NCBI RefSeq assembly: GCF_024502345.1
Contig: NZ_JALDNN010000001.1
Length of the DNA stretch: 64,000 nucleotides
DNA from: Escherichia coli
GTDB taxonomy: Bacteria > Pseudomonadota > Gammaproteobacteria > Enterobacterales > Enterobacteriaceae
Reading direction: 5' to 3' (one strand)
Shown: positions 1 through 64,000 of the stretch, piece after piece
Position numbering within the stretch: position 1 is the stretch's first letter
Layout: each line of letters opens with the position of its first letter
The notes under the pieces: model-generated
Databases searched by the model: none
Seen by the model: the letters and a program-made list of their open reading frames with translations, nothing else
What the model was told of the DNA's origin: nothing
Made by a program: the position numbers and the translations under genes

Positions 1-744
1 AACCAGCATCCGGCGCAGGGCAGACGCACGACGTGGCACGCGCAGCGGGCCTGGCAGTACACCTTCGGTGTTCATCCCGCGATCGATACATGCCTGCATG
101 GTTTGCCAGACATGCGCGAAATACTCGTCGATCTCTTTCTTGCTGTGCAGCGCCAGTTCGTTCTGCATAGCGAGACCAGACAGCGAATAGCCGGTTTCAT
201 TACAGTACGCGAGCAGTTCGGTGGCAGATTTGAACGGATACGGCACGCTCACTTCGTTGGCAGCATCCTGACCAAAGTGTTCTTCATCGACGATAAAACC
301 GCCGCCGATGGAATAATAAGTTTTGCTGTAGACGACTTCATCGCCGTTATAGGCGTGGATTTGCATACCGTTTTCATGCAGCGGCAGGTTGCCGTTATGA
401 AAACGCATCCCGTTGTCGCGCGGGAAATCCACTTCATGCCGTCCCTGTGCCAGCAGCAGACGTTCGCGCTCTTCTACGTCGCGAATAAAACCGGGAATAC
501 TGTCGATATCCACGGTGGCAGGTTCGTTACCTGCAAGACCCATAATAATGGCGATATCGGTGTGGTGGCCTTTACCCGTCAGCGACAGTGAACCATAAAC
601 GTCCACGGCAACGCGAGTAACGCTATCCAGTAAGCCTTTTTCGACCAGATCATCGACGAACTGTTTACCCGCCTTCATAGGCCCTACGGTATGGGAAGAT
701 GAGGGACCAATCCCCACCTTAAACATGTCGAATAGACTAATCAC
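1..744 (-). CDS. sdaA: L-serine dehydratase 1, N-terminal 248 codons; gene continues beyond window start
   Basis: Reverse-strand translation from GTG at 744 gives MISLFDMFKVGIGPSSSHTVGPM...; AGGAG 8 nt upstream; frame stays open to position 1. Confidence 0.88.
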   Translation of the reverse strand, partial: MISLFDMFKVGIGPSSSHTVGPMKAGKQFVDDLVEKGLLDSVTRVAVDVYGSLSLTGKGHHTDIAIIMGLAGNEPATVDIDSIPGFIRDVEERERLLLAQGRHEVDFPRDNGMRFHNGNLPLHENGMQIHAYNGDEVVYSKTYYSIGGGFIVDEEHFGQDAANEVSVPYPFKSATELLAYCNETGYSLSGLAMQNELALHSKKEIDEYFAHVWQTMQACIDRGMNTEGVLPGPLRVPRRASALRRMLV

Positions 745-927
745 GATAATACTCCTGACAAGGTGACTGGACTTCCAGTAACGAACTAATAACAGCGCAT
801 AGTGTAAGAGGGAACGCGGCGACTGGCTTAACTATTCACATGAATTAAACTAATCAAAAACCGCGATTTAACTAATATTGCGATGATTGTCTCAAGTAGT
901 GTTTTGTAGATGTAAAGATAAGTATAG

Positions 928-1506
928 TCAGGGTTTCACACCAATTTGCAGCGCCAGCTCACGAATTATGCCTGCGGTCATTCCCCATACAAAATACTGT
1001 TCGTACCAGGACAGCCATACCCGATGTGAATCGCCACGGCGGTAGATATCTAAAGGGTGATAACGACCCAGATGTAATGCCTGGGCGAGCGGCATTTCAA
1101 ACACCGCCGAGACTTCATCTTCACTGGCGCGATACGGCAGATCGGGCGGGATAATGCCGACCACTGGGGTTACCTGATAGCCAGTTACGCTATCGACGGG
1201 CGGCAGCACGCCGATAACTTCAACGGCGGAAGGTGGTATAGCGACCTCTTCTTCAGCTTCGCGCAGCGCGGCGGCGATAACTGATGCGTCCGTGTCATCG
1301 ACTGCACCTCCAGGGAATGCCACTTGTCCAGCGTGTTTACGCAGATGAATTGAACGCTGAGTCAGCAACAACCCCGGTTGCGGTCGACGGACGATGGGGA
1401 TTAACACGGCAGCCTGACGATGATTTAGGGTTTCCCGGTTAATTTGCGGGCGCAAAAGTTGAAAGCGCGATAAAAAATCATCAAGCGTCAGGCTACGGTA
1501 TTCCAC
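928..1506 (-). CDS. nudL: Nudix CoA pyrophosphohydrolase
   Basis: 192-aa ORF with Nudix box ([22 protein letters not shown]); position between sdaA and pabB. Confidence 0.88.
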
Positions 1507-1509
1507 GTC

Positions 1510-2871
1510 TTACTTCTCCAGTTGGCGTAATATCTTATTAACTTTATCAAAAGTTTCCTGATATTCCGCTTCTTCCTGGCTATCGGCGACAATTCCACCG
1601 CCCGCAGAGCAGTATATTTGTCCGTTAATGGCAGTCAGCGTGCGGATAGTAATGCTGGTATCCATGTTGCCGCAAAAGCTCAAATAGCCAATGCTGCCGC
1701 ACCAGGCATTACGTCGCTGCGGTTCCAGTTCGTCGATAATTTCCATAGCCCGTACTTTCGGAGCCCCGGTTATTGAGCCACCAGGAAAAGCTGCGCGCAG
1801 CAGATCGCTGGCGTGTAACTGTTCTGGTAGTCGCGCCGTTATAGTGCTGACCAGATGATGCACGGCAGGGAAGGGTTCCACCACGAAGAGCTCTGGTACT
1901 TTTACCGAACCGGCTACGGCAACACGACCGATATCATTACGCATTAAATCGACAATCATCAGATTTTCGGCACGATCTTTCGCTGAGTTCGCCAGTTTTT
2001 CTGCTTGTTTGCTATCTTCCTGAGGATCGGGCAGGCGTGGTAGCGTGCCTTTAATCGGGCGGGTCTGGATTTCACTATTATCACAAAGAATAAACCGCTC
2101 TGGCGAAAGGCTTAAAATTGCACCCTGTTCAAGACGTAAAAAAGCGCTAAATGGCGCGCGGTTGGCCTGATTAAGCTGAAGGAATGCCTGCCATTCATCG
2201 CCAGAATAGGTCGCATGAAAACGCTGGGCGAGATTCACCTGATAGCAATCACCGCTGTGCAGATATTCCTGTACCAGGCGAAATTTTTCGCCGTACTGCT
2301 CGCGGGTCATATTGGATTGCCAGTCGGAAGTGAGCGTGAAATCTTCCTGCGGCGAGAATTGCTGGCTTTCCAGCCAGGCCCGACGGGCATTGACATCATT
2401 ATGACTCAGCAAAGAAACTGTATGACGCTGGTGGTCGACAATGAGCGCCCAATCGTAGATACCCACTGCCATATCCGGCAGAACGATATCTTGTTCCGCA
2501 ATTTCTGGCAGTGACTCAAAACGGCGGCCCAGATCGTAGCCAAACAACCCCAGTGCGCCGCCCTGAAATGGCAAATCTTCGTTATGCGTTGGGCGAATGT
2601 CTGCGCGATCCAGCACCTGCTGGAGCACCTGTAGCGGGTCATCAGTGGTCGTTGTGCGTTTTTCGCTTTCACTAACAATGGTTTCTTTACCTAAAGTGGT
2701 TAAAGTGCAAATCGGATCGGCGACCACAATATCAAAGCGGCTATACGGATGATCGGCATAGCCGGAGTGTAAAAGCATCGCCCACGGCAGGTGGCTTAAG
2801 CGGGAGAAATAAAATTCAGCGGCGTCCTGACGCCAGGGTAAAGTAATCACAGAGGGAGATAACGTCTTCAT
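1510..2871 (-). CDS. pabB: aminodeoxychorismate synthase component I
   Basis: 453-aa ORF, anthranilate/ADC synthase family (PIKGT, GGGIVADS motifs). Confidence 0.92.
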   Translation of the reverse strand: MKTLSPSVITLPWRQDAAEFYFSRLSHLPWAMLLHSGYADHPYSRFDIVVADPICTLTTLGKETIVSESEKRTTTTDDPLQVLQQVLDRADIRPTHNEDLPFQGGALGLFGYDLGRRFESLPEIAEQDIVLPDMAVGIYDWALIVDHQRHTVSLLSHNDVNARRAWLESQQFSPQEDFTLTSDWQSNMTREQYGEKFRLVQEYLHSGDCYQVNLAQRFHATYSGDEWQAFLQLNQANRAPFSAFLRLEQGAILSLSPERFILCDNSEIQTRPIKGTLPRLPDPQEDSKQAEKLANSAKDRAENLMIVDLMRNDIGRVAVAGSVKVPELFVVEPFPAVHHLVSTITARLPEQLHASDLLRAAFPGGSITGAPKVRAMEIIDELEPQRRNAWCGSIGYLSFCGNMDTSITIRTLTAINGQIYCSAGGGIVADSQEEAEYQETFDKVNKILRQLEK

Positions 2872-2944
2872 CAGTCCTGACTCTACTGGCTATGTGCCGG
2901 GTAGCATGAAATAATTAGCGCCAACAATTTAGCAGGAGTTAACA

Positions 2945-3124
2945 ATGTTTGCAGGTTTACCTTCACTCACCCATGAACAGCAGCAAAAAGCTGTCGAGCG
3001 GATCCAGGAACTGATGGCACAAGGGATGAGCAGCGGCCAGGCAATCGCGCTGGTGGCAGAAGAGCTGCGTGCCAACCACTCCGGCGAGCGAATCGTGGCG
3101 CGTTTTGAGGATGAAGACGAGTAA
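2945..3124 (+). CDS. yoaH: UPF0181 small protein, 59 aa
   Basis: ATG at 2945, translation [59 protein letters not shown]; below ORF-track length cutoff. Confidence 0.8.
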
Positions 3125-3182
3125 CACACTAATCCGTATCGATTTCGTTATAGAAGCCGATGATCATTTGATTGTGAGAAAA

Positions 3183-3215
3183 AGGACGCTTTTTATATGT
3201 GATTAAAAGCGTCCT
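3183..3215. terminator. bidirectional stem-loop between convergent yoaH and yoaC
   Basis: aggacgcttttt ... aaaagcgtcct inverted repeat flanked by A/T runs. Confidence 0.5.
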
Positions 3216-3302
3216 GACCCATTTATGCTGATATAAATTTAACTCAGACCAGTGCTTTTAGTTCTTCCTGCATATATGTTGAAAAGTATTCAGGATTTTT
3301 AA

Positions 3303-3602
3303 TCACAGAACGTTCACCTGTCTCCATTTTTTTGCCCATCCAACCATTTTTTCCGTGAACCCAGGGTTCCAGCCTTCCTGGTCAGCTCGCGCCGTAATAT
3401 CAGCGGCACTCGCGGGTACTCCCAGTTCTTTTAAATATTTAAAGATTCCCTTCGCCGTGCTTTCATTCATCGAACTTGGTGTTGGCGCTGATACATCCAT
3501 GGCACCAATGAAATCCAGGGCTTTATCTATTACAGCAGGCATATTCTTATCCTTAAAATTAACCATGTTATCGATAAGGCTATATATGACCTTAATTTGC
3601 AT
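3303..3602 (-). CDS. yoaC: DUF1889 family protein
   Basis: 99-aa ORF; conserved position. Confidence 0.78.
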   Translation of the reverse strand: MQIKVIYSLIDNMVNFKDKNMPAVIDKALDFIGAMDVSAPTPSSMNESTAKGIFKYLKELGVPASAADITARADQEGWNPGFTEKMVGWAKKWRQVNVL

Positions 3603-3963
3603 CTAATATCAAAGGGATTATAACGATATGGCACGAGTTAACCTGTTGACATTCAGGTGTTTTAAAAGTAGCAGCTCATGGTGTGTTATCCAGTAAGATG
3701 GAGAAAATTAACTGTCAGTCCGCACGCTATAACCAGATTGTTCAGCTAAGAAAGAAAACCAGAGTTGCTAATCAAAGGGCGAACACAACGGCATGTTTAT
3801 GTTTATTTATATAGTTAGTTTTATAGATAAAATTGAAATTATAAATATAAATAATGAATTAGCAGAAGCATCAACAGTAATATCTTATTCTCTGGTCGAT
3901 TTATGTAAAACCGACCAGTATTATCGATAAATTATCGTCTGACTTATTTTGCTTCGATAAAGC

Positions 3964-4308
3964 TTACACCGCAGCCACAATCTTAATTTCAACTTTATAC
4001 TTCGGGTTCATCAAACCCGCTTGTACCGTGCAGCGCACCGGCGCATGACCCGCGACAACCCAGGCATCCCACGCTTTATTCATCGCCGCGAAGTCGTTTT
4101 TATCGGCCAGGAAAATGGTGGCATCCAGAATACTCGATTTATTGCTGCCCTGTTTTTCCAGCACGGCGTCAATCTGAGCCAGCGTGTTGGCGGTTTGCTC
4201 AAAGGCATCGGCGTCGAGGTTTTCCGGTACACCAGTGTAGTAGAGCGTGTTGTTGTGGATTACTACATCAGACCAGCGGGCTTCAGCATCGATACGAACG
4301 ATAGTCAT
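3964..4308 (-). CDS. yoaB: RidA/YjgF family protein
   Basis: ORF trimmed to second ATG (MTIVRIDAEARW...), 114 aa; GAGGA 7 nt upstream. Confidence 0.85.
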   Translation of the reverse strand: MTIVRIDAEARWSDVVIHNNTLYYTGVPENLDADAFEQTANTLAQIDAVLEKQGSNKSSILDATIFLADKNDFAAMNKAWDAWVVAGHAPVRCTVQAGLMNPKYKVEIKIVAAV

Positions 4309-4439
4309 CATTTTGTCCTCATTATCCTTCCATTTTCGTGCTGCAAAGACTGCCACAATGTGAGGTCGCCGTCACCACTTCAACTGGCGAAAGCGCCCTC
4401 ATCCTGACATAATCCCTGTTCAAATCAACAGGGGGTAGT

Positions 4440-6350
4440 GTGACGGACGATTTTGCACCAGACGGTCAGCTGGCGAAAGCGATACCAGGCTTTAAGCCGC
4501 GAGAACCACAGCGACAGATGGCGGTAGCCGTCACCCAGGCGATAGAAAAAGGCCAGCCGCTGGTGGTGGAAGCAGGAACCGGTACGGGCAAAACCTACGC
4601 TTACCTGGCTCCTGCGCTGCGGGCGAAAAAGAAAGTCATTATCTCGACCGGCTCAAAAGCGTTGCAGGATCAGCTCTACAGCCGCGATTTGCCAACAGTC
4701 TCAAAGGCATTGAAATATACGGGCAACGTGGCGCTGCTGAAAGGGCGCTCAAACTACCTCTGCCTCGAGCGTCTCGAACAGCAGGCGCTGGCGGGGGGCG
4801 ATCTGCCGGTACAAATCTTAAGTGATGTGATCCTGCTGCGCTCCTGGTCTAATCAAACAGTCGATGGTGATATCAGCACCTGCGTCAGCGTGGCGGAAGA
4901 TTCACAGGCGTGGCCGCTGGTCACCAGCACCAACGACAACTGTCTTGGCAGCGACTGCCCGATGTATAAAGATTGCTTTGTGGTCAAAGCACGTAAAAAA
5001 GCGATGGACGCCGATGTGGTGGTGGTAAACCATCATCTCTTTCTGGCGGATATGGTGGTTAAAGAGAGTGGATTTGGCGAGTTGATCCCGGAAGCGGACG
5101 TCATGATCTTCGACGAAGCCCACCAGCTACCGGACATTGCCAGCCAGTATTTTGGTCAGTCACTCTCCAGTCGACAACTGCTCGACCTGGCAAAAGACAT
5201 CACCATCGCCTACCGCACCGAATTAAAAGACACCCAGCAGTTACAAAAGTGCGCTGATCGTCTTGCCCAGAGTGCGCAGGATTTTCGTCTGCAACTCGGT
5301 GAGCCAGGTTATCGCGGTAACCTGCGTGAGCTGTTAGCTAATCCGCAAATTCAGCGGGCATTTTTACTGCTCGATGACACCCTGGAACTTTGTTATGACG
5401 TGGCGAAACTGTCACTGGGGCGTTCCGCCTTGCTGGATGCGGCATTTGAGCGCGCCACGTTGTATCGCACACGGCTGAAGCGGCTAAAAGAGATCAATCA
5501 GCCGGGCTACAGCTACTGGTACGAATGCACTTCGCGCCATTTTACTCTGGCTCTCACGCCGCTCAGCGTGGCGGATAAATTCAAAGAGTTAATGGCGCAA
5601 AAGCCCGGTAGCTGGATCTTCACCTCAGCAACGCTGTCGGTGAACGACGATCTGCATCATTTCACCTCGCGGCTTGGGATAGAACAGGCGGAGTCGTTGC
5701 TATTGCCAAGCCCGTTTGATTACAGCCGCCAGGCGTTACTCTGTGTGCCGCGCAACCTGCCGCAAACCAATCAACCGGGTTCCGCGCGGCAACTGGCGGC
5801 TATGCTGCGCCCGATCATCGAAGCTAACAACGGTCGCTGTTTTATGCTTTGTACCTCGCACGCCATGATGCGCGATCTGGCCGAGCAGTTCCGCGCTACC
5901 ATGACGCTTCCCGTATTATTGCAGGGGGAAACCAGCAAAGGGCAACTGTTGCAGCAATTTGTCAGTGCCGGTAACGCGCTTCTTGTGGCAACCAGCAGTT
6001 TCTGGGAAGGGGTGGACGTGCGTGGCGATACGCTGTCATTGGTGATTATCGACAAATTGCCGTTTACCTCTCCTGATGATCCACTGTTAAAAGCGCGCAT
6101 GGAAGATTGCCATTTGCGCGGTGGCGACCCGTTCGATGAAGTACAACTGCCGGATGCGGTGATTACTCTCAAGCAGGGGGTAGGGCGACTGATTCGCGAC
6201 GCCGATGATCGCGGCGTGCTGGTGATTTGCGATAATCGGCTGGTGATGCGCCCTTACGGTGCGACGTTTCTCGCCAGTCTGCCGCCCGCGCCGCGCACCC
6301 GTGACATTGCCCGTGCGGTTCGTTTCCTTGCGATACCATCCTCCAGGTAA
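4440..6350 (+). CDS. yoaA: ATP-dependent DNA helicase, DinG/Rad3 family
   Basis: 636-aa ORF, GTG start after GGGGG; Walker A (AGTGTGKT), DEAH box (FDEAHQL). Confidence 0.9.
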   Translation: MTDDFAPDGQLAKAIPGFKPREPQRQMAVAVTQAIEKGQPLVVEAGTGTGKTYAYLAPALRAKKKVIISTGSKALQDQLYSRDLPTVSKALKYTGNVALLKGRSNYLCLERLEQQALAGGDLPVQILSDVILLRSWSNQTVDGDISTCVSVAEDSQAWPLVTSTNDNCLGSDCPMYKDCFVVKARKKAMDADVVVVNHHLFLADMVVKESGFGELIPEADVMIFDEAHQLPDIASQYFGQSLSSRQLLDLAKDITIAYRTELKDTQQLQKCADRLAQSAQDFRLQLGEPGYRGNLRELLANPQIQRAFLLLDDTLELCYDVAKLSLGRSALLDAAFERATLYRTRLKRLKEINQPGYSYWYECTSRHFTLALTPLSVADKFKELMAQKPGSWIFTSATLSVNDDLHHFTSRLGIEQAESLLLPSPFDYSRQALLCVPRNLPQTNQPGSARQLAAMLRPIIEANNGRCFMLCTSHAMMRDLAEQFRATMTLPVLLQGETSKGQLLQQFVSAGNALLVATSSFWEGVDVRGDTLSLVIIDKLPFTSPDDPLLKARMEDCHLRGGDPFDEVQLPDAVITLKQGVGRLIRDADDRGVLVICDNRLVMRPYGATFLASLPPAPRTRDIARAVRFLAIPSSR

Positions 6351-6407
6351 TTTGTTACGGAGTATGGTATGATGCGCGCCTTTTTATTGATCTAAGCACG
6401 AAGACCC

Positions 6408-7103
6408 ATGCGAATTCTGGCTATCGATACCGCGACAGAGGCCTGCTCTGTCGCCCTGTGGAACGACGGTACTGTCAACGCTCATTTTGAGCTTTGCCCT
6501 CGTGAACATACTCAACGAATCTTACCGATGGTGCAGGATATCCTGACCACCAGCGGAACTTCCCTGACTGATATTAACGCTCTGGCTTACGGGCGCGGCC
6601 CCGGTAGCTTTACCGGCGTGCGCATTGGTATTGGCATCGCGCAAGGGCTGGCGCTTGGCGCGGAATTACCGATGATTGGCGTCTCCACGCTAATGACGAT
6701 GGCGCAAGGGGCGTGGCGCAAAAACGGCGCAACACGCGTGCTGTCAGCCATTGACGCGCGAATGGGCGAAGTTTACTGGGCCGAATATCAGCGTGATGAA
6801 AACGGTATCTGGCACGGTGAAGAAACCGAAGCTGTACTCAAACCCGAACTCGTTCATGAACGAATGCAACAGCTTTCCGGCGAATGGGTGACGGTAGGGA
6901 CGGGCTGGCAAGCCTGGCCGGATCTCGGTGAAGAGAGCGAGCTGGTTTTGCGCGATGGCGAAGTGTTACTCCCCGCTGCAGAAGATATGCTGCCGATTGC
7001 TTGTCAGATGTTTGCCGAGGGTAAAACGGTGGCGGTGGAACATGCCGAACCGGTTTATTTACGTAACAACGTCGCATGGAAGAAACTTCCGGGCAAAGAA
7101 TGA
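6408..7103 (+). CDS. tsaB: tRNA t6A37 threonylcarbamoyladenosine biosynthesis protein
   Basis: 231-aa [20 protein letters not shown]... Confidence 0.92.
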
Positions 7104-7142
7104 ATCTTAAGAGTATGCCCTGAGAAAAAAAGGAGTCGCATC

Positions 7143-7724
7143 ATGGCGGTTCAAAAGAATGTTATCAAAGGCATACTGGCAGGTACGTTTGCGCTAATGC
7201 TGAGCGGTTGTGTCACTGTGCCGGACGCCATTAAAGGCAGCAGTCCCACGCCGCAACAAGATTTAGTTCGGGTGATGAGTGCGCCGCAGCTGTACGTTGG
7301 TCAGGAGGCACGCTTTGGTGGCAAAGTGGTTGCGGTACAAAACCAGCAAGGGAAAACCCGCCTGGAAATTGCTACCGTACCGCTGGACAGCGGAGCCAGA
7401 CCGACGCTGGGAGAACCTTCTCGCGGTCGCATTTATGCCGATGTGAACGGTTTTCTGGACCCGGTGGATTTCCGTGGACAACTGGTTACGGTAGTCGGGC
7501 CAATCACTGGTGCGGTTGACGGCAAAATCGGCAATACGCCCTATAAATTTATGGTGATGCAAGTAACGGGTTACAAACGTTGGCATTTAACCCAGCAGGT
7601 GATTATGCCGCCTCAGCCGATTGATCCATGGTTTTATGGCGGTCGTGGCTGGCCCTATGGCTACGGCGGATGGGGCTGGTATAATCCCGGCCCCGCGAGA
7701 GTACAAACAGTTGTAACTGAATAA
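7143..7724 (+). CDS. yeaY: Slp-family outer membrane lipoprotein
   Basis: 193-aa ORF with lipobox LSGC. Confidence 0.85.
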
Positions 7725-7752
7725 TTGCTTGTTTTTAAAGAAAAAGAAACAG

Positions 7753-7770
7753 CGGCTGGTCCGCTGTTTC
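7753..7770 (+). promoter_or_regulatory. putative FadR operator (distal) within hairpin downstream of yeaY
   Basis: gctggtccgctgtttc resembles FadR consensus ANCTGGTCNGACNTGTT; also forms stem gaaacagcgg/ccgctgtttc. Confidence 0.4.
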
Positions 7771-7839
7771 TGCATTCTTACGGTAAAGATAAAAATAAAT
7801 AGTGACGCGCTTCGCAACCTTTTCGTTGGGTAATTATCA

Positions 7840-7856
7840 AGCTGGTATGATGAGTT
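7840..7856 (+). promoter_or_regulatory. putative FadR operator (proximal) in fadD promoter
   Basis: agctggtatgatgagtt, about 75 bp upstream of fadD start. Confidence 0.45.
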
Positions 7857-7928
7857 AATATTATGTTAACGGCATGTATATCATTTGGGGTTGCGATGAC
7901 GACGAACACGCATTTTAGAGGTGAAGAA

Positions 7929-9614
7929 TTGAAGAAGGTTTGGCTTAACCGTTATCCCGCGGACGTTCCGACGGAGATCAACCCTGACCGTTATCAATCT
8001 CTGGTAGATATGTTTGAGCAGTCGGTCGCGCGCTACGCCGATCAGCCTGCGTTTGTGAATATGGGGGAGGTGATGACCTTCCGCAAGCTGGAAGAACGCA
8101 GTCGCGCGTTTGCCGCTTATTTGCAACAAGGGTTGGGGCTGAAGAAAGGCGATCGCGTTGCGTTGATGATGCCTAATTTATTGCAATATCCGGTGGCGCT
8201 GTTTGGCATTTTGCGTGCCGGGATGATCGTCGTAAACGTTAACCCGTTGTATACCCCGCGTGAGCTTGAGCATCAGCTTAACGATAGCGGCGCATCGGCG
8301 ATTGTTATCGTGTCTAACTTTGCTCACACACTGGAAAAAGTGGTTGATAAAACCGCCGTTCAGCACGTAATTCTGACCCGTATGGGCGATCAGCTATCTA
8401 CGGCAAAAGGCACGGTAGTCAATTTCGTTGTTAAATACATCAAGCGTTTGGTGCCGAAATACCATCTGCCAGATGCCATTTCATTTCGTAGCGCACTGCA
8501 TAACGGCTACCGGATGCAGTACGTCAAACCCGAACTGGTGCCGGAAGATTTAGCCTTCCTGCAATACACCGGCGGCACCACAGGTGTGGCGAAAGGCGCG
8601 ATGCTGACTCACCGCAATATGCTGGCGAACCTGGAACAGGTCAACGCCACCTATGGGCCGTTGCTGCATCCAGGTAAAGAACTGGTAGTAACGGCACTGC
8701 CGCTGTATCACATTTTTGCCCTGACCATTAACTGCCTGCTGTTTATCGAACTGGGTGGGCAGAACCTGCTTATCACTAACCCGCGCGATATTCCAGGGTT
8801 GGTAAAAGAGTTAGCGAAATATCCGTTTACCGCTATCACTGGCGTTAACACCTTGTTCAATGCGTTGCTGAACAATAAAGAGTTCCAGCAGCTGGATTTC
8901 TCCAGTCTGCATCTTTCCGCAGGCGGTGGGATGCCAGTGCAGCAAGTGGTGGCAGAGCGTTGGGTGAAACTAACAGGACAGTATCTGCTGGAAGGCTATG
9001 GCCTTACCGAGTGTGCGCCGCTGGTCAGCGTTAACCCATATGATATTGATTATCATAGTGGTAGCATCGGTTTGCCGGTGCCGTCGACGGAAGCCAAACT
9101 GGTGGATGATGATGATAATGAAGTACCACCGGGTCAACCGGGTGAGCTTTGTGTCAAAGGACCGCAGGTGATGCTGGGTTACTGGCAGCGTCCCGATGCT
9201 ACAGATGAGATCATCAAAAATGGCTGGTTACACACCGGCGACATCGCGGTAATGGACGAAGAAGGTTTCTTACGCATCGTCGATCGCAAAAAAGACATGA
9301 TTCTGGTTTCCGGTTTTAACGTCTATCCAAACGAGATTGAAGATGTCGTCATGCAGCATCCTGGCGTACAGGAAGTCGCGGCTGTTGGCGTACCTTCCGG
9401 CTCCAGTGGTGAAGCGGTAAAAATCTTTGTAGTGAAAAAAGATCCATCGCTTACCGAAGAGTCACTGGTGACTTTTTGCCGCCGTCAGCTCACGGGCTAC
9501 AAAGTACCGAAGCTGGTGGAGTTTCGTGATGAGTTACCGAAATCTAACGTCGGAAAAATTTTGCGACGAGAATTACGTGACGAAGCGCGCGGCAAAGTGG
9601 ACAATAAAGCCTGA
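7929..9614 (+). CDS. fadD: long-chain fatty acid CoA ligase
   Basis: 561 aa from TTG at 7929 ([14 protein letters not shown]...); AMP-binding motif [11 protein letters not shown]; ORF-track start at 7863 is a 22-codon upstream extension. Confidence 0.92.
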
Positions 9615-9633
9615 GCGTTAAGTCAGTCGTCAG

Positions 9634-9659
9634 ACGCCGGTTAATCCGGCGTTTTTTTT
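9634..9659 (+). terminator. rho-independent terminator of fadD
   Basis: acgccggttaatccggcgt stem-loop followed by T8. Confidence 0.8.
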
Positions 9660-9683
9660 GACGCCCACTAAAGAGAATACAAT

Positions 9684-10811
9684 TTGAATTACCAAATGAT
9701 TACCACGGACGATGCGCTGGCTTCTTTGTGTGAAGCCGTCCGTGCCTTTCCGGCGATAGCCCTGGATACTGAATTTGTTCGTACGCGCACTTATTACCCG
9801 CAGCTGGGGTTGATTCAACTTTTCGATGGCGAGCATCTGGCGCTAATTGATCCGCTCGGGATCACTGACTGGTCACCGCTGAAAGCGATCCTGCGCGATC
9901 CGTCCATCACAAAATTTCTCCATGCAGGCAGTGAAGATCTGGAAGTGTTCCTCAATGTCTTTGGCGAATTACCACAACCCCTGATTGACACGCAAATCCT
10001 TGCTGCCTTCTGCGGACGCCCGATGTCATGGGGTTTCGCTTCCATGGTGGAAGAGTATTCCGGCGTTACGCTGGACAAGAGTGAATCGCGCACCGACTGG
10101 CTGGCCAGACCGCTGACCGAACGTCAGTGTGAATATGCAGCGGCGGATGTCTGGTATCTGTTACCGATCACCGCCAAGCTTATGGTAGAAACGGAGGCCT
10201 CCGGCTGGCTACCAGCGGCGCTGGATGAATGTCGCCTGATGCAAATGCGTCGTCAGGAAGTCGTTGCGCCGGAAGATGCCTGGCGTGATATCACCAATGC
10301 CTGGCAATTACGCACACGCCAACTGGCCTGTCTGCAACTGTTAGCCGACTGGCGACTGCGCAAGGCGCGAGAGCGCGATCTGGCGGTGAACTTTGTCGTG
10401 CGTGAAGAGCATTTGTGGTCGGTAGCGCGTTATATGCCGGGAAGTTTAGGCGAACTGGACAGCCTGGGTTTATCCGGTAGCGAAATCCGCTTTCACGGTA
10501 AAACGCTACTGGCGCTGGTGGAAAAAGCGCAGACATTGCCGGAAGATGCCTTACCGCAGCCGATGCTTAACCTGATGGACATGCCGGGTTATCGTAAAGC
10601 GTTTAAAGCGATTAAGTCGCTGATTACTGACGTGAGCGAAACGCATAATATCAGCGCCGAATTGCTGGCATCGCGTCGGCAAATCAACCAACTGCTGAAC
10701 TGGCACTGGAAACTGAAACCGCAGAACAATTTGCCGGAGCTGATTTCCGGCTGGCGTGGTGAGCTGATGGCGGAAGCATTACACAATTTATTGCAGGAAT
10801 ATCCGCAGTAA
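9684..10811 (+). CDS. rnd: ribonuclease D
   Basis: 375-aa ORF from TTG start (MNYQMITTDDALASLCEA...); DEDDy 3-prime-5-prime exonuclease and HRDC family. Confidence 0.92.
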   Translation: MNYQMITTDDALASLCEAVRAFPAIALDTEFVRTRTYYPQLGLIQLFDGEHLALIDPLGITDWSPLKAILRDPSITKFLHAGSEDLEVFLNVFGELPQPLIDTQILAAFCGRPMSWGFASMVEEYSGVTLDKSESRTDWLARPLTERQCEYAAADVWYLLPITAKLMVETEASGWLPAALDECRLMQMRRQEVVAPEDAWRDITNAWQLRTRQLACLQLLADWRLRKARERDLAVNFVVREEHLWSVARYMPGSLGELDSLGLSGSEIRFHGKTLLALVEKAQTLPEDALPQPMLNLMDMPGYRKAFKAIKSLITDVSETHNISAELLASRRQINQLLNWHWKLKPQNNLPELISGWRGELMAEALHNLLQEYPQ

Positions 10812-10817
10812 AATCTT

Positions 10818-10860
10818 CCGAAGCCGGACTGGGCGCGCTCAACGCCACATCCGGCTTCGG
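10818..10860. repeat. inverted repeat between convergent rnd and yeaX, possible bidirectional terminator
   Basis: ccgaagccgga ... tccggcttcgg, 11-bp arms, no T-run. Confidence 0.4.
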
Positions 10861-10864
10861 CAAA

Positions 10865-11830
10865 CTACAAATCCAACACCAGGCGTTTACCCTTCGCACG
10901 CGAACAACAGATCAACATACTTTGCTGGCTGGCACGCTCTTCATCGCTAAAATACTGATCCCGATGGTCAGCTTCACCTTCCAGTATTGCCGTTTCGCAG
11001 GTTCCGCATACCCCTTCACGACATAAACATTCCACTTTCGCGGCTTTATTATTTTCAATAACCTGCAAAATAGTCATCTCTTCCGGCACCACAAACTCTT
11101 TTCCGGAACGGGCAAGCACCAGGGTAAATGCATCGCCGGTTTTGTCTTCGATAGCAAATTGCTCAAAGTGCAGCGTATCGGCGGCGATGTCCAGACGCGT
11201 AGCTTCACTTCTTACCGCTTCAATTAGCGCCTCGGGGCCACAGGTATAAACGTGTGTGCCAGGTTCGATATCCGCCAATAATCGCGCTAATTCCAGTCGT
11301 GTTCCGGTTGATGAATGATGCAAATGGACTTTCTCAGCCTGCGGATGCTGGACTAGCTCATCACGAAATGCGCAACTTTCTGGATTTCGCGAGCAGTAAT
11401 GTAGCTGCCAGTCGACGTCGCTGTGTTGCAACTCTGCCATGTGCGACAGGAAAGGGGTGATACCAATACCGCCCGCGATAAACAGATGCTTTCTGGCTGA
11501 GGGAATTAGCGCAAACAGGTTATTAGGCGTTGAGATCGTTAACCGATCGCCCACTTTTACCTGCTGATGCAAAAAGCGGGAACCGCCGCGCGAGTTTTCT
11601 TCCAGTCGAACGGCAATCTGATAATGAGTTGTATCGAGAGGCGAACTCAGCAGTGAATACGCATTGCTGTACTGGTTATCACCATCGCTCATCTGCACAA
11701 TGACGTGACTTCCTCCAGTAAACGCAGGTAATGGTTTGCCATCGGTTGCCACCAGCGTGAAGCGTTTCACCTGTTCGGTAAGGGGTTCCACCTGACTCAC
11801 CTGTACTTCAAACATTTGATAGTCTGACAT
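10865..11830 (-). CDS. yeaX: carnitine monooxygenase reductase subunit (ferredoxin-NAD(P) reductase with 2Fe-2S domain)
   Basis: 321-aa ORF; C-terminal CxxGxCxxC ferredoxin motif (CREGVCGTC). Confidence 0.88.
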   Translation of the reverse strand: MSDYQMFEVQVSQVEPLTEQVKRFTLVATDGKPLPAFTGGSHVIVQMSDGDNQYSNAYSLLSSPLDTTHYQIAVRLEENSRGGSRFLHQQVKVGDRLTISTPNNLFALIPSARKHLFIAGGIGITPFLSHMAELQHSDVDWQLHYCSRNPESCAFRDELVQHPQAEKVHLHHSSTGTRLELARLLADIEPGTHVYTCGPEALIEAVRSEATRLDIAADTLHFEQFAIEDKTGDAFTLVLARSGKEFVVPEEMTILQVIENNKAAKVECLCREGVCGTCETAILEGEADHRDQYFSDEERASQQSMLICCSRAKGKRLVLDL

Positions 11831-11885
11831 TGCTGTACTCCATCAAAAATCAGCCCAGCGGCGGAAAATACCGCCGCCGATGTCA

Positions 11886-12095
11886 TTAGTCCTTAAATAC
11901 CTGCGCCAGCAGATTATGGAAATGGGCGATACCATGTTCGGAAATGCCGCTACCGCTACTGTCGGCCATGATGCGCCCCTGACCACGATAGCCACGCGAT
12001 TTCAGCCCTTTCTGTACGCTTTCAACCAGACGTAAATCTTCCGGACGGAACACATCGCGATACCACTCAATCAGCGATTTTTGCTCGTCGGTTAA
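11886..12095 (-). pseudogene. yeaW: 3-prime remnant of carnitine monooxygenase oxygenase subunit; N-terminal Rieske and catalytic domains absent
   Basis: 73-aa ORF ends 56 bp upstream of yeaX and its 5-prime end overlaps the dmlR start region; tail LTDEQKSLIEWYRDVFRPEDLRLVESVQKGLKSRGYRGQGRIMADSSGSGISEHGIAHFHNLLAQVFKD matches my recollection of the YeaW C-terminus. Confidence 0.6.
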
Positions 12096-12119
12096 CTGGT
12101 GAAACATAAAACACGAATC

Positions 12120-13043
12120 ATGAATAATTTACCGCTGCTGAATGATTTGCGCGTCTTTATGCTGGTGGCTCGCCGGGCTGGTTTTGCCGCCGTGGCGGAA
12201 GAACTGGGCGTTTCACCGGCGTTCGTCAGCAAGCGCATCGCCTTGCTGGAGCAAACGCTAAACGTGGTGTTGTTACACCGCACCACCCGCCGCGTCACCA
12301 TTACCGAAGAAGGAGAGCGGATTTATGAATGGGCGCAGCGGATTTTGCAGGATGTCGGTCAGATGATGGACGAACTTTCTGACGTGCGTCAGGTGCCACA
12401 GGGGATGCTGCGTATTATCAGCAGCTTTGGTTTTGGACGACAGGTGGTGGCTCCGGCGTTATCAGCGCTGGCGAAGGCGTATCCGCAACTGGAATTACGT
12501 TTTGATGTGGAAGACCGGCTGGTCGATTTGGTCAATGAAGGTGTCGATCTCGATATTCGCATTGGCGATGACATTGCCCCTAATTTAATCGCCCGCAAAC
12601 TGGCGACCAATTACCGCATTCTCTGCGCGTCGCCGGAATTTATTGCGCAACATGGCGCGCCGAAACATTTAACCGATCTTTCTGCATTGCCGTGCCTGGT
12701 CATTAAAGAGCGCGATCATCCTTTTGGTGTCTGGCAATTACGCAATAAAGAAGGCCACCATGCGATTAAAGTCACCGGCCCACTGTCGTCTAATCATGGA
12801 GAAATTGTCCATCAGTGGTGTCTCGATGGGCAGGGGATTGCTCTGCGTTCCTGGTGGGATGTTAGCGAAAACATTGCCAGTGGTCATTTAGTGCAAGTGC
12901 TACCGGAATATTACCAGCCAGCGAACGTCTGGGCCGTTTATGTTTCAAGGCTGGCGACGTCAGCGAAAGTGCGGATAACGGTAGAATTTTTACGCCAGTA
13001 TTTTGCCGAGCACTACCCGAATTTTTCACTGGAACATGCCTGA
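12120..13043 (+). CDS. dmlR: LysR-type transcriptional regulator (D-malate regulon)
   Basis: 307 aa from ATG at 12120 (MNNLPLLNDLRVFMLVARRAGFAAVAEELGVSPAFVSKR...). Confidence 0.85.
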   Translation: MNNLPLLNDLRVFMLVARRAGFAAVAEELGVSPAFVSKRIALLEQTLNVVLLHRTTRRVTITEEGERIYEWAQRILQDVGQMMDELSDVRQVPQGMLRIISSFGFGRQVVAPALSALAKAYPQLELRFDVEDRLVDLVNEGVDLDIRIGDDIAPNLIARKLATNYRILCASPEFIAQHGAPKHLTDLSALPCLVIKERDHPFGVWQLRNKEGHHAIKVTGPLSSNHGEIVHQWCLDGQGIALRSWWDVSENIASGHLVQVLPEYYQPANVWAVYVSRLATSAKVRITVEFLRQYFAEHYPNFSLEHA

Positions 13044-13100
13044 TTCATGATTCAATTATCGGGTTGATATCAGATTAAAACCTGATTTTCACCTTTCTAA

Positions 13101-13808
<708 letters not shown>

Positions 13809-13891
13809 TGCTTTCAGCCCGCGTTGTCGCGGGCTTCCCATCTATAATCCTCCCTGATTCTTCTCTGATATGGTGCTAAAAAGTAACCAAT

Positions 13892-13913
13892 AAATGGTAT
13901 TTAAAATGCAAAT
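13892..13913 (+). promoter_or_regulatory. putative NsrR operator in yeaR promoter
   Basis: aaatggtatttaaaatgcaaatt resembles NsrR consensus AANATGCATTTNAAATGCATNTT. Confidence 0.4.
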
Positions 13914-13980
13914 TATCAGGCGTACCCTGAAACGGCTGGAATAAACCGTTTTCAGCGCATTCACCGAAGGAGGGAAAAGG

Positions 13981-14340
13981 ATGCTGCAAATCCCACAGAA
14001 TTATATTCATACGCGCTCAACACCTTTCTGGAATAAACAAACTGCGCCTGCCGGAATATTCGAACGTCATCTTGATAAAGGAACGCGCCCGGGGGTTTAC
14101 CCACGCCTTTCCGTTATGCATGGGGCGGTCAAATATCTCGGCTACGCTGATGAACACAGTGCAGAGCCTGATCAGGTGATCCTTATCGAAGCGGGGCAGT
14201 TTGCGGTGTTCCCTCCAGAAAAGTGGCACAACATTGAAGCCATGACTGACGATACTTATTTCAACATTGACTTCTTCGTGGCTCCTGAAGTCCTGATGGA
14301 AGGTGCGCAACAACGGAAAGTCATTCATAACGGGAAATGA
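13981..14340 (+). CDS. yeaR: DUF1971 protein
   Basis: 119-aa ORF. Confidence 0.85.
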   Translation: MLQIPQNYIHTRSTPFWNKQTAPAGIFERHLDKGTRPGVYPRLSVMHGAVKYLGYADEHSAEPDQVILIEAGQFAVFPPEKWHNIEAMTDDTYFNIDFFVAPEVLMEGAQQRKVIHNGK

Positions 14341-14343
14341 ATC

Positions 14344-14526
14344 ATGGGTAAAGCAACGTATACCGTGACCGTCACCAATAACAGCAATGGCGTTTCTGTC
14401 GATTATGAAACAGAGACGCCGATGACTTTGCTGGTGCCAGAAGTGGCGGCTGAAGTGATAAAAGATCTGGTGAATACCGTGCGTTCTTATGACACGGAAA
14501 ACGAACATGATGTTTGTGGTTGGTAA
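14344..14526 (+). CDS. yoaG: DUF1869 small protein, 60 aa
   Basis: ORF 3 bp downstream of yeaR, implying co-transcription. Confidence 0.8.
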   Translation: MGKATYTVTVTNNSNGVSVDYETETPMTLLVPEVAAEVIKDLVNTVRSYDTENEHDVCGW

Positions 14527-14673
14527 TTATCACTGATCGTTGATGGCGTAATTTCTGCGCCATCGCAAAAAAATCCTCCGTGATGCTCGTCACAAATCTT
14601 GCCCTCCCGATGTTGTGCTATGCTTTTTATCAGCGACTAACCCGCTAATGCAAAACAGATAAGTGAGGAAACA

Positions 14674-14922
14674 ATGGGCATTCTGTCATGGATTATTTTT
14701 GGGCTTATTGCCGGTATTCTGGCGAAGTGGATCATGCCAGGTAAAGATGGTGGTGGATTCTTTATGACTATCCTGCTGGGGATAGTCGGTGCCGTAGTCG
14801 GCGGTTGGATCAGCACGCTGTTTGGCTTTGGTAAAGTCGATGGCTTCAATTTTGGCAGCTTCGTGGTTGCCGTTATTGGTGCGATTGTCGTGCTATTTAT
14901 CTACAGGAAGATTAAAAGTTAA
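14674..14922 (+). CDS. yeaQ: GlsB/YeaQ/YmgE family small membrane protein
   Basis: 82-aa glycine-rich hydrophobic ORF. Confidence 0.88.
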   Translation: MGILSWIIFGLIAGILAKWIMPGKDGGGFFMTILLGIVGAVVGGWISTLFGFGKVDGFNFGSFVVAVIGAIVVLFIYRKIKS

Positions 14923-14935
14923 CGCTTAAATTGCA

Positions 14936-14970
14936 CAAAGGCTGCACACAGGCAGCCTTTGCTATTTTTT
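14936..14970 (+). terminator. rho-independent terminator after yeaQ
   Basis: caaaggctgc / gcagcctttg stem followed by T-run. Confidence 0.7.
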
Positions 14971-14980
14971 AGAGGTGACG

Positions 14981-15055
14981 TTACCACCATCCCAGCTCAG
15001 TGCCGAGTACGACAATAATCGCCACACCCATCATAATAATCGTTGTTTTTTTCAT
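14981..15055 (-). CDS. yoaJ: 24-aa small membrane protein
   Basis: Read by eye: MKKTTIIMMGVAIIVVLGTELGWW; GGAG 7 nt upstream of ATG. Confidence 0.7.
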   Translation of the reverse strand: MKKTTIIMMGVAIIVVLGTELGWW

Positions 15056-15057
15056 CT

Positions 15058-15156
15058 TTATGCTCCCGGGGCAGCATAGCCGCCAATAAAAAACCATGCT
15101 AAAAATACGACCGCTGTAATGAAGATTACAACCGGAAAAATAATACCGATTCGCAT
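15058..15156 (-). CDS. yoaK: 32-aa small membrane protein
   Basis: Read by eye: MRIGIIFPVVIFITAVVFLAWFFIGGYAAPGA; immediately downstream of dgcP. Confidence 0.65.
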   Translation of the reverse strand: MRIGIIFPVVIFITAVVFLAWFFIGGYAAPGA

Positions 15157-15188
15157 GTTATCACCAATCAAAAGGATGTGAATACGCC

Positions 15189-16214
15189 TCAGGAATGTAG
15201 CGCTGGATGCGCGACAAAAGGTGTTTTCTGTTTGTGTTTTTTCTCCTGATACATCGCGATATCGGCAGCATGCAGGGCACTGTCTGCATCGGTCGTTTCA
15301 GGATCGACTTCTACTATGCCAAGACTGGCACCGGGATAATACAAATCAACATCACCTAAGTGATATTCTCCACGTATTTGCTGTTGAATACGTTCTCGCA
15401 GCGACGAAATATCCGCATTCTCGTTGTTTAGTGAAACAACCAAAAACTCATCACCACCGAGACGACCAATAACTTCGCCATTTTGCTGGAGCGTATTAAG
15501 GCGCTCGCCAACCTGAATGAGAAACAGATCGCCACTATTATGACCAAAACGATCATTGATTAATTTGAAGTTATCCAGATCGATAAACGCGATCATTATC
15601 TTATGGTTAAGATGCCGGGCGAGGGAAAACAGTGTTGTCAGATTTTCAAAAATCGCCCGCCGATTCGGTAGCCCGGTTAACGAGTCGGTATACGATTGCG
15701 CAATCAGCGCGGCATTGGCTTCGCGCAGCTGTTCAACCAACGCCTCTTTTTGAATATATTGTGCAATCAGTCCGGCGAATAACTGTAAAACCTGTTCCGC
15801 GCGTTCACTCCACTGGCGCTTCTCACTGCTGGCGGCGCAAAGCGTGCCATAGAATGATCCATCCGGTAAGTGAATTGGCGTGCTCAGAAATGTGGTGATG
15901 CCAAGATTGCGTGCCGCAATACAGTCGCCCCAACGGTCAGGGACTTCATCGCTGAAAAAGCAGTTTTCATCAATGGCGCGTTTGCATAACGAGTAATCCC
16001 ACGAGACGGTAAAATTCTCCGGGATGTGCATTTTCTGGCTGTTACGGGCAAACATAATATGCTGCAGGCGCGCTTCGACATCCACTTTGGTCAGGTAGGT
16101 TGATTCCATATCAGTGACCATTTCCAGCATCTCCAGAAGCTGTCGGACCAGACTTTCCAGTGACTGTTCTTTGGCAAGGGATTGCGAGACGCGGGCGATA
16201 ATCTGATCTGACAC
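15189..16214 (-). CDS. dgcP: diguanylate cyclase, GAF-GGDEF
   Basis: 341 aa from GTG at 16214 (GGAG upstream); intact GGDEF at 15445..15459. Confidence 0.88.
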   Translation of the reverse strand: MSDQIIARVSQSLAKEQSLESLVRQLLEMLEMVTDMESTYLTKVDVEARLQHIMFARNSQKMHIPENFTVSWDYSLCKRAIDENCFFSDEVPDRWGDCIAARNLGITTFLSTPIHLPDGSFYGTLCAASSEKRQWSERAEQVLQLFAGLIAQYIQKEALVEQLREANAALIAQSYTDSLTGLPNRRAIFENLTTLFSLARHLNHKIMIAFIDLDNFKLINDRFGHNSGDLFLIQVGERLNTLQQNGEVIGRLGGDEFLVVSLNNENADISSLRERIQQQIRGEYHLGDVDLYYPGASLGIVEVDPETTDADSALHAADIAMYQEKKHKQKTPFVAHPALHS

Positions 16215-16396
16215 GAAACAACTCCAGGATACGGCGGGTAAATGCTGATTATTTAATCTTTGCAGGCATGATAAAACATCACCAACAAAGATGAAACAAG
16301 ACGTAATATGTTTTGAGTGAATGTAATAAAAATAGTGCTGCAAAACAAAACGATACCGCGATACTCTAAGCGTAGATAAATGAGTGAGATCAATAA

Positions 16397-16651
16397 ATGA
16401 AAATTATCAGTTTTGCTTTGCCTTGCTTGCTGGTCCTGGCTGGTTGTTCAACCTCTTCTCAGCCAGAAGCACCTAAACCGCCGCAGATTGGTATGGCAAA
16501 TCCGGCGTCGGTCTATTGCCAGCAGAAGGGCGGGACGCTCATTCCAGTGTCGACAGCGCAAGGGGTCAGCAACAATTGCAAATTACCGGGCGGTGAAACG
16601 ATTGATGAATGGGCATTGTGGCGACGGGACCATCCGGCTGGTGAAAAATAA
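16397..16651 (+). CDS. yoaF: DUF333 lipoprotein
   Basis: 84-aa ORF with lipobox LAGC. Confidence 0.8.
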   Translation: MKIISFALPCLLVLAGCSTSSQPEAPKPPQIGMANPASVYCQQKGGTLIPVSTAQGVSNNCKLPGGETIDEWALWRRDHPAGEK

Positions 16652-16672
16652 CCGCCGGATGCTGTACTAAAA

Positions 16673-17020
16673 TCACAAGCTACGTAGCCAGTCGGCCAGC
16701 ACCAGCGCATGGTTCTGCGTGGTGTTTTTTGCTGCGTAGAGCAGGGTCAGCGGCTGTTTTTTGGCGATGTCCGCCAGCCGCTTTCCTTCTTGCTCGTGTT
16801 GCGCCAGTTCTGCAAGATATTGCTCGCGAAAGGTTGCAAAATCGACGACTTCGCCGTGAAAGGCTTTGCGCAGTTCCGTTGACGGCGTGATTTCTTTATC
16901 CCACTCATCAAGGGCTAAATCGGTTTTTTTGATACCGCGCGGCCAGAGGCGGTCGACCAGTAGGCGATAACCATCGCTCTGTTCAGCCGGATCATAAACG
17001 CGTTTGCACTGAATATTCAT
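16673..17020 (-). CDS. yeaO: DUF488 protein
   Basis: 115 aa from internal ATG (MNIQCKRVYDP...). Confidence 0.85.
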   Translation of the reverse strand: MNIQCKRVYDPAEQSDGYRLLVDRLWPRGIKKTDLALDEWDKEITPSTELRKAFHGEVVDFATFREQYLAELAQHEQEGKRLADIAKKQPLTLLYAAKNTTQNHALVLADWLRSL

Positions 17021-17074
17021 CGTGTTTGTTCTCCCTTTCACGCATGATTTGTCACGTCACTATAGCACCGGATA

Positions 17075-18256
17075 TTAGCGAATTTCTTTGTCTCTCCCGG
17101 CGCAAAGTCCGAAAATCGCCATCAGTAGTGAAAGTATTGCAACACCCATCAGTGGTACGGACCAGTCACCGTTAGCATCGTGTATTTTACCCATCAGCGG
17201 CGGCCCACAGGCTGCCAGCAAATACCCGACGGATTGTGCCATCCCCGAGAGTGCCGCCGCCTGATGCGCAGAACTTGCCCGAAGACCAATGAACGTCAAC
17301 CCCAGTATCATTGTTGCGCCGGAACCAAAACCGAAAAGCAGAGTCCAGGTGATCGCGTGCGCTGGCATAAAGCAGAGCCCAACAGCGCCCACTGCGCACA
17401 TCAAGGCAACGAACGCTGCAATACCACGCTGATCTTTCACATGATGTAAGAAAAGAGGGATCAGCAAACCGGGAGCTGCTGTGGCTAGTTGCAGCAAACC
17501 ATGCAGTGAACCCGCCTGTGCTTCGCTATAGCCGTGACTGATGAGGATCGCCGGAAGCCAGCCAATAATCACGTAATAGACCAGTGAGTTGATCCCAAGA
17601 AACAATGTGACCTGCCAGGCAAGCGGCGAACGCCAGATACCCCGAGTATGTAAGGCGCGCGAGGTACTCAAATTTGCATGTTGTTGGCTTCGCCACTGTG
17701 GCAGCCATAAAAAAAGAGACAGCAGAGGAAAACACATCAGCATGAACAACGCGCCTTGCCAGCCAAAACCGTTCAAAGCCAGCGGCACGACCATAGCCGA
17801 TCCCAGTGCCGCTGCAGCTCCCATTGTCAGGGAATATGCGCCGGTAAGTCTGGCGACGGAATGAGGGAAATCGCGTTTAATTAATCCTGGCAGTAAGACA
17901 TTGCCTAATGCAATCCCACCGCCAATGACCGCTGTACCGCCAAATAATAAGTAAGGCGAAGGGAGAGAACGAATTGCGATACCTGCACAGATCAAAAGTA
18001 ACGCGGCAAACAGGCTACGTTCCATACCAAAACGTCGCGCCACCGGGGCAGCCAAAGGTGAGATTAGCGCAAAGGCCAATAATGGCAGGGTGGTTAATAA
18101 GCCGGTTTGCGCTGTCGTCAGCGAGTAAGCGGAACGAATCGTATCCAGTAACGGCGCTGCGCCGGTAAAGGTGACGCGTAATGTTGTGGCAATCATCAGA
18201 ATGCCAGCGATAAGGACAATCCTGTTTTTGCCGCTTAATGAAGTTGAACAGGTCAT
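17075..18256 (-). CDS. yeaN: MFS transporter
   Basis: 393-aa multi-TM ORF. Confidence 0.88.
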   Translation of the reverse strand: MTCSTSLSGKNRIVLIAGILMIATTLRVTFTGAAPLLDTIRSAYSLTTAQTGLLTTLPLLAFALISPLAAPVARRFGMERSLFAALLLICAGIAIRSLPSPYLLFGGTAVIGGGIALGNVLLPGLIKRDFPHSVARLTGAYSLTMGAAAALGSAMVVPLALNGFGWQGALFMLMCFPLLSLFLWLPQWRSQQHANLSTSRALHTRGIWRSPLAWQVTLFLGINSLVYYVIIGWLPAILISHGYSEAQAGSLHGLLQLATAAPGLLIPLFLHHVKDQRGIAAFVALMCAVGAVGLCFMPAHAITWTLLFGFGSGATMILGLTFIGLRASSAHQAAALSGMAQSVGYLLAACGPPLMGKIHDANGDWSVPLMGVAILSLLMAIFGLCAGRDKEIR

Positions 18257-18352
18257 ATGCTTCTCATTGTTACAAACGAGGCTGTACCTTACCGTTTTTA
18301 TTGTTATGTTGAATCAAGCTAAAATGACAAATTATCGCTAAATTCGGACAAA

Positions 18353-19174
18353 ATGATGCACAGGTTGAATCTCAATGGCTATGAACCCGACCGACACCAT
18401 GAAGCCGCGGTCGCATTTTGTATTCACGCCGGAACGGATGAGTTAACCAGTCCTGTACATCAGCACCGCAAAGGACAGCTGATACTAGCATTACATGGTG
18501 CAATTACCTGTACGGTGGAAAATGCTTTGTGGATGGTGCCGCCGCAATATGCGGTTTGGATACCGGGCGGGGTGGAACATAGCAATCAAGTGACAGCTAA
18601 CGCTGAACTCTGTTTTCTGTTTATCGAACCCAGCGCAGTGACAATGCCGACAACCTGTTGCACATTGAAAATATCGCCCTTATGCCGGGAATTAATTTTA
18701 ACTCTGGCAAACAGGACGACGACTCAGCGTGCTGAGCCGATGACCCGCAGATTAATTCAGGTCCTGTTTGATGAACTCCCTCAGCAGCCACAACAACAGC
18801 TGCACCTACCCGTTTCTTCTCATCCTAAAATCCGCGCGATGGTGGAGATGATGGCGAAAGAGCCCGTCGAGTGGGGGTCATTGGGGCAATGGGCTGGCTT
18901 TTTTGCGATGAGTGAACGCAATCTTGCCCGACTGATAGTAAAAGAGACGGGGTTGAGTTTTCGCCAGTGGCGACAGCAGTTACAGCTGATTATGGCGCTT
19001 CAGGGATTAGTGAAAGGCGATACTGTACAGAAAGTTGCTCATACGCTGGGGTATGATTCAACAACGGCCTTTATTACTATGTTTAAGAAAGGCCTGGGGC
19101 AAACGCCAGGCCGATATATTGCGGGATTAACTACTGTTTCCCCACAATCAGCGAAACCAGACCCGCGGCAATAA
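18353..19174 (+). CDS. yeaM: AraC-family transcriptional regulator
   Basis: 273-aa ORF, C-terminal AraC HTH; divergent from yeaN. Confidence 0.85.
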
Positions 19175-19577
19175 GCGGGCCAACCGGTACGCCGCGAAAC
19201 AGCGCTACGCCTAAAACAGTGCCCACCAGCAGCCCAGCAACCAGTTGCGGCTGGCTGCCCATTAACGTCACGCCGCGCCCACCCAGCCAGGAGACAATAA
19301 CGCCTACTGCAATTGCCACCAGCGATTTCCAGTTCAGAAACGAGTGAATCAAGGTTGAGGGCGGTAGCGTCCCGCTGGCGATGGGGGCCATAACGCCAAT
19401 CGTCAGAATGATTATCCCGATACTTAGCCCCTGTTTTTCAATCCACGGGAAAAAGGTGCTTAACGGTGTGACGCGGACAATGATCAACACCAGAATTGAA
19501 ACGGCGACAGTGGTGTTATGACTGATAAAGCCCAGCGCAGCTAACCCGAGCAGGATCAGCAAAGTGACATCAAACAT
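19131..19577 (-). CDS. yeaL: DUF441 inner membrane protein
   Basis: 148-aa hydrophobic ORF. Confidence 0.85.
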
Positions 19578-19746
19578 CGTGGTTTCCTTGCCAAAAAATA
19601 ATAAGCCTGCTTACTTTACGCTTGCTGCAGGAAGGAAGTAGAAAATCTTTACGTTTTTTGCATAAAAAATCAGGCGAACTGTCATCAAACTGCCATTTGT
19701 GCACGCTAACAATAACGTGAAAACAGCTATCTCCCGGGGGCATACT

Positions 19747-19851
19747 ATGAACGATCAAATGTTCGTCGAGACACTGATTATCACGTCATCGTTTTTTGCC
19801 ATTGCGGTTGTGCTGGTTTTGTCCGTTCTGCTTATTGAACGGACAGGCTAG
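19747..19851 (+). CDS. yoaI: 34-aa small membrane protein
   Basis: Read by eye: [34 protein letters not shown]. Confidence 0.65.
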
Positions 19852-20355
19852 TTACGCTGTGCGGCGGAAATTGATCAGTTCTGGTTGCGCAATGCGCAAA
19901 TAATCCGCGGTTTTCAAAATAACGGATTTATCCAGCATCCCTGCATTGAAGGCGATTTCATCAAATCGTTCGAAGAGTAGAGGGTCGGCAACCAGTTTGA
20001 GTTTTGGATGGAAGCTGAAAGGGGGGATCGCGCCGAAGACACAGCCTGTGAGTTCATCGACTTCCGCCGGGCTGGCCAACGAAGCGCGTAATCCGCCTAT
20101 ATGGCTGGCGAGTTGGCTCAGATCGGCCTGTTGATCGGCTGCGAGGATCGCCAGAACATGTTGATTTACGCCATTGCCTTTGACTTTACATACCAGTGCC
20201 TTAGCACCCTGGCCTAGAGCGGTGCCACGAATTTCTGACACCGCTTCACATTTACCTACCGCTTCATGGGTAACGACGCGGAAATCAGCACCTTCTTGTG
20301 ATAATAAAGCGATTAACCGCTGATGCGTCACGCTTCCTTTAGCCATTTCAGTCAT
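19852..20355 (-). CDS. yeaK: YbaK/ProX-type aminoacyl-tRNA deacylase
   Basis: 167-aa ORF. Confidence 0.88.
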   Translation of the reverse strand: MTEMAKGSVTHQRLIALLSQEGADFRVVTHEAVGKCEAVSEIRGTALGQGAKALVCKVKGNGVNQHVLAILAADQQADLSQLASHIGGLRASLASPAEVDELTGCVFGAIPPFSFHPKLKLVADPLLFERFDEIAFNAGMLDKSVILKTADYLRIAQPELINFRRTA

Positions 20356-20397
20356 TTCACGCTCCTGAGATTACAAGCAAACAACCACAGAAGGTTA

Positions 20398-21888
20398 TCA
20401 TGAACGGCTGTTTTTGTTCTGCTTATTGACATATAAACGCTCATCGGAAGCTTTATACGCATCATGTAACGTATCGTTTTCTTTCATCGCGTAAATACCG
20501 GAAGAGAAGCCGATCTCTTTCTGCGGCGCGATATGTTGCAGACGTTTTTCGATACGTTCAGGCAGTTGTGCTGCAATTTGCGGCGTCGAATCGACAAGAA
20601 TGATGCAGAATTCATCGCCACCGAGTCGGATGGCATAATCACTTTTACGAATCGATTGTTTAATCGCCTGAGCTAACAACGTAATCGCTAAATCCCCTTC
20701 CTGATGACCGAGGGTGTCATTTATTAGCTTTAACTTGTCCATGTCAATTGCAATAAACATCACCGAAGAACCGGATTGCACCAGTTTCTGCAACCGCTGC
20801 TCCAGTTCAGGGGTTAAAATTTTGCGATTATACAGTCCAGTCATCGCATCACTAATATTTTCTCGCGACACATTTTGGTATAAGCGGAAGTGCATCCGCA
20901 CCATATTCAGCAAAATTAACGCCGTCAAAATCCAGAACAGAACGATTTTCCACGAAGACGTGATAAAGTAAAGAATATCAATGGATAACGAGACACGAAT
21001 GCCGCCCGGTAAGTCATGGACGTAACTGACATACTGGAACAGATTATCTTCGCTCTGGTTGATGATAATGTCGCGCCCCGAATCTGTATCGGTTAGCGTG
21101 ACATTGAGAAAACGCCAGAGGAGAGGGCGGTCATGAGTGTAAAAGATATTCCGCAGATTGTTTTTGTTAATATCCAGCAGCACAATCCCTTTTAGCTGCC
21201 CTGCAACATACACCGGCGTCAGCAAACTCATCACGTTCTGTTTAGTACGCTGATCCTGGTAAATGCTCGACAATACGGTACGCCCGGTAAATACCTTTTC
21301 AATATCTTTGCGATCGATGCCAATACTTCCTGACTGCAGGAAGGACCAGTTATTCATCGCAAAGTATTCAACATTAACCGGCTCATAAAAATAGACATAG
21401 CGGTCATTGAGATCGAGATAATAGTGAAATTTCTCTTCGGCCATCCCAAGACCTGAACCGTAATCATCCTGGTGGCGGTTGCCTTCCACTGCCTGATCAA
21501 AAGCGGGTAATAGTGCTGCAGCTTCCACAATTGTGTCGCAGTCAGTGGATGCGGTTTGTAGTGTGCCGCGTAAGCCCGGGTATTTATGGGCAGTCAGGTT
21601 TAAGCCATGGGTATTATTGGCAGACTCAAAAGCCTCGCAGATGGCGCGCCGCTGTTCTGGCGACACTTCCGACTGCTCAGCAGCGAGAGCGCGCATCACA
21701 TGCGCGGCAATACTCTGATTCTGATACTTATCATAAAGAAAGGAGGAGTCTGCTTTCTGCACGATATAGCGCAGATAGGCACTCATTGCTCTGTCGCTGG
21801 CGACAAGTTCAAAAATAAGGAAGGAAGATGTCAGCACAATGACACTTGCGGCGATAAAATGCCGGAGCATTCTATGGTGCAATTTCAT
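20398..21888 (-). CDS. dgcJ: diguanylate cyclase with periplasmic sensor domain
   Basis: 496 aa from ATG at 21888 (MKLHHRMLRHFIAAS...); GGDEF intact at 20608..20622. Confidence 0.88.
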   Translation of the reverse strand: MKLHHRMLRHFIAASVIVLTSSFLIFELVASDRAMSAYLRYIVQKADSSFLYDKYQNQSIAAHVMRALAAEQSEVSPEQRRAICEAFESANNTHGLNLTAHKYPGLRGTLQTASTDCDTIVEAAALLPAFDQAVEGNRHQDDYGSGLGMAEEKFHYYLDLNDRYVYFYEPVNVEYFAMNNWSFLQSGSIGIDRKDIEKVFTGRTVLSSIYQDQRTKQNVMSLLTPVYVAGQLKGIVLLDINKNNLRNIFYTHDRPLLWRFLNVTLTDTDSGRDIIINQSEDNLFQYVSYVHDLPGGIRVSLSIDILYFITSSWKIVLFWILTALILLNMVRMHFRLYQNVSRENISDAMTGLYNRKILTPELEQRLQKLVQSGSSVMFIAIDMDKLKLINDTLGHQEGDLAITLLAQAIKQSIRKSDYAIRLGGDEFCIILVDSTPQIAAQLPERIEKRLQHIAPQKEIGFSSGIYAMKENDTLHDAYKASDERLYVNKQNKNSRS

Positions 21889-22068
21889 GATAAATGGCAC
21901 TCCTTCGGTTAGTGAAACGAGAAAACCAGATAAAGTTCGATTGCGGCCTGGCACAGGGGCGCTAATTATACTCATCTCTGCGCCGCTGGGGAGGGGAAAT
22001 TTAGGGGTAATAGTAATAAATTGTATGCAAAAGCCACGCAAAAAGCATGGCTCTGAATATTTTTGCAC

Positions 22069-23544
22069 TTAAATATGATGAATAATCACTTTGTTGCCCC
22101 CCTCGCTTTTCGCTTCGCGTAAGGCTTTATCTGCTTCCGTCATGACAAGCGAGATATTACGCGTGTCACCCGTTGAAAAAACCGTGCCAATACTGATGGT
22201 CATTTGTTCAGGAACATCATATCTGTTACTAAAGCCGGTCAGGAGTTCGACATTTTTACGCATACGTTCCGCAATGATTTTTGCCTGGGCACTATTGAGT
22301 TCGGTAAATAGCAAGCCAAACACCTCACCCTCCAGTCGCGCTAAAATATCATCGGGGCGGATGCTTTGCTGGATAATATCGACAATTGAAACCAGCACTT
22401 TATCACCCACACGATGTCCCCATTGGGCATTTATGCGCTTGAACTGATTAATATCAACCAGCATGACACAGAAGTCCTTAACAACAGGTCGCGACAATAA
22501 TGACTCTACGCTGTTGAAAAAGTAGCGCCGATTATAAATATTGGTCAGCACATCATGAACTGCCAGTTTGCTGGAGAGTTGCAGCTCCTGAAAAATGTTA
22601 TAAATCAGAAAAGACACAACAAACAGTTTACTGGAGACTTCAATCCCGCGACTGATATACCAGATGGTATAATTATACTCATCCAGAGTCAGTAGAAGTA
22701 AGTTGCAGCATAGCGATGCCAGACATAATAATGCTATTAACGGCCATAGTTCGCTGGCTAATCGTGTACGCATGATAATAAAGAACAGTAAAAATGCCCA
22801 CAGACAAACCAATATTTTTGTATAGTTGATTCCCCAGGTCGCAGTATGGTTGTCCGGACAGTAATCGACGACATACAAAGAATAGTCAGCGTTATAACTG
22901 CTCAGATTGTGTGCCAGAAGGGGAAAAACTAAAAAAGGAATCAGCGCCAGCAACAGAATGCCAGTTTTTTTCTTATTGTTGTCAAGGATGTTGTCTTTTC
23001 CATAACAAAAGAGCGCCAGCAAGGTTAAACAAATAAAACTGAGTTGGCGGAAAATATAGAAAATAGAAACATCATTCGACTTTGTCTGGATCAGTGTACT
23101 GCCGTTAATTGGTTTATGGATAATTACAATGGTTTCAACTAAATAGATAAGGCCACTTAAAAATGCAAGGCTTAAAATGAGTGTTGGTAAAATTTGTTTG
23201 TTAGTGAAATATTTCATTAACATGAAAAGAAAAATGACGGCGTTAAGGAAAAACAAAGCCACAACAACCATCAGGTAATTCATCTGTGGGATGAGTTTTA
23301 CATTTGTGTTTTCGTTATATAAGGTAGTAATGCAAAATAAAATTAACGTCAGCAATAAACTGAAAATAAAAAAGCTTTGAGCTTTTAATTTTTGTGTACC
23401 CATAGAAACCATAAAAAGGAGAGCAATGTGAGTGCTGGATTTTATTGATGGCAGAGATATATAGTTTTGACCAGGATCAATTTTCGTTAACGATAAAAAA
23501 TATTTAAAGAATAACCCCATGGAAATACGTGTTGACTGAATCAT
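22069..23544 (-). CDS. dgcI: GGDEF-domain membrane protein with degenerate active site
   Basis: 491-aa ORF; motif reads EGEVF (22318..22332) instead of GG(D/E)EF. Confidence 0.88.
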   Translation of the reverse strand: MIQSTRISMGLFFKYFLSLTKIDPGQNYISLPSIKSSTHIALLFMVSMGTQKLKAQSFFIFSLLLTLILFCITTLYNENTNVKLIPQMNYLMVVVALFFLNAVIFLFMLMKYFTNKQILPTLILSLAFLSGLIYLVETIVIIHKPINGSTLIQTKSNDVSIFYIFRQLSFICLTLLALFCYGKDNILDNNKKKTGILLLALIPFLVFPLLAHNLSSYNADYSLYVVDYCPDNHTATWGINYTKILVCLWAFLLFFIIMRTRLASELWPLIALLCLASLCCNLLLLTLDEYNYTIWYISRGIEVSSKLFVVSFLIYNIFQELQLSSKLAVHDVLTNIYNRRYFFNSVESLLSRPVVKDFCVMLVDINQFKRINAQWGHRVGDKVLVSIVDIIQQSIRPDDILARLEGEVFGLLFTELNSAQAKIIAERMRKNVELLTGFSNRYDVPEQMTISIGTVFSTGDTRNISLVMTEADKALREAKSEGGNKVIIHHI

Positions 23545-23690
23545 TTTTCCGAATGATTGTTTTCTGGAACTAAATTGTGTAAAGGTTATGCTGTCATATT
23601 TAAAGCGGTTGTAAGCTAATGTATGTAATAAATGAGATAATTTACAGTGAGCTAAAAATCAGCCAGGCGATAATGACCCGGCTGATAGTT

Positions 23691-24986
<1,296 letters not shown>

Positions 24987-25086
24987 CTACATTTGCCAAC
25001 TGTATGCTACGCCTGTGTTGCCATTTCTCTGGCCCACGGTTCGCTGTCGTTGTAGGCCCGGTAGCATGTGTACCGGGCCAGGGTTG

Positions 25087-27021
25087 TTAAGACGATTTAC
25101 GTACGCGCAAATACCATTCGCACAGTAAACGCACCTGTTTACGGGTGTAGCCTTTTTCCATCATACGGTCGACAAAGTCGTCGTGTTTCTTCTGCTCGTC
25201 GGTTGACGTTTTGGCGTTAAACGAGATAACCGGCAACAGCTCCTCGGTATTGGAGAACATTTTCTTCTCGATAACCGTGCGCAGTTTTTCATAGCTGGTC
25301 CAGTTCGGATTGCGTCCGCTGTTATTGGCTCTGGCGCGCAGTACGAAGTTAACAATCTCGTTGCGGAAATCTTTTGGATTACTGATCCCCGCCGGTTTCT
25401 CGATTTTCTCCAGCTCGGCGTTAAGAGACTCGCGGTCAAACAGCTGCCCGGTATCCGGATCGCGATACTCCTGATCCTGAATCCAGAAATCCGCGTAGGT
25501 AACATAACGGTCGAAAATGTTTTGCCCATATTCGGAATAGGATTCAAGGTAGGCCGTCTGGATCTCTTTGCCGATAAACTCGGCATATTTCGGGATCAGA
25601 TAACCTTTCAGGAACTCCAGATAGCGTTCTGCCTGCTCTTGTGGGAACTGCTCGCGCTCGATCTGCTGTTCCAGGACGTAGAACAGATGGACCGGGTTTG
25701 CTGCCACTTCTACATGATCGAAGTTGAACACGCGGGAGAGGATCTTAAACGCAAAACGCGTCGACAGACCGTTCATCCCTTCATCGACACCGGCGTAGTC
25801 ACGATATTCCTGATACGACTTGGCTTTGGGATCGGTGTCTTTCAGACTTTCGCCATCATAAACCCGCATCTTTGAATAAATGCTGGAGTTTTCTGGCTCT
25901 TTCAGGCGCGAAAGAATGGAAAAACGTGACAGTGTTTCGAGCGTGCCAGGGGCGCATGGGGCGTGAGTCAATTCACTGTGATTAAGCAATTTCTCGTAGA
26001 TTTTGATCTCTTCGGAAATGCGCAAGCAATACGGCACCTTCACGATGTAAACACGATCGAGGAAGGCTTCGTTGTTTTTGTTATTACGGAAAGTGACCCA
26101 TTCGGACTCGTTCGAGTGGGCGAGAATAATCCCGTTGAACGGCAGGGCGGAGATACCTTCCGTCCCGTTGTAGTTACCTTCCTGAGTGGCGGTTAACAAG
26201 GGATGCAGCACTTTAATCGGTGCTTTAAACATCTCAACGAATTCCATGATCCCCTGGTTGGCGCGGCACAGTGCGCCGGAATAGCCATAGGCGTCTGGGT
26301 CATTCTGCGCGTAGTGTTCGAGTTTACGAATATCGACTTTCCCTACCAGCGCGGAGATGTCCTGGTTGTTCTCATCACCGGGCTCTGTTTTGGCGATAGC
26401 AATTTGTTGCAGAATGGACGGCCAGACCTTCACTACCCGGAACTTAGTAATATCGCCACCAAATTCATGCAGACGTTTTGCCGCCCACGGCGACATGATG
26501 GTGCCGAGATAACGGCGAGGAATGCCATACTCTTTTTCCAGAATCTGAGCATCTTCCTGCGGATTGAAAAGACAGAACGGATGATCGTTGACCGGGCTAC
26601 GCTCACCGTTGGCGCTCAATACATAAATCGGTACGAGCTGCATTAATGATTTCAGTCGCTCAGCAAGCGATGATTTACCCCCACCCACAGGCCCCAGCAG
26701 ATACAGGATTTGTTTCTTCTCTTCCAGCCCCTGAGCCGCGTGTTTCAGATAAGAGACAATCTGTTCAATCGCGTCTTCCATGCCGTAAAACTCTTCAAAT
26801 GCCGGATAACGTGCAATGACCCGGTTAGAAAAGAGTCGAGAAAGTCTGGGTTCCTGGGCTGTATCGACCATGACAGGCTCACCGATAGCCATCAATAGCC
26901 GCTCAGCCGCGTTGGCATAAGCACTGCGATCTTGCCGACAAGTGGTAAGAAACTCCTGCAGTGTGAACTCTTCGTCCTTGGCAGCTTCATATCGCTGGCG
27001 ATAGTGATCGAATATATTCAT
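25087..27021 (-). CDS. yeaG: PrkA-family serine protein kinase
   Basis: 644-aa ORF; Walker A GPVGGGKSS. Confidence 0.92.
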   Translation of the reverse strand: MNIFDHYRQRYEAAKDEEFTLQEFLTTCRQDRSAYANAAERLLMAIGEPVMVDTAQEPRLSRLFSNRVIARYPAFEEFYGMEDAIEQIVSYLKHAAQGLEEKKQILYLLGPVGGGKSSLAERLKSLMQLVPIYVLSANGERSPVNDHPFCLFNPQEDAQILEKEYGIPRRYLGTIMSPWAAKRLHEFGGDITKFRVVKVWPSILQQIAIAKTEPGDENNQDISALVGKVDIRKLEHYAQNDPDAYGYSGALCRANQGIMEFVEMFKAPIKVLHPLLTATQEGNYNGTEGISALPFNGIILAHSNESEWVTFRNNKNNEAFLDRVYIVKVPYCLRISEEIKIYEKLLNHSELTHAPCAPGTLETLSRFSILSRLKEPENSSIYSKMRVYDGESLKDTDPKAKSYQEYRDYAGVDEGMNGLSTRFAFKILSRVFNFDHVEVAANPVHLFYVLEQQIEREQFPQEQAERYLEFLKGYLIPKYAEFIGKEIQTAYLESYSEYGQNIFDRYVTYADFWIQDQEYRDPDTGQLFDRESLNAELEKIEKPAGISNPKDFRNEIVNFVLRARANNSGRNPNWTSYEKLRTVIEKKMFSNTEELLPVISFNAKTSTDEQKKHDDFVDRMMEKGYTRKQVRLLCEWYLRVRKSS

Positions 27022-27124
27022 GGTATGCCGTCCTTTCGTTTTTTAGCACAGGTTAAGAGCCGTTCATATGAATAGTAGAGGCTCCCGGAAGAGGTAAACT
27101 GAACGACGTCTCTTGCTAAAACAC

Positions 27125-27140
27125 AGCAACTCTCATGCCA
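27125..27140 (-). promoter_or_regulatory. putative sigma54 (-24/-12) promoter of yeaG-yeaH
   Basis: Reverse strand TGGCATGAGAGTTGCT (GG-N10-GC), about 105 bp upstream of yeaG ATG. Confidence 0.4.
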
Positions 27141-27456
27141 TTTTATCGACGATGAGAACAACGTGCCCGGTGATACACCTTCAAAATTAAGCGTAGATGG
27201 CAAATGGAAAACTTGCCTGCACGGCTTTCTTAATTTCAATGGCATATCAACAACTCATCCATAAATTTTGCATAATTAATGTAAAGACAAGGCTCGCCAG
27301 TAACGCTAAATTCATTTGGCTGTAAGCGCGGTGTCATCCGCGTCAGGAAAATTAAACAGTTACTTTAAAAAATGAAAACGTAAAAAGGTTGGGTTTCGAT
27401 GTATTGACGGGTAAACTTTGTCGCCCGCTAAACATTTGTTTAAGGAATGATTAATT

Positions 27457-28203
27457 GTGACCAAACTCAAACTTCTGGCACTTGGAGTGCTTATCGCAAC
27501 GTCTGCAGGCGTAGCGCACGCTGAAGGTAAATTTTCCCTGGGCGCAGGCGTAGGTGTCGTTGAACACCCATATAAAGATTACGATACCGATGTTTACCCA
27601 GTACCGGTAATCAACTATGAAGGCGATAACTTCTGGTTCCGTGGCTTAGGTGGTGGTTACTACCTGTGGAATGACGCAACGGACAAACTTTCAATTACCG
27701 CTTATTGGTCGCCGCTTTACTTCAAAGCGAAAGACAGTGGCGATCACCAAATGCGTCACCTGGATGACCGTAAGAGCACCATGATGGCTGGTCTGTCTTA
27801 TGCTCACTTTACCCAGTACGGTTACCTGCGTACCACCCTGGCTGGCGATACCCTGGATAACAGCAACGGCATCGTCTGGGATATGGCCTGGTTGTATCGT
27901 TACACCAACGGCGGCCTGACCGTGACCCCGGGTATCGGTGTGCAGTGGAACAGCGAAAACCAGAACGAATACTATTATGGCGTATCGCGCAAAGAGTCCG
28001 CTCGCAGCGGTCTGCGTGGCTATAACCCGAACGACAGCTGGAGCCCTTACCTGGAGCTGAGCGCCAGCTACAACTTCCTCGGCGACTGGAGTGTTTACGG
28101 TACCGCGCGCTATACCCGTCTGTCTGATGAAGTTACTGACAGCCCGATGGTGGATAAATCCTGGACTGGCCTGATTTCTACCGGGATCACCTACAAATTC
28201 TGA
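27457..28203 (+). CDS. mipA: MltA-interacting outer membrane scaffold protein
   Basis: 248-aa ORF with signal peptide, C-terminal aromatic beta-barrel signature (ITYKF). Confidence 0.9.
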   Translation: MTKLKLLALGVLIATSAGVAHAEGKFSLGAGVGVVEHPYKDYDTDVYPVPVINYEGDNFWFRGLGGGYYLWNDATDKLSITAYWSPLYFKAKDSGDHQMRHLDDRKSTMMAGLSYAHFTQYGYLRTTLAGDTLDNSNGIVWDMAWLYRYTNGGLTVTPGIGVQWNSENQNEYYYGVSRKESARSGLRGYNPNDSWSPYLELSASYNFLGDWSVYGTARYTRLSDEVTDSPMVDKSWTGLISTGITYKF

Positions 28204-28235
28204 TAATGCATCTTTCCAGGGCATTTTGTGCATAA

Positions 28236-28262
28236 AAACAGGGCGTCACGCCCTGTTTTGCA
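28236..28262 (+). terminator. rho-independent terminator after mipA
   Basis: acagggcg tca cgccctgt followed by TTTTG. Confidence 0.7.
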
Positions 28263-28292
28263 TTACGGTGGTGCAATACCTGGGAGGAAACA

Positions 28293-29147
28293 ATGCAACA
28301 AAAAATGATTCAATTTAGTGGCGATGTCTCACTGCCAGCCATAGGGCAGGGAACATGGTATATGGGCGAAGATGCCAGTCAGCGCAAAACAGAAGTTGCT
28401 GCACTACGCGCGGGCATTGAGCTCGGTTTAACCCTCATTGATACCGCCGAAATGTATGCCGATGGCGGTGCCGAAAAGGTGGTTGGGGAAGCATTAACCG
28501 GTCTGCGCGATAACGTCTTTCTCGTCTCTAAAGTCTATCCGTGGAATGCTGGCGGGCAAAAAGCGATAAATGCATGCGAAGCCAGTTTACGCCGTCTCAA
28601 TACTGATTATCTCGATCTCTACTTATTACACTGGTCTGGCAGTTTCGCTTTTGAAGAGACTGTGGCAGCGATGGAAAAATTGATCGCCCAGGGAAAAATC
28701 CGCCGCTGGGGCGTTTCTAACCTTGATCATGCTGATATGCAGGAACTCTGGCAGCTGCCGGGGGGAAATCAGTGTGCCACTAATCAGGTGCTTTACCATC
28801 TCGGTTCACGAGGGATTGAGTACGATCTACTCCCCTGGTGCCAGCAACAGCAGATGCCGGTGATGGCTTACAGTCCATTAGCCCAGGCCGGGCGGTTGCG
28901 CAATGGACTGTTAAAAAACGCGGTAGTCAACGAAATTGCACATGCTCACAATATCAGCGCGGCACAAGTATTGTTGGCGTGGGTAATCAGCCATCAGGGT
29001 GTGATGGCGATTCCAAAAGCGGCCACGATTGCCCATGTCCAACAGAATGCGGCTGTGCTTGAGGTCGAACTTTCGTCAGCGGAATTAACCATGCTGGATA
29101 AAGCGTATCCGGCACCAAAAGGAAAAACTGCGCTGGATATGGTGTGA
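28293..29147 (+). CDS. yeaE: aldo-keto reductase
   Basis: 284-aa ORF. Confidence 0.9.
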   Translation: MQQKMIQFSGDVSLPAIGQGTWYMGEDASQRKTEVAALRAGIELGLTLIDTAEMYADGGAEKVVGEALTGLRDNVFLVSKVYPWNAGGQKAINACEASLRRLNTDYLDLYLLHWSGSFAFEETVAAMEKLIAQGKIRRWGVSNLDHADMQELWQLPGGNQCATNQVLYHLGSRGIEYDLLPWCQQQQMPVMAYSPLAQAGRLRNGLLKNAVVNEIAHAHNISAAQVLLAWVISHQGVMAIPKAATIAHVQQNAAVLEVELSSAELTMLDKAYPAPKGKTALDMV

Positions 29148-29157
29148 TGTTGATACG

Positions 29158-29181
29158 TGCCGGATGCATCGCACCCGGCAC
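29158..29181. terminator. stem-loop between convergent yeaE and yeaD
   Basis: gtgccgg atgcatcgca cccggcac. Confidence 0.4.
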
Positions 29182-29197
29182 ACAACATTAACGCAAA

Positions 29198-30082
29198 TTA
29201 ACGTTTCGCAACGCGAATGGATTGCGCCAGATGTGCAGGTTTCTCTTTGGTCACTTTTTGCGTTTCTGAAGCGTAAGCCGTTTCTACACAAACAAATGTT
29301 TTGTAGCCATCATCCGGCATGTCGCCCATGCTAACTGAAAGCGCCGGTCCCGGGTTCCAGCCGACAACGTTCAGATGATGCTGGTGGCCTACGGCGATAA
29401 TACGATTCAGCGCTTCATCATTAATCACGCTGCAATCTTGCGGATTCAGATACACGCGATCGGTACGGTCAGGGAAGGTCTGAATACCGTCGGTCAGTAC
29501 ATCTTCTTTCGCGTCATTTACTTTATCAATGAAGCGATCGCCCAGCCCACTGACGCTTACCTTAGCGATATCACCCACGTTAAAGTAGGTATGCAGGGCA
29601 GAGGTGGTTTCAAATTCGCCATGTGATTCAAGATCGATTTCACAGGTTTTACCCACGCGGAAATGCGCTAACAGCGTAAAGTCGTGCGGCCAGAATTTTT
29701 TCGTCTCTTCGCTTTGCGTCAATTCAAAAGTCAGCGCTACGCCATCAGCATCTTCATGATGTGATTTCAGCGTCCACGGCAGGTTGCGGGCAAAACCGTG
29801 CGCAGGCAGGCCTTGTTGTGCCGCCGGACCAAACCACGGCCAGCAAACCGGTACGCCACCGCGAATAGCGACGCCATTTTTGAACGGTGTGTTGTTGCTC
29901 AACCACAGAACTTCTTCTTCACCCGCAGGTTTCCACGAGAGAAGGTGTGCGCCCTGTAATGCAAAAGAGGCTTTTACCTGGGGATGATCGACCACAATGA
30001 GGTCCAGTTCATCCAGTTTACGACGGGAGAGGACAGGGGAGATTTGTTCGATGACCGGAAGGGCAAAAATTTTCTTAATCAT
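29198..30082 (-). CDS. yeaD: glucose-6-phosphate 1-epimerase
   Basis: 294 aa from ATG at 30082 (MIKKIFALPVIEQ...); AAGGA upstream. Confidence 0.88.
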   Translation of the reverse strand: MIKKIFALPVIEQISPVLSRRKLDELDLIVVDHPQVKASFALQGAHLLSWKPAGEEEVLWLSNNTPFKNGVAIRGGVPVCWPWFGPAAQQGLPAHGFARNLPWTLKSHHEDADGVALTFELTQSEETKKFWPHDFTLLAHFRVGKTCEIDLESHGEFETTSALHTYFNVGDIAKVSVSGLGDRFIDKVNDAKEDVLTDGIQTFPDRTDRVYLNPQDCSVINDEALNRIIAVGHQHHLNVVGWNPGPALSVSMGDMPDDGYKTFVCVETAYASETQKVTKEKPAHLAQSIRVAKR

Positions 30083-30111
30083 GACGCAGTCCTTTAACTT
30101 CATTTTATCAG

Positions 30112-30143
30112 GTAAAAAAAAGAGCGACCGAAGTCGCTCTTTT
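30112..30143 (-). terminator. rho-independent terminator of gapA
   Basis: agagcgac cgaa gtcgctct flanked by A8 / T5. Confidence 0.75.
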
Positions 30144-30165
30144 TAGATCACAGTGTCATCTCAAC

Positions 30166-31173
<1,008 letters not shown>

Positions 31174-31502
31174 CTATTTGTTAGTGAATAAAAGGTTGCC
31201 TGTAAAATTACAAAAACCTTACGCAGCGTCAAGCGGAATCGTGTCAATCATTGCGACAAATCAATCCTGTGCCTAAGCATTACGCGACTGACTCGCCTCA
31301 CTCTTCCTTTGGGCTTGAAACCACATGGGGTCGGCGCCCCGAATTTTAAAGGGCAATTACGATAAAAATGTGATTTTCATCACGATTTAGGTGCAGCCAT
31401 TTCGTCGAGATCAAGTTTAGGACAAAATTTTGCCAGTTGGTGTTAATGTTTTGTTAGAATCAGTCACGTAATGTGAGCACGATTAAAGTGAGATGTGAGC
31501 AA

Positions 31503-31916
31503 ATGGCTAATAAACCTTCGGCAGAAGAACTGAAAAAAAATTTGTCCGAGATGCAGTTTTACGTGACGCAGAATCATGGGACAGAGCCGCCATTTACGGG
31601 TCGTTTACTGCATAACAAGCGTGACGGCGTATATCACTGTTTGATCTGCGATGCCCCGCTGTTTCATTCCCAAACCAAGTATGATTCCGGCTGTGGTTGG
31701 CCCAGTTTCTACGAACCGGTGAGTGAAGAATCCATTCGTTATATCAAAGACTTGTCACATGGAATGCAGCGCATAGAAATTCGTTGCGGTAACTGTGATG
31801 CCCATCTGGGGCATGTCTTCCCTGACGGGCCGCAGCCAACGGGCGAACGTTATTGTGTTAACTCTGCCTCTTTACGCTTTACCGATGGCGAAAACGGCGA
31901 AGAAATCAACGGTTGA
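31503..31916 (+). CDS. msrB: peptide methionine-(R)-sulfoxide reductase
   Basis: 137 aa from [14 protein letters not shown]...; two CxxC pairs and catalytic CGWPSF. Confidence 0.9.
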
Positions 31917-31957
31917 AAAAACGATTCAGCAACTTATTCCACAGGAGCGGAAAAATT

Positions 31958-32230
31958 ATGAATCTTGATGACATTATCAACAGCATGACGCCTGAGGTAT
32001 ACCAGCGTTTGTCGACCGCCGTTGAACTGGGGAAATGGCCCGATGGCGTTGCGTTGACCGAGGAACAAAAAGCGAACTGCCTGCAACTGGTGATGCTGTG
32101 GCAAGCTCGCCATAATACCGAAGCACAGCATATGACAATTGACACAAATGGTCAGATGGTCATGAAGAGCAAACAGCAGTTAAAAGAAGATTTTGGTATC
32201 TCAGCAAAGCCTATTGCTATGTTTAAGTGA
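31958..32230 (+). CDS. yeaC: DUF1315 protein
   Basis: 90 aa from ATG at 31958 (MNLDDIINSMTPEVYQRL...). Confidence 0.8.
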   Translation: MNLDDIINSMTPEVYQRLSTAVELGKWPDGVALTEEQKANCLQLVMLWQARHNTEAQHMTIDTNGQMVMKSKQQLKEDFGISAKPIAMFK

Positions 32231-32390
32231 ATGAGTTATCTAGTATTTAAGCCTGTTATTAAGGGAGGGCAAATATACTTGTTAGGACGTCGTGTTTTAG
32301 CTGCAAGTAGGTTAAATGCAACACTGACAAGTATTATCTGGCCTACAATGTCATTGAGGAAATGTAGGCCAGAGATGAATTCAACTAATA

Positions 32391-33032
32391 TTACCCCTGC
32401 GTCTCTTCCCAGTCTGCCAGCGTATATAGCGTTGCCCCAGCTGCTGACATCTCCATAAACGCGTGCGCACTGTCCTGGGGCTGGATATTCACGCCACGAC
32501 AACCATCGGTAATCACGTTTACCTTATAACCTAACTGTAACGCGTCCAGCACGGTAAACTTCACGCAATAGTCAGTAGCCAGGCCCATAACGATCAATTC
32601 ATCGATTTCATGATCGCGTAACCAGTCATCGAGAGAGGTTTTCTGCCGACGGCCGTTATCAAAAAAGGCACTGTAACTGTCAACTAAAGGATTTTCGCCT
32701 TTATGGAACACCGCTGCGATCGCTTTTTGGTTCAGTAACGGATGTAATTGTGCGCCTTCACTGTTCTGCACACAGTGATCTGGCCAGAAGGTTTGTGGCA
32801 AACCGTCGAGTTGGCCTGGCGTATAAGGCTCTACACCGTGCTGACTGGCAAAACTGCCGTGATTCGCCGGGTGCCAGTCCTGACTGGCGATAACCGCTTC
32901 ACCGCGCGACTGGCACCAGTCAATCAGGCGGTTAGCGACATCTACCGTACTGTCACCTTCCGGCACGGCGAGCGCGCCACCAGCACAGAAATCATTTTGT
33001 AAATCGACCAGTAACAGGGCGCGAGGGGGCAT
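32391..33032 (-). CDS. pncA: nicotinamidase/pyrazinamidase
   Basis: 213 aa from MPPRALLLVDLQNDFCAGG... Confidence 0.9.
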   Translation of the reverse strand: MPPRALLLVDLQNDFCAGGALAVPEGDSTVDVANRLIDWCQSRGEAVIASQDWHPANHGSFASQHGVEPYTPGQLDGLPQTFWPDHCVQNSEGAQLHPLLNQKAIAAVFHKGENPLVDSYSAFFDNGRRQKTSLDDWLRDHEIDELIVMGLATDYCVKFTVLDALQLGYKVNVITDGCRGVNIQPQDSAHAFMEMSAAGATLYTLADWEETQG

Positions 33033-33042
33033 TGCAGTCTCC

Positions 33043-34059
33043 TTAATCATCCGGCGTCAGTTCGCCGCGCAGGTTTTGGCTCATGGCCTTGCGAATGGTT
33101 TCAGTATCCAGTTCCTGGCTCAGCAGGTAATGCAGTTTGGTTAGCGTGGCTTCTACAGTCATATCTGCACCGCCAATAACGCCGGCATGGGCGAGGGCGT
33201 TACCGGTGGCATAACCACCCATATTCACTTTACCGGACATACATTGTGTCAGGTTGACCACCACAATACCGCGATCGCTGGCTTCTTGTAATTCCTGCAG
33301 GAAGGCTTTGTTTTGTGGCGCATTACCCACGCCATAGGAGCGCAGAATCAATGCTTTCACCGGTTGGCGCAGAAAATTGCGCACGACATCAGCAGAAATC
33401 CCCGGATAAATCGTCACTACGCCAATTGGTTGTGGCGTGATTGGATGAACGATTAATTCCCCTTCACCGTGCGGGGCGGGTGGCGTATTCAAACGACGAA
33501 TATGGATACCAGCTTCCAGTAACGGAGGAAGGTTTGGAGAGGCAAACGCATCAAAACCATCGGCATGGGCTTTGGTAGTGCGGTTGCCGCGATACAATCG
33601 GTTATTGAAAAAGAGCGTTACTTCGTTGATCGGATAATTCGCCGCAACGTACAACGCATTCAGCAGATTAATTTGTCCGTCAGAGCGTAACTCAGCCAGC
33701 GGGATTTGTGACCCTGTCACAATGACCGGTTTACCGAGATTCTCGAGCATGAACGACAGCGCAGAGGCGGTATACGCCATCGTGTCGGTACCGTGTAGAA
33801 TGACAAAACCATCATAGTCGTCATAGTGCGCTTTAATATCTTCAGCAATATGCTGCCAGTCTTCCGGCGTCATATCAGAAGAATCCATCAACGGCGTATA
33901 TTCATGAATGGTGAAATCTGGCATCTCCGGGCGATGGAATTCCGGCATCAGCGCCAGTTGGCGTTGTAGATGACCTGACACCGGAATATAACCCTGCTCG
34001 GAACGCTGCATCCCGATGGTCCCGCCCGTGTAGGCGACGTAAATTGATTTCTTTTGCAT
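33043..34059 (-). CDS. ansA: cytoplasmic L-asparaginase 1
   Basis: 338-aa ORF MQKKSIYVAYTGGTIGMQRS... Confidence 0.95.
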   Translation of the reverse strand: MQKKSIYVAYTGGTIGMQRSEQGYIPVSGHLQRQLALMPEFHRPEMPDFTIHEYTPLMDSSDMTPEDWQHIAEDIKAHYDDYDGFVILHGTDTMAYTASALSFMLENLGKPVIVTGSQIPLAELRSDGQINLLNALYVAANYPINEVTLFFNNRLYRGNRTTKAHADGFDAFASPNLPPLLEAGIHIRRLNTPPAPHGEGELIVHPITPQPIGVVTIYPGISADVVRNFLRQPVKALILRSYGVGNAPQNKAFLQELQEASDRGIVVVNLTQCMSGKVNMGGYATGNALAHAGVIGGADMTVEATLTKLHYLLSQELDTETIRKAMSQNLRGELTPDD

Positions 34060-34179
34060 GATATTGATATGAATGATATCGAAAGAGCAAAAGTATATAC
34101 GTGAGGCAGGAGGAGCGCACCTGATACTATGCGGATAAGGAAATATGGGGCGAGACAGCGGGAAGAGGATTCGTCGAGG

Positions 34180-34213
34180 TAAAAAATAATGTGGCCGACG
34201 ATCTGTCGGCCAC
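34180..34213 (-). terminator. rho-independent terminator of sppA
   Basis: gtggccgaca gatcg tcggccac preceded on + strand by A-run (T-run on - strand). Confidence 0.65.
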
Positions 34214-34225
34214 TCAGTACAAGAC

Positions 34226-36082
34226 TTAACGCACGTTGGCGCAGGTCAGGCAAAACGCATAACGGTTTTGTGGGTCGTTAAACGCGGCCAGCTTGTCGCT
34301 TTCACTTTTAACGGTAGAGGCTACCGAGGCAAGCGGTGCAGGTAATATGGCCTGGAACGCATCTGGCAAAATTGCCCGGACAGAACCAGACATGTTGTCC
34401 ATCACTTTGTCGAAGAAGGTCGGTTCATCAACGTAGTATTCCAGATGCCACTGTTTCACTTTTGCGAGCTCTGCTGCTTTGGCAACCGCATCATCGAAAT
34501 CCCCGAGACTATCGACCAGCCCGTTAGCTTTTGCATCCTGACCGGTCCAGACGTGGCCCTGGGCGATTTTATCAATTTGCTCCGGCGTCGAATGACGCGC
34601 ATCAGCAACCAGCGTGATAAAGCGTTTATAGCCATTCTCAATGCTTAATTGCATCATCTGCTGCGCTTCCGGCGGCAGTGCCCTGGTGATAGAAACATCC
34701 GCCAGCGGTGAAGTTGAGACACCATCAGTATGAACACCAATCGAATCCAGACTATTTTCTACGGTGGTGATCACGCCGAAGATACCGATAGAACCGGTCA
34801 GGGTGCTGGGGTTAGCCACAATGTAATTAGCTGGCGTGGAAATCCAGTAACCACCAGATGCCGCCATGCCGCCCATCGATACAACCACAGGCTTACCCGC
34901 TGCCCGGGCTGCTGCCAGTTCAGCGCGAATCACTTCAGACGCGGTAACGCTGCCGCCTGGGCTATTAACACGCAGGACAATCGCTTTCACTTTCGGGTCA
35001 AGGCGAGCGTCGCGGATTTGTGCCGCAGTGGTATCACCGCCAACATTCCCCTGAGTTTCCTCGCCATCCATAATTGCGCCATTAGCGAAGACGACACCGA
35101 TGCTGTCACCGGTATCTGCCGGCGTTTTCAATGCGTAATCGTAATAACTGATGGCGCGATAATTTTTATCAGTCTTACTCCAGCCGAACTCTTTGGTCAG
35201 AGCTTTTTCGATTTCGGCACTCGATGCCAGTGCATCGACCAGCTTGTTTTCCAGTGCATATTTCGCGGTATCGCCACCGGTTTTGGTTAAACCCTCAAGC
35301 AACCCTTGCGCGCCAGGGAATACCTGCTGAGCAGGGATCTGCCGGTTAGCGGCAACAGTATTCAGATAGTTTTGCCACAGCTCACCAATCCAGCGGCTGT
35401 CAGCTTCGCGGGCTGCCGGTGACATGTCATCACGAATAAACGGTTCAACGGCAGATTTATACGTACCCACGCGGAACACATGGGTGGAAACTTTCAGCTT
35501 ATCCAGCAACGATTTGTAGTACAGACCGTTGGTAGCAAAACCGTGCAAATCCACCACGCCTTGCGGTGACAGCCAAATTTTATTGGCGAAACTGGCGAGA
35601 TAATATTGCCCCTGGCTGTAGTTCTCGCCAACGGCATAAACCGGTTTCCCGCTGTCACGAAACTCTTTCAGGGCTTTGCCGATGTACTGCATAGACGGCT
35701 GGTCGCCGCCTGCGAAGTTTTTCAGATCCATCACGATACCGGTGATATTGCGGTCGTCCTTCGCCTGGCGAATGGTGTTGACGATATCAAACAGTGAGTT
35801 TTCCTGCAGACGATCGGAACTGGCACCAAGCAGCTGGCGGCTTAATTTACTAAACCGCTGAGAACTGTCGGGTTTATCGACGATCACACCAGAAATGTCC
35901 AGCAGCAGTGCGCCACGACTGGCCGTTTCTTTCGAATCACCACCACTGACCTGCATCCAGATCCCCACACCAACCAGTACGAGGAAAATAAAGAACAGGT
36001 TAAGTACCATTTCACGGACGAAATTCAGCAGACGCCACGTCCATTTAAAAAATCCGGCAATAAATCGCCAAAGGGTTCGCAT
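34226..36082 (-). CDS. sppA: signal peptide peptidase A (protease IV)
   Basis: 618 aa from [21 protein letters not shown]...; ORF-track start at 36226 is a 48-codon upstream extension. Confidence 0.92.
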
Positions 36083-36242
36083 GTATTCTCCCAACTTAAG
36101 GTCACACCTGTCACAGGCGCAATAGATGTGGTTATCGTAATGACCCAACCGGCACTTGTCAGCAGGAATTGCGGACTGTGCTGTAACAAAATCCACTCTC
36201 GTGTTAATTTTGTGAATAAATCTCACGACAGGAGTTAATCAA

Positions 36243-36794
36243 ATGGATGCACTCGAACTATTGATCAATCGCCGTAGCGCCTCCCGCCTGGCTGAACCCG
36301 CACCAACGGGTGAACAACTGCAAAACATCCTGCGTGCGGGTATGCGCGCGCCGGACCATAAGTCCATGCAACCGTGGCATTTTTTTGTGATTGAAGGGGA
36401 AGGGCGCGAGCGTTTCAGCGCCGTACTGGAACAGGGGGCGATTGCTGCCGGTAGTGATGACAAAGCTATCGACAAAGCCCGTAATGCGCCGTTCCGCGCA
36501 CCGCTCATCATCACGGTGGTGGCGAAATGCGAAGAAAATCATAAAGTCCCGCGATGGGAACAGGAAATGTCTGCCGGATGCGCGGTCATGGCGATGCAAA
36601 TGGCAGCCGTTGCCCAGGGATTTGGCGGCATCTGGCGCAGTGGCGCATTAACTGAAAGTCCGGTAGTGCGTGAAGCATTCGGTTGCCGTGAGCAGGATAA
36701 AATTGTCGGTTTTCTCTACCTCGGCACGCCGCAGTTGAAAGCATCTACGTCGATTAACGTCCCGGACCCGACGCCGTTTGTAACTTATTTCTGA
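36243..36794 (+). CDS. ydjA: NAD(P)H nitroreductase
   Basis: 183-aa ORF. Confidence 0.9.
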
Positions 36795-36910
36795 TAATTG
36801 TCGCGAAACTGTCTGGATTGTGAGCAAAGGCGCAGGAATTCAGAGACTCTCACTTATCACTTCACGGAATGAGGGTTACCATACCCGGATTGCATTGACA
36901 GGAGATGTCC

Positions 36911-37954
36911 ATGAGCGAGAACTCGATTCGTTTGACCCAATACAGCCACGGAGCTGGTTGCGGCTGTAAAATTTCCCCAAAAGTGTTGGAAACCATCCTG
37001 CACAGTGAGCAGGCGAAGTTTGTTGATCCGAATTTGCTTGTGGGTAATGAAACCCGCGACGATGCGGCGGTGTACGATCTGGGCAATGGCACCAGCGTTA
37101 TCAGTACCACCGACTTCTTTATGCCGATCGTTGATAATCCTTTCGATTTTGGCCGCATTGCGGCGACTAACGCCATCAGCGATATCTTCGCGATGGGGGG
37201 CAAACCGATTATGGCGATTGCGATCCTCGGCTGGCCGATTAACAAACTTTCCCCAGAAATTGCCCGCGAAGTAACCGAAGGTGGACGCTATGCATGCCGT
37301 CAGGCGGGTATTGCGCTGGCTGGCGGTCACTCCATCGATGCGCCGGAGCCGATTTTTGGTCTGGCGGTAACGGGGATCGTACCGACCGAGCGGGTGAAGA
37401 AAAACAGTACCGCACAAGCCGGATGCAAACTGTTCCTGACGAAACCGCTGGGGATCGGCGTTCTTACCACGGCTGAGAAAAAATCACTGTTGAAACCAGA
37501 ACATCAGGGACTGGCGACGGAAGTGATGTGCCGGATGAACATCGCAGGTGCGTCCTTTGCCAACATCGAAGGCGTAAAAGCGATGACCGACGTTACTGGT
37601 TTTGGTCTGCTGGGCCATTTGAGCGAAATGTGTCAGGGCGCAGGTGTGCAGGCGCGCGTTGACTATGACGCGATCCCAAAATTGCCGGGGGTTGAAGAGT
37701 ACATTAAGTTGGGCGCAGTGCCTGGCGGCACCGAACGTAACTTTGCCAGCTACGGTCATCTGATGGGTGAAATGCCGCGTGAAGTGCGCGATTTGCTGTG
37801 CGATCCGCAAACTTCTGGCGGTTTGCTGCTGGCGGTCATGCCGGAAGCAGAAAATGAGGTTAAAGCTACAGCCGCCGAGTTTGGCATTGAACTGACGGCG
37901 ATTGGCGAACTGGTGCCAGCGCGCGGCGGTCGTGCCATGGTTGAGATCCGTTAA
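36911..37954 (+). CDS. selD: selenide, water dikinase
   Basis: 347 aa from [20 protein letters not shown]... Confidence 0.95.
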
Positions 37955-37958
37955 TTCA

Positions 37959-39920
37959 ATGCGGTTGTTTATTGCCGAAAAACCGAGTCTGGCGCGCGCC
38001 ATTGCTGATGTCCTGCCCAAACCGCACCGTAAAGGCGATGGCTTTATCGAGTGCGGTAATGGTCAGGTGGTGACCTGGTGTATCGGTCACCTGCTTGAGC
38101 AGGCGCAGCCAGACGCCTACGACAGCCGCTATGCGCGCTGGAATCTTGCGGATTTGCCGATTGTCCCGGAAAAGTGGCAATTACAGCCCCGACCCTCCGT
38201 GATCAAACAACTTAACGTCATCAAACGGTACCTGCATGAAGCCAGCGAAATCGTTCACGCCGGGGACCCGGATCGCGAAGGGCAACTGCTGGTGGATGAA
38301 GTGCTGGACTATCTGCAACTGGCACCGGAAAAGCGCCAGCAGGTGCAGCGTTGCTTGATAAACGACCTGAACCCGCAGGCGGTTGAGCGGGCGATCGACC
38401 GTCTTCGTTCCAACAGTGAGTTTGTACCGCTGTGCGTTTCTGCGCTGGCGCGAGCGCGTGCCGACTGGCTGTACGGCATCAATATGACCCGTGCGTATAC
38501 TATTCTCGGTCGCAATGCCGGTTATCAGGGCGTGCTTTCCGTGGGACGCGTGCAGACACCCGTGCTCGGGCTGGTGGTGCGCCGCGATGAAGAGATTGAA
38601 AACTTCGTGGCGAAAGACTTCTTTGAAGTCAAAGCGCATATCGTGACACCTGCCGATGAGCGGTTTACCGCTATCTGGCAACCGAGCGAAGCGTGTGAAC
38701 CGTACCAGGATGAAGAAGGGCGCTTGTTACATCGTCCACTGGCGGAGCATGTGGTTAACCGCATTAGTGGTCAACCGGCTATTGTCACCAGCTATAACGA
38801 TAAACGGGAATCAGAATCCGCGCCGCTGCCTTTTTCGCTTTCGGCGTTGCAGATTGAAGCGGCAAAACGTTTTGGTCTGAGTGCGCAGAACGTGCTTGAT
38901 ATCTGTCAGAAACTGTACGAAACGCACAAGCTAATCACTTATCCGCGTTCTGATTGTCGCTATTTGCCAGAAGAACATTTTGCCGGACGCCACGCGGTGA
39001 TGAATGCCATCAGCGTTCATGCACCGGATCTGTTGCCACAGCCAGTGGTAGATCCAGATATACGCAACCGCTGTTGGGATGACAAAAAGGTCGATGCGCA
39101 CCACGCCATCATTCCGACCGCACGGAGTTCTGCGATCAACCTGACGGAGAACGAAGCGAAGGTCTATAACCTGATTGCCCGTCAGTACTTGATGCAGTTC
39201 TGCCCGGATGCGGTGTTCCGCAAGTGTGTTATCGAACTGGACATTGCCAAAGGCAAATTTGTCGCTAAAGCGCGTTTTCTTGCTGAAGCAGGTTGGCGCG
39301 CGCTGTTAGGCAGCAAAGAGCGCGATGAAGAAAACGACGGCACGCCATTGCCTGTGGTGGCGAAAGGCGATGAGTTGCTGTGTGAAAAAGGTGAAGTGGT
39401 AGAGCGGCAAACCCAGCCGCCGCGCCATTTTACCGATGCAACACTGCTTTCGGCGATGACCGGGATCGCGCGCTTTGTGCAGGACAAAGATCTGAAAAAG
39501 ATCCTTCGTGCGACCGATGGTCTGGGGACAGAAGCAACGCGTGCCGGGATTATTGAACTGTTGTTCAAGCGTGGTTTCCTCACCAAAAAAGGGCGCTATA
39601 TCCACTCCACCGACGCCGGAAAAGCGTTATTCCATTCGCTGCCAGAAATGGCTACGCGACCGGACATGACCGCGCACTGGGAATCGGTGCTGACGCAAAT
39701 CAGCGAAAAGCAGTGTCGCTATCAGGACTTTATGCAGCCGCTGGTGGGGACGCTATATCAGCTTATTGATCAAGCCAAACGTACTCCGGTGCGGCAGTTT
39801 CGCGGCATTGTGGCTCCGGGCAGTGGTGGCAGTGCTGATAAGAAAAAGGCTGCACCGCGTAAACGTAGTGCGAAAAAAAGTCCGCCAGCAGATGAAGCCG
39901 GAAGCGGGGCGATAGCGTAA
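37959..39920 (+). CDS. topB: DNA topoisomerase III
   Basis: 653 aa from [19 protein letters not shown]...; starts 4 bp after selD stop. Confidence 0.95.
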
Positions 39921-39960
39921 GCGAGCGAATCTTTCGTGCTATTCGAGTTATATTCTGAAA

Positions 39961-39999
39961 TATCCAGCGGATCAAGAAAATTCGTTGGATATTTTTTTT
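39961..39999 (+). terminator. rho-independent terminator after topB
   Basis: atccagcg ... cgttggat stem (one mismatch) followed by T8. Confidence 0.6.
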
Positions 40000-40047
40000 G
40001 CATGGATAAAATTATCGCCTCTAAAGTACGTAATAACAGGGAATGTG

Positions 40048-41036
40048 ATGAAAAAAGTTTTATTACAAAACCATCCTGGGAGCGAGAAGTATTCTTTTAA
40101 TGGCTGGGAAATATTTAATAGTAATTTTGAACGGATGATTAAAGAAAATAAGGCCATGCTGCTTTGTAAGTGGGGGGGGGGTATTTAACATGTGTTGTCG
40201 CTGTAATGTTTGTATTCGCAGCGATAACATCCAACGGTTTGAATGAAAGAGGCCTGATTACCGCGGGATGCTCATTTCTTTATCTATTAATTATGATGGG
40301 GCTTATTGTTCGGGCCGGTTTTAAAGCAAAAAAAGAACAGCTGCATTATTATCAGGCTAAAGGTATTGAGCCGCTCAGTATCGAGAAATTACAGGCGCTA
40401 CAATTGATCACACCTTATCGATTCTATCATAAGCAATGGTCTGAAACGCTGGAGTTCTGGCCGCGAAAGCCTGAACCTGGCAAAGATACCTTCCAATATC
40501 ATGTGCTTCCTTTTTACTCGATCGATATCATAAGTAAAAGACGCGAGTCTTTAGAGGATCAATGGGGTATCGAAGATAGCGAAAGTTATTGTGCCTTAAT
40601 GGAGCATTTTCTTTCTGGCGACCATGGAGCCAATACCTTTAAAGCAAACATGGAGGAAGCCCCAGAGCAGGTTATCGCCTTGTTGAATAAATTTGCTGTT
40701 TTTCCCTCTGACTATATCTCTGATTGCGCTAATCATAGCTCCGGTAAATCCTCGGCGAAGCTAATATGGGCGGCGGAATTATCATGGATGACCTCGATAT
40801 CAAGCACAGCTTTTCAAAACGGGACAATTGAAGAAGAACTGGCCTGGCATTATATAATGCTTGCTTCTCGAAAGGCGCACGAGTTGTTCGAAAGCGAAGA
40901 AGATTATCAAAAAAATAGTCTAATGGGATTTCTTTACTGGCATATCTGCTGCTATCGCAGAAAGTTAACGGATGCTGAACTTGAAGCGTGTTATCGTTAC
41001 GACAAGCAGTTTTGGGTGATGCTGCCAACTTACTGA
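40048..41036 (+). pseudogene. ynjI: DUF1266 inner membrane protein gene, disrupted twice (poly-G frameshift and IS1 insertion near 3-prime end)
   Basis: Frame from ATG 40048 (MKKVLLQNHPGSEKYS...CKW) stops at 40188; downstream ORF 40170..41036 is in a different frame; the two join in-frame if the G10 run were G8 or G11; last 6 codons lie inside the IS1 inverted repeat. Confidence 0.75.
40172..40181 (+). repeat. G10 homopolymer tract inside ynjI
   Basis: Ten consecutive G read directly at 40172..40181. Confidence 0.95.
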
Positions 41037-41069
41037 TTTAGTGTATGATGGTGTTTTTGAGGTGCTCCA

Positions 41070-41345
41070 GTGGCTTCTGTTTCTATCAGCTGTCCCTCCT
41101 GTTCAGCTACTGACGGGGTGGTGCGTAACGGCAAAAGCACCGCCGGACATCAGCGCTATCTCTGCTCTCACTGCCGTAAAACATGGCAACTGCAGTTCAC
41201 TTACACCGCTTCTCAACCCGGTACGCACCAGAAAATCATTGATATGGCCATGAATGGCGTTGGATGCCGGGCAACCGCCCGAATTATGGGCGTTGGCCTC
41301 AACACGATTTTCCGCCATTTAAAAAACTCAGGCCGCAGTCGGTAA
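41070..41345 (+). CDS. insA: IS1 InsA
   Basis: 91-aa [46 protein letters not shown]... Confidence 0.93.
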
Positions 41346-41767
41346 CCTCGCGCATACAGCCGGGCAGTGACGTCATCGTCTGCGCGGAAATGGACGAACA
41401 GTGGGGATACGTCGGGGCTAAATCGCGCCAGCGCTGGCTGTTTTACGCGTATGACAGGCTCCGGAAGACGGTTGTTGCGCACGTATTCGGTGAACGCACT
41501 ATGGCGACGCTGGGGCGTCTTATGAGCCTGCTGTCACCCTTTGACGTGGTGATATGGATGACGGATGGCTGGCCGCTGTATGAATCCCGCCTGAAGGGAA
41601 AGCTGCACGTAATCAGCAAGCGATATACGCAGCGAATTGAGCGGCATAACCTGAATCTGAGGCAGCACCTGGCACGGCTGGGACGGAAGTCGCTGTCGTT
41701 CTCAAAATCGGTGGAGCTGCATGACAAAGTCATCGGGCATTATCTGAACATAAAACACTATCAATAA
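41264..41767 (+). CDS. insB: IS1 insB frame; expressed as InsAB' transposase by -1 frameshift from insA
   Basis: 167-aa ORF in -1 frame relative to insA. Confidence 0.88.
41321..41327 (+). promoter_or_regulatory. A6C programmed -1 ribosomal frameshift motif of IS1
   Basis: AAAAAAC at insA/insB frame overlap; insA reads LKNSGRSR*, -1 frame reads KKLRPQSV... Confidence 0.8.
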
Positions 41768-41880
41768 GTTGGAGTCATTACCCAGTTTTGGGAGCACTAC
41801 AGTAAGAAATGCCGTTGGCCCATAAGAAATGTTCCCTGGGGAGCATCATCCGTTAAATACTCATAAACGCCTGAAATTTT

Positions 41881-41974
41881 GCCGGGGGCGCTGCGCTTGC
41901 CCGGCCTACATTAGAGCGTAACTGCAATGAATTGTGCCCATTTGTAGGCCTGATAAGCGTAGCGCCATCAGGCA
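41881..41974. repeat. BIME: two inverted REP elements
   Basis: gccgggggcgctgcgcttgcccggcctaca and tgtaggcctgataagcgtagcgccatcaggc. Confidence 0.7.
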
Positions 41975-41982
41975 TTTACAAC

Positions 41983-43326
41983 TTAAATCACACCCTGCGC
42001 CAGCATCGCATCGGCAACCTTCACAAAACCGGCAATGTTCGCGCCCTGCACGTAGTTGGTTTGCTCACCTTCACCACCATGCTCAACACAGGCATGGTGG
42101 ATATCCAGCATGATGTGATGCAAACGTGCGTCAACTTTCTCGGCTTTCCAGCCCAGGCGCGCAGCGTTTTGCGCCATTTCAAGGCCTGACGTTGCTACAC
42201 CGCCAGCATTAGCCGCTTTACCCGGTGCAAACAGTACGCCTGCCTGCTGGAACAGTTCAGTCGCTTCGATGGTGGTCGGCATATTTGCCCCTTCGGCGAC
42301 GGCTTTAACGCCATTGGCGATAAGCTGATGCGCGGCGTCAACATCCAGTTCGTTCTGGGTAGCGCAAGGCAGGGCGATATCAACCGGTACAGACCACGGC
42401 TGTTGGCCTTCGAGATAGACCAGACCAAATTCTTTGGCGTAATCTGCCACTCGACCATCGCGGCTGGCTTTGATTTCGATAAGACGTGCCAGTTTCTCTT
42501 TCGTGAATCCGCTTTCATCAACTACAGTGCCGCTGGAGTCTGACGCAGTGATCACCCGAGCACCAAATTCCATCGCTTTTTCGATAGCGTACTGGGCGAC
42601 GTTGCCGGAGCCAGAAACGGAAACGCGCATCCCTTCAAAACCCATACCGTGGCGTTTTAGCATTGCTTCTGTGAAATAAACCAGACCGTAGCCGGTAGCT
42701 TCCGGGCGAATAAGACTGCCGCCAAATGAAAGGCCCTTACCGGTGAAGACGCAGGCGGTATTGTTGGAGAGCTTTTTCATCATCCCCGCCATAAAGCCGA
42801 CTTCACGACCACCAACCCCGATATCACCTGCCGGAACGTCGGTATCCGCGCCCAGGTGGCGATACAGTTCAGTCATCAGCGCCTGGCAAAAACGCATCAC
42901 TTCACCTTCGCTTTTTCCTTTTGGATCGAAATCGCTGCCGCCTTTACCACCGCCCATCGGCAGAGTAGTCAGGGCATTTTTGAAGGTTTGTTCGAAGCCG
43001 AGGAATTTAAGAATGGAGAGGTTAACTGACGGATGGAAACGCATACCGCCTTTGTACGGGCCGATGGCAGAGCTGAACTGCACACGCCATGCACGGTTGA
43101 CCTGTACCTGATTGCGATCATCAACCCATACCACGCGAAACTGGATCACGCGCTCCGGTTCAACCAGACGCTCCAGTAATGACATCTGGCGATATTTTGG
43201 ATTTTGTTCAAGAAAAGGCCAGAGTGTGGTCATTACTTCACGAACGGCTTGCGCGAACTCGGTTTGATTCGGGTCGCGCTTTTGGACATGGTTGAGGAAT
43301 GACTCCAGAGAATATGTCTGATCCAT
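41983..43326 (-). CDS. gdhA: NADP-specific glutamate dehydrogenase
   Basis: 447-aa ORF MDQTYSLESFLNHVQKRDP... Confidence 0.97.
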   Translation of the reverse strand: MDQTYSLESFLNHVQKRDPNQTEFAQAVREVMTTLWPFLEQNPKYRQMSLLERLVEPERVIQFRVVWVDDRNQVQVNRAWRVQFSSAIGPYKGGMRFHPSVNLSILKFLGFEQTFKNALTTLPMGGGKGGSDFDPKGKSEGEVMRFCQALMTELYRHLGADTDVPAGDIGVGGREVGFMAGMMKKLSNNTACVFTGKGLSFGGSLIRPEATGYGLVYFTEAMLKRHGMGFEGMRVSVSGSGNVAQYAIEKAMEFGARVITASDSSGTVVDESGFTKEKLARLIEIKASRDGRVADYAKEFGLVYLEGQQPWSVPVDIALPCATQNELDVDAAHQLIANGVKAVAEGANMPTTIEATELFQQAGVLFAPGKAANAGGVATSGLEMAQNAARLGWKAEKVDARLHHIMLDIHHACVEHGGEGEQTNYVQGANIAGFVKVADAMLAQGVI

Positions 43327-43561
43327 AGATATAAAACCCTTATATATTAATACGATTGTGCTTATGTTGTTTATGTGATGTGCTTTTGCAGTTTTCGACT
43401 ATACCATCAAGAATGTGACGGTAAGCAAGAAAAAAATGACCCAGGAAAGCAAATTAATAACGAGAGTAATCTCATAACCAAATGCGATAACTCAGACGCT
43501 AAAGTTTTGCCACCCGGCTACCGTTATCAGTAGCAGAGACAATAACGTTAAGGAGTTCCCT

Positions 43562-43834
43562 GTGAGTCGAGCATTGTTCGCCGTAGTATTAGCATTTCCA
43601 TTAATTGCACTGGCTAACCCGCATTATCGTCCGGACGTGGAGGTAAACGTACCGCCAGAAGTGTTCAGTTCAGGCGGGCAATCAGCGCAGCCCTGTACTC
43701 AGTGCTGCGTTTATCAGGATAAAAATTATTCTGAAGGGGCGGTAATTAAAGCCGAAGGAATACTGCTGCAATGCCAGCGGGATGACAAAACCCTTAGCAC
43801 TAATCCGCTGGTCTGGCGGCGCGTAAAGCCATAA
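43562..43834 (+). CDS. ynjH: DUF1496 secreted protein
   Basis: 90-aa ORF with signal peptide. Confidence 0.8.
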   Translation: MSRALFAVVLAFPLIALANPHYRPDVEVNVPPEVFSSGGQSAQPCTQCCVYQDKNYSEGAVIKAEGILLQCQRDDKTLSTNPLVWRRVKP

Positions 43835-44207
43835 ACGCCTCTAATAATGGAATGTCAGCAGGAGCCAGCGGATATTGCAGCGCCTCTTCAGGTGAGCACC
43901 AGACCAGCGCCTGATGTTCATGTGCCTGTAACGTCCCGTGGAAGTCGGGTACGTGCCAGGCATGAAGATGGATAATCCGCCCCGAAACTTCTCGCTGATG
44001 GCTGGCAACATACTCACCCACAGTTGCTTCGATGCCCAGTTCTTCGCGTAACTCACGCACCAGCGCCTGCCGCTGGCTTTCATCCAGCTCGACTTTACCA
44101 CCGGCAAACTCCCATAATCCCGCCTGATCGCTCTGGGCGGGGCGTTGCGCGAGTAAAATTTTGCCATCACGTTCAATGAGGGCGGCAACAACTTCAATCA
44201 TTTTCAT
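43800..44207 (-). CDS. nudG: Nudix CTP/8-oxo-dGTP pyrophosphohydrolase
   Basis: 135-aa ORF; Nudix box GGKVELDESQRQALVRELREELG. Confidence 0.9.
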   Translation of the reverse strand: MKMIEVVAALIERDGKILLAQRPAQSDQAGLWEFAGGKVELDESQRQALVRELREELGIEATVGEYVASHQREVSGRIIHLHAWHVPDFHGTLQAHEHQALVWCSPEEALQYPLAPADIPLLEAFMALRAARPAD

Positions 44208-44293
44208 AAATTACACACGGGCAGATAAGCGAAAAATGCCATAATATCCGCACTGTTGCTCAATCAGAAAGGCTTTATATTTAAGGAGTGCCT

Positions 44294-44914
44294 GTGCTAG
44301 ACCGCCATCTTCATCCCCGGATTAAACCGTTGTTGCATCAGTGCGTGCGGGTTCTTGATAAACCGGGCATTACGCCAGATGGTTTAACATTAGTGGGATT
44401 TGCCATCGGCGTGCTGGCTCTGCCGTTTCTGGCTCTGGGCTGGTATCTGGCGGCGCTAGTCGTCATTTTGTTGAATCGTCTGCTTGATGGTCTGGATGGC
44501 GCACTGGCGCGGCGCAGAGGGCTTACCGACGCGGGCGGATTTCTCGATATTTCTCTCGATTTTCTCTTTTACGCGCTGGTGCCGTTTGGTTTTATTCTTG
44601 CTGCACCGGAGCAAAATGCGCTGGCAGGCGGCTGGCTGCTGTTTGCGTTTATCGGTACGGGCAGCAGTTTTCTCGCTTTTGCTGCGCTGGCGGCGAAACA
44701 TCAGATTGATAATCCCGGTTATGCGCATAAATCGTTTTATTATCTGGGGGGATTAACCGAAGGCACAGAAACGATCTTACTGTTTGTGCTGGGATGTTTA
44801 TTCCCTGCATGGTTTGCGTGGTTTGCGTGGATCTTCGGTGCGTTGTGCTGGATGACGACCTTTACGCGGGTGTGGAGTGGGTATCTGACGCTGAAGTCGT
44901 TCCAGCGTCAGTAA
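44294..44914 (+). CDS. ynjF: CDP-alcohol phosphatidyltransferase family membrane protein
   Basis: 206 aa from second GTG (AAGGAG 5 nt upstream); DG(x)2AR motif in LDGLDGALARRRG. Confidence 0.85.
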   Translation: MLDRHLHPRIKPLLHQCVRVLDKPGITPDGLTLVGFAIGVLALPFLALGWYLAALVVILLNRLLDGLDGALARRRGLTDAGGFLDISLDFLFYALVPFGFILAAPEQNALAGGWLLFAFIGTGSSFLAFAALAAKHQIDNPGYAHKSFYYLGGLTEGTETILLFVLGCLFPAWFAWFAWIFGALCWMTTFTRVWSGYLTLKSFQRQ

Positions 44915-44922
44915 TTGCAATG

Positions 44923-46230
44923 TTATTTGCTGCTGTCCGGGCCGCGTTCACCGGTTGCTACCGGATTTTTGGGATCGCTGCTCCATTCGTACCAGCCGCC
45001 GTCGTAAACGGAGACGTTATTCCAGCCCATTGCTCGTGCGTACATAAAGGTTTCGGACGCGCGCCAGCCGGTGCCGCAGTAGAATGAAACTTGCTGATCT
45101 GGTTTGATATTCCATGCTTTCCACATAGCGGTAATATCATCGGCGCTACGCATGGTGCCATCGGGGTTATGGAAATCTTCCATATGCGTCGAGTCGCTAC
45201 CAGCGTGTCCCCAACGTGCTCCGGCTATTTCACCTTTTGGTTTAATATAACTGTAACCGCTGGTCGTACCGATAAATTCTGGCCACGAACGAATGCTCAC
45301 CAGCGATGCATCCTGGCGATGCAGCAGTCCACGGGCCTGTTCCATATCGAGCATCAACTGCGGTTGCGCCGGGATCTTCACGCCGAAATCCGGTTCCGCT
45401 TTCACTTTCGGTGGCGTTCCGCGCTCAACAGGCAGTCCCGCGTCGGACCAGGTTTGCCAGCCGCCATCCAGCAGGCGCACATCTTTCACGCCAGCATAAA
45501 GCATAATCTGCGCCACACGCGCTGCAGCATATACGTCACGCCCGTACAGAATGACCGTGGTGTCATGGCGAATGCCGTGTTTTGCCAGCATCGCTTTTAG
45601 TTGTTCATCAGAAACTTTGTTCCACAGCGGTTCGCTTTCCACTTCGTTGGTATCGATGTAGTCAGCGCCAGGAATATGGCTGATAAGGTAAAGCTTAGGA
45701 GCGCCCCAGGCCGCTTCAATGACTTTCCAGTCTCCGGCAGGTTTCGCCGTAACCTCTTTACCTTGTTGCAGGTCGTGCAGCCATTGCGGATAAACCAGCT
45801 GCTCAAAGTGCGGCAGTTTTTGTAGACGGGAAGGTTCGCTTAGCGCGTCACTCAGAATGGAGATATGCGTAAAACCTGCTTTTTGCAGTCGCGTTTTGAC
45901 GGCGTCGACATCTTTGCCATTACCGTATAGCGCCACCGGGGCATCGGCTTTCAGGTTATGTTGCTTGATCCACGCGTTTAGCTGTTCGGTGCTCATTTTG
46001 TCAAGCCAGCTAGCAGAGAGGTTTAAGGCGGCAGGTTCATGACCAGAAGGGCCATTTAAGGTTTGTGGCCAGCCGTTATAAAACGCGCTGGGGCGAGTAT
46101 CTATCGCTTTGCCATTTTGTTGTTGAAGCTGGTCAAGTGTAAGAGGCTTCGCCAGTTCAGCGGCCCACGAAGAAGCGCAAGCCAGCCCTAAAGCCATTGC
46201 CAGCGCGGTCATTTGAGAAACACGTTTCAT
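44923..46230 (-). CDS. ynjE: periplasmic thiosulfate sulfurtransferase with three rhodanese domains
   Basis: 435 aa from MKRVSQMTALAMALGLACASSWAAE (signal peptide); active-site loop CGTGWR. Confidence 0.88.
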   Translation of the reverse strand: MKRVSQMTALAMALGLACASSWAAELAKPLTLDQLQQQNGKAIDTRPSAFYNGWPQTLNGPSGHEPAALNLSASWLDKMSTEQLNAWIKQHNLKADAPVALYGNGKDVDAVKTRLQKAGFTHISILSDALSEPSRLQKLPHFEQLVYPQWLHDLQQGKEVTAKPAGDWKVIEAAWGAPKLYLISHIPGADYIDTNEVESEPLWNKVSDEQLKAMLAKHGIRHDTTVILYGRDVYAAARVAQIMLYAGVKDVRLLDGGWQTWSDAGLPVERGTPPKVKAEPDFGVKIPAQPQLMLDMEQARGLLHRQDASLVSIRSWPEFIGTTSGYSYIKPKGEIAGARWGHAGSDSTHMEDFHNPDGTMRSADDITAMWKAWNIKPDQQVSFYCGTGWRASETFMYARAMGWNNVSVYDGGWYEWSSDPKNPVATGERGPDSSK

Positions 46231-46296
46231 CGAAAATCCCGACATTGTAGTTTTGAGTGCGCCATTCTGAACTGACGCATTGGGAAAAACTTTGCG

Positions 46297-46950
46297 TTAT
46301 CGCAGTTTGTTGTAATTTTCTGACCACTGAGCCATATCCAGAACAGAACTATCAGCAGGAACATCCTGGAGATCGTGCGTTACCTGAACGACGGGGAGCG
46401 CCAGTTCGCGAACTTCGCTGAACACCCACTGGCGAAAATTATCGCGCAGAGCCACATCAAGACGGCTGAATGGCTCATCCAGTAGCAACGCTTTTGGCTG
46501 AGCGAGAAGGGCGCGAAGCAGAGCAACGCGCGCTCGCTGACCGCCAGACAAAGTGGCAGGATCCTGATGGAAAGCTCCGTCAAGGCCTGAACGCTCAAGT
46601 GCATCATTCACGGCATTACGTCGGGCATTCCCCTTAAGTGTCGCCGGTAGCGCCAGCAGTAAATTTTGCCCGACACTGAACTGGTCAAATAACAGTACAT
46701 CCTGGAAAAGAATGCCAATATGACGCTGTGCGGTGGGTAGCATGTCAATCCGTTGCTCATTGAGCCATAGCTCACCTGTACAAGAAAACTGTCCAGCCAG
46801 TGCACCAATCATCCATGAAAACAGAGTGGATTTTCCACAGCCAGACGGACCCATTAACGTGACAATGTCACCTTTATCCACCGTAAAGTTAACGTTTGTC
46901 AGCAAGCGGCTTTCTGGTAAACGTAGCGAAACATTTTTCACGCAGAGCAT
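46297..46950 (-). CDS. ynjD: ABC transporter ATP-binding protein
   Basis: 217 aa from MLCVKNVSLRL...; Walker A GPSGCGKST; start overlaps ynjC stop by 1 nt. Confidence 0.85.
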   Translation of the reverse strand: MLCVKNVSLRLPESRLLTNVNFTVDKGDIVTLMGPSGCGKSTLFSWMIGALAGQFSCTGELWLNEQRIDMLPTAQRHIGILFQDVLLFDQFSVGQNLLLALPATLKGNARRNAVNDALERSGLDGAFHQDPATLSGGQRARVALLRALLAQPKALLLDEPFSRLDVALRDNFRQWVFSEVRELALPVVQVTHDLQDVPADSSVLDMAQWSENYNKLR

Positions 46951-48485
46951 TAGCGGAGTCCTTGTCTGACATAACCTACCCATTTTGCGACTAACGCGGT
47001 CAGGGCAAAAATAGTAAGCGGTAATAGCAGTTGCCATAAAGCCTGGGCGGCGAGAATACCGTTGCTGCCGCCGCTGCTTAATGCCACCGCCTCAGTGGTG
47101 AGCGTCGGAAAACGCCCCGCGCCCAGCCACAGCGTCGGCATATACTGCGCAATACTGACTGAAAATCCCACCGCGAAGGCAATCAGCGTAGGGCGTAGCA
47201 TAAGCGGACATTTCACGTAAAAGAAGATTTTGGCCCGCGACCAGCCCAGTGTTTGTGCAATCAAAATTAACCGTGAATCAATGCGCTGCCAGGCGGGTTG
47301 CAGGATAAACAGCATCCACGGCATTACCCACAGCAGATGCCCCCAGACCACCGCCGTCCAGCTTCCATCCATGTTCAGCCATAGCGCCAGCGTGTACTGG
47401 CCCGCCACCAGCTGCAGTGCCGGTAATAAAATGGGCAACCATAGCCACAACTGGCGACGCTGTGGCCCCCATTCCAGCCACAGCAGTAACAGGAGCCAAG
47501 CGATGAATGTCGCCACCAGCCCCATTGTCAGGCTGTTGATGAGCGCTTCACTATTGATCGTCGACTGATCCGCGAGGATCGCCAGCAGAACCACACACAG
47601 CACACCGGTCAAGGGTAAAAAACTCGCCAGCGTAATGCCTGGCAATAAAGGCGTGGCAGGCTTACGAACGCCATCTACGCGGGGAATAGTACGCCGCCAG
47701 GTACACCATAGCAGATAGCCCAGCAAAACGTAGGCGGCGAGTAACAACATCAGCAGCAGGCTGGCGAGTGCGCCTTTCGTTTGTTGATCGGCGTCGCCCT
47801 GAGTTAACCACTGCCAGCTAATTACTGCCAGCGTCGGTGGATTACCTGGCCCAAGAATAATCGCCACATCCACGACCGACAGCGACCAGGCAACAATCGC
47901 CAGCATCGCCATTGCCAGCGCAGGCGCGACGGAGGGCAACAGCAGCCAGTTCAGGCATTGCCAGCGGCTGTAGCCCAGCGAATCCAGCACGATGACTTGC
48001 TGTAAAAGCCGTTTTTCACTCAATACCGCTGCTAAGATCCACAGCAGAAATGCGCTTTCTTTCACCGCCAGCGTGAAGCCCAGCCCAATACCCAATTTGT
48101 CCATTGGCGGAGTGAAATACGGGAAATAGTCATAAAGCAGCCCTCCGTCAGCAAAGAGCAGAAGGGCGCTGGTGGCAAAAGCCACATGGGGAATGGCGAG
48201 CAGCCACGGCAGACGGGTGCACATACGCTGCCATTTCGGCCCAGGCCACAGCGCCACAATCACCAGCAGGGCAATCAACAACGCCCCGACCGCCGCGATG
48301 GTTGTCGACACCAGCGTTGCCAGTAATGCCTGCGGTAACTGTGGATCGGCAAATAACGCCTGCCAGTGTGTCAACGACAAAGCAGGCGATATCAGCGTGA
48401 GAGCTGCCGGGATCAGCGGTGCATAAATCACCGCCACCATCGCCCACAGCAAAAAGATTAATGCGTACCGTAACGGTGTAGCCAT
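46950..48485 (-). CDS. ynjC: ABC transporter permease (fused two-domain)
   Basis: 511 aa from MATPLRYALIFLLW... Confidence 0.85.
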   Translation of the reverse strand: MATPLRYALIFLLWAMVAVIYAPLIPAALTLISPALSLTHWQALFADPQLPQALLATLVSTTIAAVGALLIALLVIVALWPGPKWQRMCTRLPWLLAIPHVAFATSALLLFADGGLLYDYFPYFTPPMDKLGIGLGFTLAVKESAFLLWILAAVLSEKRLLQQVIVLDSLGYSRWQCLNWLLLPSVAPALAMAMLAIVAWSLSVVDVAIILGPGNPPTLAVISWQWLTQGDADQQTKGALASLLLMLLLAAYVLLGYLLWCTWRRTIPRVDGVRKPATPLLPGITLASFLPLTGVLCVVLLAILADQSTINSEALINSLTMGLVATFIAWLLLLLWLEWGPQRRQLWLWLPILLPALQLVAGQYTLALWLNMDGSWTAVVWGHLLWVMPWMLFILQPAWQRIDSRLILIAQTLGWSRAKIFFYVKCPLMLRPTLIAFAVGFSVSIAQYMPTLWLGAGRFPTLTTEAVALSSGGSNGILAAQALWQLLLPLTIFALTALVAKWVGYVRQGLR

Positions 48486-49624
48486 TCTTGTTCCAGCGCA
48501 TTTACCCAACCTGCGTGCGGTTCAGCCAGTACCGGCGGCAGATCTTGCGGCATTCTTGATTGCAATGTTTCGCGCTGCCCATCAGGCAGTTTTTGCGGAT
48601 CGAGAACAGAAGGATCGCCCCAGACAGCGGGATCTGCTTTACGCAATTGCGCATCGGGTGAGAGCAAGAAATTGGCAACTACCTTCGCCGCAGCACTGGC
48701 ATTCGCGTTGGCAGGAATGGTGACGAAATGCACGTTGCCAATCGTCCCCTCGCGAAAGCCAAAACTGTAACTGCTTGCAGGCAAATCGCCGCTGGCGATT
48801 TTTTGCTGCGCATGCGCGGGGTTAAAGGTCAGCGACAGGCGCAATGTGCCGGCTTTCAGCAGAGCATCCATCCGCGCGGGCGAAGGCGGGAAATCCTTTC
48901 CTTCGCGCCACAAATACGGATGCAGCGCATCAAGATATTGCCACAAGGGAGCAGTGACGCGGGCGAAAGTCGCATCGTCCGGCGCTTCTTTTAATGCGGC
49001 GGGATCGGCCGTCAGCATAATCAGCAACTGTTCAAGAAACGCCGTGCCGGTAAAGTCCGGTGGGCGCGGATAGGTAACCGTGCCGGGATTGGCTTTAGCA
49101 AACTCCAGTAAGGCTTGCGGCGTTTGTGGTGGCTGTGGCGTAACATCGCGGCGGGCGATAAATGTCAGTTGTGCGCCCCCCCAGGGCGATTCAGCCCCTT
49201 CTGTAGGCACTGAAAAATCTTCCCGCACCGGCAGCTGTGTGTCGACATAGCGCCAGTTGGGCAGAGTCTCTGCCCAGTCGGTTTGCAGTAAATTGGCCTC
49301 TTTTAAGGTGCGGAAGTTTTCGCCGTTCACCCAGAGTAGATCCACCGAGCCGCCCGTTTTACGTCCGGCTGCGGCTTCGGTCTGAATGCGCTTCACCGCG
49401 TCTGCGGCATCCGCCAGACGGACAATCTTCAGGTTTATAGCGTAATGGGTTTTCATCTCGCCGCTCACCCAGTCGAGATAGCGGTTAATTGCGGTATCGC
49501 CGCCCCAGGCGTTAAACCAGACGGTTTGCCCTTTGGCCTCATTTTTAATTTCTTGCCAGTCACTGGCATATGTTGCCAGAGAAAACAGCGATAACAATCC
49601 CAGCAACCACCCACAATGGCGCAT
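48458..49624 (-). CDS. ynjB: ABC transporter periplasmic substrate-binding protein
   Basis: 388 aa, signal peptide. Confidence 0.85.
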   Translation of the reverse strand: MRHCGWLLGLLSLFSLATYASDWQEIKNEAKGQTVWFNAWGGDTAINRYLDWVSGEMKTHYAINLKIVRLADAADAVKRIQTEAAAGRKTGGSVDLLWVNGENFRTLKEANLLQTDWAETLPNWRYVDTQLPVREDFSVPTEGAESPWGGAQLTFIARRDVTPQPPQTPQALLEFAKANPGTVTYPRPPDFTGTAFLEQLLIMLTADPAALKEAPDDATFARVTAPLWQYLDALHPYLWREGKDFPPSPARMDALLKAGTLRLSLTFNPAHAQQKIASGDLPASSYSFGFREGTIGNVHFVTIPANANASAAAKVVANFLLSPDAQLRKADPAVWGDPSVLDPQKLPDGQRETLQSRMPQDLPPVLAEPHAGWVNALEQEWLHRYGTH

Positions 49625-49633
49625 CATCTCTCC

Positions 49634-50182
49634 TTAAGAACGTTTTTCCGGAATACGGCACAGTCCCTGAGCGGGAATGTCCATGGCAGAATTAAAACGA
49701 GCCGACAGGTTTTGCAGGCCGATCAATGCCGTCAGTTCGGTGAGCGCCTGAGCGTCAAAATGCGCAGCCAGTCGGGTACGCAGGGCATCATCGACCGTTG
49801 GCGGCGTTACGCTTGCGGCTTCGGCGTACTCCAGCGCCAGCCGTTCTTCATCGCTAAAGAGCGGGCTTTGCCGCCAGTCAGCCACTGCCAGCAGTTTATC
49901 GCTGCTGCCGGTGCGCTCGGCGACTTTCATACTGGTGATATCCACACAAAACTCACACAGGCACATTTGCGCAATGCGCGCGCTGACAAGCGATCGTACT
50001 ACCGGATCGAGCGGTGAGCGTTTGCGCTCCAGCCAGCCAACAAACATCGACACCAGATAAAAGATAAACGGGATCCGCCCCCACCAGCGAATGGGGCTTA
50101 GCACCTCGCCGTAATGGCGACGATGCAGCCACGCCTGCGGACGTAAAATGAAAGGAATTTTGCTAAGCGGCGGTAAACCCAT
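49634..50182 (-). CDS. ynjA: carboxymuconolactone decarboxylase / AhpD-like family protein
   Basis: 182-aa ORF; start overlaps ydjZ stop by 1 nt. Confidence 0.85.
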   Translation of the reverse strand: MGLPPLSKIPFILRPQAWLHRRHYGEVLSPIRWWGRIPFIFYLVSMFVGWLERKRSPLDPVVRSLVSARIAQMCLCEFCVDITSMKVAERTGSSDKLLAVADWRQSPLFSDEERLALEYAEAASVTPPTVDDALRTRLAAHFDAQALTELTALIGLQNLSARFNSAMDIPAQGLCRIPEKRS

Positions 50183-50889
50183 CAGGCATTCCTCTTCTGG
50201 CGCTCAAGCCATATTTTCTTCGCCATAAAAATCACCACGGTCAGGGCAAACAGAATAAACAGTCCGGTGACAAACCAGAAGGTACCGCCTGTTAACATGC
50301 TGCCCGCCCAGGAATAAACAATAGTCGCCGGTAACTGACCAAGCCCGGTGGCGATAAAAAACGAGCGAAAACGTATTGAAGTCAAACCGGCAGCATAGCT
50401 GATTGGATCGAAAGGGACAAAAGGCAATAACCGACAGACCAGGATGGTGTGTTTGCCGTAGCGAGTGAAAAAGCCGTCCATACTGTCAAGTACGGTTTTG
50501 CCGGTTAATTTTTCCACCACTTCGCGGCCCATCACTCTGGCGATAAAAAAGCACAGTGCCGCGCCGGCCATCGAACTGGTCCACGACAGCAAGCCGCCCC
50601 AGAACGCGCCAAACAGCGACGCATTGGCAAAGGTGATCAAAAACGCAGGTAGCGGTGCAGCAATGGCCTGTAAAATCATCAACAAGAACGAGACAACTGC
50701 CGCCAGTGCGCCGTAAGACTGAATAAAGCGTTCTATACCCTGTTGGTCCACGGCGGCAAACGCCGCAACGCTGCGATTGATAAACTCATGGACGCCGGGA
50801 AGCAGCGCCCATGCCAGCAGCATAGCGAACAACAGGATGATGAGGGTTATACGGTAGTACCAGATTTTACGCGATTGCATCTTCATCAT
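50182..50889 (-). CDS. ydjZ: TVP38/TMEM64 (DedA-related) inner membrane protein
   Basis: 235-aa ORF. Confidence 0.85.
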   Translation of the reverse strand: MMKMQSRKIWYYRITLIILLFAMLLAWALLPGVHEFINRSVAAFAAVDQQGIERFIQSYGALAAVVSFLLMILQAIAAPLPAFLITFANASLFGAFWGGLLSWTSSMAGAALCFFIARVMGREVVEKLTGKTVLDSMDGFFTRYGKHTILVCRLLPFVPFDPISYAAGLTSIRFRSFFIATGLGQLPATIVYSWAGSMLTGGTFWFVTGLFILFALTVVIFMAKKIWLERQKRNA

Positions 50890-50903
50890 CCTTTATCCTG
50901 GCT

Positions 50904-51581
50904 TTATTCGGTGATTTTAAAGGTAACCGTTGCCAGCGTGTTATCCGCCGGGAGAACCGAGGCATTGCCTTTGAATTTAACTTCACCTCGTTTTTCAACC
51001 GCACCATAAGTGTATGTTGCATTGCTGACGATGCCGACCGGGCAGCTATCCAGACACACCAGGCAACCCGTTTTCTTCTCTTCTGCTGCCGTTAAATTAC
51101 CGCCAAAGCGCATGTCCAGTTTCTTGCCATTACTGTCAACAATCACTTCATCGAAGGAATACGTTTTTGCCGCCCCTTGCCAGTTGACCGAAATATCCAG
51201 TTTGCTGCCCGTGACATGAGTCGTTTCTTTATTATCCATCGTCATGTTTTCGCCCGGCGTACCACCTGCCTCTTTCAGGGCTTCATAAAATGCTTTCGGG
51301 GTCGCATAACCCATAAACAGCGATTTATGTCCGTTGGAGCCATCTTTAAACACAATACCGTGACGAGTGTCGTCGGTGAGGAAACGACCATTAATTTGCA
51401 CCAGCATGGTTACCGTATGGTTATTGGCATCGACGCGCAGCGGTTGGCTGTTCGAAAGTCCGTCGTATTCCACTTTTGCCGCCGTATTCTCTTTTTGATC
51501 GCAGCCGCTAAGCCCAGCAACAGCCAGTAAGCAGAGTGCAGTCAGTCCTTTTTTCCATGACACTGAATAATGTTGCAACAT
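50904..51581 (-). CDS. ydjY: putative lipoprotein with C-terminal Cys cluster
   Basis: 225 aa from MLQHYSVSWKKG... (AAGGA upstream); lipobox LSGC. Confidence 0.8.
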   Translation of the reverse strand: MLQHYSVSWKKGLTALCLLAVAGLSGCDQKENTAAKVEYDGLSNSQPLRVDANNHTVTMLVQINGRFLTDDTRHGIVFKDGSNGHKSLFMGYATPKAFYEALKEAGGTPGENMTMDNKETTHVTGSKLDISVNWQGAAKTYSFDEVIVDSNGKKLDMRFGGNLTAAEEKKTGCLVCLDSCPVGIVSNATYTYGAVEKRGEVKFKGNASVLPADNTLATVTFKITE

Positions 51582-51585
51582 CGTT

Positions 51586-52295
51586 CTATCCTTCATTTTT
51601 TGGGTGAGTAAGTGGGTTGCGGCGCGAAGCAGACAGATCCACATGTTTGTGTCGGGCGTAGAGTTTGGCGAGCTGGACGAGAATAAACAGCGCCAGGCCC
51701 GCCAGACAGAGTTGTAAAATAAAGCGCAGCGTAATGCCTTCATTGGCGAGATCGCTTGCCATCACGGTATAAATAACAATACCGGGCAGGGTCGTGAGTG
51801 CCGAAATAAGGGTATAAGGCCAGAAGGCGATTGTGGTTAATCCGTAAGCGTAATTTTGAATATTGTAAGGAAACAACGGGATTAAGCGGGTCAGAATAAG
51901 AAAATCAATACCGTTACGCGCGATGCCTTTTTCAATGGCCTGGAAGGTATGGCTATGGCCAACGTATTTCAGCAGTAAATCACGTCCCAGCCAGCGCGCC
52001 AGCAGGAATGAGCACGAGGAGGCCAGCGTGGCGGCAATTAATGAGAGTAGTGTTCCTAAGAGCGGCCAAAAACTATTCCTCCAGCGATCACCAGTATGCT
52101 TCCTGGTAACAGAAAGAGGGTGGCAATGATGAATAACAGAATATAGAGGCTATAACCGAACAATCCGCTCTGGCGGATGAGTGTCTGTAAGTGGGGTAAA
52201 TCGGTGAGCAGATCGAATAAACCGAAAGCGTGGATAGCGTAAATGACCAGCGCAAAAATAAGACAGGCAAAAAGAAATTTACGCTCAGCGTTCAT
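51586..52295 (-). pseudogene. ydjX: TVP38/TMEM64 family membrane protein gene with -1 frameshift
   Basis: N-terminal frame (MNAERKFLFA...GGIVFGRS*) stops at 52056; C-terminal frame continues PLLGTLLSLIAATLASS... to 51586; locus is 710 nt, one short of a multiple of 3. Confidence 0.75.
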
Positions 52296-52461
52296 CGTGG
52301 AGTTTCCTATATCAAACTTGATAATAGAGAAGTGGTCAGACAACTAAAAACGCAGAGACGGTATAACAAAGGACGGCAGGCAACAAATCATTACTGACAG
52401 TTTGTTGATTTTTCTCAAGGTTAATTCTCCTGACCCAGTTTGAGCCAGGAGAGCTGTTAAA

Positions 52462-53268
52462 TTAGCGGCGGAAGGTCGCCCAGACGGGGGCGTGATCGGA
52501 CGGTTTTTCCATGCTGCGGATTTCATAGTCGATGCCGGTTTCTACGCAACATTCTGCCAGCGGTTGGCTGGCGAGCAGCAGGTCGATGCGCAGACCACGG
52601 TTATCGTCAAAACCTTTTGAGCGGTAATCAAACCATGAGAAACGATCTGCTGTTTGCGGATTCGCATGGCGGAAGGTATCGACCAACCCCCAGCTCATCA
52701 GCCTGTCCATCCATTCGCGCTCTTCCGGCAGGAAAGAGCATTTACCGGTACGCAGCCAGCGCTTACGGTTTTCTTCGCCAATGCCAATATCCAGGTCGCC
52801 AGGACTGATATTCATATCGCCCATAATCAGCACCGGATTTTCACGCTTGAGTTCGGTTTCCAGGTAGTTTTGCAGATTCTGATAAAACTGCGCTTTTGCC
52901 GGGAATTTTATCGGATGGTCGCGGCTTTCACCCTGCGGGAAGTAACCGTTGATCACGGTGACATTGCCCAGCGGCGAGGGGATTTCCGCCATAATAATCC
53001 GCCGCTGCGCCTCTTCGTCGTCACCGGGAAAGCCGCGACGCACGGCAATCGGCGTCTCTTTGGTCAGCAGCGCCACGCCATAATGGCCTTTCTGCCCGTG
53101 ATAAAACACGTTGTAGCCGAGCTTCGCCACCTCTTCGAGCGGAAACATATCGTCATGAACTTTTGTCTCCTGCAGGCCAATCACATCCGGTTGGTGCTTT
53201 TCGACGATGGCTTTAAGCTGGTGGGGCCTGGCGCGCAGGCCGTTGATATTAAAAGAGACAAATTTCAT
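52462..53268 (-). CDS. xthA: exodeoxyribonuclease III
   Basis: 268 aa from [18 protein letters not shown]... Confidence 0.95.
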
Positions 53269-53625
53269 AGTCGCTGCCATTTATTCAGATAAAGAGTGCG
53301 TGGATGGTAGCAGAATTTCGCTTTGCTTACCGCCTGTTGTTAAGTGATTTGATCGATGGTTGTTAATGATGTCAACGATGGCGCAAAAAATGCCCGCTTT
53401 TGGTGCGAGCTGCGTCAGAATGGCGCAGTAATTTCCAGTAAATTTCGTCAATGATCACAATTCCAGAATTATATTTTACTTCTGCATAACATTGCGTTTT
53501 TTATTCTTTTTATTCACTCACATCGCAAACGTATTCACTTAATATGCACTTTAAATGTATATGGTTTGGTTATAACTCCTTGATTTCCAGTTAGCCTCCG
53601 CGGTTTATGCACTTTCATCACTGGC

Positions 53626-53641
53626 TGGCACGAACCCTGCA
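53626..53641 (+). promoter_or_regulatory. sigma54 (-24/-12) promoter of astCADBE
   Basis: TGGCACGAACCCTGCA (GG-N10-GC), about 70 bp upstream of astC ATG. Confidence 0.6.
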
Positions 53642-53677
53642 ATCTACATTTACAGCGCAAACATTACTTATAGTTAA

Positions 53678-59741
<6,064 letters not shown>

Positions 59742-59746
59742 TACTT

Positions 59747-59770
59747 ACCCGCAGAAATCATTCTGCGGGT
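59747..59770 (+). terminator. stem-loop after astE
   Basis: acccgcagaa atca ttctgcgggt. Confidence 0.5.
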
Positions 59771-60070
59771 ATTAAGTTGCTTTCTTATAAATTAATACAG
59801 ATTAATCCTGGTTATTTGCTTTATTTATCACCAGTCATCCGGTATAGTTCTTCATAATCTCTGCAAAATCATCGTGTTGTAATATTCGCTCATCACTCTC
59901 CATCAAATTTTCTTTTTTTCTCCATAATTGGCGCAAAAGTGTTTTTTACACTTTCATTGTTTTACCGTTGCTCTGATTAATTGACGCTAAAGTCAGTAAA
60001 GTTAATCTCGTCAACACGGCACGCTACTTAAGAAAGCCGTAATAAATAACTGAAAGGAAGGATATAGAAT

Positions 60071-60556
60071 ATGCGTAAATTAACTGCACTGTTTGTTGCC
60101 TCTACCCTGGCTCTTGGCGCGGCTAACCTGGCCCATGCCGCAGACACCACTACCGCAGCACCGGCTGACGCGAAGCCGATGATGCACCACAAAGGCAAGT
60201 TCGGTCCGCATCAGGACATGATGTTCAAAGACCTGAACCTGACCGACGCGCAGAAACAGCAGATCCGCGAAATCATGAAAGGCCAGCGTGACCAGATGAA
60301 ACGTCCGCCGCTGGAAGAACGCCGCGCAATGCATGACATCATTGCCAGCGATACCTTCGATAAAGCAAAAGCTGAAGCGCAGATCGCAAAAATGGAAGAA
60401 CAGCGCAAAGCTAACATGCTGGCGCACATGGAAACCCAGAACAAAATTTACAACATCCTGACGCCGGAACAGAAAAAGCAATTTAATGCTAATTTTGAGA
60501 AGCGTCTGACAGAACGTCCAGCGGCAAAAGGTAAAATGCCTGCAACTGCTGAATAA
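60071..60556 (+). CDS. spy: periplasmic ATP-independent chaperone
   Basis: 161-aa ORF, signal peptide. Confidence 0.95.
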   Translation: MRKLTALFVASTLALGAANLAHAADTTTAAPADAKPMMHHKGKFGPHQDMMFKDLNLTDAQKQQIREIMKGQRDQMKRPPLEERRAMHDIIASDTFDKAKAEAQIAKMEEQRKANMLAHMETQNKIYNILTPEQKKQFNANFEKRLTERPAAKGKMPATAE

Positions 60557-60578
60557 TCTTTCAGCCAAAAAACTTAAG

Positions 60579-60640
60579 ACCGCCGGTCTTGTCCACTACC
60601 TTGCAGTAATGCGGTGGACAGGATCGGCGGTTTTCTTTTC
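60579..60640 (+). terminator. long hairpin terminator after spy
   Basis: accgccggtcttgtccac ... gtggacaggatcggcggt followed by TTTTCTTTTC. Confidence 0.7.
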
Positions 60641-60680
60641 TCTTCTCAAACAGTTGTAAAAAAAGCCTGATCACCACTAA

Positions 60681-62181
<1,501 letters not shown>

Positions 62182-62331
62182 TGTTGACTCCGAATGCTGG
62201 TTATCTATCCAGTGTAACAGGCGGGAAGCGATTAAAAAAGAGGCGGGTTGATGACAAAGGTTACACCGTCTGACGTGCTACGCCTGTCAGGCCTATTCGA
62301 CTCCTGCAATGCATTGAATTTGCATAGTTTT

Positions 62332-62366
62332 GTAGGTCGAATAAGGCGTTCACGCCGCATCCGGCG
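62332..62366. repeat. REP element between cho and nadE
   Basis: gtaggtcgaataaggcgttcacgccgcatccggcg. Confidence 0.6.
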
Positions 62367-62410
62367 TGAACAAATTACTCTTTTTCGCACAATCCAATAG
62401 GTGCAAATTA

Positions 62411-63238
62411 TTACTTTTTCCAGAAATCATCGAAAACGGTAATTGGCGGACGGCGTTTATGTGCGGTTTTCAGATACCAGTTCTCTATTGTTCTGGCGAC
62501 CTGTTCAGGTACGTTTTTCCCTTCCAGATAGTCGTCGATATTGTCATAGGTCACGCCGAGTGCCACTTCATCTGGCAGAGAAGGGCGATCATCTTCCAGA
62601 TCGGCCGTTGGCGCTTTCTTATAAAGGTGTTCCGGGCAACCTAATGCCGCCAGTAACTGTTTACCCTGACGTTTGTTGAGACGATACAGCGGATTAATGT
62701 CCGTACCGCCGTCACCATATTTAGTGAAGAATCCGGTAATGGCTTCTGCTGCATGATCGGTGCCCACCACGACACCGCTGGTCATACCCGCAATGCTATA
62801 TTGTGCTTTCATCCGCTCACGCGCTTTTTCATTGCCACGGACAAAATCGCTCAGTTCAATGCCTGCTTCCCGCAATGCCTGCTCGCTAGCCAATACCGCG
62901 CCCTTGATATTAACGGTTAATACGCGATCCGGTTGAATAAAGGCAATGGCATCCTGGCAATCTTGTTCGTCGGCCTGAATACCATAGGGCAGGCGTACGG
63001 CAATAAATTGCAGTGATTCGTTGCCGGTTTCCTGGCGCAGCTCATTAATCGCCATCTGGCACAGCTTTCCGGCAAGCGTGGAGTCCTGACCGCCGCTGAT
63101 CCCGAGCACCAGTGATTTAATGAACGGATAAGTTCGCAGGTAGCTTTTCAGAAAATCGACACTACGACGAATTTCCTCTTCGGCATTAATCTGCGGTTTT
63201 GCGCCCAGCGCCTTTATTATTTGTTGTTGCAATGTCAT
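62411..63238 (-). CDS. nadE: NH3-dependent NAD+ synthetase
   Basis: 275-aa ORF; PP-loop SGGQDS. Confidence 0.95.
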
Positions 63239-63439
63239 TGAACCCCTCCAGACAGAAAAGACAAAACTTCCTTAAAGCTAACCCGTTGCCACTGAAACGA
63301 CAAGCGACAGCGGGCTGAATGGTGGTTAAAACGTCATACAGGAATCCTCTGAAAGCGGAGCCGTTTCGTTCATGGGCTTGAAAAAGCGCCCAATGTATTC
63401 CAGGCTTATCTAACACGCTGATAAACAAGAGGACGGAAT

Positions 63440-63778
63440 ATGAACAAGAATATGGCAGGAATTCTGAGTGCAGCGGCGGTATTAACCATGCTGGCGGGTT
63501 GTACGGCTTATGATCGTACCAAAGACCAGTTTGTACAGCCTGTGGTGAAAGACGTCAAAAAAGGCATGAGCCGGGCGCAGGTTGCACAAATTGCGGGTAA
63601 ACCTTCGTCTGAAGTGAGCATGATCCATGCTCGTGGTACTTGCCAGACCTACATCCTGGGTCAACGTGATGGTAAAGCAGAAACCTACTTTGTCGCGTTA
63701 GATGATACCGGACATGTCATCAACTCCGGTTATCAGACCTGTGCTGAATACGACACTGATCCACAGGCTGCGAAGTAA
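63440..63778 (+). CDS. osmE: osmotically inducible lipoprotein E
   Basis: 112-aa ORF; lipobox LAGC. Confidence 0.92.
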
Positions 63779-63810
63779 TCACTTCGTCTGAAAGCTTGAG
63801 TAACAACGGA

Positions 63811-63836
63811 AACCGGCCATTGCGCCGGTTTTTTTT
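63811..63836 (+). terminator. rho-independent terminator after osmE
   Basis: aaccggc cattgc gccggtt followed by T8. Confidence 0.8.
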
Positions 63837-64000
63837 GGTCTGAGTTCTTAATTATCTTCGCGAATTATTTACCCGAAATGTGAAGAGGGTCATAACCGCA
63901 GGTCAAGGAGAGACAATTTATAAGGTCAAAGAAATACTATTGCTCAGGTCTATACCGTATACTCCTTTCAGCCACAAAAAAAGTCATGTTGGTTTCGCAA

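Follow-up and report, generated by a model that had tools for sequence, protein, structure and literature searches.

The gap between yoaB and yoaC (positions 3543–3963 of the window, i.e., of the whole 64-kb stretch of Escherichia coli DNA that we analyzed) is very probably an ordinary, composite intergenic region between two transcription units on the same strand, with no hidden gene in it. In all probability, it comprises the 3′ UTR of yoaB, a weakly constrained AT-rich spacer of regulatory or junction DNA, and the promoter and leader of yoaC. These components are for the most part already described in published genome-wide datasets. No feature is annotated between yoaB and yoaC in K-12 MG1655 or in the other RefSeq records inspected, and the gap that is empty in GenBank is explicable from scattered genome-wide data, namely Term-seq, TSS maps, and ChIP-seq. 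Thus, the statement of a preliminary description that the region has no assigned element holds for the GenBank annotation but not for the literature, where TSS, Term-seq, and ChIP-seq datasets cover it. The yoaB 3′ UTR with its hairpin, the binding of YhaJ and YeiE, and the yoaC TSS are worth annotating; the importance of the locus beyond such tidy annotation is small. No function is known for yoaC and boric-acid sensitivity is its sole reported phenotype, thus the regulators of this gene provide the most useful lead.

Boundaries, neighbors, and conservation of the gap

The gene order in the window, pabB(−) yoaH(+) yoaC(−) yoaB(−) yoaA(+), is the arrangement of E. coli. The upstream neighbor of the gap is yoaB (3964–4308, − strand), a gene of the RidA/RutC family whose transcript ends within the gap, and yoaC (3244–3542, − strand) encodes a DUF1889 protein and is frameshifted in the window. 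The RefSeq annotation mapped onto the window places the yoaC start at the ATG at 3542 (MPAVIDK...), with the Shine-Dalgarno sequence AAGGA 7 nt upstream, which gives a gap of 421 nt. Hence, the non-coding gap noted in the preliminary description exists, although its left edge moves from 3603, which was set by the longest open reading frame, to 3543. The 60-nt in-frame extension of yoaC to 3602 was rejected, since indels of 1 and 2 nt break this frame in E. albertii and Escherichia sp. MOD1-EC7003. An older K-12 annotation, seen in the table of Kim et al. (2012), used a longer yoaC of 119 codons; as the start codon of yoaC differs between K-12 annotation versions, the boundaries of the gap shift as well. 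The frameshift itself is due to a 1-nt deletion in a T run at 3327–3333, which has seven T residues in the window vs. eight in K-12 (alignment with K-12 and AMSHJX01), and the apparent 99-aa reading frame at 3303–3602 is an accident of this deletion. Of 5426 complete E. coli genomes, only 34, from unrelated strains, share this T7 allele, which stems either from slippage that recurs or from an error in the assembly. The best match to the window among the 5426 genomes is 99.6% identical.

On the other side of yoaC, a hairpin AGGACGCTTTT...AAAAGCGTCCT at about 3177–3218 lies between the convergent yoaC and yoaH genes, at the position of strong 3′ ends in published Term-seq data for the − strand (K-12 1894457) and the + strand (1894497/8). 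This hairpin terminates transcription in both directions, and just beyond it, Rho termination is called antisense to yoaC (K-12 1894397, − strand).

In seven aligned Escherichia sequences (alignment A2), the gap falls into three zones that differ in conservation, and six E. coli alleles follow the same pattern. The yoaC-proximal block of about 135 nt (approximately 3543–3680) is conserved across Escherichia species and has 2.2% polymorphic sites among the six alleles, the corresponding values for the yoaC and yoaB coding sequences being 2.4% and about 3%, respectively. The distal AT-rich block (3681–3888) is a fast-evolving spacer with 14.4% polymorphic sites, poor conservation, and many indels between species; it is mostly absent in Escherichia sp. 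MOD1-EC7003, where the whole gap has only 271 nt. The yoaB-proximal block (3889–3963) is moderately conserved among the seven sequences, with 4.0% polymorphic sites among the six alleles. On a larger scale, the segment 3660–3895 shows only 90–95% identity in more than half of 5406 E. coli genomes.

The genomic context of yoaC is variable beyond Escherichia. Homologues of YoaC were found in 19 species-level genomes, and the order yoaA–yoaB–gap–yoaC–yoaH is kept only in the five Escherichia; in Buttiauxella, Citrobacter, and Lelliottia, the yoaC homologue occupies other genomic contexts. In E. coli wlxctx60 (NZ_AP045833.1, 1–1330), a cluster of fimbrial usher and subunit genes replaces yoaC downstream of yoaB; the hairpin at 3892–3918 described below is retained in this strain, and the homology to the window stops just beyond it. 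The yoaB hairpin is thus followed directly by a variable junction. Together with the relocated homologues, the end of homology in wlxctx60 suggests that yoaC and most of the gap constitute an accessory module joined to yoaB at the hairpin.

The 3′ end of the yoaB transcript

The preliminary description overlooked that some 76 nt of the gap are the yoaB 3′ UTR (3888–3963, − strand), which carries a hairpin. A Term-seq 3′ end at K-12 1893787 (+), corresponding to 3888 (−) in the window, was reported in three growth conditions with 1.2–6.5 thousand reads (Adams et al., 2021, supplementary file 1), and no other 3′ end is listed in the gap on either strand in these conditions. This RNA end sits 4 nt past an 11-bp stem formed by CUGGUCGGUUU and AAAUCGACCAG (3892–3918, − strand), which was detected as an inverted repeat, by folding, and by covariation. 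The − strand RNA 3880–3963 folds with a z-score of −4.08 vs. shuffles. Among six distinct Escherichia sequences, 93% of the cells of the hairpin are paired and two pairs have compensatory changes, and its three G-U wobbles fit the − strand RNA only, since the + strand RNA would have A-C mismatches instead. Covariation was seen in the yoaB hairpin but not in the yoaC leader, which has no conserved fold. Outside the hairpin, the fold z-scores of the yoaC leader and of + strand stretches are near 0.

The stem is followed by AGAGAAUAAG and not by a U tract, and a terminator consensus scan returned no sites in the gap; the yoaB 3′ end has the stem-loop of a canonical intrinsic terminator but not the U-rich stretch directly behind it. 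A region of Rho termination is called further downstream on the same strand at K-12 1894019 (+), i.e., 3656 (−) in the window, with a Rho score of 3.15 and p = 2.4e-6 (Adams et al., 2021, supplementary file 2), by a method of low resolution that compares 800-nt windows. Taken together, the missing U tract and the downstream Rho region suggest that read-through is stopped by Rho and that the RNA is then trimmed back to the hairpin. The yoaB mRNA runs 76 nt past its stop codon and ends 4 nt after the conserved 11-bp hairpin; its read-through would most likely be halted by Rho in untranslated RNA richer in C than in G (the + strand skew across the tract is G over C), and the product would be trimmed to the hairpin after the Rho stop. 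As an alternative, the 3′ end may be made by a weak intrinsic terminator. The Rho call at 3656 could instead have arisen because bicyclomycin de-represses the yoaC promoter.

The proposed Rho stop and trimming would resemble the Rho-terminated, hairpin-trimmed mRNAs of Dar and Sorek (2018) and Adams et al. (2021) in the stable hairpin, the 3′ end 4 nt downstream of it, the lack of a U tract, and the Rho region about 230 nt beyond the yoaB end on the same strand; it differs in that the Rho call for yoaB, resolved only to 800 nt, falls on the TSS of yoaC. With intrinsic terminators and with 3′-UTR-derived small RNAs such as CpxQ and SroC, the yoaB end shares a reproducible 3′ end and an mRNA that finishes in a conserved stem-loop, whereas it has no U tract, and neither internal processing nor binding to Hfq is known for it.

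The latter likeness raises the question of whether a fragment of the yoaB 3′ UTR (up to 76 nt and ending in the hairpin) accumulates as a regulatory RNA, which we consider quite unlikely. The stable 3′ end is reproduced in all three conditions at the read numbers given above, and conservation is higher in the hairpin and the adjoining upstream block than elsewhere in the distal gap. However, the 3′ end (...CCAGAGAA) lacks a U tail to which Hfq could bind, the 3′ UTR has no known TSS or internal 5′ end, and protection of the 3′ end together with overlapping protein-binding motifs explains the conservation equally well.

The same end of the gap contains a minor + strand TSS at 3931, listed in the supplementary TSS table of Kim et al. 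(2012) as K-12 v2 1891768 (−) with 12 reads and assigned there to yoaA with a 509-nt leader. It is the only + strand TSS among the entries of that table for the gap, and it is directed outwards, so that transcription from it would cross yoaB in antisense and continue towards yoaA. Besides this listing, the hexamer TATTAT at 3919–3924 is placed at the right distance for a −10 element, so that a functional yoaB antisense RNA or a long alternative yoaA transcript could start here. Yet the read support is very low, spurious starts are common in AT-rich DNA, the RNA 3931–4010 (+) is unstructured (z-score +0.92), no matching 3′ end is reported, and yoaA has its own upstream region between yoaB and yoaA. 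We give little credence to a function of this TSS, and retain Rho termination and trimming to the hairpin as the preferred account of the yoaB 3′ end.

The AT-rich spacer and its regulators

The extended AT tract pointed out in the preliminary description is borne out, and it goes far beyond chance: the GC content falls to 18% in the 100-nt segment 3792–3891, lower than anywhere else in the 64-kb window, whose mean is 50.6%. Only 0.14% of the 100-nt segments in the window have 25% GC or less, and they form two clusters, at 3751–3935 and 23290–23417. Helical phasing of AA/TT at 10–11 bp was not detected in the tract, as 23–82% of shuffled sequences score as high. Beside the lowest-GC tract, TCGATAAATT (3924–3933, + strand) matches the H-NS high-affinity motif tCGATAAATT (Lang et al., 2007) at all 10 positions; the 64-kb window has no second exact copy. 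With its very low GC content and this motif, the gap is a candidate H-NS-bound AT-rich region. It resembles H-NS nucleation sites of the proU type in the exact motif next to the AT-rich tract and in belonging to an accessory module that is relocated or replaced in other strains and genera; it differs from them in the lack of helical A/T-tract phasing and in that H-NS binding is here predicted from the motif. Thus, the suggestion that the region is a curved, H-NS-type yoaC promoter stands as regards the conserved proximal block, the published TSS, RNA polymerase, and regulators, and the exact H-NS motif, whereas this simple phasing test does not support intrinsic curvature.

Two LysR-type regulators have been connected with the gap. 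The ChIP-seq peaks of the LysR-type regulator YhaJ were reported in the gap upstream of yoaC in both EHEC and UPEC, and yoaC was named among the known YhaJ-regulated genes (Connolly et al., 2019). Mapped via the CFT073 coordinates, the centers of the UPEC peaks fall at about 3884–3902 in the window. The predicted YhaJ box TTATAGATAAAATTGA (T-N11-A; Connolly et al., 2019, SI Tables S3 and S4) is located at 3821–3836 (+), and a similar copy, TTATCGATAAATTATC, is found 100 nt away at 3921–3936; the peak center is 65 nt from the published box and lies between the two similar boxes, both of which match by half. The box at 3821–3836 satisfies T-N11-A but reads TAG-N7-TGA, so that of the two halves of TCA-N7-TGA, the dyad that Palevsky et al. 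defined, it retains one and is a weak match; dyads with one mismatch also occur at 3653–3665 and 3676–3688. The region resembles other promoters of the YhaJ regulon (yqjF, ybiJ, yhaK, yhhW) in its in vivo peaks and predicted T-N11-A box, whereas this box is only a half-dyad and is remote from the promoter, some 280 nt before the yoaC start codon. For the second regulator, YeiE, binding upstream of RNA polymerase at yoaC and activation were reported by Gao et al. (2018). In the literature searched, we found nothing that links yoaC with H-NS or with a small RNA beyond these two regulator papers.

In the model that we propose, the AT-rich spacer is weakly constrained DNA of the accessory yoaC module and would act as a far-upstream regulatory region of yoaC, to which YhaJ binds in vivo in EHEC and UPEC. 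The perfect H-NS motif makes it likely that silencing by H-NS would be countered by the LysR-type activators.

The length and composition of the gap had also raised the possibility of an unannotated small RNA, in particular one transcribed from a + strand TTGACA hexamer or from promoter-like sites of the AT tract and ending at the hairpin 3892–3918. We consider such an RNA extremely unlikely. The hexamer is present on the + strand, at 3646–3651 and not at 3644, and it is conserved; however, a single TTGACA is a chance-level event, a sigma-70 scan calls no promoter there, and the sequence at 17-nt spacing, TAGCAG, provides no usable −10 element. Read on the − strand, the hexamer is part of ATGTCAA(C/T)AG, which is invariant in seven Escherichia sequences, and its conservation is thus explained by its location inside the yoaC promoter block. 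A promoter-like site with 9 of 12 matches is present at 3806–3833 (+), but the number of such sites, two, compares with 3.2 expected in shuffled sequences. The RNA 3790–3935 (+) folds with a z-score of −2.23 vs. shuffles, which is mostly owed to the hairpin, whose wobbles become A-C mismatches on this strand, whereas 3650–3795 (+) folds at −0.15. Moreover, no part of the locus is more polymorphic than the one that would form the body of this RNA, and MOD1-EC7003 has lost it. A scan of 3100–4500 against Rfam gave only noise at E ≤ 10, Term-seq in three conditions shows no + strand 3′ end, and the table of Kim et al. (2012), which covers both strands in limited conditions, has no TSS downstream of the hexamer; yoaB and yoaC entries are absent from the SMRT-Cappable-seq supplements. 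The published transcript maps span few growth conditions, which leaves room for a condition-specific transcript. The proposal of an unannotated small RNA in the gap is not supported, with no Rfam match, no conserved fold, no inward TSS of its own, and no + strand 3′ end.

A small protein encoded in the gap has next to no likelihood in our estimate. Three candidate frames exist both in the window and in K-12, with 45 codons (3793–3930, +), 43 codons (3683–3814, +), and 34 codons (3530–3634, −), and the last one is intact in six E. coli alleles and three sister species. However, the 45-codon frame is interrupted in four of the six E. coli alleles, by a premature stop in three and by a frameshift in one, and the 43-codon frame is truncated in CFT073 and shows changes that are mostly amino-acid replacements; for neither of them did tblastn and allele comparison reveal an unbroken frame at the syntenic position of other Escherichia species. 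The 34-codon frame begins with GTG, overlaps the start of yoaC, is broken in E. albertii and MOD1-EC7003, and lies in DNA that is conserved for reasons of promoter and leader. In addition, K-12, whose annotation includes small proteins, has none annotated here, and the small ORFs yoaL and yoaM map elsewhere. With each candidate frame broken within E. coli or in sister species, the small ORF envisaged earlier is not supported.

The yoaC promoter and leader

The core promoter region and 5′ UTR of yoaC occupy the conserved proximal block (3543–3680, − strand), as indicated by the seven-sequence alignment, the low polymorphism, and the data of Gao et al. (2018). This block holds one or more yoaC promoters and a 5′ UTR of about 70–115 nt. 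A published yoaC TSS (K-12 v2 1892041, 21 reads; Kim et al., 2012, supplementary TSS table) maps by sequence to 3658 (−), and its −10 element at 3665–3670 reads TACTTT in the window and TACCTT in K-12. The better-conserved −10-like hexamer is TATAAT at 3617–3622 (−), with a predicted promoter role: it is identical in six of the seven Escherichia sequences of alignment A2 and replaced by GATAAT in E. whittamii. The sequence contains no match to a −35 element for this hexamer, and the TSS table of Kim et al. (2012) lists no TSS for it; TCAACA was rejected as its −35 element since the resulting spacer of 21 nt is too long. Which TSS of yoaC is the main one is uncertain, as the TSS at 3658 lies 48 nt upstream of that predicted for the TATAAT.

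The base at 3667 that alters the −10 element of the published TSS from TACCTT to TACTTT is one of two single-base differences of the window, the other being at 3713, that are absent from seven other aligned E. coli alleles. The same region contains an imperfect palindrome, ACCTG-N9-CAGGT (3641–3659), which was found in the sequence and the alignment, encloses the TTGACA hexamer at 3646–3651, and is a candidate regulator site; by eye, it is a poor match to CRP and FNR sites, and both assignments were rejected.

Translation of yoaC starts from a block of 25 nt, GGTTAATTTTAAGGATAAGAATATG (3540–3564, − strand), which includes the Shine-Dalgarno AAGGA at 3550–3554 (−). According to blastn, the upstream sequences of the homologues, and alignment A3, the ribosome-binding block GGTTAATTTTAAGGATAAGA(A/G)xATG is nearly invariant in Escherichia, Buttiauxella, Citrobacter, and Lelliottia, and the YoaC homologues of these four genera are only 66–75% identical at the protein level. 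Outside the block, the yoaC leader diverges across genera, as does a third of the protein. The near-invariance of the block across genera is the one mildly unusual feature of the gap. Among 14 sequences from the four genera, the leader has no conserved fold (consensus of −1.3 kcal/mol, no covariation), and the single-sequence fold has a z-score of about 0.

It is conceivable, though rather improbable, that the 25-nt block serves as the operator at which an RNA-binding protein or a small RNA acting in trans regulates yoaC post-transcriptionally. Such an operator at 3540–3564 would imply conserved translational control of the orphan gene yoaC, and the fast-evolving AT-rich part upstream would even then stay plain regulatory or junction DNA.

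Just upstream of this block, the leader contains a 10-nt palindrome, TTATCGATAA (3568–3577), which occurs a second time 353 nt away in the yoaB 3′ UTR (3921–3930), where it overlaps the H-NS motif and the second YhaJ-like box.

Follow-up and report, generated by a model that had tools for sequence, protein, structure and literature searches.

The region is the tsaB-yeaY-fadD-rnd locus of Escherichia coli, as identified from the genes under its genome match; "the window" denotes the whole stretch of 64,000 nucleotides that was analyzed. Positions 7100-8100 of the window find a match in 5,425 of 5,426 complete E. coli genomes, and the 226 bases from 7715 to 7940, which include the spacer between yeaY and fadD, are 100% identical to K-12 MG1655. 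The stop codon of yeaY occupies 7722-7724, and rnd is the next gene after fadD. The two coding sequences that flank the spacer are the following.

7143-7724, + strand: yeaY coding sequence, encoding an Slp-family lipoprotein and preceding fadD; from the RefSeq annotation of identical E. coli records and the list of open reading frames.
7929-9614, + strand: fadD coding sequence, 561 amino acids, annotated with a TTG start; from the RefSeq annotation.

At the other end of fadD, the small RNA sroD (Rfam, 115 bits) lies at 9573-9658 on the + strand, overlapping the last 42 nt of the gene and its 3' UTR, and strong 3' ends are found in this region in Term-seq data. On the - strand, Rfam gives a match at 62289-62331 to the sRNA family ES036 (CssrF) that is borderline, with 38.0 bits against a gathering score of 37.6.

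Related loci were collected with one pattern scan of a genome collection using degenerate first fadD codons. The scan returned 120 loci, mostly from Enterobacteriaceae with a few from Erwiniaceae, which together with two E. coli loci made a set of 122; at least 260 nt of sequence upstream of the start codon was available for 116 of these. The contig of one locus (L094) is labelled Chryseobacterium sp. 18061, yet it carries a typical Enterobacteriaceae yeaY-fadD spacer with the proximal operator, the hairpin and the TTG start described below, which suggests contamination or mislabelling of that assembly.

The initial annotation of this DNA had proposed two FadR operators upstream of fadD on the basis of two CTGGT half-sites about 85 bp apart. 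Both half-sites are present on the + strand, at 7756-7760 (distal) and 7842-7846 (proximal), and the measured spacing is 86 bp. They fall within the following 17-bp sites.

7840-7856, + strand: proximal FadR site (site 1, OD1), the main operator, AGCTGGTATGATGAGTT, centred at -21; identical to the published probe, strong binding.
7754-7770, + strand: distal FadR site (site 2, OD2), a weak binder, GGCTGGTCCGCTGTTTC, centred at -107; identical to the published probe.

We take OD1 (proximal, site 1) and OD2 (distal, site 2) to be the names used by Black in 1992; a literature search for these two names returned nothing relevant.

The pentamer CTGGT by itself is weak evidence against chance. It occurs 224 times on the two strands of the window (3.5 per kb), and the probability of finding at least two copies in the 204-bp spacer is 0.16 for both strands and 0.05 for the same strand. 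We also scored the window with a 17-bp FadR matrix made from five sites outside fadD, namely those of fadL (two), fadBA, fabA and fabB, with the site sequences taken from the primer table of PMC4259882. The proximal 17-mer scored 13.1 bits and ranked first among the 127,968 17-mers of the window. The distal 17-mer scored 6.7 bits and ranked 91st of 127,968, its left half alone matching the motif. Because of this rank the distal site is inseparable from chance by its sequence, and since the sequence is uninformative here, its status rests on published binding data. One could read both half-sites as chance copies of a common pentamer unrelated to FadR, as the frequencies given above would allow, but we give this reading next to no credence: published footprints and gel shifts used exactly these sequences, and no 17-mer of the 64 kb outscores the proximal one, which is invariant throughout the family. 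For the proximal site, the published binding data refute a chance origin.

The matrix also picked up CACTGGTCTGAGTTAAA at 3238-3254 on the - strand, with a score of 12.97 bits that nearly equals that of the proximal fadD operator. It sits in the gap where the 3' ends of yoaH and yoaC converge, outside any promoter, and is probably a chance match. Other high-scoring matches in the window were set aside because they fall within coding regions or in the gaps separating convergent genes.

Two FadR sites in the fadD promoter were described by Feng and Cronan (2012, PLoS One 7:e46275, PMC3460868). The oligonucleotides used for gel shifts, GTAATTATCAAGCTGGTATGATGAGTTAATATTATG for site 1 and GAAACAGCGGCTGGTCCGCTGTTTCTGCATTCT for site 2 (PMC3460868; PMC4259882), are identical to the window at 7830-7865 and 7747-7779, respectively. 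In these experiments FadR bound site 1 with about the affinity that it has for the fadL sites and bound site 2 more than 10-fold more weakly than site 1, and 25-50 uM oleoyl-CoA abolished binding at both fadD sites (PMC3460868). According to PMC3460868, the gel shifts agree with the DNase I footprinting that Black et al. published in 1992 (J Biol Chem 267:25513); the comparison with published fadD footprints that the initial annotation had called for thus places FadR at both sites, by way of that later account. Because published footprints and gel shifts cover both sites, the proposal of two FadR operators is confirmed and was already known: 7840-7856 and 7754-7770 are the known FadR sites of the fadD promoter, footprinted in 1992, and they are not new. 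Deletion of fadR derepressed a fadD-lacZ fusion merely 2-3-fold, a value that takes both sites together (PMC3460868), and fadD-lacZ has been reported to be about 2-fold up in the fadR W60G mutant strain K113. An ArcA site overlaps site 2 by 1 bp (PMC3460868). The PdhR regulon paper places no site at fadD.

Transcription of fadD starts 60 bp upstream of the start codon (PMC3460868). In the window this gives the following elements, in addition to the proximal operator.

7869, + strand: fadD transcription start (A); 7929 - 60 = 7869, from the published start.
7856-7864, + strand: -10 region TAATATTAT, placed from the published transcription start and the sequence.
7834-7839, + strand: -35-like TTATCA, a provisional assignment; the proximal FadR site fills the spacer between TTATCA and the -10 region.
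7798-7819, + strand: CRP-cAMP site with the core AGTGA-N6-TCGCA at 7801-7816, centred near -60.5, a Class I position.

With A7869 as +1, the proximal site covers -29 to -13, a position compatible with repression. Since it fills the promoter spacer, which is the usual occlusion geometry, we infer that FadR bound there occludes the promoter. CRP-cAMP bound a published probe that corresponds to 7783-7830, and its site was classified as Class I and located between the two FadR sites (PMC3460868); the exact core AGTGA-N6-TCGCA is our own putative reading. A consensus promoter scan returned a single hexamer pair at 7855-7884, which was disregarded as it disagrees with the mapped start.

All 116 Enterobacterales loci carry the proximal site, and its distance from the start codon hardly changes among them. 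The CTGGTA and GAGTT segments of the site are invariant, with zero entropy for CTGGTA over the 116 loci, and the family consensus is AACTGGTACGCTGAGTT, which departs from E. coli AGCTGGTATGATGAGTT in three places. More than 90% conservation is also seen for the CRP core, among 111 distinct sequences, and for the -10 region, whose TAATAT(T/A)AT is kept in almost all loci. As a side observation, the FadR matrix assigns the Escherichia proximal operator 13.1 bits versus 10.4 for the family consensus.

In the reading that we favor, these elements work together as follows. FadR, a GntR-family dimer that recognises a 17-bp imperfect palindrome, fills the -35/-10 spacer when bound to the proximal operator and touches the -10 region, and in this way would deny RNA polymerase access to the promoter of the A7869 start. 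FadD's own product, long-chain acyl-CoA, binds FadR and causes its release, after which CRP-cAMP bound near -60.5 activates transcription.

Upstream of these elements, the distal half-site lies in a hairpin that the initial annotation had described as a perfect 10-bp structure able to terminate yeaY.

7745-7771, + strand: perfect stem-loop AGAAACAGCGG-CTGGT-CCGCTGTTTCT with an 11-bp stem and a 5-nt loop, as folded.

The hairpin is indeed perfect, and its stem is 11 bp long rather than 10. It begins 20 nt past the yeaY stop; the arms are AGAAACAGCGG at 7745-7755 and CCGCTGTTTCT at 7761-7771, and the distal CTGGT is exactly the loop. In a 66-nt context the fold has an energy of -21.6 kcal/mol (z = -3.4 versus shuffles), and the 29-mer alone gives -17.2 kcal/mol. 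Of the 116 related loci, 112 have the hairpin; 97.4% of cells are paired in it, and 5 of the 11 stem pairs have undergone compensatory change. The covariation score for these 112 loci is 0.197, compared with 0.100 in shuffles (0 of 500 reach 0.197) and at most 0.088 in slid controls. The remaining 4 loci have a different, unrelated G+C-rich hairpin followed by a T-run at the same place. The loop is far freer, with 30 variants among the 112 loci. Because the stem covaries while the loop varies, the conserved function of 7745-7771 is most likely the termination of yeaY, for which the hairpin is a putative signal as judged from its sequence.

In E. coli itself this function is plausible rather than proven, since the T-run on the + strand is poor (tail GCATTCTTAC, 4 T in 10) and a yeaY 3' end is absent from the supplementary tables of one Term-seq dataset (Adams et al. 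2021). The missing entry may reflect low yeaY expression. A + strand tail with at least 5 T in 10 was found in 74 of 112 loci, and many genera are T-rich at this position. The proposed role in ending yeaY is made plausible by the covariation across relatives and weakened by these two features of the E. coli sequence and data. Like bidirectional intrinsic terminators, the hairpin combines a G+C-rich stem-loop after a stop codon, an A-rich 5' flank, a T-containing 3' flank and covariation; it departs from them in its poor + strand T-run, an unusually invariant core CAGCGG/CCGCTG and the lack of a mapped 3' end in the Adams 2021 data. A terminator scan flagged the hairpin on the - strand alone, where the T-run TTTTCTTT is found at 7737-7744. 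Separately, we note that on the - strand (tail TTTTCTTTAA) 7735-7771 resembles an intrinsic terminator more closely than it does on the + strand. As fadD is on the + strand, there is no convergent gene downstream, and on the - strand the hairpin may serve to end antisense or divergent transcripts that originate in the fadD promoter region.

The position and the conservation of the distal FadR site are quite different from those of the proximal one. Centred at -107, the distal site lies outside the -35, -10 and +1 elements where a repressor would be expected, and its CTGGTC was kept in just 24 of 112 loci. By genus, CTGGTC occurs in Escherichia (6/8), Klebsiella (4/5), Salmonella (1/1) and Citrobacter (5/19) and is absent from the Enterobacter (0/20) and Raoultella (0/5) loci. 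The distal TGGT has an entropy of 1.0-1.9 bits, compared with 0 for the corresponding bases in the proximal operator, and counterparts of the distal site in other species have a median score of 3.2 bits with the FadR matrix. CTGGT is nevertheless the commonest single variant among the 30 loops. Both fadD sites were described as 'largely conserved' in Citrobacter, Klebsiella and Enterobacter (PMC3460868); that remark holds for the proximal site and the spacing and fails for the distal CTGGTC.

The distal site has CTGGTC as a good left half-site and nothing more. It coincides with the loop and 3' arm of the likely yeaY terminator, and the stem-loop, rather than the FadR half-site, is the element that has been conserved in evolution. 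We conclude from this comparison that the distal half-site is probably a weakly constrained feature of the loop, either a lineage-specific auxiliary site or a by-product. Because it sits in a terminator loop and is poorly conserved, it can be argued to be dispensable or lineage-specific, and we infer a minor role for it.

Whether that role is nil in vivo is less certain. If so, the site would be a weak, decaying or fortuitous half-site, and control would be exerted by the proximal operator alone. The scatter of CTGGTC among the genera, the high entropy of TGGT in the loop, the covariation of the stems next to a free loop, the matrix rank of 91 and the more than 10-fold weaker binding (PMC3460868) all favor this view. 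FadR does, however, bind the distal site in vitro and, by the account in PMC3460868, was footprinted there, and the prevalence of CTGGT among the loops and its retention in most Escherichia, in Salmonella and in most Klebsiella loci could reflect lineage-specific selection. On balance we regard the absence of any regulatory role as a serious possibility, rated a little below an even chance.

A regulatory contribution could take the form of cooperation, in which FadR dimers at -21 and -107 would act together through a DNA loop or through bending by CRP to tighten repression. The geometry would permit this: with 86 bp, or about 8.2 helical turns, from centre to centre, the sites fall roughly on one face of the helix; the hairpin and the proximal site keep a fairly steady separation, 90-93 bp in 107 of 112 loci; and the site for CRP, which bends DNA, lies between the two FadR sites. 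FadR is a dimer that binds one palindrome, and we know of no evidence for tetramers, which speaks against contacts between distant dimers. Repression of fadD is moreover just 2-3-fold, below that of the single-site fadBA and fadH promoters (PMC3460868), and the distal half-site is absent in most species that have the same spacing. Because most such species do without it, the constant spacing is explained by the terminator, the CRP site and the promoter architecture. Cooperation between the sites is thus unlikely in our estimation.

The location of the distal site on the hairpin raises another option, namely that, when fatty acid is absent, FadR sitting on the terminator blocks transcription that would run on from yeaY into fadD, or helps to stop it. 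The site is exactly on the terminator hairpin, 20 nt past the yeaY stop; read-through is conceivable because the + strand T-run of E. coli is weak; and a location near -100 is an unusual one for a repressor of a promoter, described as surprising in a 2022 review (PMC9329746). FadR binding to this site is weak, however (PMC3460868), and the half-site is absent in most relatives, and we hold a role of this kind to be quite improbable. In its fullest form, to which we attach a similarly small probability, the distal site would be a fatty-acid-sensitive roadblock or insulator against yeaY read-through rather than a promoter operator, with the half-site being borne by the ancestral terminator loop in Escherichia, Salmonella, Klebsiella and a few other lineages. 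The corollary that in most other Enterobacteriaceae the loop has drifted, with nothing but the terminator left, is a speculation of equally slim likelihood.

Taken as a whole, the spacer is in all probability the classical fadD promoter, with an occluding proximal operator and a weak distal half-site in a likely yeaY terminator. Binding, ligand release, the transcription start and the 2-3-fold derepression come from the literature, and the present analysis contributes sequence identity and conservation.

The translation start of fadD was considered next to the promoter, since the initial annotation had held that a TTG start should limit initiation. The RefSeq start is indeed TTG, at 7929-7931, and the signals around it are these.

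7918-7923, + strand: Shine-Dalgarno sequence GAGGTG, separated from the TTG by 5 nt; across 92 distinct 5' UTRs, AGAGGTG shows essentially no variation.
7887-7898, + strand: candidate alternative start, with GGGG at 7887-7890, a 5-nt spacer and an in-frame ATG at 7896-7898, giving a 572-amino acid FadD.

The annotated start codon is TTG in 102 of the 122 loci and GTG in 20, and it is never ATG. Since all 122 loci combine a non-ATG codon with the invariant AGAGGTG, weak initiation at TTG or GTG has plausibly been selected. The GTG starts are all outside Escherichia, in Klebsiella, Raoultella, Leclercia, Silvania and some Citrobacter and Enterobacter.

The ATG at 7896 lies 33 nt (11 codons) upstream of the TTG and inside the mRNA. 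An ATG at -33 followed by an open frame to the TTG or GTG was present in 92 of 92 distinct 5' UTRs, and the GGGG and 5-nt spacer before it are conserved. The 33-nt stretch is free of indels, whereas the spacing between proximal site and start codon differs by up to 6 nt among loci. Mean entropies at codon positions 1, 2 and 3 of this stretch are 0.45, 0.63 and 1.07 bits (Mann-Whitney p = 0.005), the other two registers giving no significant difference; with its variation concentrated at third positions, the stretch behaves in evolution as coding sequence does, and the encoded extension peptide is conserved as M-T-T-N-x-x-F-R-G-(D/E)-x. Stops in the other two frames were dropped as a control, as the conserved ATGA makes a TGA in one frame in every sequence.

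Published data also bear on the upstream start. The Hon-yaku predictor (2007) listed fadD as a candidate multi-start gene, with a value of 0.663 for the site 11 codons longer and 0.013 for the TTG; in that paper the true sites were those of the EcoGene data set, in which TTG is the fadD start. Tetracycline ribosome profiling (Nakahigashi et al. 2016, Table S5) reported for fadD a previously unreported alternative N-terminal start at -33, giving 572 amino acids, with a low signal (TetRP 4.04, CmRP 0). fadD thus belongs to the two-start genes listed in that study, but with a low signal and without an N-terminal peptide in its supplement. Two later supplements, one from the TRAINSPOTTER N-terminomics paper and one from a riboproteogenomics study of N-terminal proteoforms, contain no mention of fadD, and the peptide string TTNTHFRG was absent from the paper texts searched. 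Both the 561- and the 572-amino acid forms of FadD are found in public protein databases. Ten residues of the FadD N-terminus were reportedly sequenced by Black in 1992; if this is right, the TTG is a real start and dual initiation is likely. fadD probably has two starts, yielding proteins of 572 and 561 amino acids. The statement that the TTG limits FadD synthesis is accordingly supported in part: the non-ATG start is conserved, but ribosome profiling points to initiation at the conserved in-frame ATG at -33 as well.

An RNA switch in the fadD 5' UTR (7869-7928) was considered and dropped, as the region folds less stably than shuffles (z = +2.1). The block TGGGGTTGCGATGACGACGAA at 7886-7906 is more than 90% conserved across the family, which fits a translation initiation region better than an RNA structure.

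The discovery value of these results is small, as the fadD promoter is a textbook case whose sites were footprinted more than 30 years ago. The additions are modest, namely a distal half-site that is poorly conserved within a covarying terminator hairpin and comparative support for an upstream ATG. The latter affects the annotation of FadD and its expression in constructs for fatty-acid engineering.

Compared with OD1 and OD2 of the E. coli fadD promoter, the sites in the window are identical, and the spacer, which matches K-12 throughout, shows no sequence difference. Among the fad promoters, those of fadD and fadL alone have two FadR sites, and both are also co-regulated by CRP and ArcA (PMC3460868). 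The fadL sites are 8 bp apart and bind FadR equally, whereas the fadD sites are separated by 68-69 bp (68 bp as published) and their affinities differ more than 10-fold (PMC3460868). The single operators of fadBA, fadE, fadIJ and fadH carry the 17-bp motif aaCTGGTCnGACC(T/A)Gtt and overlap the -10/+1 region (PMC9329746). The proximal fadD site fits this pattern of occlusion, and the distal site near -107 lies outside it.

Follow-up and report, generated by a model that had tools for sequence, protein, structure and literature searches.

Two kinds of described systems in Escherichia coli come close to the start of rnd, the gene of RNase D, a 3'-5' exoribonuclease that trims tRNA. The first is represented by pcnB, which encodes poly(A) polymerase I (PMC3561954), and by infC with its AUU codon (PMC3592434). 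Like rnd, both combine a weak start codon with a poor ribosome-binding site. The likeness extends to the consequences, since these are products that are limited where their excess is harmful; in the case of RNase D, overexpression leads to lower tRNA pools and a lower growth rate (PMC6698664). A difference is that the AUU codon of infC serves the autoregulation of IF3, whereas rnd uses UUG, which is a standard, though weak, initiator. For rnd we know of no feedback loop. How weak UUG can be is illustrated by reporter genes, whose expression from this codon is six- to eight-fold below that from AUG or GUG, and a 1989 study of rnd is cited as the precedent (PMC3592434). The second kind comprises the A/U-rich enhancers bound by the ribosomal protein S1, such as those of the fepB leader, of manY and of the boxA-type element of rrnB, in which a U-rich tract 5' of a weak Shine-Dalgarno (SD) sequence and start raises initiation. 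The rnd mRNA has been placed among the mRNAs with S1-type enhancers of this kind (PMC7769764, PMC5934652, PMC2176067). Its initiator is UUG, and it relies on a U-rich translational enhancer (PMC7769764, with reference to Zhang and Deutscher 1992); this U-rich region is a binding site for 30S subunits and promotes the translation of rnd in vivo (PMC5934652, with reference to the same work). Unlike its counterparts, the U-tract of rnd also serves as the tail of an intrinsic terminator and as the 3' end of a small RNA, an overlap that is not described for fepB, manY or rrnB in the cited papers.

The UUG start of rnd has been known for more than 30 years, and the gene is a textbook example of a UUG-initiated, translationally limited gene. 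In work published between 1988 and 1992, Zhang and Deutscher reportedly described the UUG start together with an upstream GC-rich hairpin and a U8 enhancer. Their 1988 article in NAR reportedly matched the N-terminus, as sequenced from the purified enzyme, to the TTG-initiated ORF, and in their 1989 article in JBC a change of UUG to AUG reportedly caused a large increase in RNase D, of about ten-fold. Modestly new in the present analysis are a documented conflict with the annotation produced by PGAP and the breadth of non-AUG use among rnd homologues.

We analyzed a stretch of 64,000 nucleotides of E. coli DNA, termed the window; all features described here lie on its + strand and are numbered from its first letter. 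The window contains the genes tsaB-yeaY-fadD-rnd-yeaX in the same order as K-12. The rnd coding sequence (9684-10811) consists of 375 codons and a stop, and the product given in the ORF listing has 375 amino acids and starts with (M)NYQMITTDD. It is matched over its entire length (1-375 of 375) by the NCBIfam model NF008089, 'ribonuclease D', with 750.4 bits at a cutoff of 516, and over residues 5-372 by TIGR01388, with 544.7 bits at a cutoff of 298.95. Pfam detects PF01612 (DNA_pol_A_exo1, residues 3-169), PF00570 (HRDC, 213-279) and PF21293 (RNAseD_HRDC_C, 301-366), that is, a DEDD 3'-5' exonuclease domain and, C-terminal to it, two HRDC domains. Moreover, the product is identical at 374 of 375 positions, over residues 1-375, to the E. 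coli RNase D whose structure has been solved (PDB 1yt3_A), the sole substitution being K321N. The gene of the window and rnd of E. coli K-12 (b1804) are the same gene with the same control element: the start, the SD sequence, the U8 run and the hairpin are identical. What differs is position -6, which is A in K-12 and T in the window, and residue 321 as compared with 1yt3; neither makes a functional difference. The upstream neighbor is fadD, encoding a long-chain-fatty-acid--CoA ligase (7929-9614; RefSeq CDS mapped from 930-2615 of L001, with a Pfam AMP-binding match). It is also annotated from a TTG (7929-7931), with the sequence agaggtgaag just 5' of it.

The reading frame of rnd is closed on its 5' side by an in-frame TAA at 9669-9671, which is evident from the sequence and from the ORF listing. 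The four codons that follow, AGA, GAA, TAC and AAT, include no start codon. They are succeeded by TTG (9684-9686), by AAT, TAC and CAA, and by codon 5, the first in-frame ATG (9696-9698). No start-type codon of the ORF lies further 5' than the TTG, which is the sole candidate upstream of the ATG. A preliminary description of this DNA had claimed that only the TTG at 9684 yields the N-terminus MNYQMITTDD and that the first in-frame ATG lies four codons downstream of it. Both statements are confirmed, as the TAA shuts the frame and leaves no other start. The same description had taken the TTG to imply a low efficiency of initiation, which is supported by the UUG reporter data (PMC3592434) and by the reviews that discuss rnd (PMC7769764, PMC5934652).

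Databases disagree on which of the two codons is the start. In the curated K-12 record NC_000913.3 the rnd CDS measures 1128 nt, and therefore begins at the TTG, and the resulting 375-residue form is also the one used by UniProt (RND_ECOLI), PDB 1yt3 and NF008089; both the UniProt sequence and the SEQRES of the PDB entry open with MNYQ. PGAP, on the other hand, chose the ATG, and with it a protein of 371 residues, in all five PGAP-annotated RefSeq genomes that were checked (an MG1655 derivative, O157:H7 TR01, NRG 857C, BL21 and SK1144), and in the public RNase D protein cluster the 371-residue form is commoner than that of 375 residues. Because of this split, an independent test of the TTG was called for. 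Were the PGAP choice correct, translation would begin only at 9696-9698, and the segment from the TTG through the CAA would belong to an untranslated leader. In line with such a reading, ATG is the intrinsically stronger codon (PMC3592434), and the alignment to TIGR01388 begins at residue 5. The Pfam match to the exonuclease domain, however, already begins at residue 3, and the 375-residue records named above speak against it as well. No entry for rnd is present in the supplements of the TRAINSPOTTER N-terminomics study and of the mBio 2024 riboproteogenomics study. The gene is also absent from the supplement of a tetracycline ribosome profiling study, but that list covers 'new start sites', so the absence is uninformative.

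We compared the start region across Enterobacteriaceae, using one genome per species. This gave 80 loci, of which the 78 with enough upstream sequence were analyzed. Codon 1 of rnd is TTG in 74 species and GTG in the other four; a non-start codon was found in none. The GTG occurs in a Kosakonia-type clade and in one further locus (L064), and since other Kosakonia species retain TTG, the switch from TTG to GTG must have happened at least twice, once in each of these lineages. Downstream of the start, codons 2-4 alternate between AAT and AAC, TAC and TAT, and CAA and CAG, respectively. The only non-synonymous changes in these codons are N2T, in six loci, and Q4H, in a single one. The same pattern is seen in the entropy of individual alignment columns, calculated on 69 distinct sequences: in codons 2-4 the first and second positions have zero entropy, with the exception of the second position of codon 2, whereas the third positions have values of 0.85-0.99. 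A three-base periodicity of variability thus begins at codon 2, and it is absent from the variable, non-coding positions -7 to -1. Frameshifting indels between 9687 and 9695 that leave the downstream gene intact were not seen in any of the 78 species. Codons 1-4 carry the comparative signature of a start followed by coding sequence, and as codons 2-4 vary almost exclusively at synonymous third positions, they are translated. This coding-type variation, together with a first codon that is exclusively TTG or GTG, is difficult to reconcile with translation from the ATG only.

Could the region 9684-9695 be conserved for the sake of the RNA rather than of the protein, for instance because it belongs to a ribosome standby site or because AUUUG and CAAAU form a small hairpin? 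The minimum-energy fold does pair 9682-9686 with 9693-9697, and the entire rnd leader is unusually conserved. But a constraint on the RNA would neither free exactly three third positions, while fixing the first and all but one of the second positions, nor confine the changes to synonymous ones. Moreover, homologues of 38-54% identity keep the N-terminal peptide motif with different nucleotides. We therefore regard a purely RNA-level explanation as highly implausible and return to translation of codons 2-4.

The exact 60-mer of the window around the TTG is present in 2,137 complete E. coli genomes and its K-12 version, which differs at position -6 only, in 3,258. The region is present in approximately 5,421 complete E. 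coli genomes, of which 5,395 have one or the other of these TTG-containing 60-mers, and single-base variants of either 60-mer with ATG or GTG in place of the TTG were found in none of the complete E. coli genomes. One start further upstream was considered and rejected. In 17 species an in-frame ATG is located nine codons 5' of the TTG (tttttATGggcgc); elsewhere it is either missing or in a different frame, and Escherichia and Citrobacter lack it.

A further argument comes from the sequence preceding the start. In the alignment of the 69 distinct sequences, positions -12 to -8, which read AGAGA, are invariant or 99% conserved, whereas positions -7 to -4 are highly variable. The AGAGA (9672-9676) is the core of a degenerate SD sequence, as indicated by its conservation, by its duplex with the anti-SD and by its recurrence in more distant genomes (see below). 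It is separated by 7 nt from the TTG, as opposed to 19 nt from the ATG. Averaged over the species, the best anti-SD duplex has -3.7 kcal/mol before the TTG and +0.2 kcal/mol before the ATG; in the window the values are -2.9 kcal/mol, which is weak, and +0.4 kcal/mol. The SD-like AGAGA is correctly spaced for the TTG and not for the ATG. Thus, initiation at the ATG alone would have to proceed with nothing resembling an SD sequence in front of it.

The ATG itself is nevertheless well conserved: codon 5 is ATG in 77 of the 78 species, the exception being L050, in which it is ATT. This conservation could be explained if most ribosomes initiated at the UUG and a minority at the AUG 12 nt downstream, producing a minor proteoform of 371 residues that lacks Met-Asn-Tyr-Gln. 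The AUG is embedded in an A/U-rich, weakly structured stretch, and in-frame alternative starts, the topic of PMC11005335, are common in bacteria. Against this stands that the AUG has no SD sequence at a usable distance, and that it has been lost in L050 and is missing from most distant homologues, so that a conserved requirement for this codon as a start is not apparent. The Met that it encodes at a hydrophobic position explains why enterics keep it. We consider dual initiation unlikely, if less so than exclusive use of the ATG. The reading we prefer is that the ATG (9696-9698), which PGAP and RefSeq use as the start of the 371-residue form, is an internal Met codon.

To look beyond Enterobacteriaceae we used a distant set of 139 full-length cluster representatives found among the best 150 matches, which are 33-54% identical to the E. 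coli protein and whose N-termini are predictions of gene callers. In 137 of these 139 homologues among the best 150 matches, the predicted N-terminus coincides with E. coli residue 1 or lies upstream of it, and in the other two it falls on residue 3; none begins at residue 5, the residue encoded by the ATG. At residue 3, 78 of the 139 full-length representatives from the best 150 matches have Y or F. At residue 5, W, L, Y or F is found in 105 of the same 139 homologues (best 150 matches) and M in only 10, again in disagreement with a protein that begins there. Many distant representatives keep an extreme N-terminal motif, x-(N/D/K/Q/S)-(Y/F)-x-(L/F/M)-I. Ten homologues that bear this motif, with identities of 38-54%, were inspected at the DNA level. 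Their start codons are GTG in five, TTG in two and ATG in three cases, in a sample of ten distant lineages that was taken without phylogenetic correction and with the start sites set by gene callers. In all ten an in-frame stop is situated 3-66 nt 5' of the start. Three of the distant genomes (L086, L091 and L092) have an AAGAGA-like motif whose spacing from the start equals that in E. coli. In L086 and L094 a hairpin with a T-run is found just 5' of the rnd start, following fadD, and in L095 the stop of fadD adjoins the GTG start of rnd. These comparisons indicate that the four N-terminal residues of RNase D are ancestral and that weak start codons are widespread among rnd genes.

Taken together, the in-frame TAA, the conservation among species and the start of the NC_000913.3 CDS identify the TTG at 9684-9686 as the initiation codon. 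We are highly confident that rnd is translated from this UUG into an RNase D of 375 residues that starts with Met-Asn-Tyr-Gln-Met, and that the ATG at codon 5 specifies an internal Met; translation exclusively from the ATG has, in our estimation, hardly any chance of being correct. PGAP places the start of rnd four codons too late. Anyone who clones, models or quantifies RNase D on the basis of PGAP records would lose four conserved residues at the N-terminus and assign the ribosome-binding site to the wrong position.

The leader upstream of this start contains overlapping elements. A run of eight T (9652-9659; U8 in the mRNA) is located 12 nt 5' of the AGAGA core. It constitutes the tail of a terminator and corresponds to the published U-rich translational enhancer of the rnd mRNA, the latter role being taken from the literature. 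A T-run of 5-9 is conserved in 51 of 51 aligned sequences. The GC-rich hairpin that precedes and partly overlaps it (9632-9654), identified by a terminator scan and by RNAalifold, is the intrinsic terminator of fadD, the 3' hairpin of the small RNA SroD and the hairpin of the rnd leader in one. According to the terminator scan it has nine pairs, six of them GC, a loop of five and a T tail. The RNAalifold consensus reveals compensatory changes at two pairs of the stem, from CG to UA and from GC to AU; at pairs 26-43 and 30-39 of alignment A1 both sides are changed in two and four sequences, respectively. Besides the hairpin and the T-run, a GGCGC box and the AGAGA motif are conserved across the 51 aligned leaders. 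An outer helix, CGCC(C)/GGGCG, can be drawn around the terminator, with a mean of -6.9 kcal/mol as compared with -4.2 kcal/mol in shuffled sequences; it is not recovered by RNAalifold.

SroD (Rfam RF00370) was detected by cmscan at 9573-9658, where it overlaps both the 3' end of fadD and the rnd leader. The match has 115.2 bits at a gathering score of 50 and covers the complete model (1-86 of 86). This agrees with reports that SroD is encoded in, or generated from, the 3' end of fadD (PMC5874903, PMC8313858). The terminator hairpin and the U-run are common to SroD and the rnd leader. SroD is nevertheless a separate RNA product, which ends 25 nt 5' of the TTG and has no part in the start codon. 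A match to snoR9 (E = 0.21) was dismissed as due to chance.

Within the end of fadD we noted a candidate rnd promoter (9577-9605), consisting of a putative -35 element GTGACG (9577-9582), a 17-nt spacer and a putative -10 element GACAAT (9600-9605), which match the consensus at 8 of 12 positions. Exactly in this segment the synonymous third positions of fadD are invariant among 74 distinct sequences. A consensus promoter scan of 9200-9900 found no promoter, and thus missed this candidate. The conservation of 9577-9605 may reflect a promoter of rnd, or it could equally be due to a function of SroD. Another candidate, a promoter with its start site at the 5' end of SroD (around 9573), was rejected, as it lacks a -10-like hexamer and the third positions at 9555-9566 show no conservation.

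The mechanism with the best support combines these features. Initiation on the rnd mRNA is intrinsically weak, owing to the UUG and to a degenerate SD sequence (AAGAGA) at 7-nt spacing. The U8 run approximately 25 nt 5' of the UUG, a ribosome-binding enhancer according to the literature, would lift initiation to a low working level, and the U8 run and the hairpin double as the terminator of fadD and the 3' end of SroD. The weak start probably serves to limit the amount of RNase D, a potentially harmful exoribonuclease, since an excess of the enzyme depletes tRNA and slows growth. Selection for a low dosage of RNase D may then be what maintains the weak codon.

The retention of a weak start on rnd well beyond E. 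coli fits with dosage control of an enzyme that harms tRNA when overproduced. That the non-AUG start is an ancient and selectively maintained trait of gamma-proteobacteria, and not an oddity of E. coli, is a tentative proposal, which we regard as possible while leaning against it. If it is true, the dosage of RNase D would be set translationally by a single compact element that is terminator, 3' end of a small RNA and ribosome-binding enhancer in one. Such an element could tie the synthesis of RNase D to read-through from fadD and SroD, or to the availability of S1 or IF3.

The start of rnd (9684..10811, + strand) is placed differently by different resources. In the annotation by PGAP, the NCBI pipeline, and RefSeq, the gene begins at the internal ATG, window position 9696, and yields a product of 371 aa (e.g., WP_001307844.1 and WP_001296131.1); records carrying this ATG-started rnd are NZ_CP169634.1, NZ_CP033605.1, NC_017634.1, NZ_CP170101.1 and NZ_AP018784.2. 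The 375-aa product initiated at TTG is used by the curated NC_000913.3, UniProt, the PDB entry 1yt3 and the NCBIfam model NF008089. The ATG call looks like a systematic mis-call of the start site. Across its 375 residues, the product encoded in the window differs from 1yt3 at a single position, codon 321 (10644-10646), which specifies Asn compared with Lys in 1yt3 and K-12 (SETHNIS versus SETHKIS).

The upstream neighbour fadD is likewise annotated with a TTG start (7929-7931, + strand; context aga ggt gaa gaa TTG aag aag gtt tgg), which is preceded by a good Shine-Dalgarno sequence, GAGGTG. A mechanical listing of ORFs also returns a longer ORF, from ATG 7863. With the annotated fadD start, the rare TTG start is used by two adjacent genes.

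Synteny of fadD and rnd is kept in the distant gamma-proteobacterial homologues L086, L091, L094 and L095, at 41-53% identity of RNase D, but the junctions differ. A hairpin followed by a T-run is found in L086 and L094, while the L091 junction contains an additional 126-aa ORF and in L095 the GTG start of rnd directly abuts the fadD stop codon, an arrangement that suggests possible translational coupling. Downstream of these distant rnd genes there is usually minE-minD-minC, not yeaX.

Elsewhere in the window, 3,741 bp are missing relative to K-12. The lost stretch comprises the intergenic region between dmlR and dmlA, the genes dmlA and yeaV, and yeaW up to its nucleotide 913. What is left of yeaW, a 3' fragment, meets dmlR at 12093-12097 with a 5-bp overlap. 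Among 5,426 complete E. coli genomes this junction was never recovered as one contiguous match, which makes the deletion unusual; both halves are present but apart in 4,378 of them. The source strain may thus lie outside that set and could be, for instance, a Shigella. An Rfam match to the sRNA ES036 (CssrF) at 62289-62331 (- strand) scores 38.0 bits, barely over the gathering score of 37.6.

Within Enterobacteriaceae (loci L025-L082, one genome per species), the CGCC(C) directly 5' of the terminator hairpin is, in most genera, pairable with a conserved GGGCG directly 3' of the T-run. Such pairing would enclose the hairpin and the U-tract. In the window the candidate arms are 9620-9631 and 9660-9666, and E. 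coli has CGUC/GACG at these places. The duplex averages -6.9 kcal/mol versus -4.2 for shuffles; the outer helix is absent from the RNAalifold result.

The last 16 codons of fadD contain third positions that are synonymous and yet fully invariant among 74 distinct Enterobacteriaceae sequences, at 9567-9584 and 9600-9605 (+ strand). The codons concerned are CGA GAA .. CGT GAC GAA, including the rare CGA, and (GAC) AAT, and the third-position entropy of adjacent codons is 1-1.9. This pattern fits a candidate rnd promoter with a -35 element GTGACG, a 17-nt spacing, a -10 element GACAAT and a start near 9612. It fits equally a second reading, in which these bases belong to the 5' part of the sRNA SroD (RF00370), as its single-stranded region and processing site. 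Rfam matches SroD at full length with 115 bits at 9573-9658 (+ strand). In its terminator hairpin and U-run, SroD coincides base for base with the terminator of fadD and with the published U-rich rnd translation enhancer, so that three genes or products share one element of 27 nt, 9632-9659.

Follow-up and report, generated by a model that had tools for sequence, protein, structure and literature searches.

Intact yeaX and dmlR genes flank a probable very recent microhomology deletion of the carnitine/D-malate cluster in Escherichia coli

Introduction

The closest described relatives of the locus examined here are the dmlR-dmlA-yeaV-yeaW-yeaX genes of E. coli, which are orthologues of carR-mdh-bcct-cntA-cntB, the gene cluster for degrading carnitine in A. 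baumannii (PMC11353897). YeaX of E. coli and CntB of A. baumannii are the reductases of the two-component carnitine monooxygenase, a group V Rieske oxygenase system. In E. coli YeaX the ligands of the [2Fe-2S] cluster are Cys270, Cys275, Cys278 and Cys308 (Piskol et al. 2022, PMC9508527), and residues E77, S84, H193, Y195, H221, R241 and E259, together with R271, T277, E279, I282, K313, D320 and L321, have been reported to be functionally relevant (PMC9508527). When YeaW is absent, YeaX uses NADH and O2 and forms H2O2, with O2 use at about 10% of the coupled rate (PMC9508527); according to the same source, YeaX also works in vitro with the heterologous A. baumannii CntA. A three-module architecture like that of YeaX is found in the phthalate dioxygenase reductase 2PIA and in the PDR-like reductase domains of self-sufficient P450s (6KBH and 6LAA); the physiological partners of these proteins differ from that of YeaX, and they are of use here solely as a reference for the structure and mechanism of the class IA reductase fold. 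The yeaW/yeaX (cntA/cntB) genes are used as markers for gut microbial trimethylamine production from carnitine.

Here we describe a 64-kb stretch of E. coli DNA, referred to below as the window, in which yeaX occupies the same locus as in the described system, between rnd and yeaW, and encodes a protein with the same domain order (FMN, NAD(H), plant-type [2Fe-2S]) in which all of the mutagenesis-tested residues are conserved. In the window, however, all that is left of the partner YeaW is a C-terminal stretch of 69 residues, and there is no transporter YeaV. We consider it highly likely that this arrangement was produced by one very recent microhomology deletion, and that yeaX is a still-intact remnant of the cluster rather than a gene kept for a new job. 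The gene itself is a known one, and the structural variant in which it lies is of an ordinary, strain-level kind.

Results and Discussion

The yeaX ORF of the window has an ATG start and encodes 321 amino acids on the minus strand, at positions 10865-11830. Its ORF, Pfam domains, homology, conserved residues and annotation all identify it as the cntB orthologue, an intact NADH-dependent FMN/[2Fe-2S] reductase subunit of carnitine monooxygenase. The gene order around it is that of E. coli (tsaB-yeaY-fadD-rnd / yeaX), the matching gene is annotated as 'carnitine monooxygenase reductase subunit YeaX' in E. coli genomes, and nucleotide identity to such annotated copies is 97-99.8%; orthology to the characterised YeaX is supported both by the position between rnd and yeaW and by this near-identity. 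Residues 9-103 of the product matched Pfam FAD_binding_6 and residues 107-218 matched NAD_binding_1/DmmA-like_N, both over cut-off, so that the flavin (FMN)-binding and NAD(H)-binding domains expected of a class IA, PDR-like reductase were found; a Fer2 domain follows at the C-terminus (residues 240-313, E=1.8e-14). The phthalate dioxygenase reductase 2PIA aligned with YeaX end to end (residues 9-321, E=3e-56), and full-length homology to the three reference proteins 2PIA, 6KBH and 6LAA ranged from E=3e-56 to 2e-64.

At the level of single residues, all four plant-type [2Fe-2S] ligands (Cys270/275/278/308) are present in the YeaX of the window, as are the proposed FMN contacts E77 and S84. The residues tested by mutagenesis (H221, R271, T277, E279, K313 and D320) are all kept, and so are the other relevant residues H193, Y195, R241, E259, I282 and L321. 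No frameshift, premature stop or lost start was found in the gene when it was compared with yeaX of strains carrying the intact cluster.

Compared with the K-12-type yeaX, the window allele shows 98% nucleotide identity, with 19 differences in all and four amino-acid differences (L65, T68, H69 and T211), which are also present in strains with an intact cluster. The dN/dS value for this pair, calculated from those 19 differences, is approximately 0.10. This divergence reflects ordinary allelic variation that is older than the deletion described below. The allele of strain Res13-Sevr-PER07-33 is 99.8% identical to that of the window, and exact matches to the latter occur in many assemblies. A Shigella-like origin, prompted by the approximately 98% identity to most E. 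coli, was considered and rejected; the allele is a rarer E. coli haplotype.

In comparison to an intact locus of the K-12 type (L001), 3,746 bp are missing from the window. The blastn homology to L001 reaches window position 12097 (L001 7398) and resumes at window position 12093 (L001 11140), so that the two segments overlap in the pentanucleotide TAACT at 12093-12097, which marks the deletion junction. This 5-bp microhomology is present at both parental sites (L001 7394-7398 and 11140-11144), and one copy is left in the window; a short repeat at both parental sites, of which a single copy is retained, is the pattern of a microhomology-mediated (illegitimate) deletion. No repeat or mobile element was found near the junction in a repeat scan of the window, and an IS-mediated deletion was rejected, as the junction itself holds neither an IS sequence nor a long repeat. 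A single microhomology-mediated (illegitimate) event would thus have taken the core of the dmlR-dmlA-yeaV-yeaW-yeaX carnitine/D-malate cluster, and yeaX and dmlR survive because both lay outside the breakpoints.

The missing DNA comprises the first 913 nt of yeaW, the whole of yeaV, the whole of dmlA and 80 of the 102 bp of the dmlA-dmlR spacer. The gene products lost with it are D-malate dehydrogenase (dmlA), a BCCT transporter (yeaV) and the part of the oxygenase encoded by the first 305 codons of yeaW. What is left of yeaW, as determined by blastn and translation, is a 3' remnant of 212 nt on the minus strand (11886-12097), encoding residues 306-374 (69 codons) and the stop, which the junction brings to 22 bp upstream of the dmlR start codon. 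This remnant has lost the Rieske domain and the greater part of the catalytic domain, with the mononuclear-iron region, and in Pfam it gives a weak C-terminal Ring_hydroxyl_A match only. Across the junction the remnant is extended into a chimeric ORF of 73 amino acids (11886-12107, minus strand), composed of MFHQ followed by YeaW residues 306-374. The original prediction, made from the bare sequence, had described yeaX as a full-length reductase with an intact 2Fe-2S motif and yeaW as truncated immediately upstream of it; both descriptions are borne out, the former by the 321-aa ORF, the Fer2 domain and the four retained cysteines and the latter by the surviving 212 nt. Its account of the extent of the damage was right as to the cut in yeaW and missed the loss of yeaV, of dmlA and of the dmlA-dmlR promoter region.

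The deletion leaves two orphans, yeaX and dmlR, and not one. The dmlR gene (also named yeaT, the carR orthologue; 12120-13043, plus strand) retains an intact ORF of 307 amino acids for a LysR-type regulator, as indicated by its Pfam HTH_1 and LysR_substrate domains and its annotation in E. coli, and it is nucleotide-identical to dmlR of strains with an intact cluster. Its target gene dmlA is deleted, and of the DNA upstream of it only 22 bp (12098-12119) are left. Mutations in the dmlRp3 promoter region have been mapped 35-68 bp upstream of dmlR (PMC6452873), and these sites fall in the deleted stretch.

The 73-aa chimeric ORF, for which no function is proposed, served as an exact-match marker of the deletion allele. 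Exact matches were found in nine contigs, all of them laid out dmlR / yeaW' / yeaX. One of the nine belongs to NCBI assembly GCA_050022275.1; it matches the window at 100% along 16,222 bp and probably represents the same strain or a clone-mate of it. The remaining contigs are human-gut metagenome assemblies from different projects, and in all the junction was seen in at least eight samples. No one-piece alignment across the junction was obtained in any of 5,426 complete E. coli genomes. The deletion allele is thus one that circulates, rarely. Neither stops nor frameshifts were found in yeaX among the deletion-bearing copies. A 152-aa 'truncated yeaX' in one of the loci compared (L011) was rejected as a sign of decay, as it is caused by a run of N in a metagenome scaffold.

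Other E. coli genomes have lost parts of the same cluster in other ways. In the complete genome of EA7, IS1 replaces yeaW-yeaV and most of dmlA; as in the window, yeaX is intact without yeaW, but unlike the window there is an IS1 at the junction and dmlR is frameshifted. In the complete genome of GF4-3 a deletion removes yeaW and yeaV; it resembles the window in losing part of the cluster and differs in that the cut reaches into yeaX and truncates it. Compared with both of these, the window shows a clean join at 5 bp of microhomology, free of any mobile element, and both flanking genes are intact. A third complete genome, that of 118UI, has an internal stop in yeaV. Both yeaW and yeaX are missing from approximately 19% of E. 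coli genomes, UTI89 among them, whereas the window keeps yeaX. These independent losses at the same locus indicate that the cluster is dispensable and deletion-prone. The allele described here is one more case for a locus that is repeatedly lost or disrupted in E. coli, and its importance is modest. A further locus, L009 (ENA ERZ27239021 k119_9983, positions 1-846), begins with 122 bp from the end of an IS1, directly after which comes a yeaW ORF cut to 247 aa; its yeaX haplotype is that of the window, and IS1 may here have disrupted yeaW independently in a near-identical background.

The age of the deletion was approached by comparison with loci in which the cluster is intact. The exact YeaX protein of the window was found in 122 index blocks; 23 of the contigs were read, and every one of these has the intact cluster. 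Over yeaX and the 2.5 kb next to it, six loci with the intact cluster (L003-L006, L008 and L009) match the window at 100%, and over a flank of about 9 kb they differ from it by 2-7 substitutions; in the closest relatives (L003, L008 and L009) the number is 2-3 in the approximately 9 kb of shared flank. Published substitution rates for E. coli lie approximately between 2e-7 and 1e-6 per site and year. On such general rates, the split from the intact relatives would have occurred some 10^2-10^3 years ago at most. The identity of yeaX to its intact-cluster copies and the few substitutions in the flanks strongly support a very young deletion, and both yeaX and dmlR would have remained mutation-free since so recent an event. 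A neutral gene of 966 bp would need far longer than 10^2-10^3 years to acquire an inactivating mutation. With a deletion of this age, the null expectation is that yeaX should still be intact, which is no sign of selection or of a new partner; moreover, as yeaX has taken no substitutions since then, a dN/dS test of the deletion lineage has nothing to count.

One possible objection to this dating comes from three of the gut-metagenome contigs with the junction (L014, L015 and L017). Their junction is identical to that of the window, but beyond about 300 bp from it their yeaX/dmlR alleles are 2-3% off those of the window and resemble the alleles of other lineages, e.g. that of strain 118UI or of K-12. 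Two of the three (L014 and L015) come from different samples, and the junction as such is present in at least eight. The deletion might accordingly be older, the allele having moved between E. coli lineages by homologous recombination with yeaX intact throughout, and having spread perhaps because the loss of a carnitine-to-TMA/D-malate module is favoured in the gut. Should the three contigs be genuine rather than chimeric assemblies, the age or the mobility of the allele would exceed what 'very recent' implies. They are, however, short (0.6-1.8 kb), the coverage of L017 is about 1.9x according to its contig name, and gut samples are often multi-strain, so that contigs may switch strain away from the junction. 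The yeaX of L014 has no exact match in the 4,377 complete genomes carrying the gene (its best match being 99.0%), which fits a mosaic consensus; L010, the sole assembly from an isolate, is window-like, as are the longer contigs L012 and L013, and the junction is absent from all complete genomes. The three contigs could be strain-switching products of mixed samples, or they could record real recombination of the deletion or of its flanks. On balance we regard an older, recombining allele as unlikely, and the single very recent deletion as the better account.

The signals available for expression of yeaX were also surveyed. In a consensus scan, no sigma-70-like site was found on the minus strand between yeaX and position 13200. 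The lone match is weak, lies on the plus strand and overlaps the dmlR start codon; it was rejected as a promoter, as it is not usable. All of the DNA upstream of yeaW codon 306 is missing back to 22 bp before dmlR, and with it any dmlA or yeaV promoter is gone too. The 55-bp spacer between yeaW and yeaX contains, on the minus strand at 11855-11880, a strong GC-rich hairpin followed by a U-run (10 pairs, 8 of them G-C), which was picked up as a terminator-like match by the terminator scan; the RNA of the 11825-11900 region folds with -29.4 kcal/mol (z=-4.56). It looks like a putative intrinsic terminator or attenuator native to the locus, between the oxygenase and reductase genes, where it may help to set the YeaW:YeaX ratio, and would cut read-through into yeaX further. 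On the other side of the gene, an inverted repeat (10818-10860; 18-nt arms, 83% complementary) sits between the stops of the convergent rnd (10811) and yeaX (10865) and is probably a bidirectional terminator, also a native feature. As the upstream promoters are all deleted and the scan returned no substitute, transcription of yeaX is probably slight or absent. Any YeaX that is made would be expected to act as an uncoupled NADH oxidase yielding some H2O2. YeaX alone would be a small liability and not a benefit, and for a partnerless, H2O2-forming NADH oxidase eventual decay or loss of the gene would be expected.

These considerations bear on the second alternative, that yeaX is under selection in this lineage since its product serves another oxygenase, an Fe-S/haem protein or a stand-alone redox role. 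Such a role would be compatible with the intactness of the ORF and of every functional residue, with the activity of YeaX on CntA in vitro, which suggests that docking is not strictly specific, and with the separate IS1-associated deletion of EA7, which also spared yeaX while dmlR there is frameshifted; a disrupted yeaX was found in none of the deletion-bearing contigs. The intactness is nevertheless uninformative on selection, given that not one substitution has accumulated since the deletion, and in other lineages yeaX has been truncated or wholly lost. Across the 5,426 complete genomes yeaX without yeaW is essentially never seen. No candidate partner was found in the window, in which tblastn of YeaW returned the remnant only and no second Rieske oxygenase, and the deleted upstream promoters have no evident replacement. 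A new role for YeaX is in our estimation decidedly unlikely. The original prediction had offered two explanations for the lone reductase. The first of them, a recent deletion that decay has yet to follow, has strong support, yeaX being nucleotide-identical to the yeaX of intact-cluster genomes; the check that it proposed, for inactivating or excess nonsynonymous change in the gene, returned no differences from those genomes. That of recruitment by another oxygenase finds no support, in view of the absence of any other Rieske oxygenase from the window, the co-occurrence of yeaW and yeaX and the loss of the upstream promoters.

The status of yeaX as an orphaned component, also part of that prediction, holds in the window, where its partner is reduced to the remnant and no Rieske oxygenase lies elsewhere. 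The analysis covered 64 kb of the genome, and an intact yeaW or an equivalent oxygenase could in principle reside elsewhere, on the chromosome or on a plasmid; among the complete E. coli genomes there is one plasmid-borne match and there are a few genomes with two copies, and in strain B-766 the cluster is locally duplicated. The deleted part of yeaW was found in 4,372 of the 5,426 complete genomes and yeaX in 4,377, the former at 4,375 places of which one is on a plasmid. In E. coli both genes are thus single-copy and are kept or lost together, and an extra copy of yeaW occurs in <0.1% of genomes. With 4,375 places in 4,372 genomes, and no other Rieske oxygenase within the window, a second yeaW elsewhere in this genome is very unlikely. 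An intact Rieske subunit, required for a functional YeaW plus YeaX system, is missing in the window. Judging from this gene content, carnitine monooxygenase cannot be assembled in the strain, and no trimethylamine would be formed from carnitine by the YeaW/YeaX route.

Finally, an assembly artefact (a collapse or mis-join in a genome that really has the full cluster) might be suspected from the short repeat TAACT common to both breakpoints and from the absence of the allele in 5,426 complete genomes, but 5 bp are far too short to mislead an assembler and the junction must be real because it was recovered identically in nine contigs from different samples, assemblers and archives, so that this explanation can practically be dismissed.

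The allele has a practical consequence for the use of these genes as markers. A strain that carries it would test positive not just for cntB/yeaX but also for the 3' end of cntA/yeaW, though the reaction would be impossible; surveys should therefore demand a full-length oxygenase gene. Where a deletion is fresh, the null expectation is that the ORF beside it is intact, and such intactness is silent on retained function.

Several other features of the window were recorded. The Rfam scan returned nothing in or near the locus but the sRNA sroD downstream of fadD (9573-9658, plus strand, 115 bits), at the 3' end of that gene; farther away, ES036/CssrF (62289-62331, minus strand) scored 38 bits, just over the threshold. 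Both are expected E. coli features. An IS1 is present at 41017-41784 near the 3' end of ynjI, with insA at 41070-41345 and the insB frame at 41264-41767; it is flanked by a 9-bp target duplication, CAGTTTTGG, and is missing from the closest complete genome. It is the only IS1 in the window, approximately 29 kb from the junction. Between yeaC and pncA the 9.2-kb ydjLKJIHGFE cluster is missing, and about 157 bp (window 32228-32386) are found instead; yeaC and pncA are contiguous in 1,089 of the 5,426 complete E. coli genomes, which makes this a common polymorphism and not a private deletion.

Follow-up and report, generated by a model that had tools for sequence, protein, structure and literature searches.

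A probable microhomology-mediated deletion of dmlA, yeaV and most of yeaW between yeaX and dmlR in Escherichia coli

Gene content of the locus between rnd and leuE

The window analyzed here is a stretch of 64,000 nucleotides of Escherichia coli DNA (assembly GCF_024502345.1, contig NZ_JALDNN010000001.1), to which all window positions refer. Its gene order matches that of annotated E. coli chromosomes, with yoaA, tsaB, yeaY, fadD and rnd on one side of the locus of interest and leuE, yeaR, yoaG and yeaQ on the other. The locus lies between rnd and leuE, i.e., where the intact dmlR-dmlA-yeaV-yeaW-yeaX locus is found. Three intact loci served as references: that of strain Res13-Sevr-PER07-33 (L001), that of K-12 (L002) and that of a near-identical relative (L036).

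On the minus strand, yeaX (10865..11830), encoding the reductase subunit of carnitine monooxygenase, is an intact ORF of 321 aa, but its oxygenase partner is gone. On the plus strand, dmlR (12120..13043), encoding the LysR-type regulator of dmlA, is an intact ORF of 307 aa. The starts of the two genes are 289 bp apart; the first-pass annotation, made from the window sequence alone, had given 290 bp, and the elements that it had placed there were all found as described. The gap holds a 3' remnant of yeaW on the minus strand (11886..12097), which is a pseudogene fragment of 212 of 1,125 nt. It lies within a chimeric ORF of 73 aa on the same strand (11886..12107). The deletion junction is marked by a lone remaining TAACT, a 5-bp microhomology (12093..12097), and is followed by the surviving part of the dmlR leader on the plus strand (12098..12119; 22 nt, or 27 nt if the microhomology is included). 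Structured RNA was searched for in 10500-13500 and yielded no Rfam match at E values up to 0.1.

A consensus scan also revealed a G+C-rich, terminator-like hairpin followed by a T-run on the minus strand (11855..11880; 10 pairs, 8 of them G-C; tail GCTGATTTTT). It is located between the yeaW stop and the yeaX start in a region that is 100% identical in the intact locus L001, and it can be regarded as native to the locus and not as made by the deletion. A strong hairpin at this position suggests attenuated or separate expression of yeaX.

The 73-aa ORF is a remnant of the oxygenase gene yeaW

Residues 5-73 of the chimeric ORF correspond to residues 306-374 of the 374-aa YeaW of L001, with 69 of 69 residues identical, and are followed by the YeaW stop codon. 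The first-pass annotation had recognized about 68 residues of the YeaW C-terminus in this ORF and had named a failure to align with it as an observation that would speak against its reading; the exact alignment settles this point. The four remaining codons (residues 1-4, MFHQ) are derived from the junction and represent a reverse complement reading of the dmlR leader. At the nucleotide level, the remnant is 100% identical to yeaW of L001 as far as window position 12097. The ORF also aligned with the extreme C-terminus of the CntA oxygenase crystal structure (6y9c, residues 323-389 of 391; E = 1.6e-29).

In E. coli YeaW, the Rieske [2Fe-2S] cluster is liganded by Cys89, His91, Cys109 and His112, while His211, His216 and Asp325 hold the catalytic mononuclear iron and Glu208 forms a bridge between subunits (PMC9508527). 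All of these residues were verified in the reference protein sequence. The four Rieske ligands fall within the deleted part of yeaW, as do E208, H211 and H216; D325, corresponding to ORF residue 24, is the only one kept. The Rieske and catalytic domains are thus missing, as had been proposed from the sequence at first sight. Since the YeaW ligands are lost except for Asp325, the ORF cannot act as an oxygenase and is what is left of a gene. Homology to YeaW/CntA is present, but both the Rieske ligands and a complete set of iron ligands are absent, and homology without the catalytic parts marks a gene remnant and not a functional member of the group V Rieske oxygenases.

No Shine-Dalgarno-like sequence was present in the 30 nt upstream of the 73-aa ORF, and the consensus scan detected no promoter-like site upstream of it on the minus strand. 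A search of NCBIfam with the ORF returned no match. The chimeric ORF is probably not expressed and would represent an untranslated or non-functional leftover.

The junction carries a 5-bp microhomology

When window positions 11600-12400 were compared by megablast with 5,426 complete E. coli genomes, the query split at 12093-12097 into a left piece comprising yeaX and the yeaW 3' end and a right piece comprising the dmlR 5' region. Base-by-base comparison with L001, L002 and L036 showed that the left homology stops at 12097 and the right homology begins at 12093. The motif TAACT is present at both breakpoints in all three intact loci, while the window has one copy. The aligned loci therefore place the breakpoints, for which the first-pass annotation had suggested such an alignment and a range of 12090..12119, within these five positions. 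The 28-mer spanning the junction is CTCGTCGGTTAACTGGTGAAACATAAAA.

Alignment with L001, L002 and L036 confirmed that dmlA, yeaV and most of yeaW are absent from the window. The missing DNA amounts to 3,971 bp in comparison with L001 and L036 and to 3,746 bp in comparison with K-12; the discrepancy arises since 225 bp at the 5' end of yeaV are missing from K-12 itself. The loss as such had been noticed before, but the size then given, roughly 3.5 kb, was too small with respect to the closest intact relatives. Of the 1,125 nt of yeaW, the deletion took 913 from the 5' end (81%). The remaining tail directly adjoins the dmlR leader, and 22-27 nt separate it from the dmlR start codon.

Neither inserted bases nor an IS end nor any other mobile-element sequence was found at the junction, and all of 11600-12400 aligned to native flanks. 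In a locus-specific null model of 200,000 random deletions of 2-6 kb within the intact locus, a microhomology of at least 5 bp was obtained in 0.55% of the simulated deletions (P = 0.0055). The junction thus has the features of a microhomology-mediated deletion, namely a short direct repeat of which one copy is left and no filler or recombinase-site DNA. Spontaneous RecA-independent deletions between short repeats are classical in lacI of E. coli. The deletion described here resembles them in its short direct repeat at both ends, the single copy kept, its kilobase scale and its freedom from mobile-element sequence. Nothing distinguishes it from the usual microhomology deletions; its 5-bp repeat is at the short end of the range usually reported.

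We consider it very probable (about 0.88) that a single illegitimate recombination event between two TAACT copies, spontaneous and recent, removed the 3,971 bp. The first copy would have been located inside yeaW, 212 nt from its 3' end, and the second upstream of dmlR, 27 nt before its start codon. Slippage during replication or a template switch would be the likely route, and neither RecA nor a mobile element would have been required.

Intact relatives indicate a recent event within an intact clone

In the public collection, 122 blocks contain the exact YeaX protein of the window, and on every long contig inspected its gene is adjoined by yeaW and yeaV at full length (374 and 536 aa, respectively). 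Three intact clone-mates (L036, L038 and L033) carry the full segment, and over 17 kb only 3-5 SNPs separate them from the window. In detail, L036 (GCA_032324195.1) differs by 5 SNPs in 11,233 bp to the left and by none in 5,767 bp to the right, L038 by 3 SNPs in 11,233 bp, and L033 by 4 plus 1 SNPs.

The window differed in all clone-mate comparisons at positions 3713, 6112 and 6833, and these alleles are private to its sub-lineage. The alleles at 6112 and 6833 are also present in L003, an isolate assembly bearing the same junction that does not cover 3713, and 6833T is also present in the junction-bearing contigs L004 and L005 and in the intact contig L037. The combination of private SNPs with intact, near-identical relatives indicates that the deletion arose within an otherwise intact clone. 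Judged by these sequence comparisons, the deletion is derived and recent.

Frequency of the allele and other lesions of the locus

Not one of the 5,426 complete E. coli genomes contains the junction, and at least 80% of the yeaW-yeaV-dmlA segment is present in 4,368 of them (80.5%). It had been conceded from the start that the deletion reading would fail if the compact arrangement were common in E. coli, and this is not so. That the compact state is ancestral or common was ruled out by its absence from these genomes, by the truncated gene at the junction and by the intact clone-mates.

Some 1,045 complete genomes (about 19%), among them those of ST131 and clone D i14, carry a different and larger reduction of the locus. 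In clone D i14 (L011 2613-3154), rnd is followed by a 156-nt scrap of dmlA, a 168-nt fragment of the dmlR 3' end and leuE. With about 93% identity between the dmlA scrap and the intact gene, the sequence suggests that this reduced allele is an old pseudogene remnant fixed in a large lineage. As in this reduced locus, the window has lost the genes of carnitine monooxygenase and D-malate dehydrogenase at this site. The breakpoints of the reduced allele are different, however, and yeaX, yeaW and yeaV are wholly gone from it, whereas the allele of the window keeps yeaX and dmlR intact and appears recent.

Two further lesions involve IS1. In SL124 (L012 3632-4567; human stool, China), an IS1B copy between yeaX and dmlA replaces yeaW and yeaV. 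On a contig of the window's own clone (L039 1-122, same contig as L021; ENA ERZ27239021), which is 4 SNPs away from the window in 11.2 kb, an IS1 end abuts nt 396 (codon 132) of yeaW. In addition, L022 (Logan ERR1620298) begins at yeaW nt 395 and shows no differences from the window in 4.2 kb. From these contig sequences, yeaW::IS1 is taken as a second, independent inactivation of the oxygenase gene within the window's clone. In SL124 and the yeaW::IS1 clone-mates, as in the window, the same oxygenase gene of a commensal E. coli has been inactivated, but those alleles have IS1 at the lesion, whereas the junction in the window has none and shows the microhomology signature instead.

The proximity of these lesions raises the alternative that IS1 first entered yeaW and that a later deletion took IS1 together with neighbouring DNA. 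The IS1 at yeaW nt 396 in L039/L021 (and, by its contig end, in L022) lies inside the segment missing from the window, IS1 replaces yeaW and yeaV in SL124, and the window genome itself carries a copy of IS1 at 41015-41782. Classical IS1 adjacent deletions, however, retain the element at one end. No IS1 sequence exists at the junction or in its vicinity, IS1 ends occur in the window at 41015 and 41782 only, and both breakpoints are native and joined at a microhomology. Moreover, L039 is no closer to the window than the intact L038 is (4 versus 3 SNPs in 11.2 kb). An IS1-associated origin is therefore considered very improbable, and a spontaneous deletion between the TAACT copies remains our preferred explanation.

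K-12 and many other genomes, forming the class covered to 95% in two pieces, lack 225 bp including the first ~129 nt of yeaV and upstream DNA. This difference was placed at about 9880-10080 of L002 versus 9880-10300 of L001 (yeaV 5' end and dmlA 3' flank). The RefSeq annotation lists K-12 yeaV as a partial pseudogene, and thus the arrangement used as 'reference' is itself partly decayed. To judge from these alleles, the locus is evidently dispensable and has decayed repeatedly and independently in E. coli. The deletion in the window is ordinary strain-level gene decay without new mechanistic content.

The same junction occurs on different flanking haplotypes

The exact 73-aa junction ORF was found on nine contigs of the public collection, one from NCBI and the rest from ENA metagenome assemblies. 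The NCBI record (L003; GCA_050022275.1) is the sole isolate assembly among them; it matches window positions 5886-18107 at 100% identity and probably represents the source genome or a clone-mate. An identical 56-nt junction was present in all eight loci retrieved (8/8), which had been made with different assemblers. One junction-bearing ENA metagenome is labelled human gut, and other ENA junction records have names that seem to resemble human cohort codes. An exact scan of JGI metagenome contigs with the 28-nt junction found none. An assembly artefact was ruled out since the junction is on nine contigs from different projects and assemblers. Likewise, an engineered knock-out scar was ruled out because the junction is purely native and occurs in ENA metagenome assemblies, including the one labelled human gut.

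The flanks of the junction were not uniform. L004 carries K-12-type alleles at 11789, 11795, 11898, 11949 and 12518, L007 and L008 represent a third haplotype of yeaX (about 25 differences), and L010 is K-12-like across 11600-11651. Clusters of K-12-like SNPs in L004 and L005 recur in the intact contig L037. The mixed haplotypes differ from the window as near as 148 bp to the left and 301 bp to the right of the junction. A strictly clonal and very recent single event does not predict an identical junction on unlike flanks, and either later recombination or mixed-strain consensus in metagenome assemblies must therefore be invoked.

The pattern could reflect an older or mobile deletion, which arose once and then moved between lineages by homologous recombination, or which recurs at the same TAACT pair; loss of the carnitine and D-malate genes might then be favoured in the gut. 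This would account for the same junction on at least three flanking haplotypes and for the incongruence between the shared deletion and the SNPs held in common with intact contig L037. It would also fit the independent losses at the locus, i.e., the reduction in about 19% of the complete genomes and the IS1 insertions in SL124 and in clone-mates. However, the divergent haplotypes all come from short-read metagenome contigs and are possible mosaics of co-resident strains. The SPAdes-style contigs L005 and L010, obtained from different samples, both end at 12147, which equals 12093+54. A 55-mer that starts at 12093, the first base common to the paths of both alleles, ends at this position, and an assembly graph with k = 55 would break there if both alleles were present. 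We infer that the samples of L005 and L010 held the deleted and the intact alleles side by side. Furthermore, the one junction-bearing isolate assembly shows 100% identity to the window, the junction is absent from all 5,426 complete genomes, and L004 and L005 share the window-private allele 6833T. An older or mobile deletion is thus unlikely in our estimation. The further proposal that the same TAACT-to-TAACT deletion exists on several distinct E. coli gut backgrounds, recurring or spreading because the loss is advantageous in the human gut, appears slightly more doubtful still; if it were true, the junction would define a trackable 'TMA-null' allele of a gut commensal. We favour mosaic consensus from multi-strain samples as the source of the haplotype mix over recombination, spread or recurrence, in keeping with a single recent deletion.

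It was also observed that window position 6294, between tsaB and yoaA, is the end of contig L005 as well as of the main alignment block in scaffold L004. This hints at a repeat or strain-variable point that breaks assemblies there.

dmlR has lost its upstream control region

The DmlR protein of the window differs from RefSeq DmlR of L001 by 1 aa and has the Pfam domains HTH_1 and LysR_substrate, as expected for a full-length orthologue. The exact protein was found in 78,042 blocks of the public collection and was encoded beside dmlA in 10 of the 10 places shown. In NCBIfam, DmlR matched just the paralogue TtdR, under the cutoff (358 versus 398 bits), and its name is therefore based on orthology and synteny.

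Of the 102 bp between dmlA and dmlR in the intact locus, 75-80 are deleted, and the divergent dmlR-dmlA arrangement no longer exists in the window. The intact intergenic region has a perfect TATAAT at -57..-52 and TTGACA at -75..-70 relative to the dmlR ATG, and both are deleted here. Laboratory-evolved mutations have been reported at -50, in 'close proximity to -10 of dmlRp3', and at -35, in the 'dmlRp3 promoter region' (Guzman et al. 2019, PMC6452873, Table 1). The window retains DNA upstream of dmlR from -27 or -22 only, depending on which TAACT copy is counted. Since -50, -35 and the TATAAT all lie within the deleted DNA, dmlR is without its annotated promoter. This bears out the earlier suspicion that the native promoter had gone with the deleted segment: 22-27 nt of upstream DNA survive, and the dmlRp3 positions do not. 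The dmlR operator region is presumably lost as well.

A fusion promoter serving dmlR or yeaX was sought at the junction by consensus scan and rejected, as none was found. The single promoter-like match on the plus strand (12099-12128) is also present in the intact loci and overlaps the dmlR start codon. The same scan detected no terminator-like site on the plus strand between rnd and dmlR, and therefore weak transcription of dmlR by read-through from rnd is possible. By the proposed course of events, dmlR would be left as a regulator without its target gene and without its native promoter.

yeaX is intact but the carnitine and D-malate functions are predicted to be lost

YeaX of the window differs from RefSeq YeaX of L001 by 1 aa. 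Its plant-type [2Fe-2S] cluster is liganded by Cys270, Cys275, Cys278 and Cys308 (PMC9508527), and all four cysteines are present in the 321-aa protein, as is characteristic of a YeaX/CntB reductase. A Pfam search with the identical YeaX protein gave DmmA-like_N/NAD_binding_1/Fer2.

The functions lost with the deleted genes are those of a D-malate/3-isopropylmalate/tartrate dehydrogenase (dmlA) and of a carnitine-type transporter of the BCCT family (yeaV), in addition to the oxygenase. In Acinetobacter baumannii, carnitine is cleaved to trimethylamine and malic semialdehyde, which is converted to D-malate and further to pyruvate by a D-malate dehydrogenase that the authors called a DmlA orthologue (PMC11353897). 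In the light of this pathway, the deleted genes together with yeaX and dmlR form one functional unit, the core of which is gone. The window still resembles the intact locus (K-12 b1799-b1803; CntA/CntB cluster of A. baumannii) in that yeaX and dmlR are full length and near-identical and the yeaW tail is identical to the reference. Unlike the intact K-12 locus, it is without dmlA, yeaV, YeaW residues 1-305 and most of the divergent control region.

Strains with this allele are accordingly predicted to form no trimethylamine from carnitine by the YeaW/YeaX-dependent route. DmlA-dependent growth on D-malate is likewise predicted to be absent. YeaX would be kept as a reductase without an oxygenase to reduce.

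Relevance of the allele for trimethylamine prediction

Trimethylamine formed from carnitine has been linked to cardiovascular risk. The cntA sequences in human gut samples are considered to come mainly from E. coli YeaW/YeaX (CntA/CntB) (PMC5433236). How well 'E. coli abundance' predicts trimethylamine potential is thus influenced by whether individual strains possess the locus or not. The allele described here represents another route of loss besides the lineage-wide reduction and the IS1 lesions, and it offers a clean diagnostic junction sequence. Since yeaX is intact, screens based on cntB/yeaX alone would misclassify deletion strains as producers. Its practical value is that of a marker, as carriers keep yeaX/cntB and cannot make the oxygenase. 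The allele appears to be undescribed; no publication on the deletion turned up in literature searches, none of which was aimed specifically at it.

Mobile elements elsewhere in the window and in related contigs

A complete IS1 of 768 bp is located at window positions 41015-41782, flanked by a 9-bp target duplication (CAGTTTTGG). It sits in the DUF1266 gene ynjI beside gdhA. The 3-kb stretch around it is covered to at least 80% in one place by 40 of the 5,426 complete genomes only. In L023, L028, L031 and L032 (about 5400-6924, downstream of yoaG), an IS200/IS605-type element is found where the window and K-12 have yeaQ. This element carries a Y1 transposase gene and/or an OrfB/TnpB-like gene, and the four contigs share the DmlR protein of the window.

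Follow-up and report, generated by a model that had tools for sequence, protein, structure and literature searches.

A known NsrR operator lies over the core promoter of the Escherichia coli yeaR-yoaG operon, and the inverted repeat beside it is not supported as a leader hairpin

The window analysed here is a single strand of 64,000 nucleotides of Escherichia coli DNA (GCF_024502345.1, NZ_JALDNN010000001.1). Its positions 13700-14600 matched E. coli chromosomes with identities of up to 100%, and the annotated genes leuE, yeaR (DUF1971) and yoaG (DUF1869) are all carried on the + strand. A DUF1869 gene was found downstream of yeaR in other genera too. In an alignment of 13870-13995 with E. coli K-12 MG1655, the promoter and the leader showed no mismatch between a point upstream of the NarL site and the ATG; a single synonymous change, in the second codon of yeaR, was the sole difference. 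The locus in the window is the same as that of the K-12 yeaR-yoaG promoter, with no difference of substance; the published NarL and NsrR strings both match. This K-12 promoter has reportedly been studied by Lin, Bledsoe and Stewart in 2007 and by Squire et al. in 2009. We consider it highly probable that this stretch holds the control sequences of the E. coli yeaR-yoaG operon, organised as described below for its promoter, its operator and the apparent hairpin. The features are listed in Table 1.

Table 1. Coordinates of the genes, promoter elements and predicted structures at the yeaR-yoaG locus (window positions)
Feature	Position	Strand	Description and basis
NarL (phospho-NarL) 7-2-7 activator site, TAACCAATAAATGGTA	13884-13899	+	identical to the string in PMC10853779
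NsrR operator, AAATGGTATTTAAAATGCAAATT	13892-13914		11-1-11 imperfect inverted repeat, AAATGGTATTT-A-AAATGCAAATT; no strand; matrix score, published string, conservation
-35 hexamer, TTTAAA	13900-13905	+	weak; abuts the NarL site; -43.5 numbering, 17-bp spacer to the -10 hexamer
-10 hexamer, TACCCT	13923-13928	+	-12 to -7; kept in orthologous promoters
Inverted repeat, CTGAAACGG (13927-13935) / CCGTTTTCAG (13946-13955)	13927-13955	+	9 pairs with T13952 bulged; -7.8 kcal/mol; -8 to +21
Putative transcription start (+1), G	13935	+	from the -43.5 centre of the NarL site and the G-initiated transcript (PMC10853779)
Predicted 7-bp stem-loop, GCUGGAA (13935-13941), loop UAAACCGU, UUUCAGC (13950-13956)	13935-13956	+	minimum-energy fold; -8.6 to -8.7 kcal/mol
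Possible second hairpin, GCAUUC (13957-13962) / GGAUGC (13979-13984)	13957-13984	+	predicted; pairs the AUG, with the Shine-Dalgarno sequence in the loop
Shine-Dalgarno sequence, AAGGAGG	13967-13973	+	7 nt before the ATG at 13981; read from the sequence
yeaR	13981-14340	+	119 aa, DUF1971/TehB-like, PF09313; ORF, RefSeq annotation and Pfam
yoaG	14344-14526	+	60 aa, DUF1869, PF08956; second gene of the operon; ORF and annotation

The string TAACCAATAAATGGTA consists of two heptamers 2 bp apart and matches the experimentally defined NarL site of yeaR. In the cryo-EM study of NarL and RNA polymerase on the yeaR promoter (PMC10853779), this 7-2-7 site is centred at -43.5, 'just upstream of the -35 element', the -35 element is described as intrinsically weak, and the transcript is initiated with G at +1. 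The promoter numbering in PMC7419079 and PMC4549865 is consistent with that study. With the NarL site at 13884-13899 centred at -43.5, position -43 corresponds to 13892 and +1 to G13935, which gives a 5' UTR of 46 nt and falls at position 1,879,994 on the minus strand of K-12 NC_000913.3. Moreover, a -10 hexamer of the form TA(A/C)(C/T)CT was kept in 25 of 25 Escherichia, Citrobacter and Salmonella promoters, and this invariance supports the assignment independently of the literature numbering. We thus infer the start site from the -43.5 numbering in three later papers together with the conserved -10 hexamer. No strong sigma-70 promoter came out of a consensus scan, which fits a promoter that needs an activator. 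The Cappable-seq supplement (PMC4782308) held no entry at K-12 positions 1,879,993-1,879,995 or for yeaR, and in the supplements of Kim et al. 2012 b1797 appeared in an orthologue table only, with no yeaR start given. Probably yeaR was silent in the growth conditions of those start-site studies.

The sequence-only reading had proposed an NsrR-like inverted repeat, AAATGGTATTTAAAATGCAAATT, upstream of yeaR, and both its position and its identity held. A symmetric weight matrix was derived from 19 other published 11-1-11 sites (PMC5320621, Table 4), with the yeaR site left out to avoid circularity. The yeaR 23-mer scored 23.05 bits, the highest value in the 64-kb window (next best, 15.5 bits), and lay inside the range of 13.4-31.9 bits spanned by the 19 training sites. 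No site reached 23.05 bits in 200 random 64-kb sequences. The exact 23-mer is given in Table 4 of PMC5320621 as the predicted 11-1-11 NsrR site of yeaR. The proposed control by nitrosative stress through NsrR was likewise borne out by the literature: the passages of PMC5320621 that concern the gene state that yeaR is known to be NsrR-regulated, and those of PMC4959519 place yeaR-yoaG under NarL and NsrR, in both cases after Lin et al. 2007. Additionally, PMC5320621 reports an induction of approximately 160-fold for yeaR and yoaG in nitrate-grown CFT073. The NsrR ChIP-seq of the same study showed no peak at yeaR in CFT073, which its authors regard as a probable false negative. The evidence supports the NsrR operator of yeaR as one that is already known and published.

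The yeaR site shares the 11-1-11 inverted-repeat architecture of the NsrR operators of ytfE, hmp, hcp and ygbA, and the core common to them is ATG-(C/T)ATTT...AAAT-(G/A)CAT. It agrees with the perfect palindrome of ytfE at 17 of 23 positions; unlike that palindrome, its halves are self-complementary at 8 of 11 positions. Set against these four operators, the yeaR site also differs in overlapping a NarL activator site and the -35 hexamer, and in showing no ChIP-seq peak in CFT073.

Next in rank among the NsrR matrix matches of the window was AATATGCACTTTAAATGTATATG at 53541-53563 (15.5 bits), a score in line with those of weak published sites; it lies approximately 170 bp upstream of an ORF start. 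We take this ORF to be astC, whose control region presumably carries ArgR boxes similar in look to NsrR sites, and the match may therefore belong to ArgR instead of NsrR. The same gene marks a difference from another chromosome. The window matched NZ_CP065615.1 (strain FDAARGOS_943) at 100% over yeaR, and extrapolation along that chromosome places 53.5 kb of the window in topB, whereas the window has the start of astC there. This points to a multi-kilobase insertion, deletion or rearrangement between yeaR and astC relative to NZ_CP065615.1, located somewhere at approximately 14000-53700 of the window.

A scan with the YeaR protein, using one genome per species, yielded 26 usable loci in four genera (Escherichia, Citrobacter, Salmonella and Silvania), and further genera (Yokenella, Lelliottia, Enterobacter, Klebsiella, Leminorella, Rahnella and Buttiauxella) were added through protein homologues. 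The best matrix match per locus was located 84-95 nt before the ATG and scored 15-24 bits in all but one of the 26 loci, the exception being S. enterica subsp. diarizonae with 11.9 bits. Outside Escherichia, Citrobacter and Salmonella, sites of 24.3 bits (Silvania), 22.2 bits (Yokenella), 26.1 bits (Lelliottia) and 19.3 bits (Enterobacter) were found. The NsrR site upstream of yeaR is thereby kept in at least seven enterobacterial genera, namely Escherichia, Citrobacter, Salmonella, Silvania, Yokenella, Lelliottia and Enterobacter, at 15-26 bits and 76-95 nt upstream of the ATG throughout, diarizonae excepted. The matrix found no NsrR site at the Klebsiella, Leminorella and Rahnella loci examined, and the Buttiauxella locus gave a weak match of 10.9 bits only. 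In the alignment of upstream regions, the conservation island extended over 13884-13928, with the NarL site at one end and the -10 hexamer at the other. Identity to the window averaged 0.93 for the NarL site (13884-13899), 0.87 for the NsrR 23-mer and 0.93 for the -10 hexamer (13923-13928), compared with 0.40 further upstream and 0.38-0.68 over the hairpin region.

Several of these loci showed other features of their own. In Lelliottia, Buttiauxella, Leminorella, Rahnella and Enterobacter, the operon often consisted of two DUF1971 (YeaR-like) genes and a DUF1869 gene. In Leminorella, where no NsrR site was detected at the locus, the YeaR-like genes are located directly 3' of a norW-like gene (Pyr_redox and rubredoxin-binding domains), an arrangement that might connect them with the NorR-controlled NO reductase operon rather than with NsrR. 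The YeaR-like gene of Klebsiella pneumoniae CP033396.2 was called from a non-ATG start (ATC) with a shorter product of 101 aa, and no NsrR-like site was found within 800 bp upstream of it; either the gene start is miscalled or the regulation differs in Klebsiella.

Relative to the start site, the NsrR operator spans -43 to -21 with its centre at -32, and it covers the whole -35 hexamer and the promoter-proximal heptamer of the NarL site. Such a placement over core promoter elements is as expected for a repressor, and the overlap with both the NarL site and the -35 hexamer means that repression and activation compete for the same DNA. In our reading, the yeaR-yoaG promoter is a weak sigma-70 promoter (-35 TTTAAA, -10 TACCCT, +1 G13935) that phospho-NarL, bound at the single 7-2-7 site at -43.5, turns on. 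NsrR, an Rrf2-family, iron-sulfur, NO-sensitive repressor, holds the promoter off from its 11-1-11 operator. With the -35 hexamer and the proximal NarL heptamer both under this operator, bound NsrR should leave no room for region 4 of the RNA polymerase sigma factor or for NarL, an occlusion that we infer from the coordinates. NO inactivates the iron-sulfur cluster of NsrR and relieves the block, and the loss of NsrR binding on nitrosylation would make NarL-dependent activation possible. Squire et al. in 2009 reportedly found Fis to be a further competitor for the NarL site. Both this site and its complex with RNA polymerase have been demonstrated in the literature, and NsrR-dependent regulation of yeaR is reported in earlier work, as cited in the relevant passages of PMC5320621 and PMC4959519.

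Downstream of the operator, the sequence-only reading had described a 9-bp stem, approximately 15 bp after the 23-mer and just before the yeaR ribosome-binding site, and had proposed that it acts as a leader hairpin on translation initiation. The complementarity of CTGAAACGG and CCGTTTTCAG is real; however, the arms measure 9 and 10 nt, so that a nine-pair stem needs T13952 to bulge out, and the contiguous perfect runs are of 6 bp. The gap to the 23-mer is 12 bp. From the end of the repeat it is 11 nt to the Shine-Dalgarno sequence and 25 nt to the ATG; the stem terminates at 13955 and reaches neither the Shine-Dalgarno sequence (13967-13973) nor the ATG (13981). Moreover, the left arm (13927-13935) occupies -8 to +1 relative to the literature-derived start and overlaps the -10 hexamer (13923-13928), so it is not contained in mRNA from the yeaR promoter. 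A translational role for this hairpin is not supported.

As RNA, the repeat's stem had a folding energy of -7.8 kcal/mol, compared with -8.6 kcal/mol for an overlapping 7-bp stem in the same 34 nt. The z-score against shuffles was -1.6 for these 34 nt and -0.65 when 81 nt around the repeat were folded, and 13% of arbitrary 34-nt windows in this genome folded at least as well. By these measures neither stem stands out from chance. A gapless inverted-repeat search returned only the repeat behind leuE, the 13927-13955 stem being missed because it needs a bulge. An Rfam 15 scan of 13700-14700 at a permissive E-value identified no family in the leader; its sole match in that interval was a chance tmRNA fragment on the other strand, outside the leader (9 bits, E = 0.32). 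No terminator-like site was found in 13780-14000, and there is no G+C-rich stem followed by a U-tract, the sequence after the repeat's stem being GCGCAUUC.

The repeat was then compared within Escherichia, using the five genomes of the species scan (four non-coli species or lineages and E. coli E69) and five more E. coli strains, of which four permitted a base-for-base alignment. Substitutions were located at 13933, 13943, 13946, 13947 and 13952. The top three pairs of the stem (CGG/CCG) were broken without compensation in 3 of the 6 distinct Escherichia sequences, carried by four strains or species (E. coli E69, E. whittamii, Escherichia sp. E1V33 and strain SCPM-O-B-8794), and 3 of 54 cells were unpaired for the repeat's stem in Escherichia. 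Two-sided compensatory changes were found among the Escherichia sequences neither for this stem nor for the overlapping 7-bp stem, in what is an underpowered test, and covariation therefore cannot decide between the two. Outside Escherichia, no conservation of the hairpin sequence was found in the upstream alignment. A Cra/FruR-like half-site (TGAAAC) in the left arm was also considered and was dropped; the halves are 10 bp apart rather than adjacent, and they are not conserved.

The inverted repeat at 13927-13955 is most likely a chance complementarity with no role in translation. It is very improbable that the yeaR leader RNA folds into the 9-bp stem and that this stem acts on translation initiation. 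The complementarity with its -7.8 kcal/mol, the resemblance of the stem to the centroid structure of the 34-nt RNA fold, and the possibility that it forms in read-through RNA from leuE all speak for such a stem, but they are set against a left arm at -8 to +1 of the published start that overlaps the -10 hexamer, a competing stem of greater stability, the distance from the Shine-Dalgarno sequence and the AUG, the broken CGG/CCG pairs and the lack of sequence conservation in Citrobacter and Salmonella. Translational operators and RNA thermometers, whose leader hairpins sequester the Shine-Dalgarno sequence or the AUG, likewise place a hairpin between promoter and start codon; unlike them, the 13927-13955 stem includes untranscribed promoter DNA, touches neither element and has no Rfam match. 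Read as DNA instead, the repeat (-8 to +21) might be the site of a further transcription factor that blocks the promoter, and CTGAAA and TTTCAG (13927-13932 and 13950-13955), which flank the start site, are indeed invariant in Escherichia. Yet the arms differ among Escherichia in their inner halves, few parts of the intergenic region are less conserved across genera, and the literature that we retrieved on this promoter mentions no such factor, so that we give this reading hardly any credence.

Since leuE lies on the same strand as yeaR, a leuE read-through RNA would contain both arms of the 13927-13955 stem. A perfect 8-bp inverted repeat (AGCCCGCG/CGCGGGCT) is located at 13816-13835, 8 nt after the leuE stop codon. 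This repeat probably terminates leuE, although the sequence behind it in E. coli, TTCCCATC, contains no T-run and the terminator scan made no call; the missing T-run counts toward possible read-through from leuE. The place of this hairpin is kept in Citrobacter and Salmonella with a changed sequence (for example, GGCCCGC...GCGGGCC and GACCCG...CGGGTC).

The overlapping 7-bp stem-loop at 13935-13956, in turn, starts exactly at the putative +1. It was 100% paired in 7 Escherichia sequences, the variation being concentrated in the loop, and in E. coli A42 its G-U pair is replaced by G-C. The Citrobacter leaders (three sequence types) and the Salmonella leaders were each predicted to have a hairpin of their own, 1-4 nt from the predicted +1 and with different stem sequences. 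For most of these leaders, composition-matched shuffles folded equally well in 1-10% of trials. Compared with genomic 34-nt windows, the 5' hairpins had empirical p values of 0.06-0.48 per clade, and Fisher's combined p was approximately 0.04 over clades that are not independent. No 5'-proximal hairpin was predicted in the Lelliottia, Enterobacter and Silvania leaders, despite their conserved NsrR sites. The recurrence of predicted 5'-proximal hairpins in Escherichia, Citrobacter and Salmonella is weakly suggestive of a 5'-terminal stem-loop, and the region may conceivably have some role at the RNA level.

The 5' stem-loop of the ompA mRNA protects against 5'-end-dependent decay, in which RppH and RNase E take part, and by analogy the 13935-13956 stem could be a functional 5'-terminal hairpin that protects the yeaR-yoaG mRNA from such decay. 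Like stabilising stem-loops of the ompA type, it begins at the first transcribed nucleotide as placed here; unlike them, the predicted stem has just 7 pairs, shows no covariation and is absent from the more distant orthologous leaders. That it is the minimum-energy structure of the leader, that its pairs are kept in all 7 Escherichia sequences, with substitutions in the loop, and that Citrobacter and Salmonella place a hairpin near the same point, rarely equalled by shuffles, argue for the protective role. We nevertheless regard this role as rather unlikely: no two-sided change was seen, the energies are ordinary against genomic 34-nt windows, three genera do not have the hairpin, the whole true leader (+1 to +66) had a shuffle z-score of -0.9, and the exact 5' end is deduced from promoter numbering. 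Control of translation by the possible second stem (13957-13962/13979-13984), which would tie up the start codon and leave the Shine-Dalgarno sequence within its loop, appears quite improbable. This stem occurs in both the minimum-energy and the centroid folds of the true leader, and it was 97.9% paired over 8 distinct Escherichia sequences, in which the changes were one-sided only and kept the pairing (C-G to U-G and U-G to U-A). It consists, however, of 6 pairs including one G-U, worth approximately -6.7 kcal/mol (-15.4 for the whole fold minus -8.7 for the first stem), without two-sided compensation; the same pairing was not predicted in the Citrobacter or Salmonella leaders, the leader as a whole is no more structured than its shuffles, and half of the stem is the invariant AUG with its neighbours, conserved for other reasons. 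Taking the leader as a whole, we think it unlikely that a stem-loop starting at the first nucleotide of the yeaR-yoaG mRNA, of conserved position and divergent sequence in Escherichia, Citrobacter and Salmonella, stabilises the transcript, which is very strongly induced, or tunes YeaR translation together with the 13957-13984 stem. Were it so, a post-transcriptional layer would be added to a promoter so far studied only for NarL, NsrR and Fis.

Taken together, the NsrR reading is supported and already known, and the leader-hairpin reading is not supported. The yeaR promoter is a textbook case of a promoter activated by NarL only and repressed by NsrR, and the discovery value is small. It also serves as a part in nitrate and NO biosensors, and the cryo-EM structure of NarL with RNA polymerase was determined on it. 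What is now explicit is the operator geometry, in which NsrR lies across the -35 element and one half of the NarL site. In addition, the apparent leader hairpin straddles the transcription start and thus ought not to be read as an element of translational control when the promoter fragment is reused in synthetic circuits.

One natural variant of the leader was found in E. coli strain 98207 (NZ_CP173539.1), which carries a 27-bp insertion, ATAGGAACGCGCATTCCCCGAAGGAGG, in the yeaR leader after window position 13976. The insertion repeats the GCGCATTC(A/C)CCGAAGGAGG segment, and the Shine-Dalgarno region is thereby duplicated in this strain.

Follow-up and report, generated by a model that had tools for sequence, protein, structure and literature searches.

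The window analysed here is a stretch of 64,000 nucleotides from Escherichia coli (RefSeq assembly GCF_024502345.1, contig NZ_JALDNN010000001.1), in which the diguanylate cyclase gene dgcP is followed on the minus strand by the genes of two very small proteins, yoaK and yoaJ, and then by a hairpin and the convergent gene yeaQ. In the order of minus-strand transcription, the features are:

15189–16214, minus strand: dgcP (yeaP, b1794), which opens the unit and encodes a soluble diguanylate cyclase of the GAF-GGDEF type (Pfam and RefSeq)
15157–15188, minus strand: dgcP-yoaK spacer of 32 nt, carrying the yoaK Shine-Dalgarno element GGTGAT (15165–15160) and free of terminators
15058–15156, minus strand: yoaK (b4676), 32 codons plus TAA, encoding a single-helix small membrane protein
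15063–15067, minus strand: yoaJ Shine-Dalgarno element GGGAG, within the terminal Pro-Gly-Ala codons of yoaK and 7 nt before the yoaJ ATG
14981–15055, minus strand: yoaJ (b4675), 24 codons plus TAA, encoding a single-helix small membrane protein
14936–14961, not assigned to one strand: GC-rich hairpin of 10 bp, probably common to the convergent yoaKJ and yeaQ transcripts
14674–14922, plus strand: yeaQ, the convergent neighbour outside the unit (Pfam PF04226, Transglycosylase-associated / GlsB-YeaQ-YmgE family, and annotation)

The DgcP protein shows a GGDEF domain (140 bits) together with GAF_2/GAF in Pfam. Its gene ends with a TGA codon at 15191–15189, and the 32-nt spacer GGCGTATTCACATCCTTTTGATTGGTGATAAC leads to the ATG of yoaK at 15156. 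The yoaK frame runs on the minus strand to the TAA at 15060–15058 and encodes MRIGIIFPVVIFITAVVFLAWFFIGGYAAPGA (32 amino acids); after a gap of 2 nt (AG, 15057–15056), the yoaJ frame begins with the ATG at 15055 and ends with the TAA at 14983–14981, encoding MKKTTIIMMGVAIIVVLGTELGWW (24 amino acids). The hairpin at 14936–14961 begins 19 nt past the yoaJ stop. A first-pass annotation, which was made by reading the sequence alone, had reported two minus-strand ORFs of 24 and 32 codons, 2 nt apart, on the 3′ side of dgcP, and those coordinates are confirmed here. Its description of the ORFs as lying back to back is right with regard to their adjacency but not in the divergent sense, as the two are arranged in tandem, head to tail; likewise, the sizes were correct, but the 24-codon ORF was named first, while the 32-codon ORF comes first in transcription.

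Both frames were identified at the level of protein families. The product of the 32-codon ORF matched the NCBIfam model NF033821 (YoaK family small membrane protein) over positions 1–32 of 32 with 69.1 bits (E = 1.8e-19), and that of the 24-codon ORF matched NF011343 (protein YoaJ) over positions 1–24 of 24 with 60.4 bits (E = 1.1e-16); the curated equivalog cutoffs of 32 and 54 bits, respectively, are thus passed by both peptides. Neither peptide was matched in a search of our local copy of Pfam-A, although a model named PF28021:YoaK appears among the precomputed domain labels of a contig index. No family for YoaK, for YoaJ or for the phage copies described below was found in PHROGs. In comparison with E. 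coli K-12, furthermore, the coding sequences of yoaK and yoaJ in the window are nucleotide-identical to b4676 and b4675 of MG1655, while the flanking 1.4 kb differs from MG1655, which makes a different E. coli strain probable. The slot between dgcP and the convergent yeaQ is the same in the RefSeq feature tables of strain 88-3493 and MG1655, and the two ORFs are labelled yoaK (“YoaK family small membrane protein”) and yoaJ (“protein YoaJ”) in all E. coli records listed. With the same coding sequences, lengths and neighbours (dgcP upstream, yeaQ convergent), the genes in the window are the K-12 genes. Also, of 5426 complete E. coli genomes searched by megablast, 5418 contain the stretch 14900–15260, with a coverage of at least 80% in 5398.

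We therefore regard it as almost certain that the two ORFs are the known yoaK and yoaJ, encoding single-pass inner-membrane peptides at the distal end of a dgcP-yoaK-yoaJ unit. These small membrane proteins reportedly go back to the work of Hemm, Storz and Rudd, namely to Hemm et al. in 2008 and 2010 and Fontaine et al. in 2011. The first-pass annotation was right in treating the ORFs as real protein-coding genes but did not recognise them as genes that had been named and validated before; reading of the sequence alone nonetheless sufficed to find genuine genes as short as 24 and 32 codons. As yoaK and yoaJ are already known and annotated, the only new material presented here is the survey of the genomic contexts of the YoaK family.

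With respect to transcription, dgcP, yoaK and yoaJ lie on the same strand with spacers of 32 nt and 2 nt, and a terminator scan of the minus strand found no terminator-like site between dgcP and yoaK, an arrangement that fits an operon of the three genes. The dgcP-yoaK spacer measures 32–47 nt wherever yoaK follows dgcP, the window being at the lower end with 32 nt. In OperomeDB, yeaP-yoaK-yoaJ appears as a newly called RNA-seq operon (PMC4620388). The suggestion made earlier from position that the small genes are co-transcribed with dgcP is accordingly supported by the short and conserved spacer, by the lack of a terminator-like site in between and by the published operon call. At the other end of the unit, the hairpin at 14936–14961 was called by the same kind of scan as a terminator for the plus-strand yeaQ; folded as minus-strand RNA, it gives −21 kcal/mol (z = −2.4), and in E. 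coli its T-run is good on the plus strand and weak on the minus strand. An equivalent arrangement of A-tract, hairpin and T-tract is found 3′ of yoaJ in nearly all orthologous loci. The hairpin is probably a bidirectional terminator serving both yoaKJ and yeaQ, and the dgcP-yoaK-yoaJ transcript would end at this structure in common with that of yeaQ.

No RNA family was matched at E ≤ 1 in a search of Rfam with both strands of 14300–16500. As a separate observation, loci of Enterobacter, Lelliottia and Pseudenterobacter (L009–L021) have in common a short inverted repeat, CCGTACACTCTACGG, that is conserved in the dgcP-yoaK spacer; it lies within the first ~20 nt past the dgcP stop, is absent in Escherichia, and, having no T-run, is not an obvious terminator.

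Alternatively, yoaK-yoaJ might be mainly an independent unit that is transcribed from its own promoter, located within the 3′-terminal part of dgcP, and not by read-through from the dgcP promoter. Reported expression patterns lend themselves to this idea: DgcP is described as being under vegetative control and expressed fairly strongly in every growth phase, with a lower level in stationary phase (PMC5635695), whereas YoaJ is cited, in a passage of PMC12542507 referring to Hemm 2010, as induced by stress and in stationary phase and as up-regulated by diamide. These patterns fit each other poorly, which hints at some dgcP-independent regulation of the small genes. (A dependence of dgcP on RpoS was considered and set aside, as PMC5635695 reports vegetative control.) There is also a sigma-70-like match, namely TTCACA-16-TAACAT with an upstream TG at 15182–15155 on the minus strand. 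As a promoter of yoaKJ, however, this match was rejected because its −10 hexamer overlaps the start codon of yoaK, so that no translatable yoaK mRNA would be made, because genera other than Escherichia do not conserve the hexamer, and because the scan performed at the level of chance, with fewer promoter-like sites than shuffled sequences predict (2 found versus 3.5 expected). At 32 nt, and likewise at up to 47 nt in the other loci with yoaK behind dgcP, the spacer is, moreover, too short for a promoter, and RNA-seq gives a single operon of three genes (PMC4620388). An independent yoaK-yoaJ unit is hence considered unlikely, and transcription of the two genes as the distal part of the dgcP unit is preferred.

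The signals for translation in the dgcP-yoaK-yoaJ unit are also well conserved. The yoaK Shine-Dalgarno element GGTGAT (15165–15160) lies 3 nt before the ATG and fits the extended anti-Shine-Dalgarno sequence of 16S rRNA; GGTGA or GGGGA is found at the equivalent place in 23 of 24 yoaK-bearing sequences, the remaining one (L021) having GGTAA. The yoaJ element, in the form of GGGAG, GGGGC or GGGGG, is kept in most loci with both genes. A Shine-Dalgarno element had been noted before for one of the ORFs; it is present, but both ORFs have one. The junction of yoaK and yoaJ is 2 nt in Escherichia and Citrobacter and 0 nt in Enterobacter and Lelliottia, and the more distant loci L028 and L037/38 have stop-start overlaps (ATGA/GTGA). 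Because the yoaJ Shine-Dalgarno element sits in the last three codons of yoaK and the junction is always tiny, translation of yoaJ would probably be coupled to that of yoaK.

Several database “proteins” (P0001, P0002, P0013, P0018, P0022 and P0050) are read-throughs of YoaK or fusions of YoaK with YoaJ, and their frame shifts map to runs of G (GGG) and A (A7) where yoaK meets yoaJ (about 15070–15045 in the window). These entries are probably homopolymer errors in assembly or sequencing, with natural slippage as a less probable source.

Both peptides are strongly hydrophobic with one stretch of membrane length each, as expected from the earlier prediction of a single membrane helix in either product. 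The GRAVY values are 1.88 for YoaK and 1.22 for YoaJ, and the top 17-residue Kyte-Doolittle windows reach 2.98 and 2.26, respectively; at 32 and 24 amino acids, the two are small membrane proteins in the sense of at most 50 residues and one membrane-spanning hydrophobic stretch. In Table S1 of PMC10470546, TMHMM segments are tabulated for both YoaK and YoaJ, and the experimental topology, attributed there to Fontaine 2011, is N-in/C-out for YoaJ and dual for YoaK. The same study shows that purified RseP cuts YoaK and YoaJ in vitro but that the results in vivo are inconsistent, and the two are called “class II” substrates (PMC10470546). Chromosomally tagged YoaK has been seen on immunoblots at a low level, and YoaK is among the more weakly expressed of the first-found small proteins (10.1101/511675). 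According to these papers, therefore, YoaK and YoaJ are translated and oriented in the membrane; yoaK and yoaJ are both given as genes of unknown function (PMC9769844).

Short and very hydrophobic single-helix peptides would also be in keeping with type I toxins of the Hok/Ibs/Ldr/TisB kind, held under an antisense or cis-encoded small RNA, and the prophage copies of the YoaK family described below adjoin HicAB and HipA modules. Several points nevertheless make this reading very improbable. Neither strand of 14300–16500 contains an Rfam family of antitoxin small RNAs, a test that a novel RNA would escape, and the antisense promoter signal does not exceed chance. The genes follow an enzyme gene within a sense operon and have ordinary Shine-Dalgarno elements, and the chromosomally tagged protein accumulates during normal growth (10.1101/511675). 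In the available portion of the RseP study (PMC10470546), furthermore, toxicity is noted for Hok proteins but not for YoaJ or YoaK.

In order to compare the two genes among species, we gathered 26 loci by anchoring on DgcP, with one genome per species and seven genera (Escherichia, Citrobacter, Enterobacter, Lelliottia, Pseudenterobacter, Kosakonia and Symbiopectobacterium). Intact yoaK was found in 23 of the 26 loci, always with 32 codons, and intact yoaJ in 25 of them, with 24 codons (25 in Kosakonia) and either ATG or GTG as a start. No frame-breaking indels in yoaK or yoaJ were found across the dgcP-anchored loci; such indels, which had been named in advance as evidence against the genes, are absent from all 24 copies of yoaK and all 26 copies of yoaJ (25 loci plus the window). 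Conservation with a bias toward synonymous substitution had been proposed as a check, and the orthologous loci do show this bias. Variable columns at the first, second and third codon positions number 11, 8 and 30 of 31 in yoaK and 13, 9 and 21 of 23 in yoaJ. The pooled dN/dS by the Nei-Gojobori method was 0.050 for yoaK (24 sequences) and 0.142 for yoaJ, both values being approximate, as they were pooled from pairwise comparisons in which synonymous differences are close to saturation (pS ~0.61). When the same nucleotides were read in the other two frames as off-frame controls, the ratios exceeded 1 or stops appeared. Purifying selection on both the yoaK and yoaJ frames is thus clear, although towards the 3′ end of yoaK the embedded yoaJ Shine-Dalgarno element, and not the protein, may account for part of the conservation seen.

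Open frames this short are common, with 76 ORFs of at least 20 codons overlapping the surrounding 3.5 kb, and the length of yoaK and yoaJ alone is therefore within chance; it is the conservation across species that lifts them above it. The view that the ORFs are non-coding chance frames in the 3′ untranslated region of dgcP, which the abundance of 20–40-codon ORFs and the lack of a model for either peptide in local Pfam would allow, is vanishingly improbable and was already refuted by the conservation analysis, given indel-free frames over seven genera with third-position bias and low dN/dS (0.05 and 0.14), the failure of the off-frame controls, the matches above the curated NCBIfam cutoffs, the reported detection of tagged protein (10.1101/511675) and the absence of an Rfam family here.

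Exceptions to the paired arrangement were also noticed. Kosakonia cowanii (L023) and Enterobacter sp. EA-1 (L027) have yoaJ without yoaK downstream of dgcP, indicating that the pair of yoaK and yoaJ is not obligate. In Symbiopectobacterium (L024), both yoaK and yoaJ have been lost.

We then searched 1.84 billion representative proteins with a profile of 17 YoaK sequences. Only 51 matches were obtained, 12 of them at E ≤ 1e-10, and several were frameshift read-throughs or YoaK-YoaJ fusions. The genomic context was checked for eight divergent but intact members of the YoaK family, and these fall into two settings: three are located directly 3′ of a GGDEF gene (L028, L037/38 and L040), and five, all in the immunity regions of prophages, directly 3′ of a repressor gene of the cI type, recognised by HTH plus Peptidase_S24 or by Phage_CI_repr. 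In the cyclase setting, L028 and L037/38 resemble the dgcP locus, with a yoaJ-like ORF overlapping the yoaK stop. The GGDEF protein of L040, on the other hand, is a MASE5-GGDEF protein with 32% identity to DgcP, confined to the GGDEF domain, and is thus non-orthologous; this locus is the single example of an association with a cyclase outside the dgcP locus. In L040, the YoaK-family ORF (2537–2635) directly follows the MASE5-GGDEF cyclase gene without yoaJ, and beyond it come a hairpin resembling a terminator and a dCache-GGDEF gene in convergent orientation.

The ORFs of the prophage setting (L029 3001–3105, L030 3001–3099, L031 3001–3111, L035/L036 2501–2602 and L039 2501–2650) have genes of CII, Cro, YdaS/YdaT, KilR, YdaE, HicAB or HipA in their neighbourhoods, and yoaJ is absent. 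In lambdoid and Rac-like (pro)phages, the YoaK-family ORFs behind cI-type repressors have 32–36 codons. By tblastn against a phage collection, we also found a YoaK-family ORF in the coliphages HK106, mEp234 and mEp506, where the GenBank records have no annotated feature for it. In the immunity region of HK106, this ORF (L034 1562–1660) is flanked by cI and hicA and precedes the Timm terminator annotated there; its peptide shares 63% identity with E. coli YoaK across 30 residues. All of the phage-context peptides exceed the NCBIfam cutoff for YoaK, and RefSeq labels prophage copies as YoaK family in six E. coli genomes. Across both the cyclase and the phage contexts, M1, P8, A15, W21, F22 and Y27 are invariant, and G4, F7, G26, A28 and P30 are nearly so. 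YoaJ, in contrast to YoaK, was confined to the dgcP context in our survey. A search of the literature for a link between YoaK and prophages found no paper.

The slot occupied by the YoaK-family ORF in HK106 and mEp234, after cI and before the annotated Timm, is the same as that of rexA-rexB in phage lambda, which are lysogen-expressed genes between cI and Timm. The peptide itself differs from RexA and RexB, being a single helix of 32 amino acids with an unrelated sequence and with no known exclusion phenotype. The parallel with rexA-rexB concerns the phage relatives and does not extend to yoaK and yoaJ of the window.

As for function, AcrZ, MgrB, MgtS and CydX are characterised small membrane-protein regulators whose partners are AcrB, PhoQ, MgtA/PitA and cytochrome bd, respectively. 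YoaK and YoaJ resemble these regulators (named in 10.1101/511675 and PMC10470546) in having at most 50 amino acids and a single transmembrane helix, in being encoded in or near operons and in having been detected with epitope tags. They differ in that no partner, and no phenotype, is known for YoaK or YoaJ, whereas AcrZ, MgrB, MgtS and CydX have identified partners. By analogy, we infer that YoaK and YoaJ may bind and modulate a larger membrane protein. The leads available from the genomic contexts are that YoaK stands beside two architectures of cyclase and in a lysogen-expressed slot behind cI, and that YoaJ occurs only with dgcP. A partner in the c-di-GMP network, as would be the case if the soluble DgcP were recruited to the membrane or controlled there, is the leading guess because YoaK repeatedly adjoins diguanylate cyclase genes, two of which are non-orthologous; we offer it tentatively, as a possibility that falls well short of being probable.

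The prophage copies, which have neither a cyclase nor yoaJ nearby, indicate that neither DgcP nor YoaJ is needed for YoaK to be of use, and they favour a conserved membrane target in the host over a strictly DgcP-specific role of YoaK. An equally speculative proposal is that YoaK might serve as a transferable module of one helix, directed at a conserved inner-membrane target of the host and recruited both behind cyclases and behind prophage cI genes, with YoaJ as a later addition at the dgcP locus. The recruitment behind cyclases would then cover the GAF-GGDEF and MASE5-GGDEF architectures, and the phage YoaK would be made in the lysogen. If this were true, the placement in phages would suggest a role of the phage copies in lysogenic conversion or superinfection exclusion, and a membrane role linked to c-di-GMP would be suggested for the chromosomal YoaK.

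Two minor points on the phage loci are also worth recording. In the Klebsiella phage ST974-OXA48phi18.2 (L033 1980–2099), the YoaK-family ORF is annotated as “CI transcriptional regulator” (39 amino acids), which looks like a mis-annotation; the neighbouring HTH gene of 131 amino acids, labelled “putative repressor Cro”, is more likely to encode the actual repressor. In HK106, furthermore, the sequence GGCGGATTAAGGGTGATG (L034 1485–1515) comes after the stop codon of a lambda-type cI, and it matches the 3′ end or the immediate downstream region of different repressor genes in L031, L033 and L035. This match suggests a mosaic junction, at which the small ORF may have stayed in place, along with the region upstream of it, when the cI gene was swapped.
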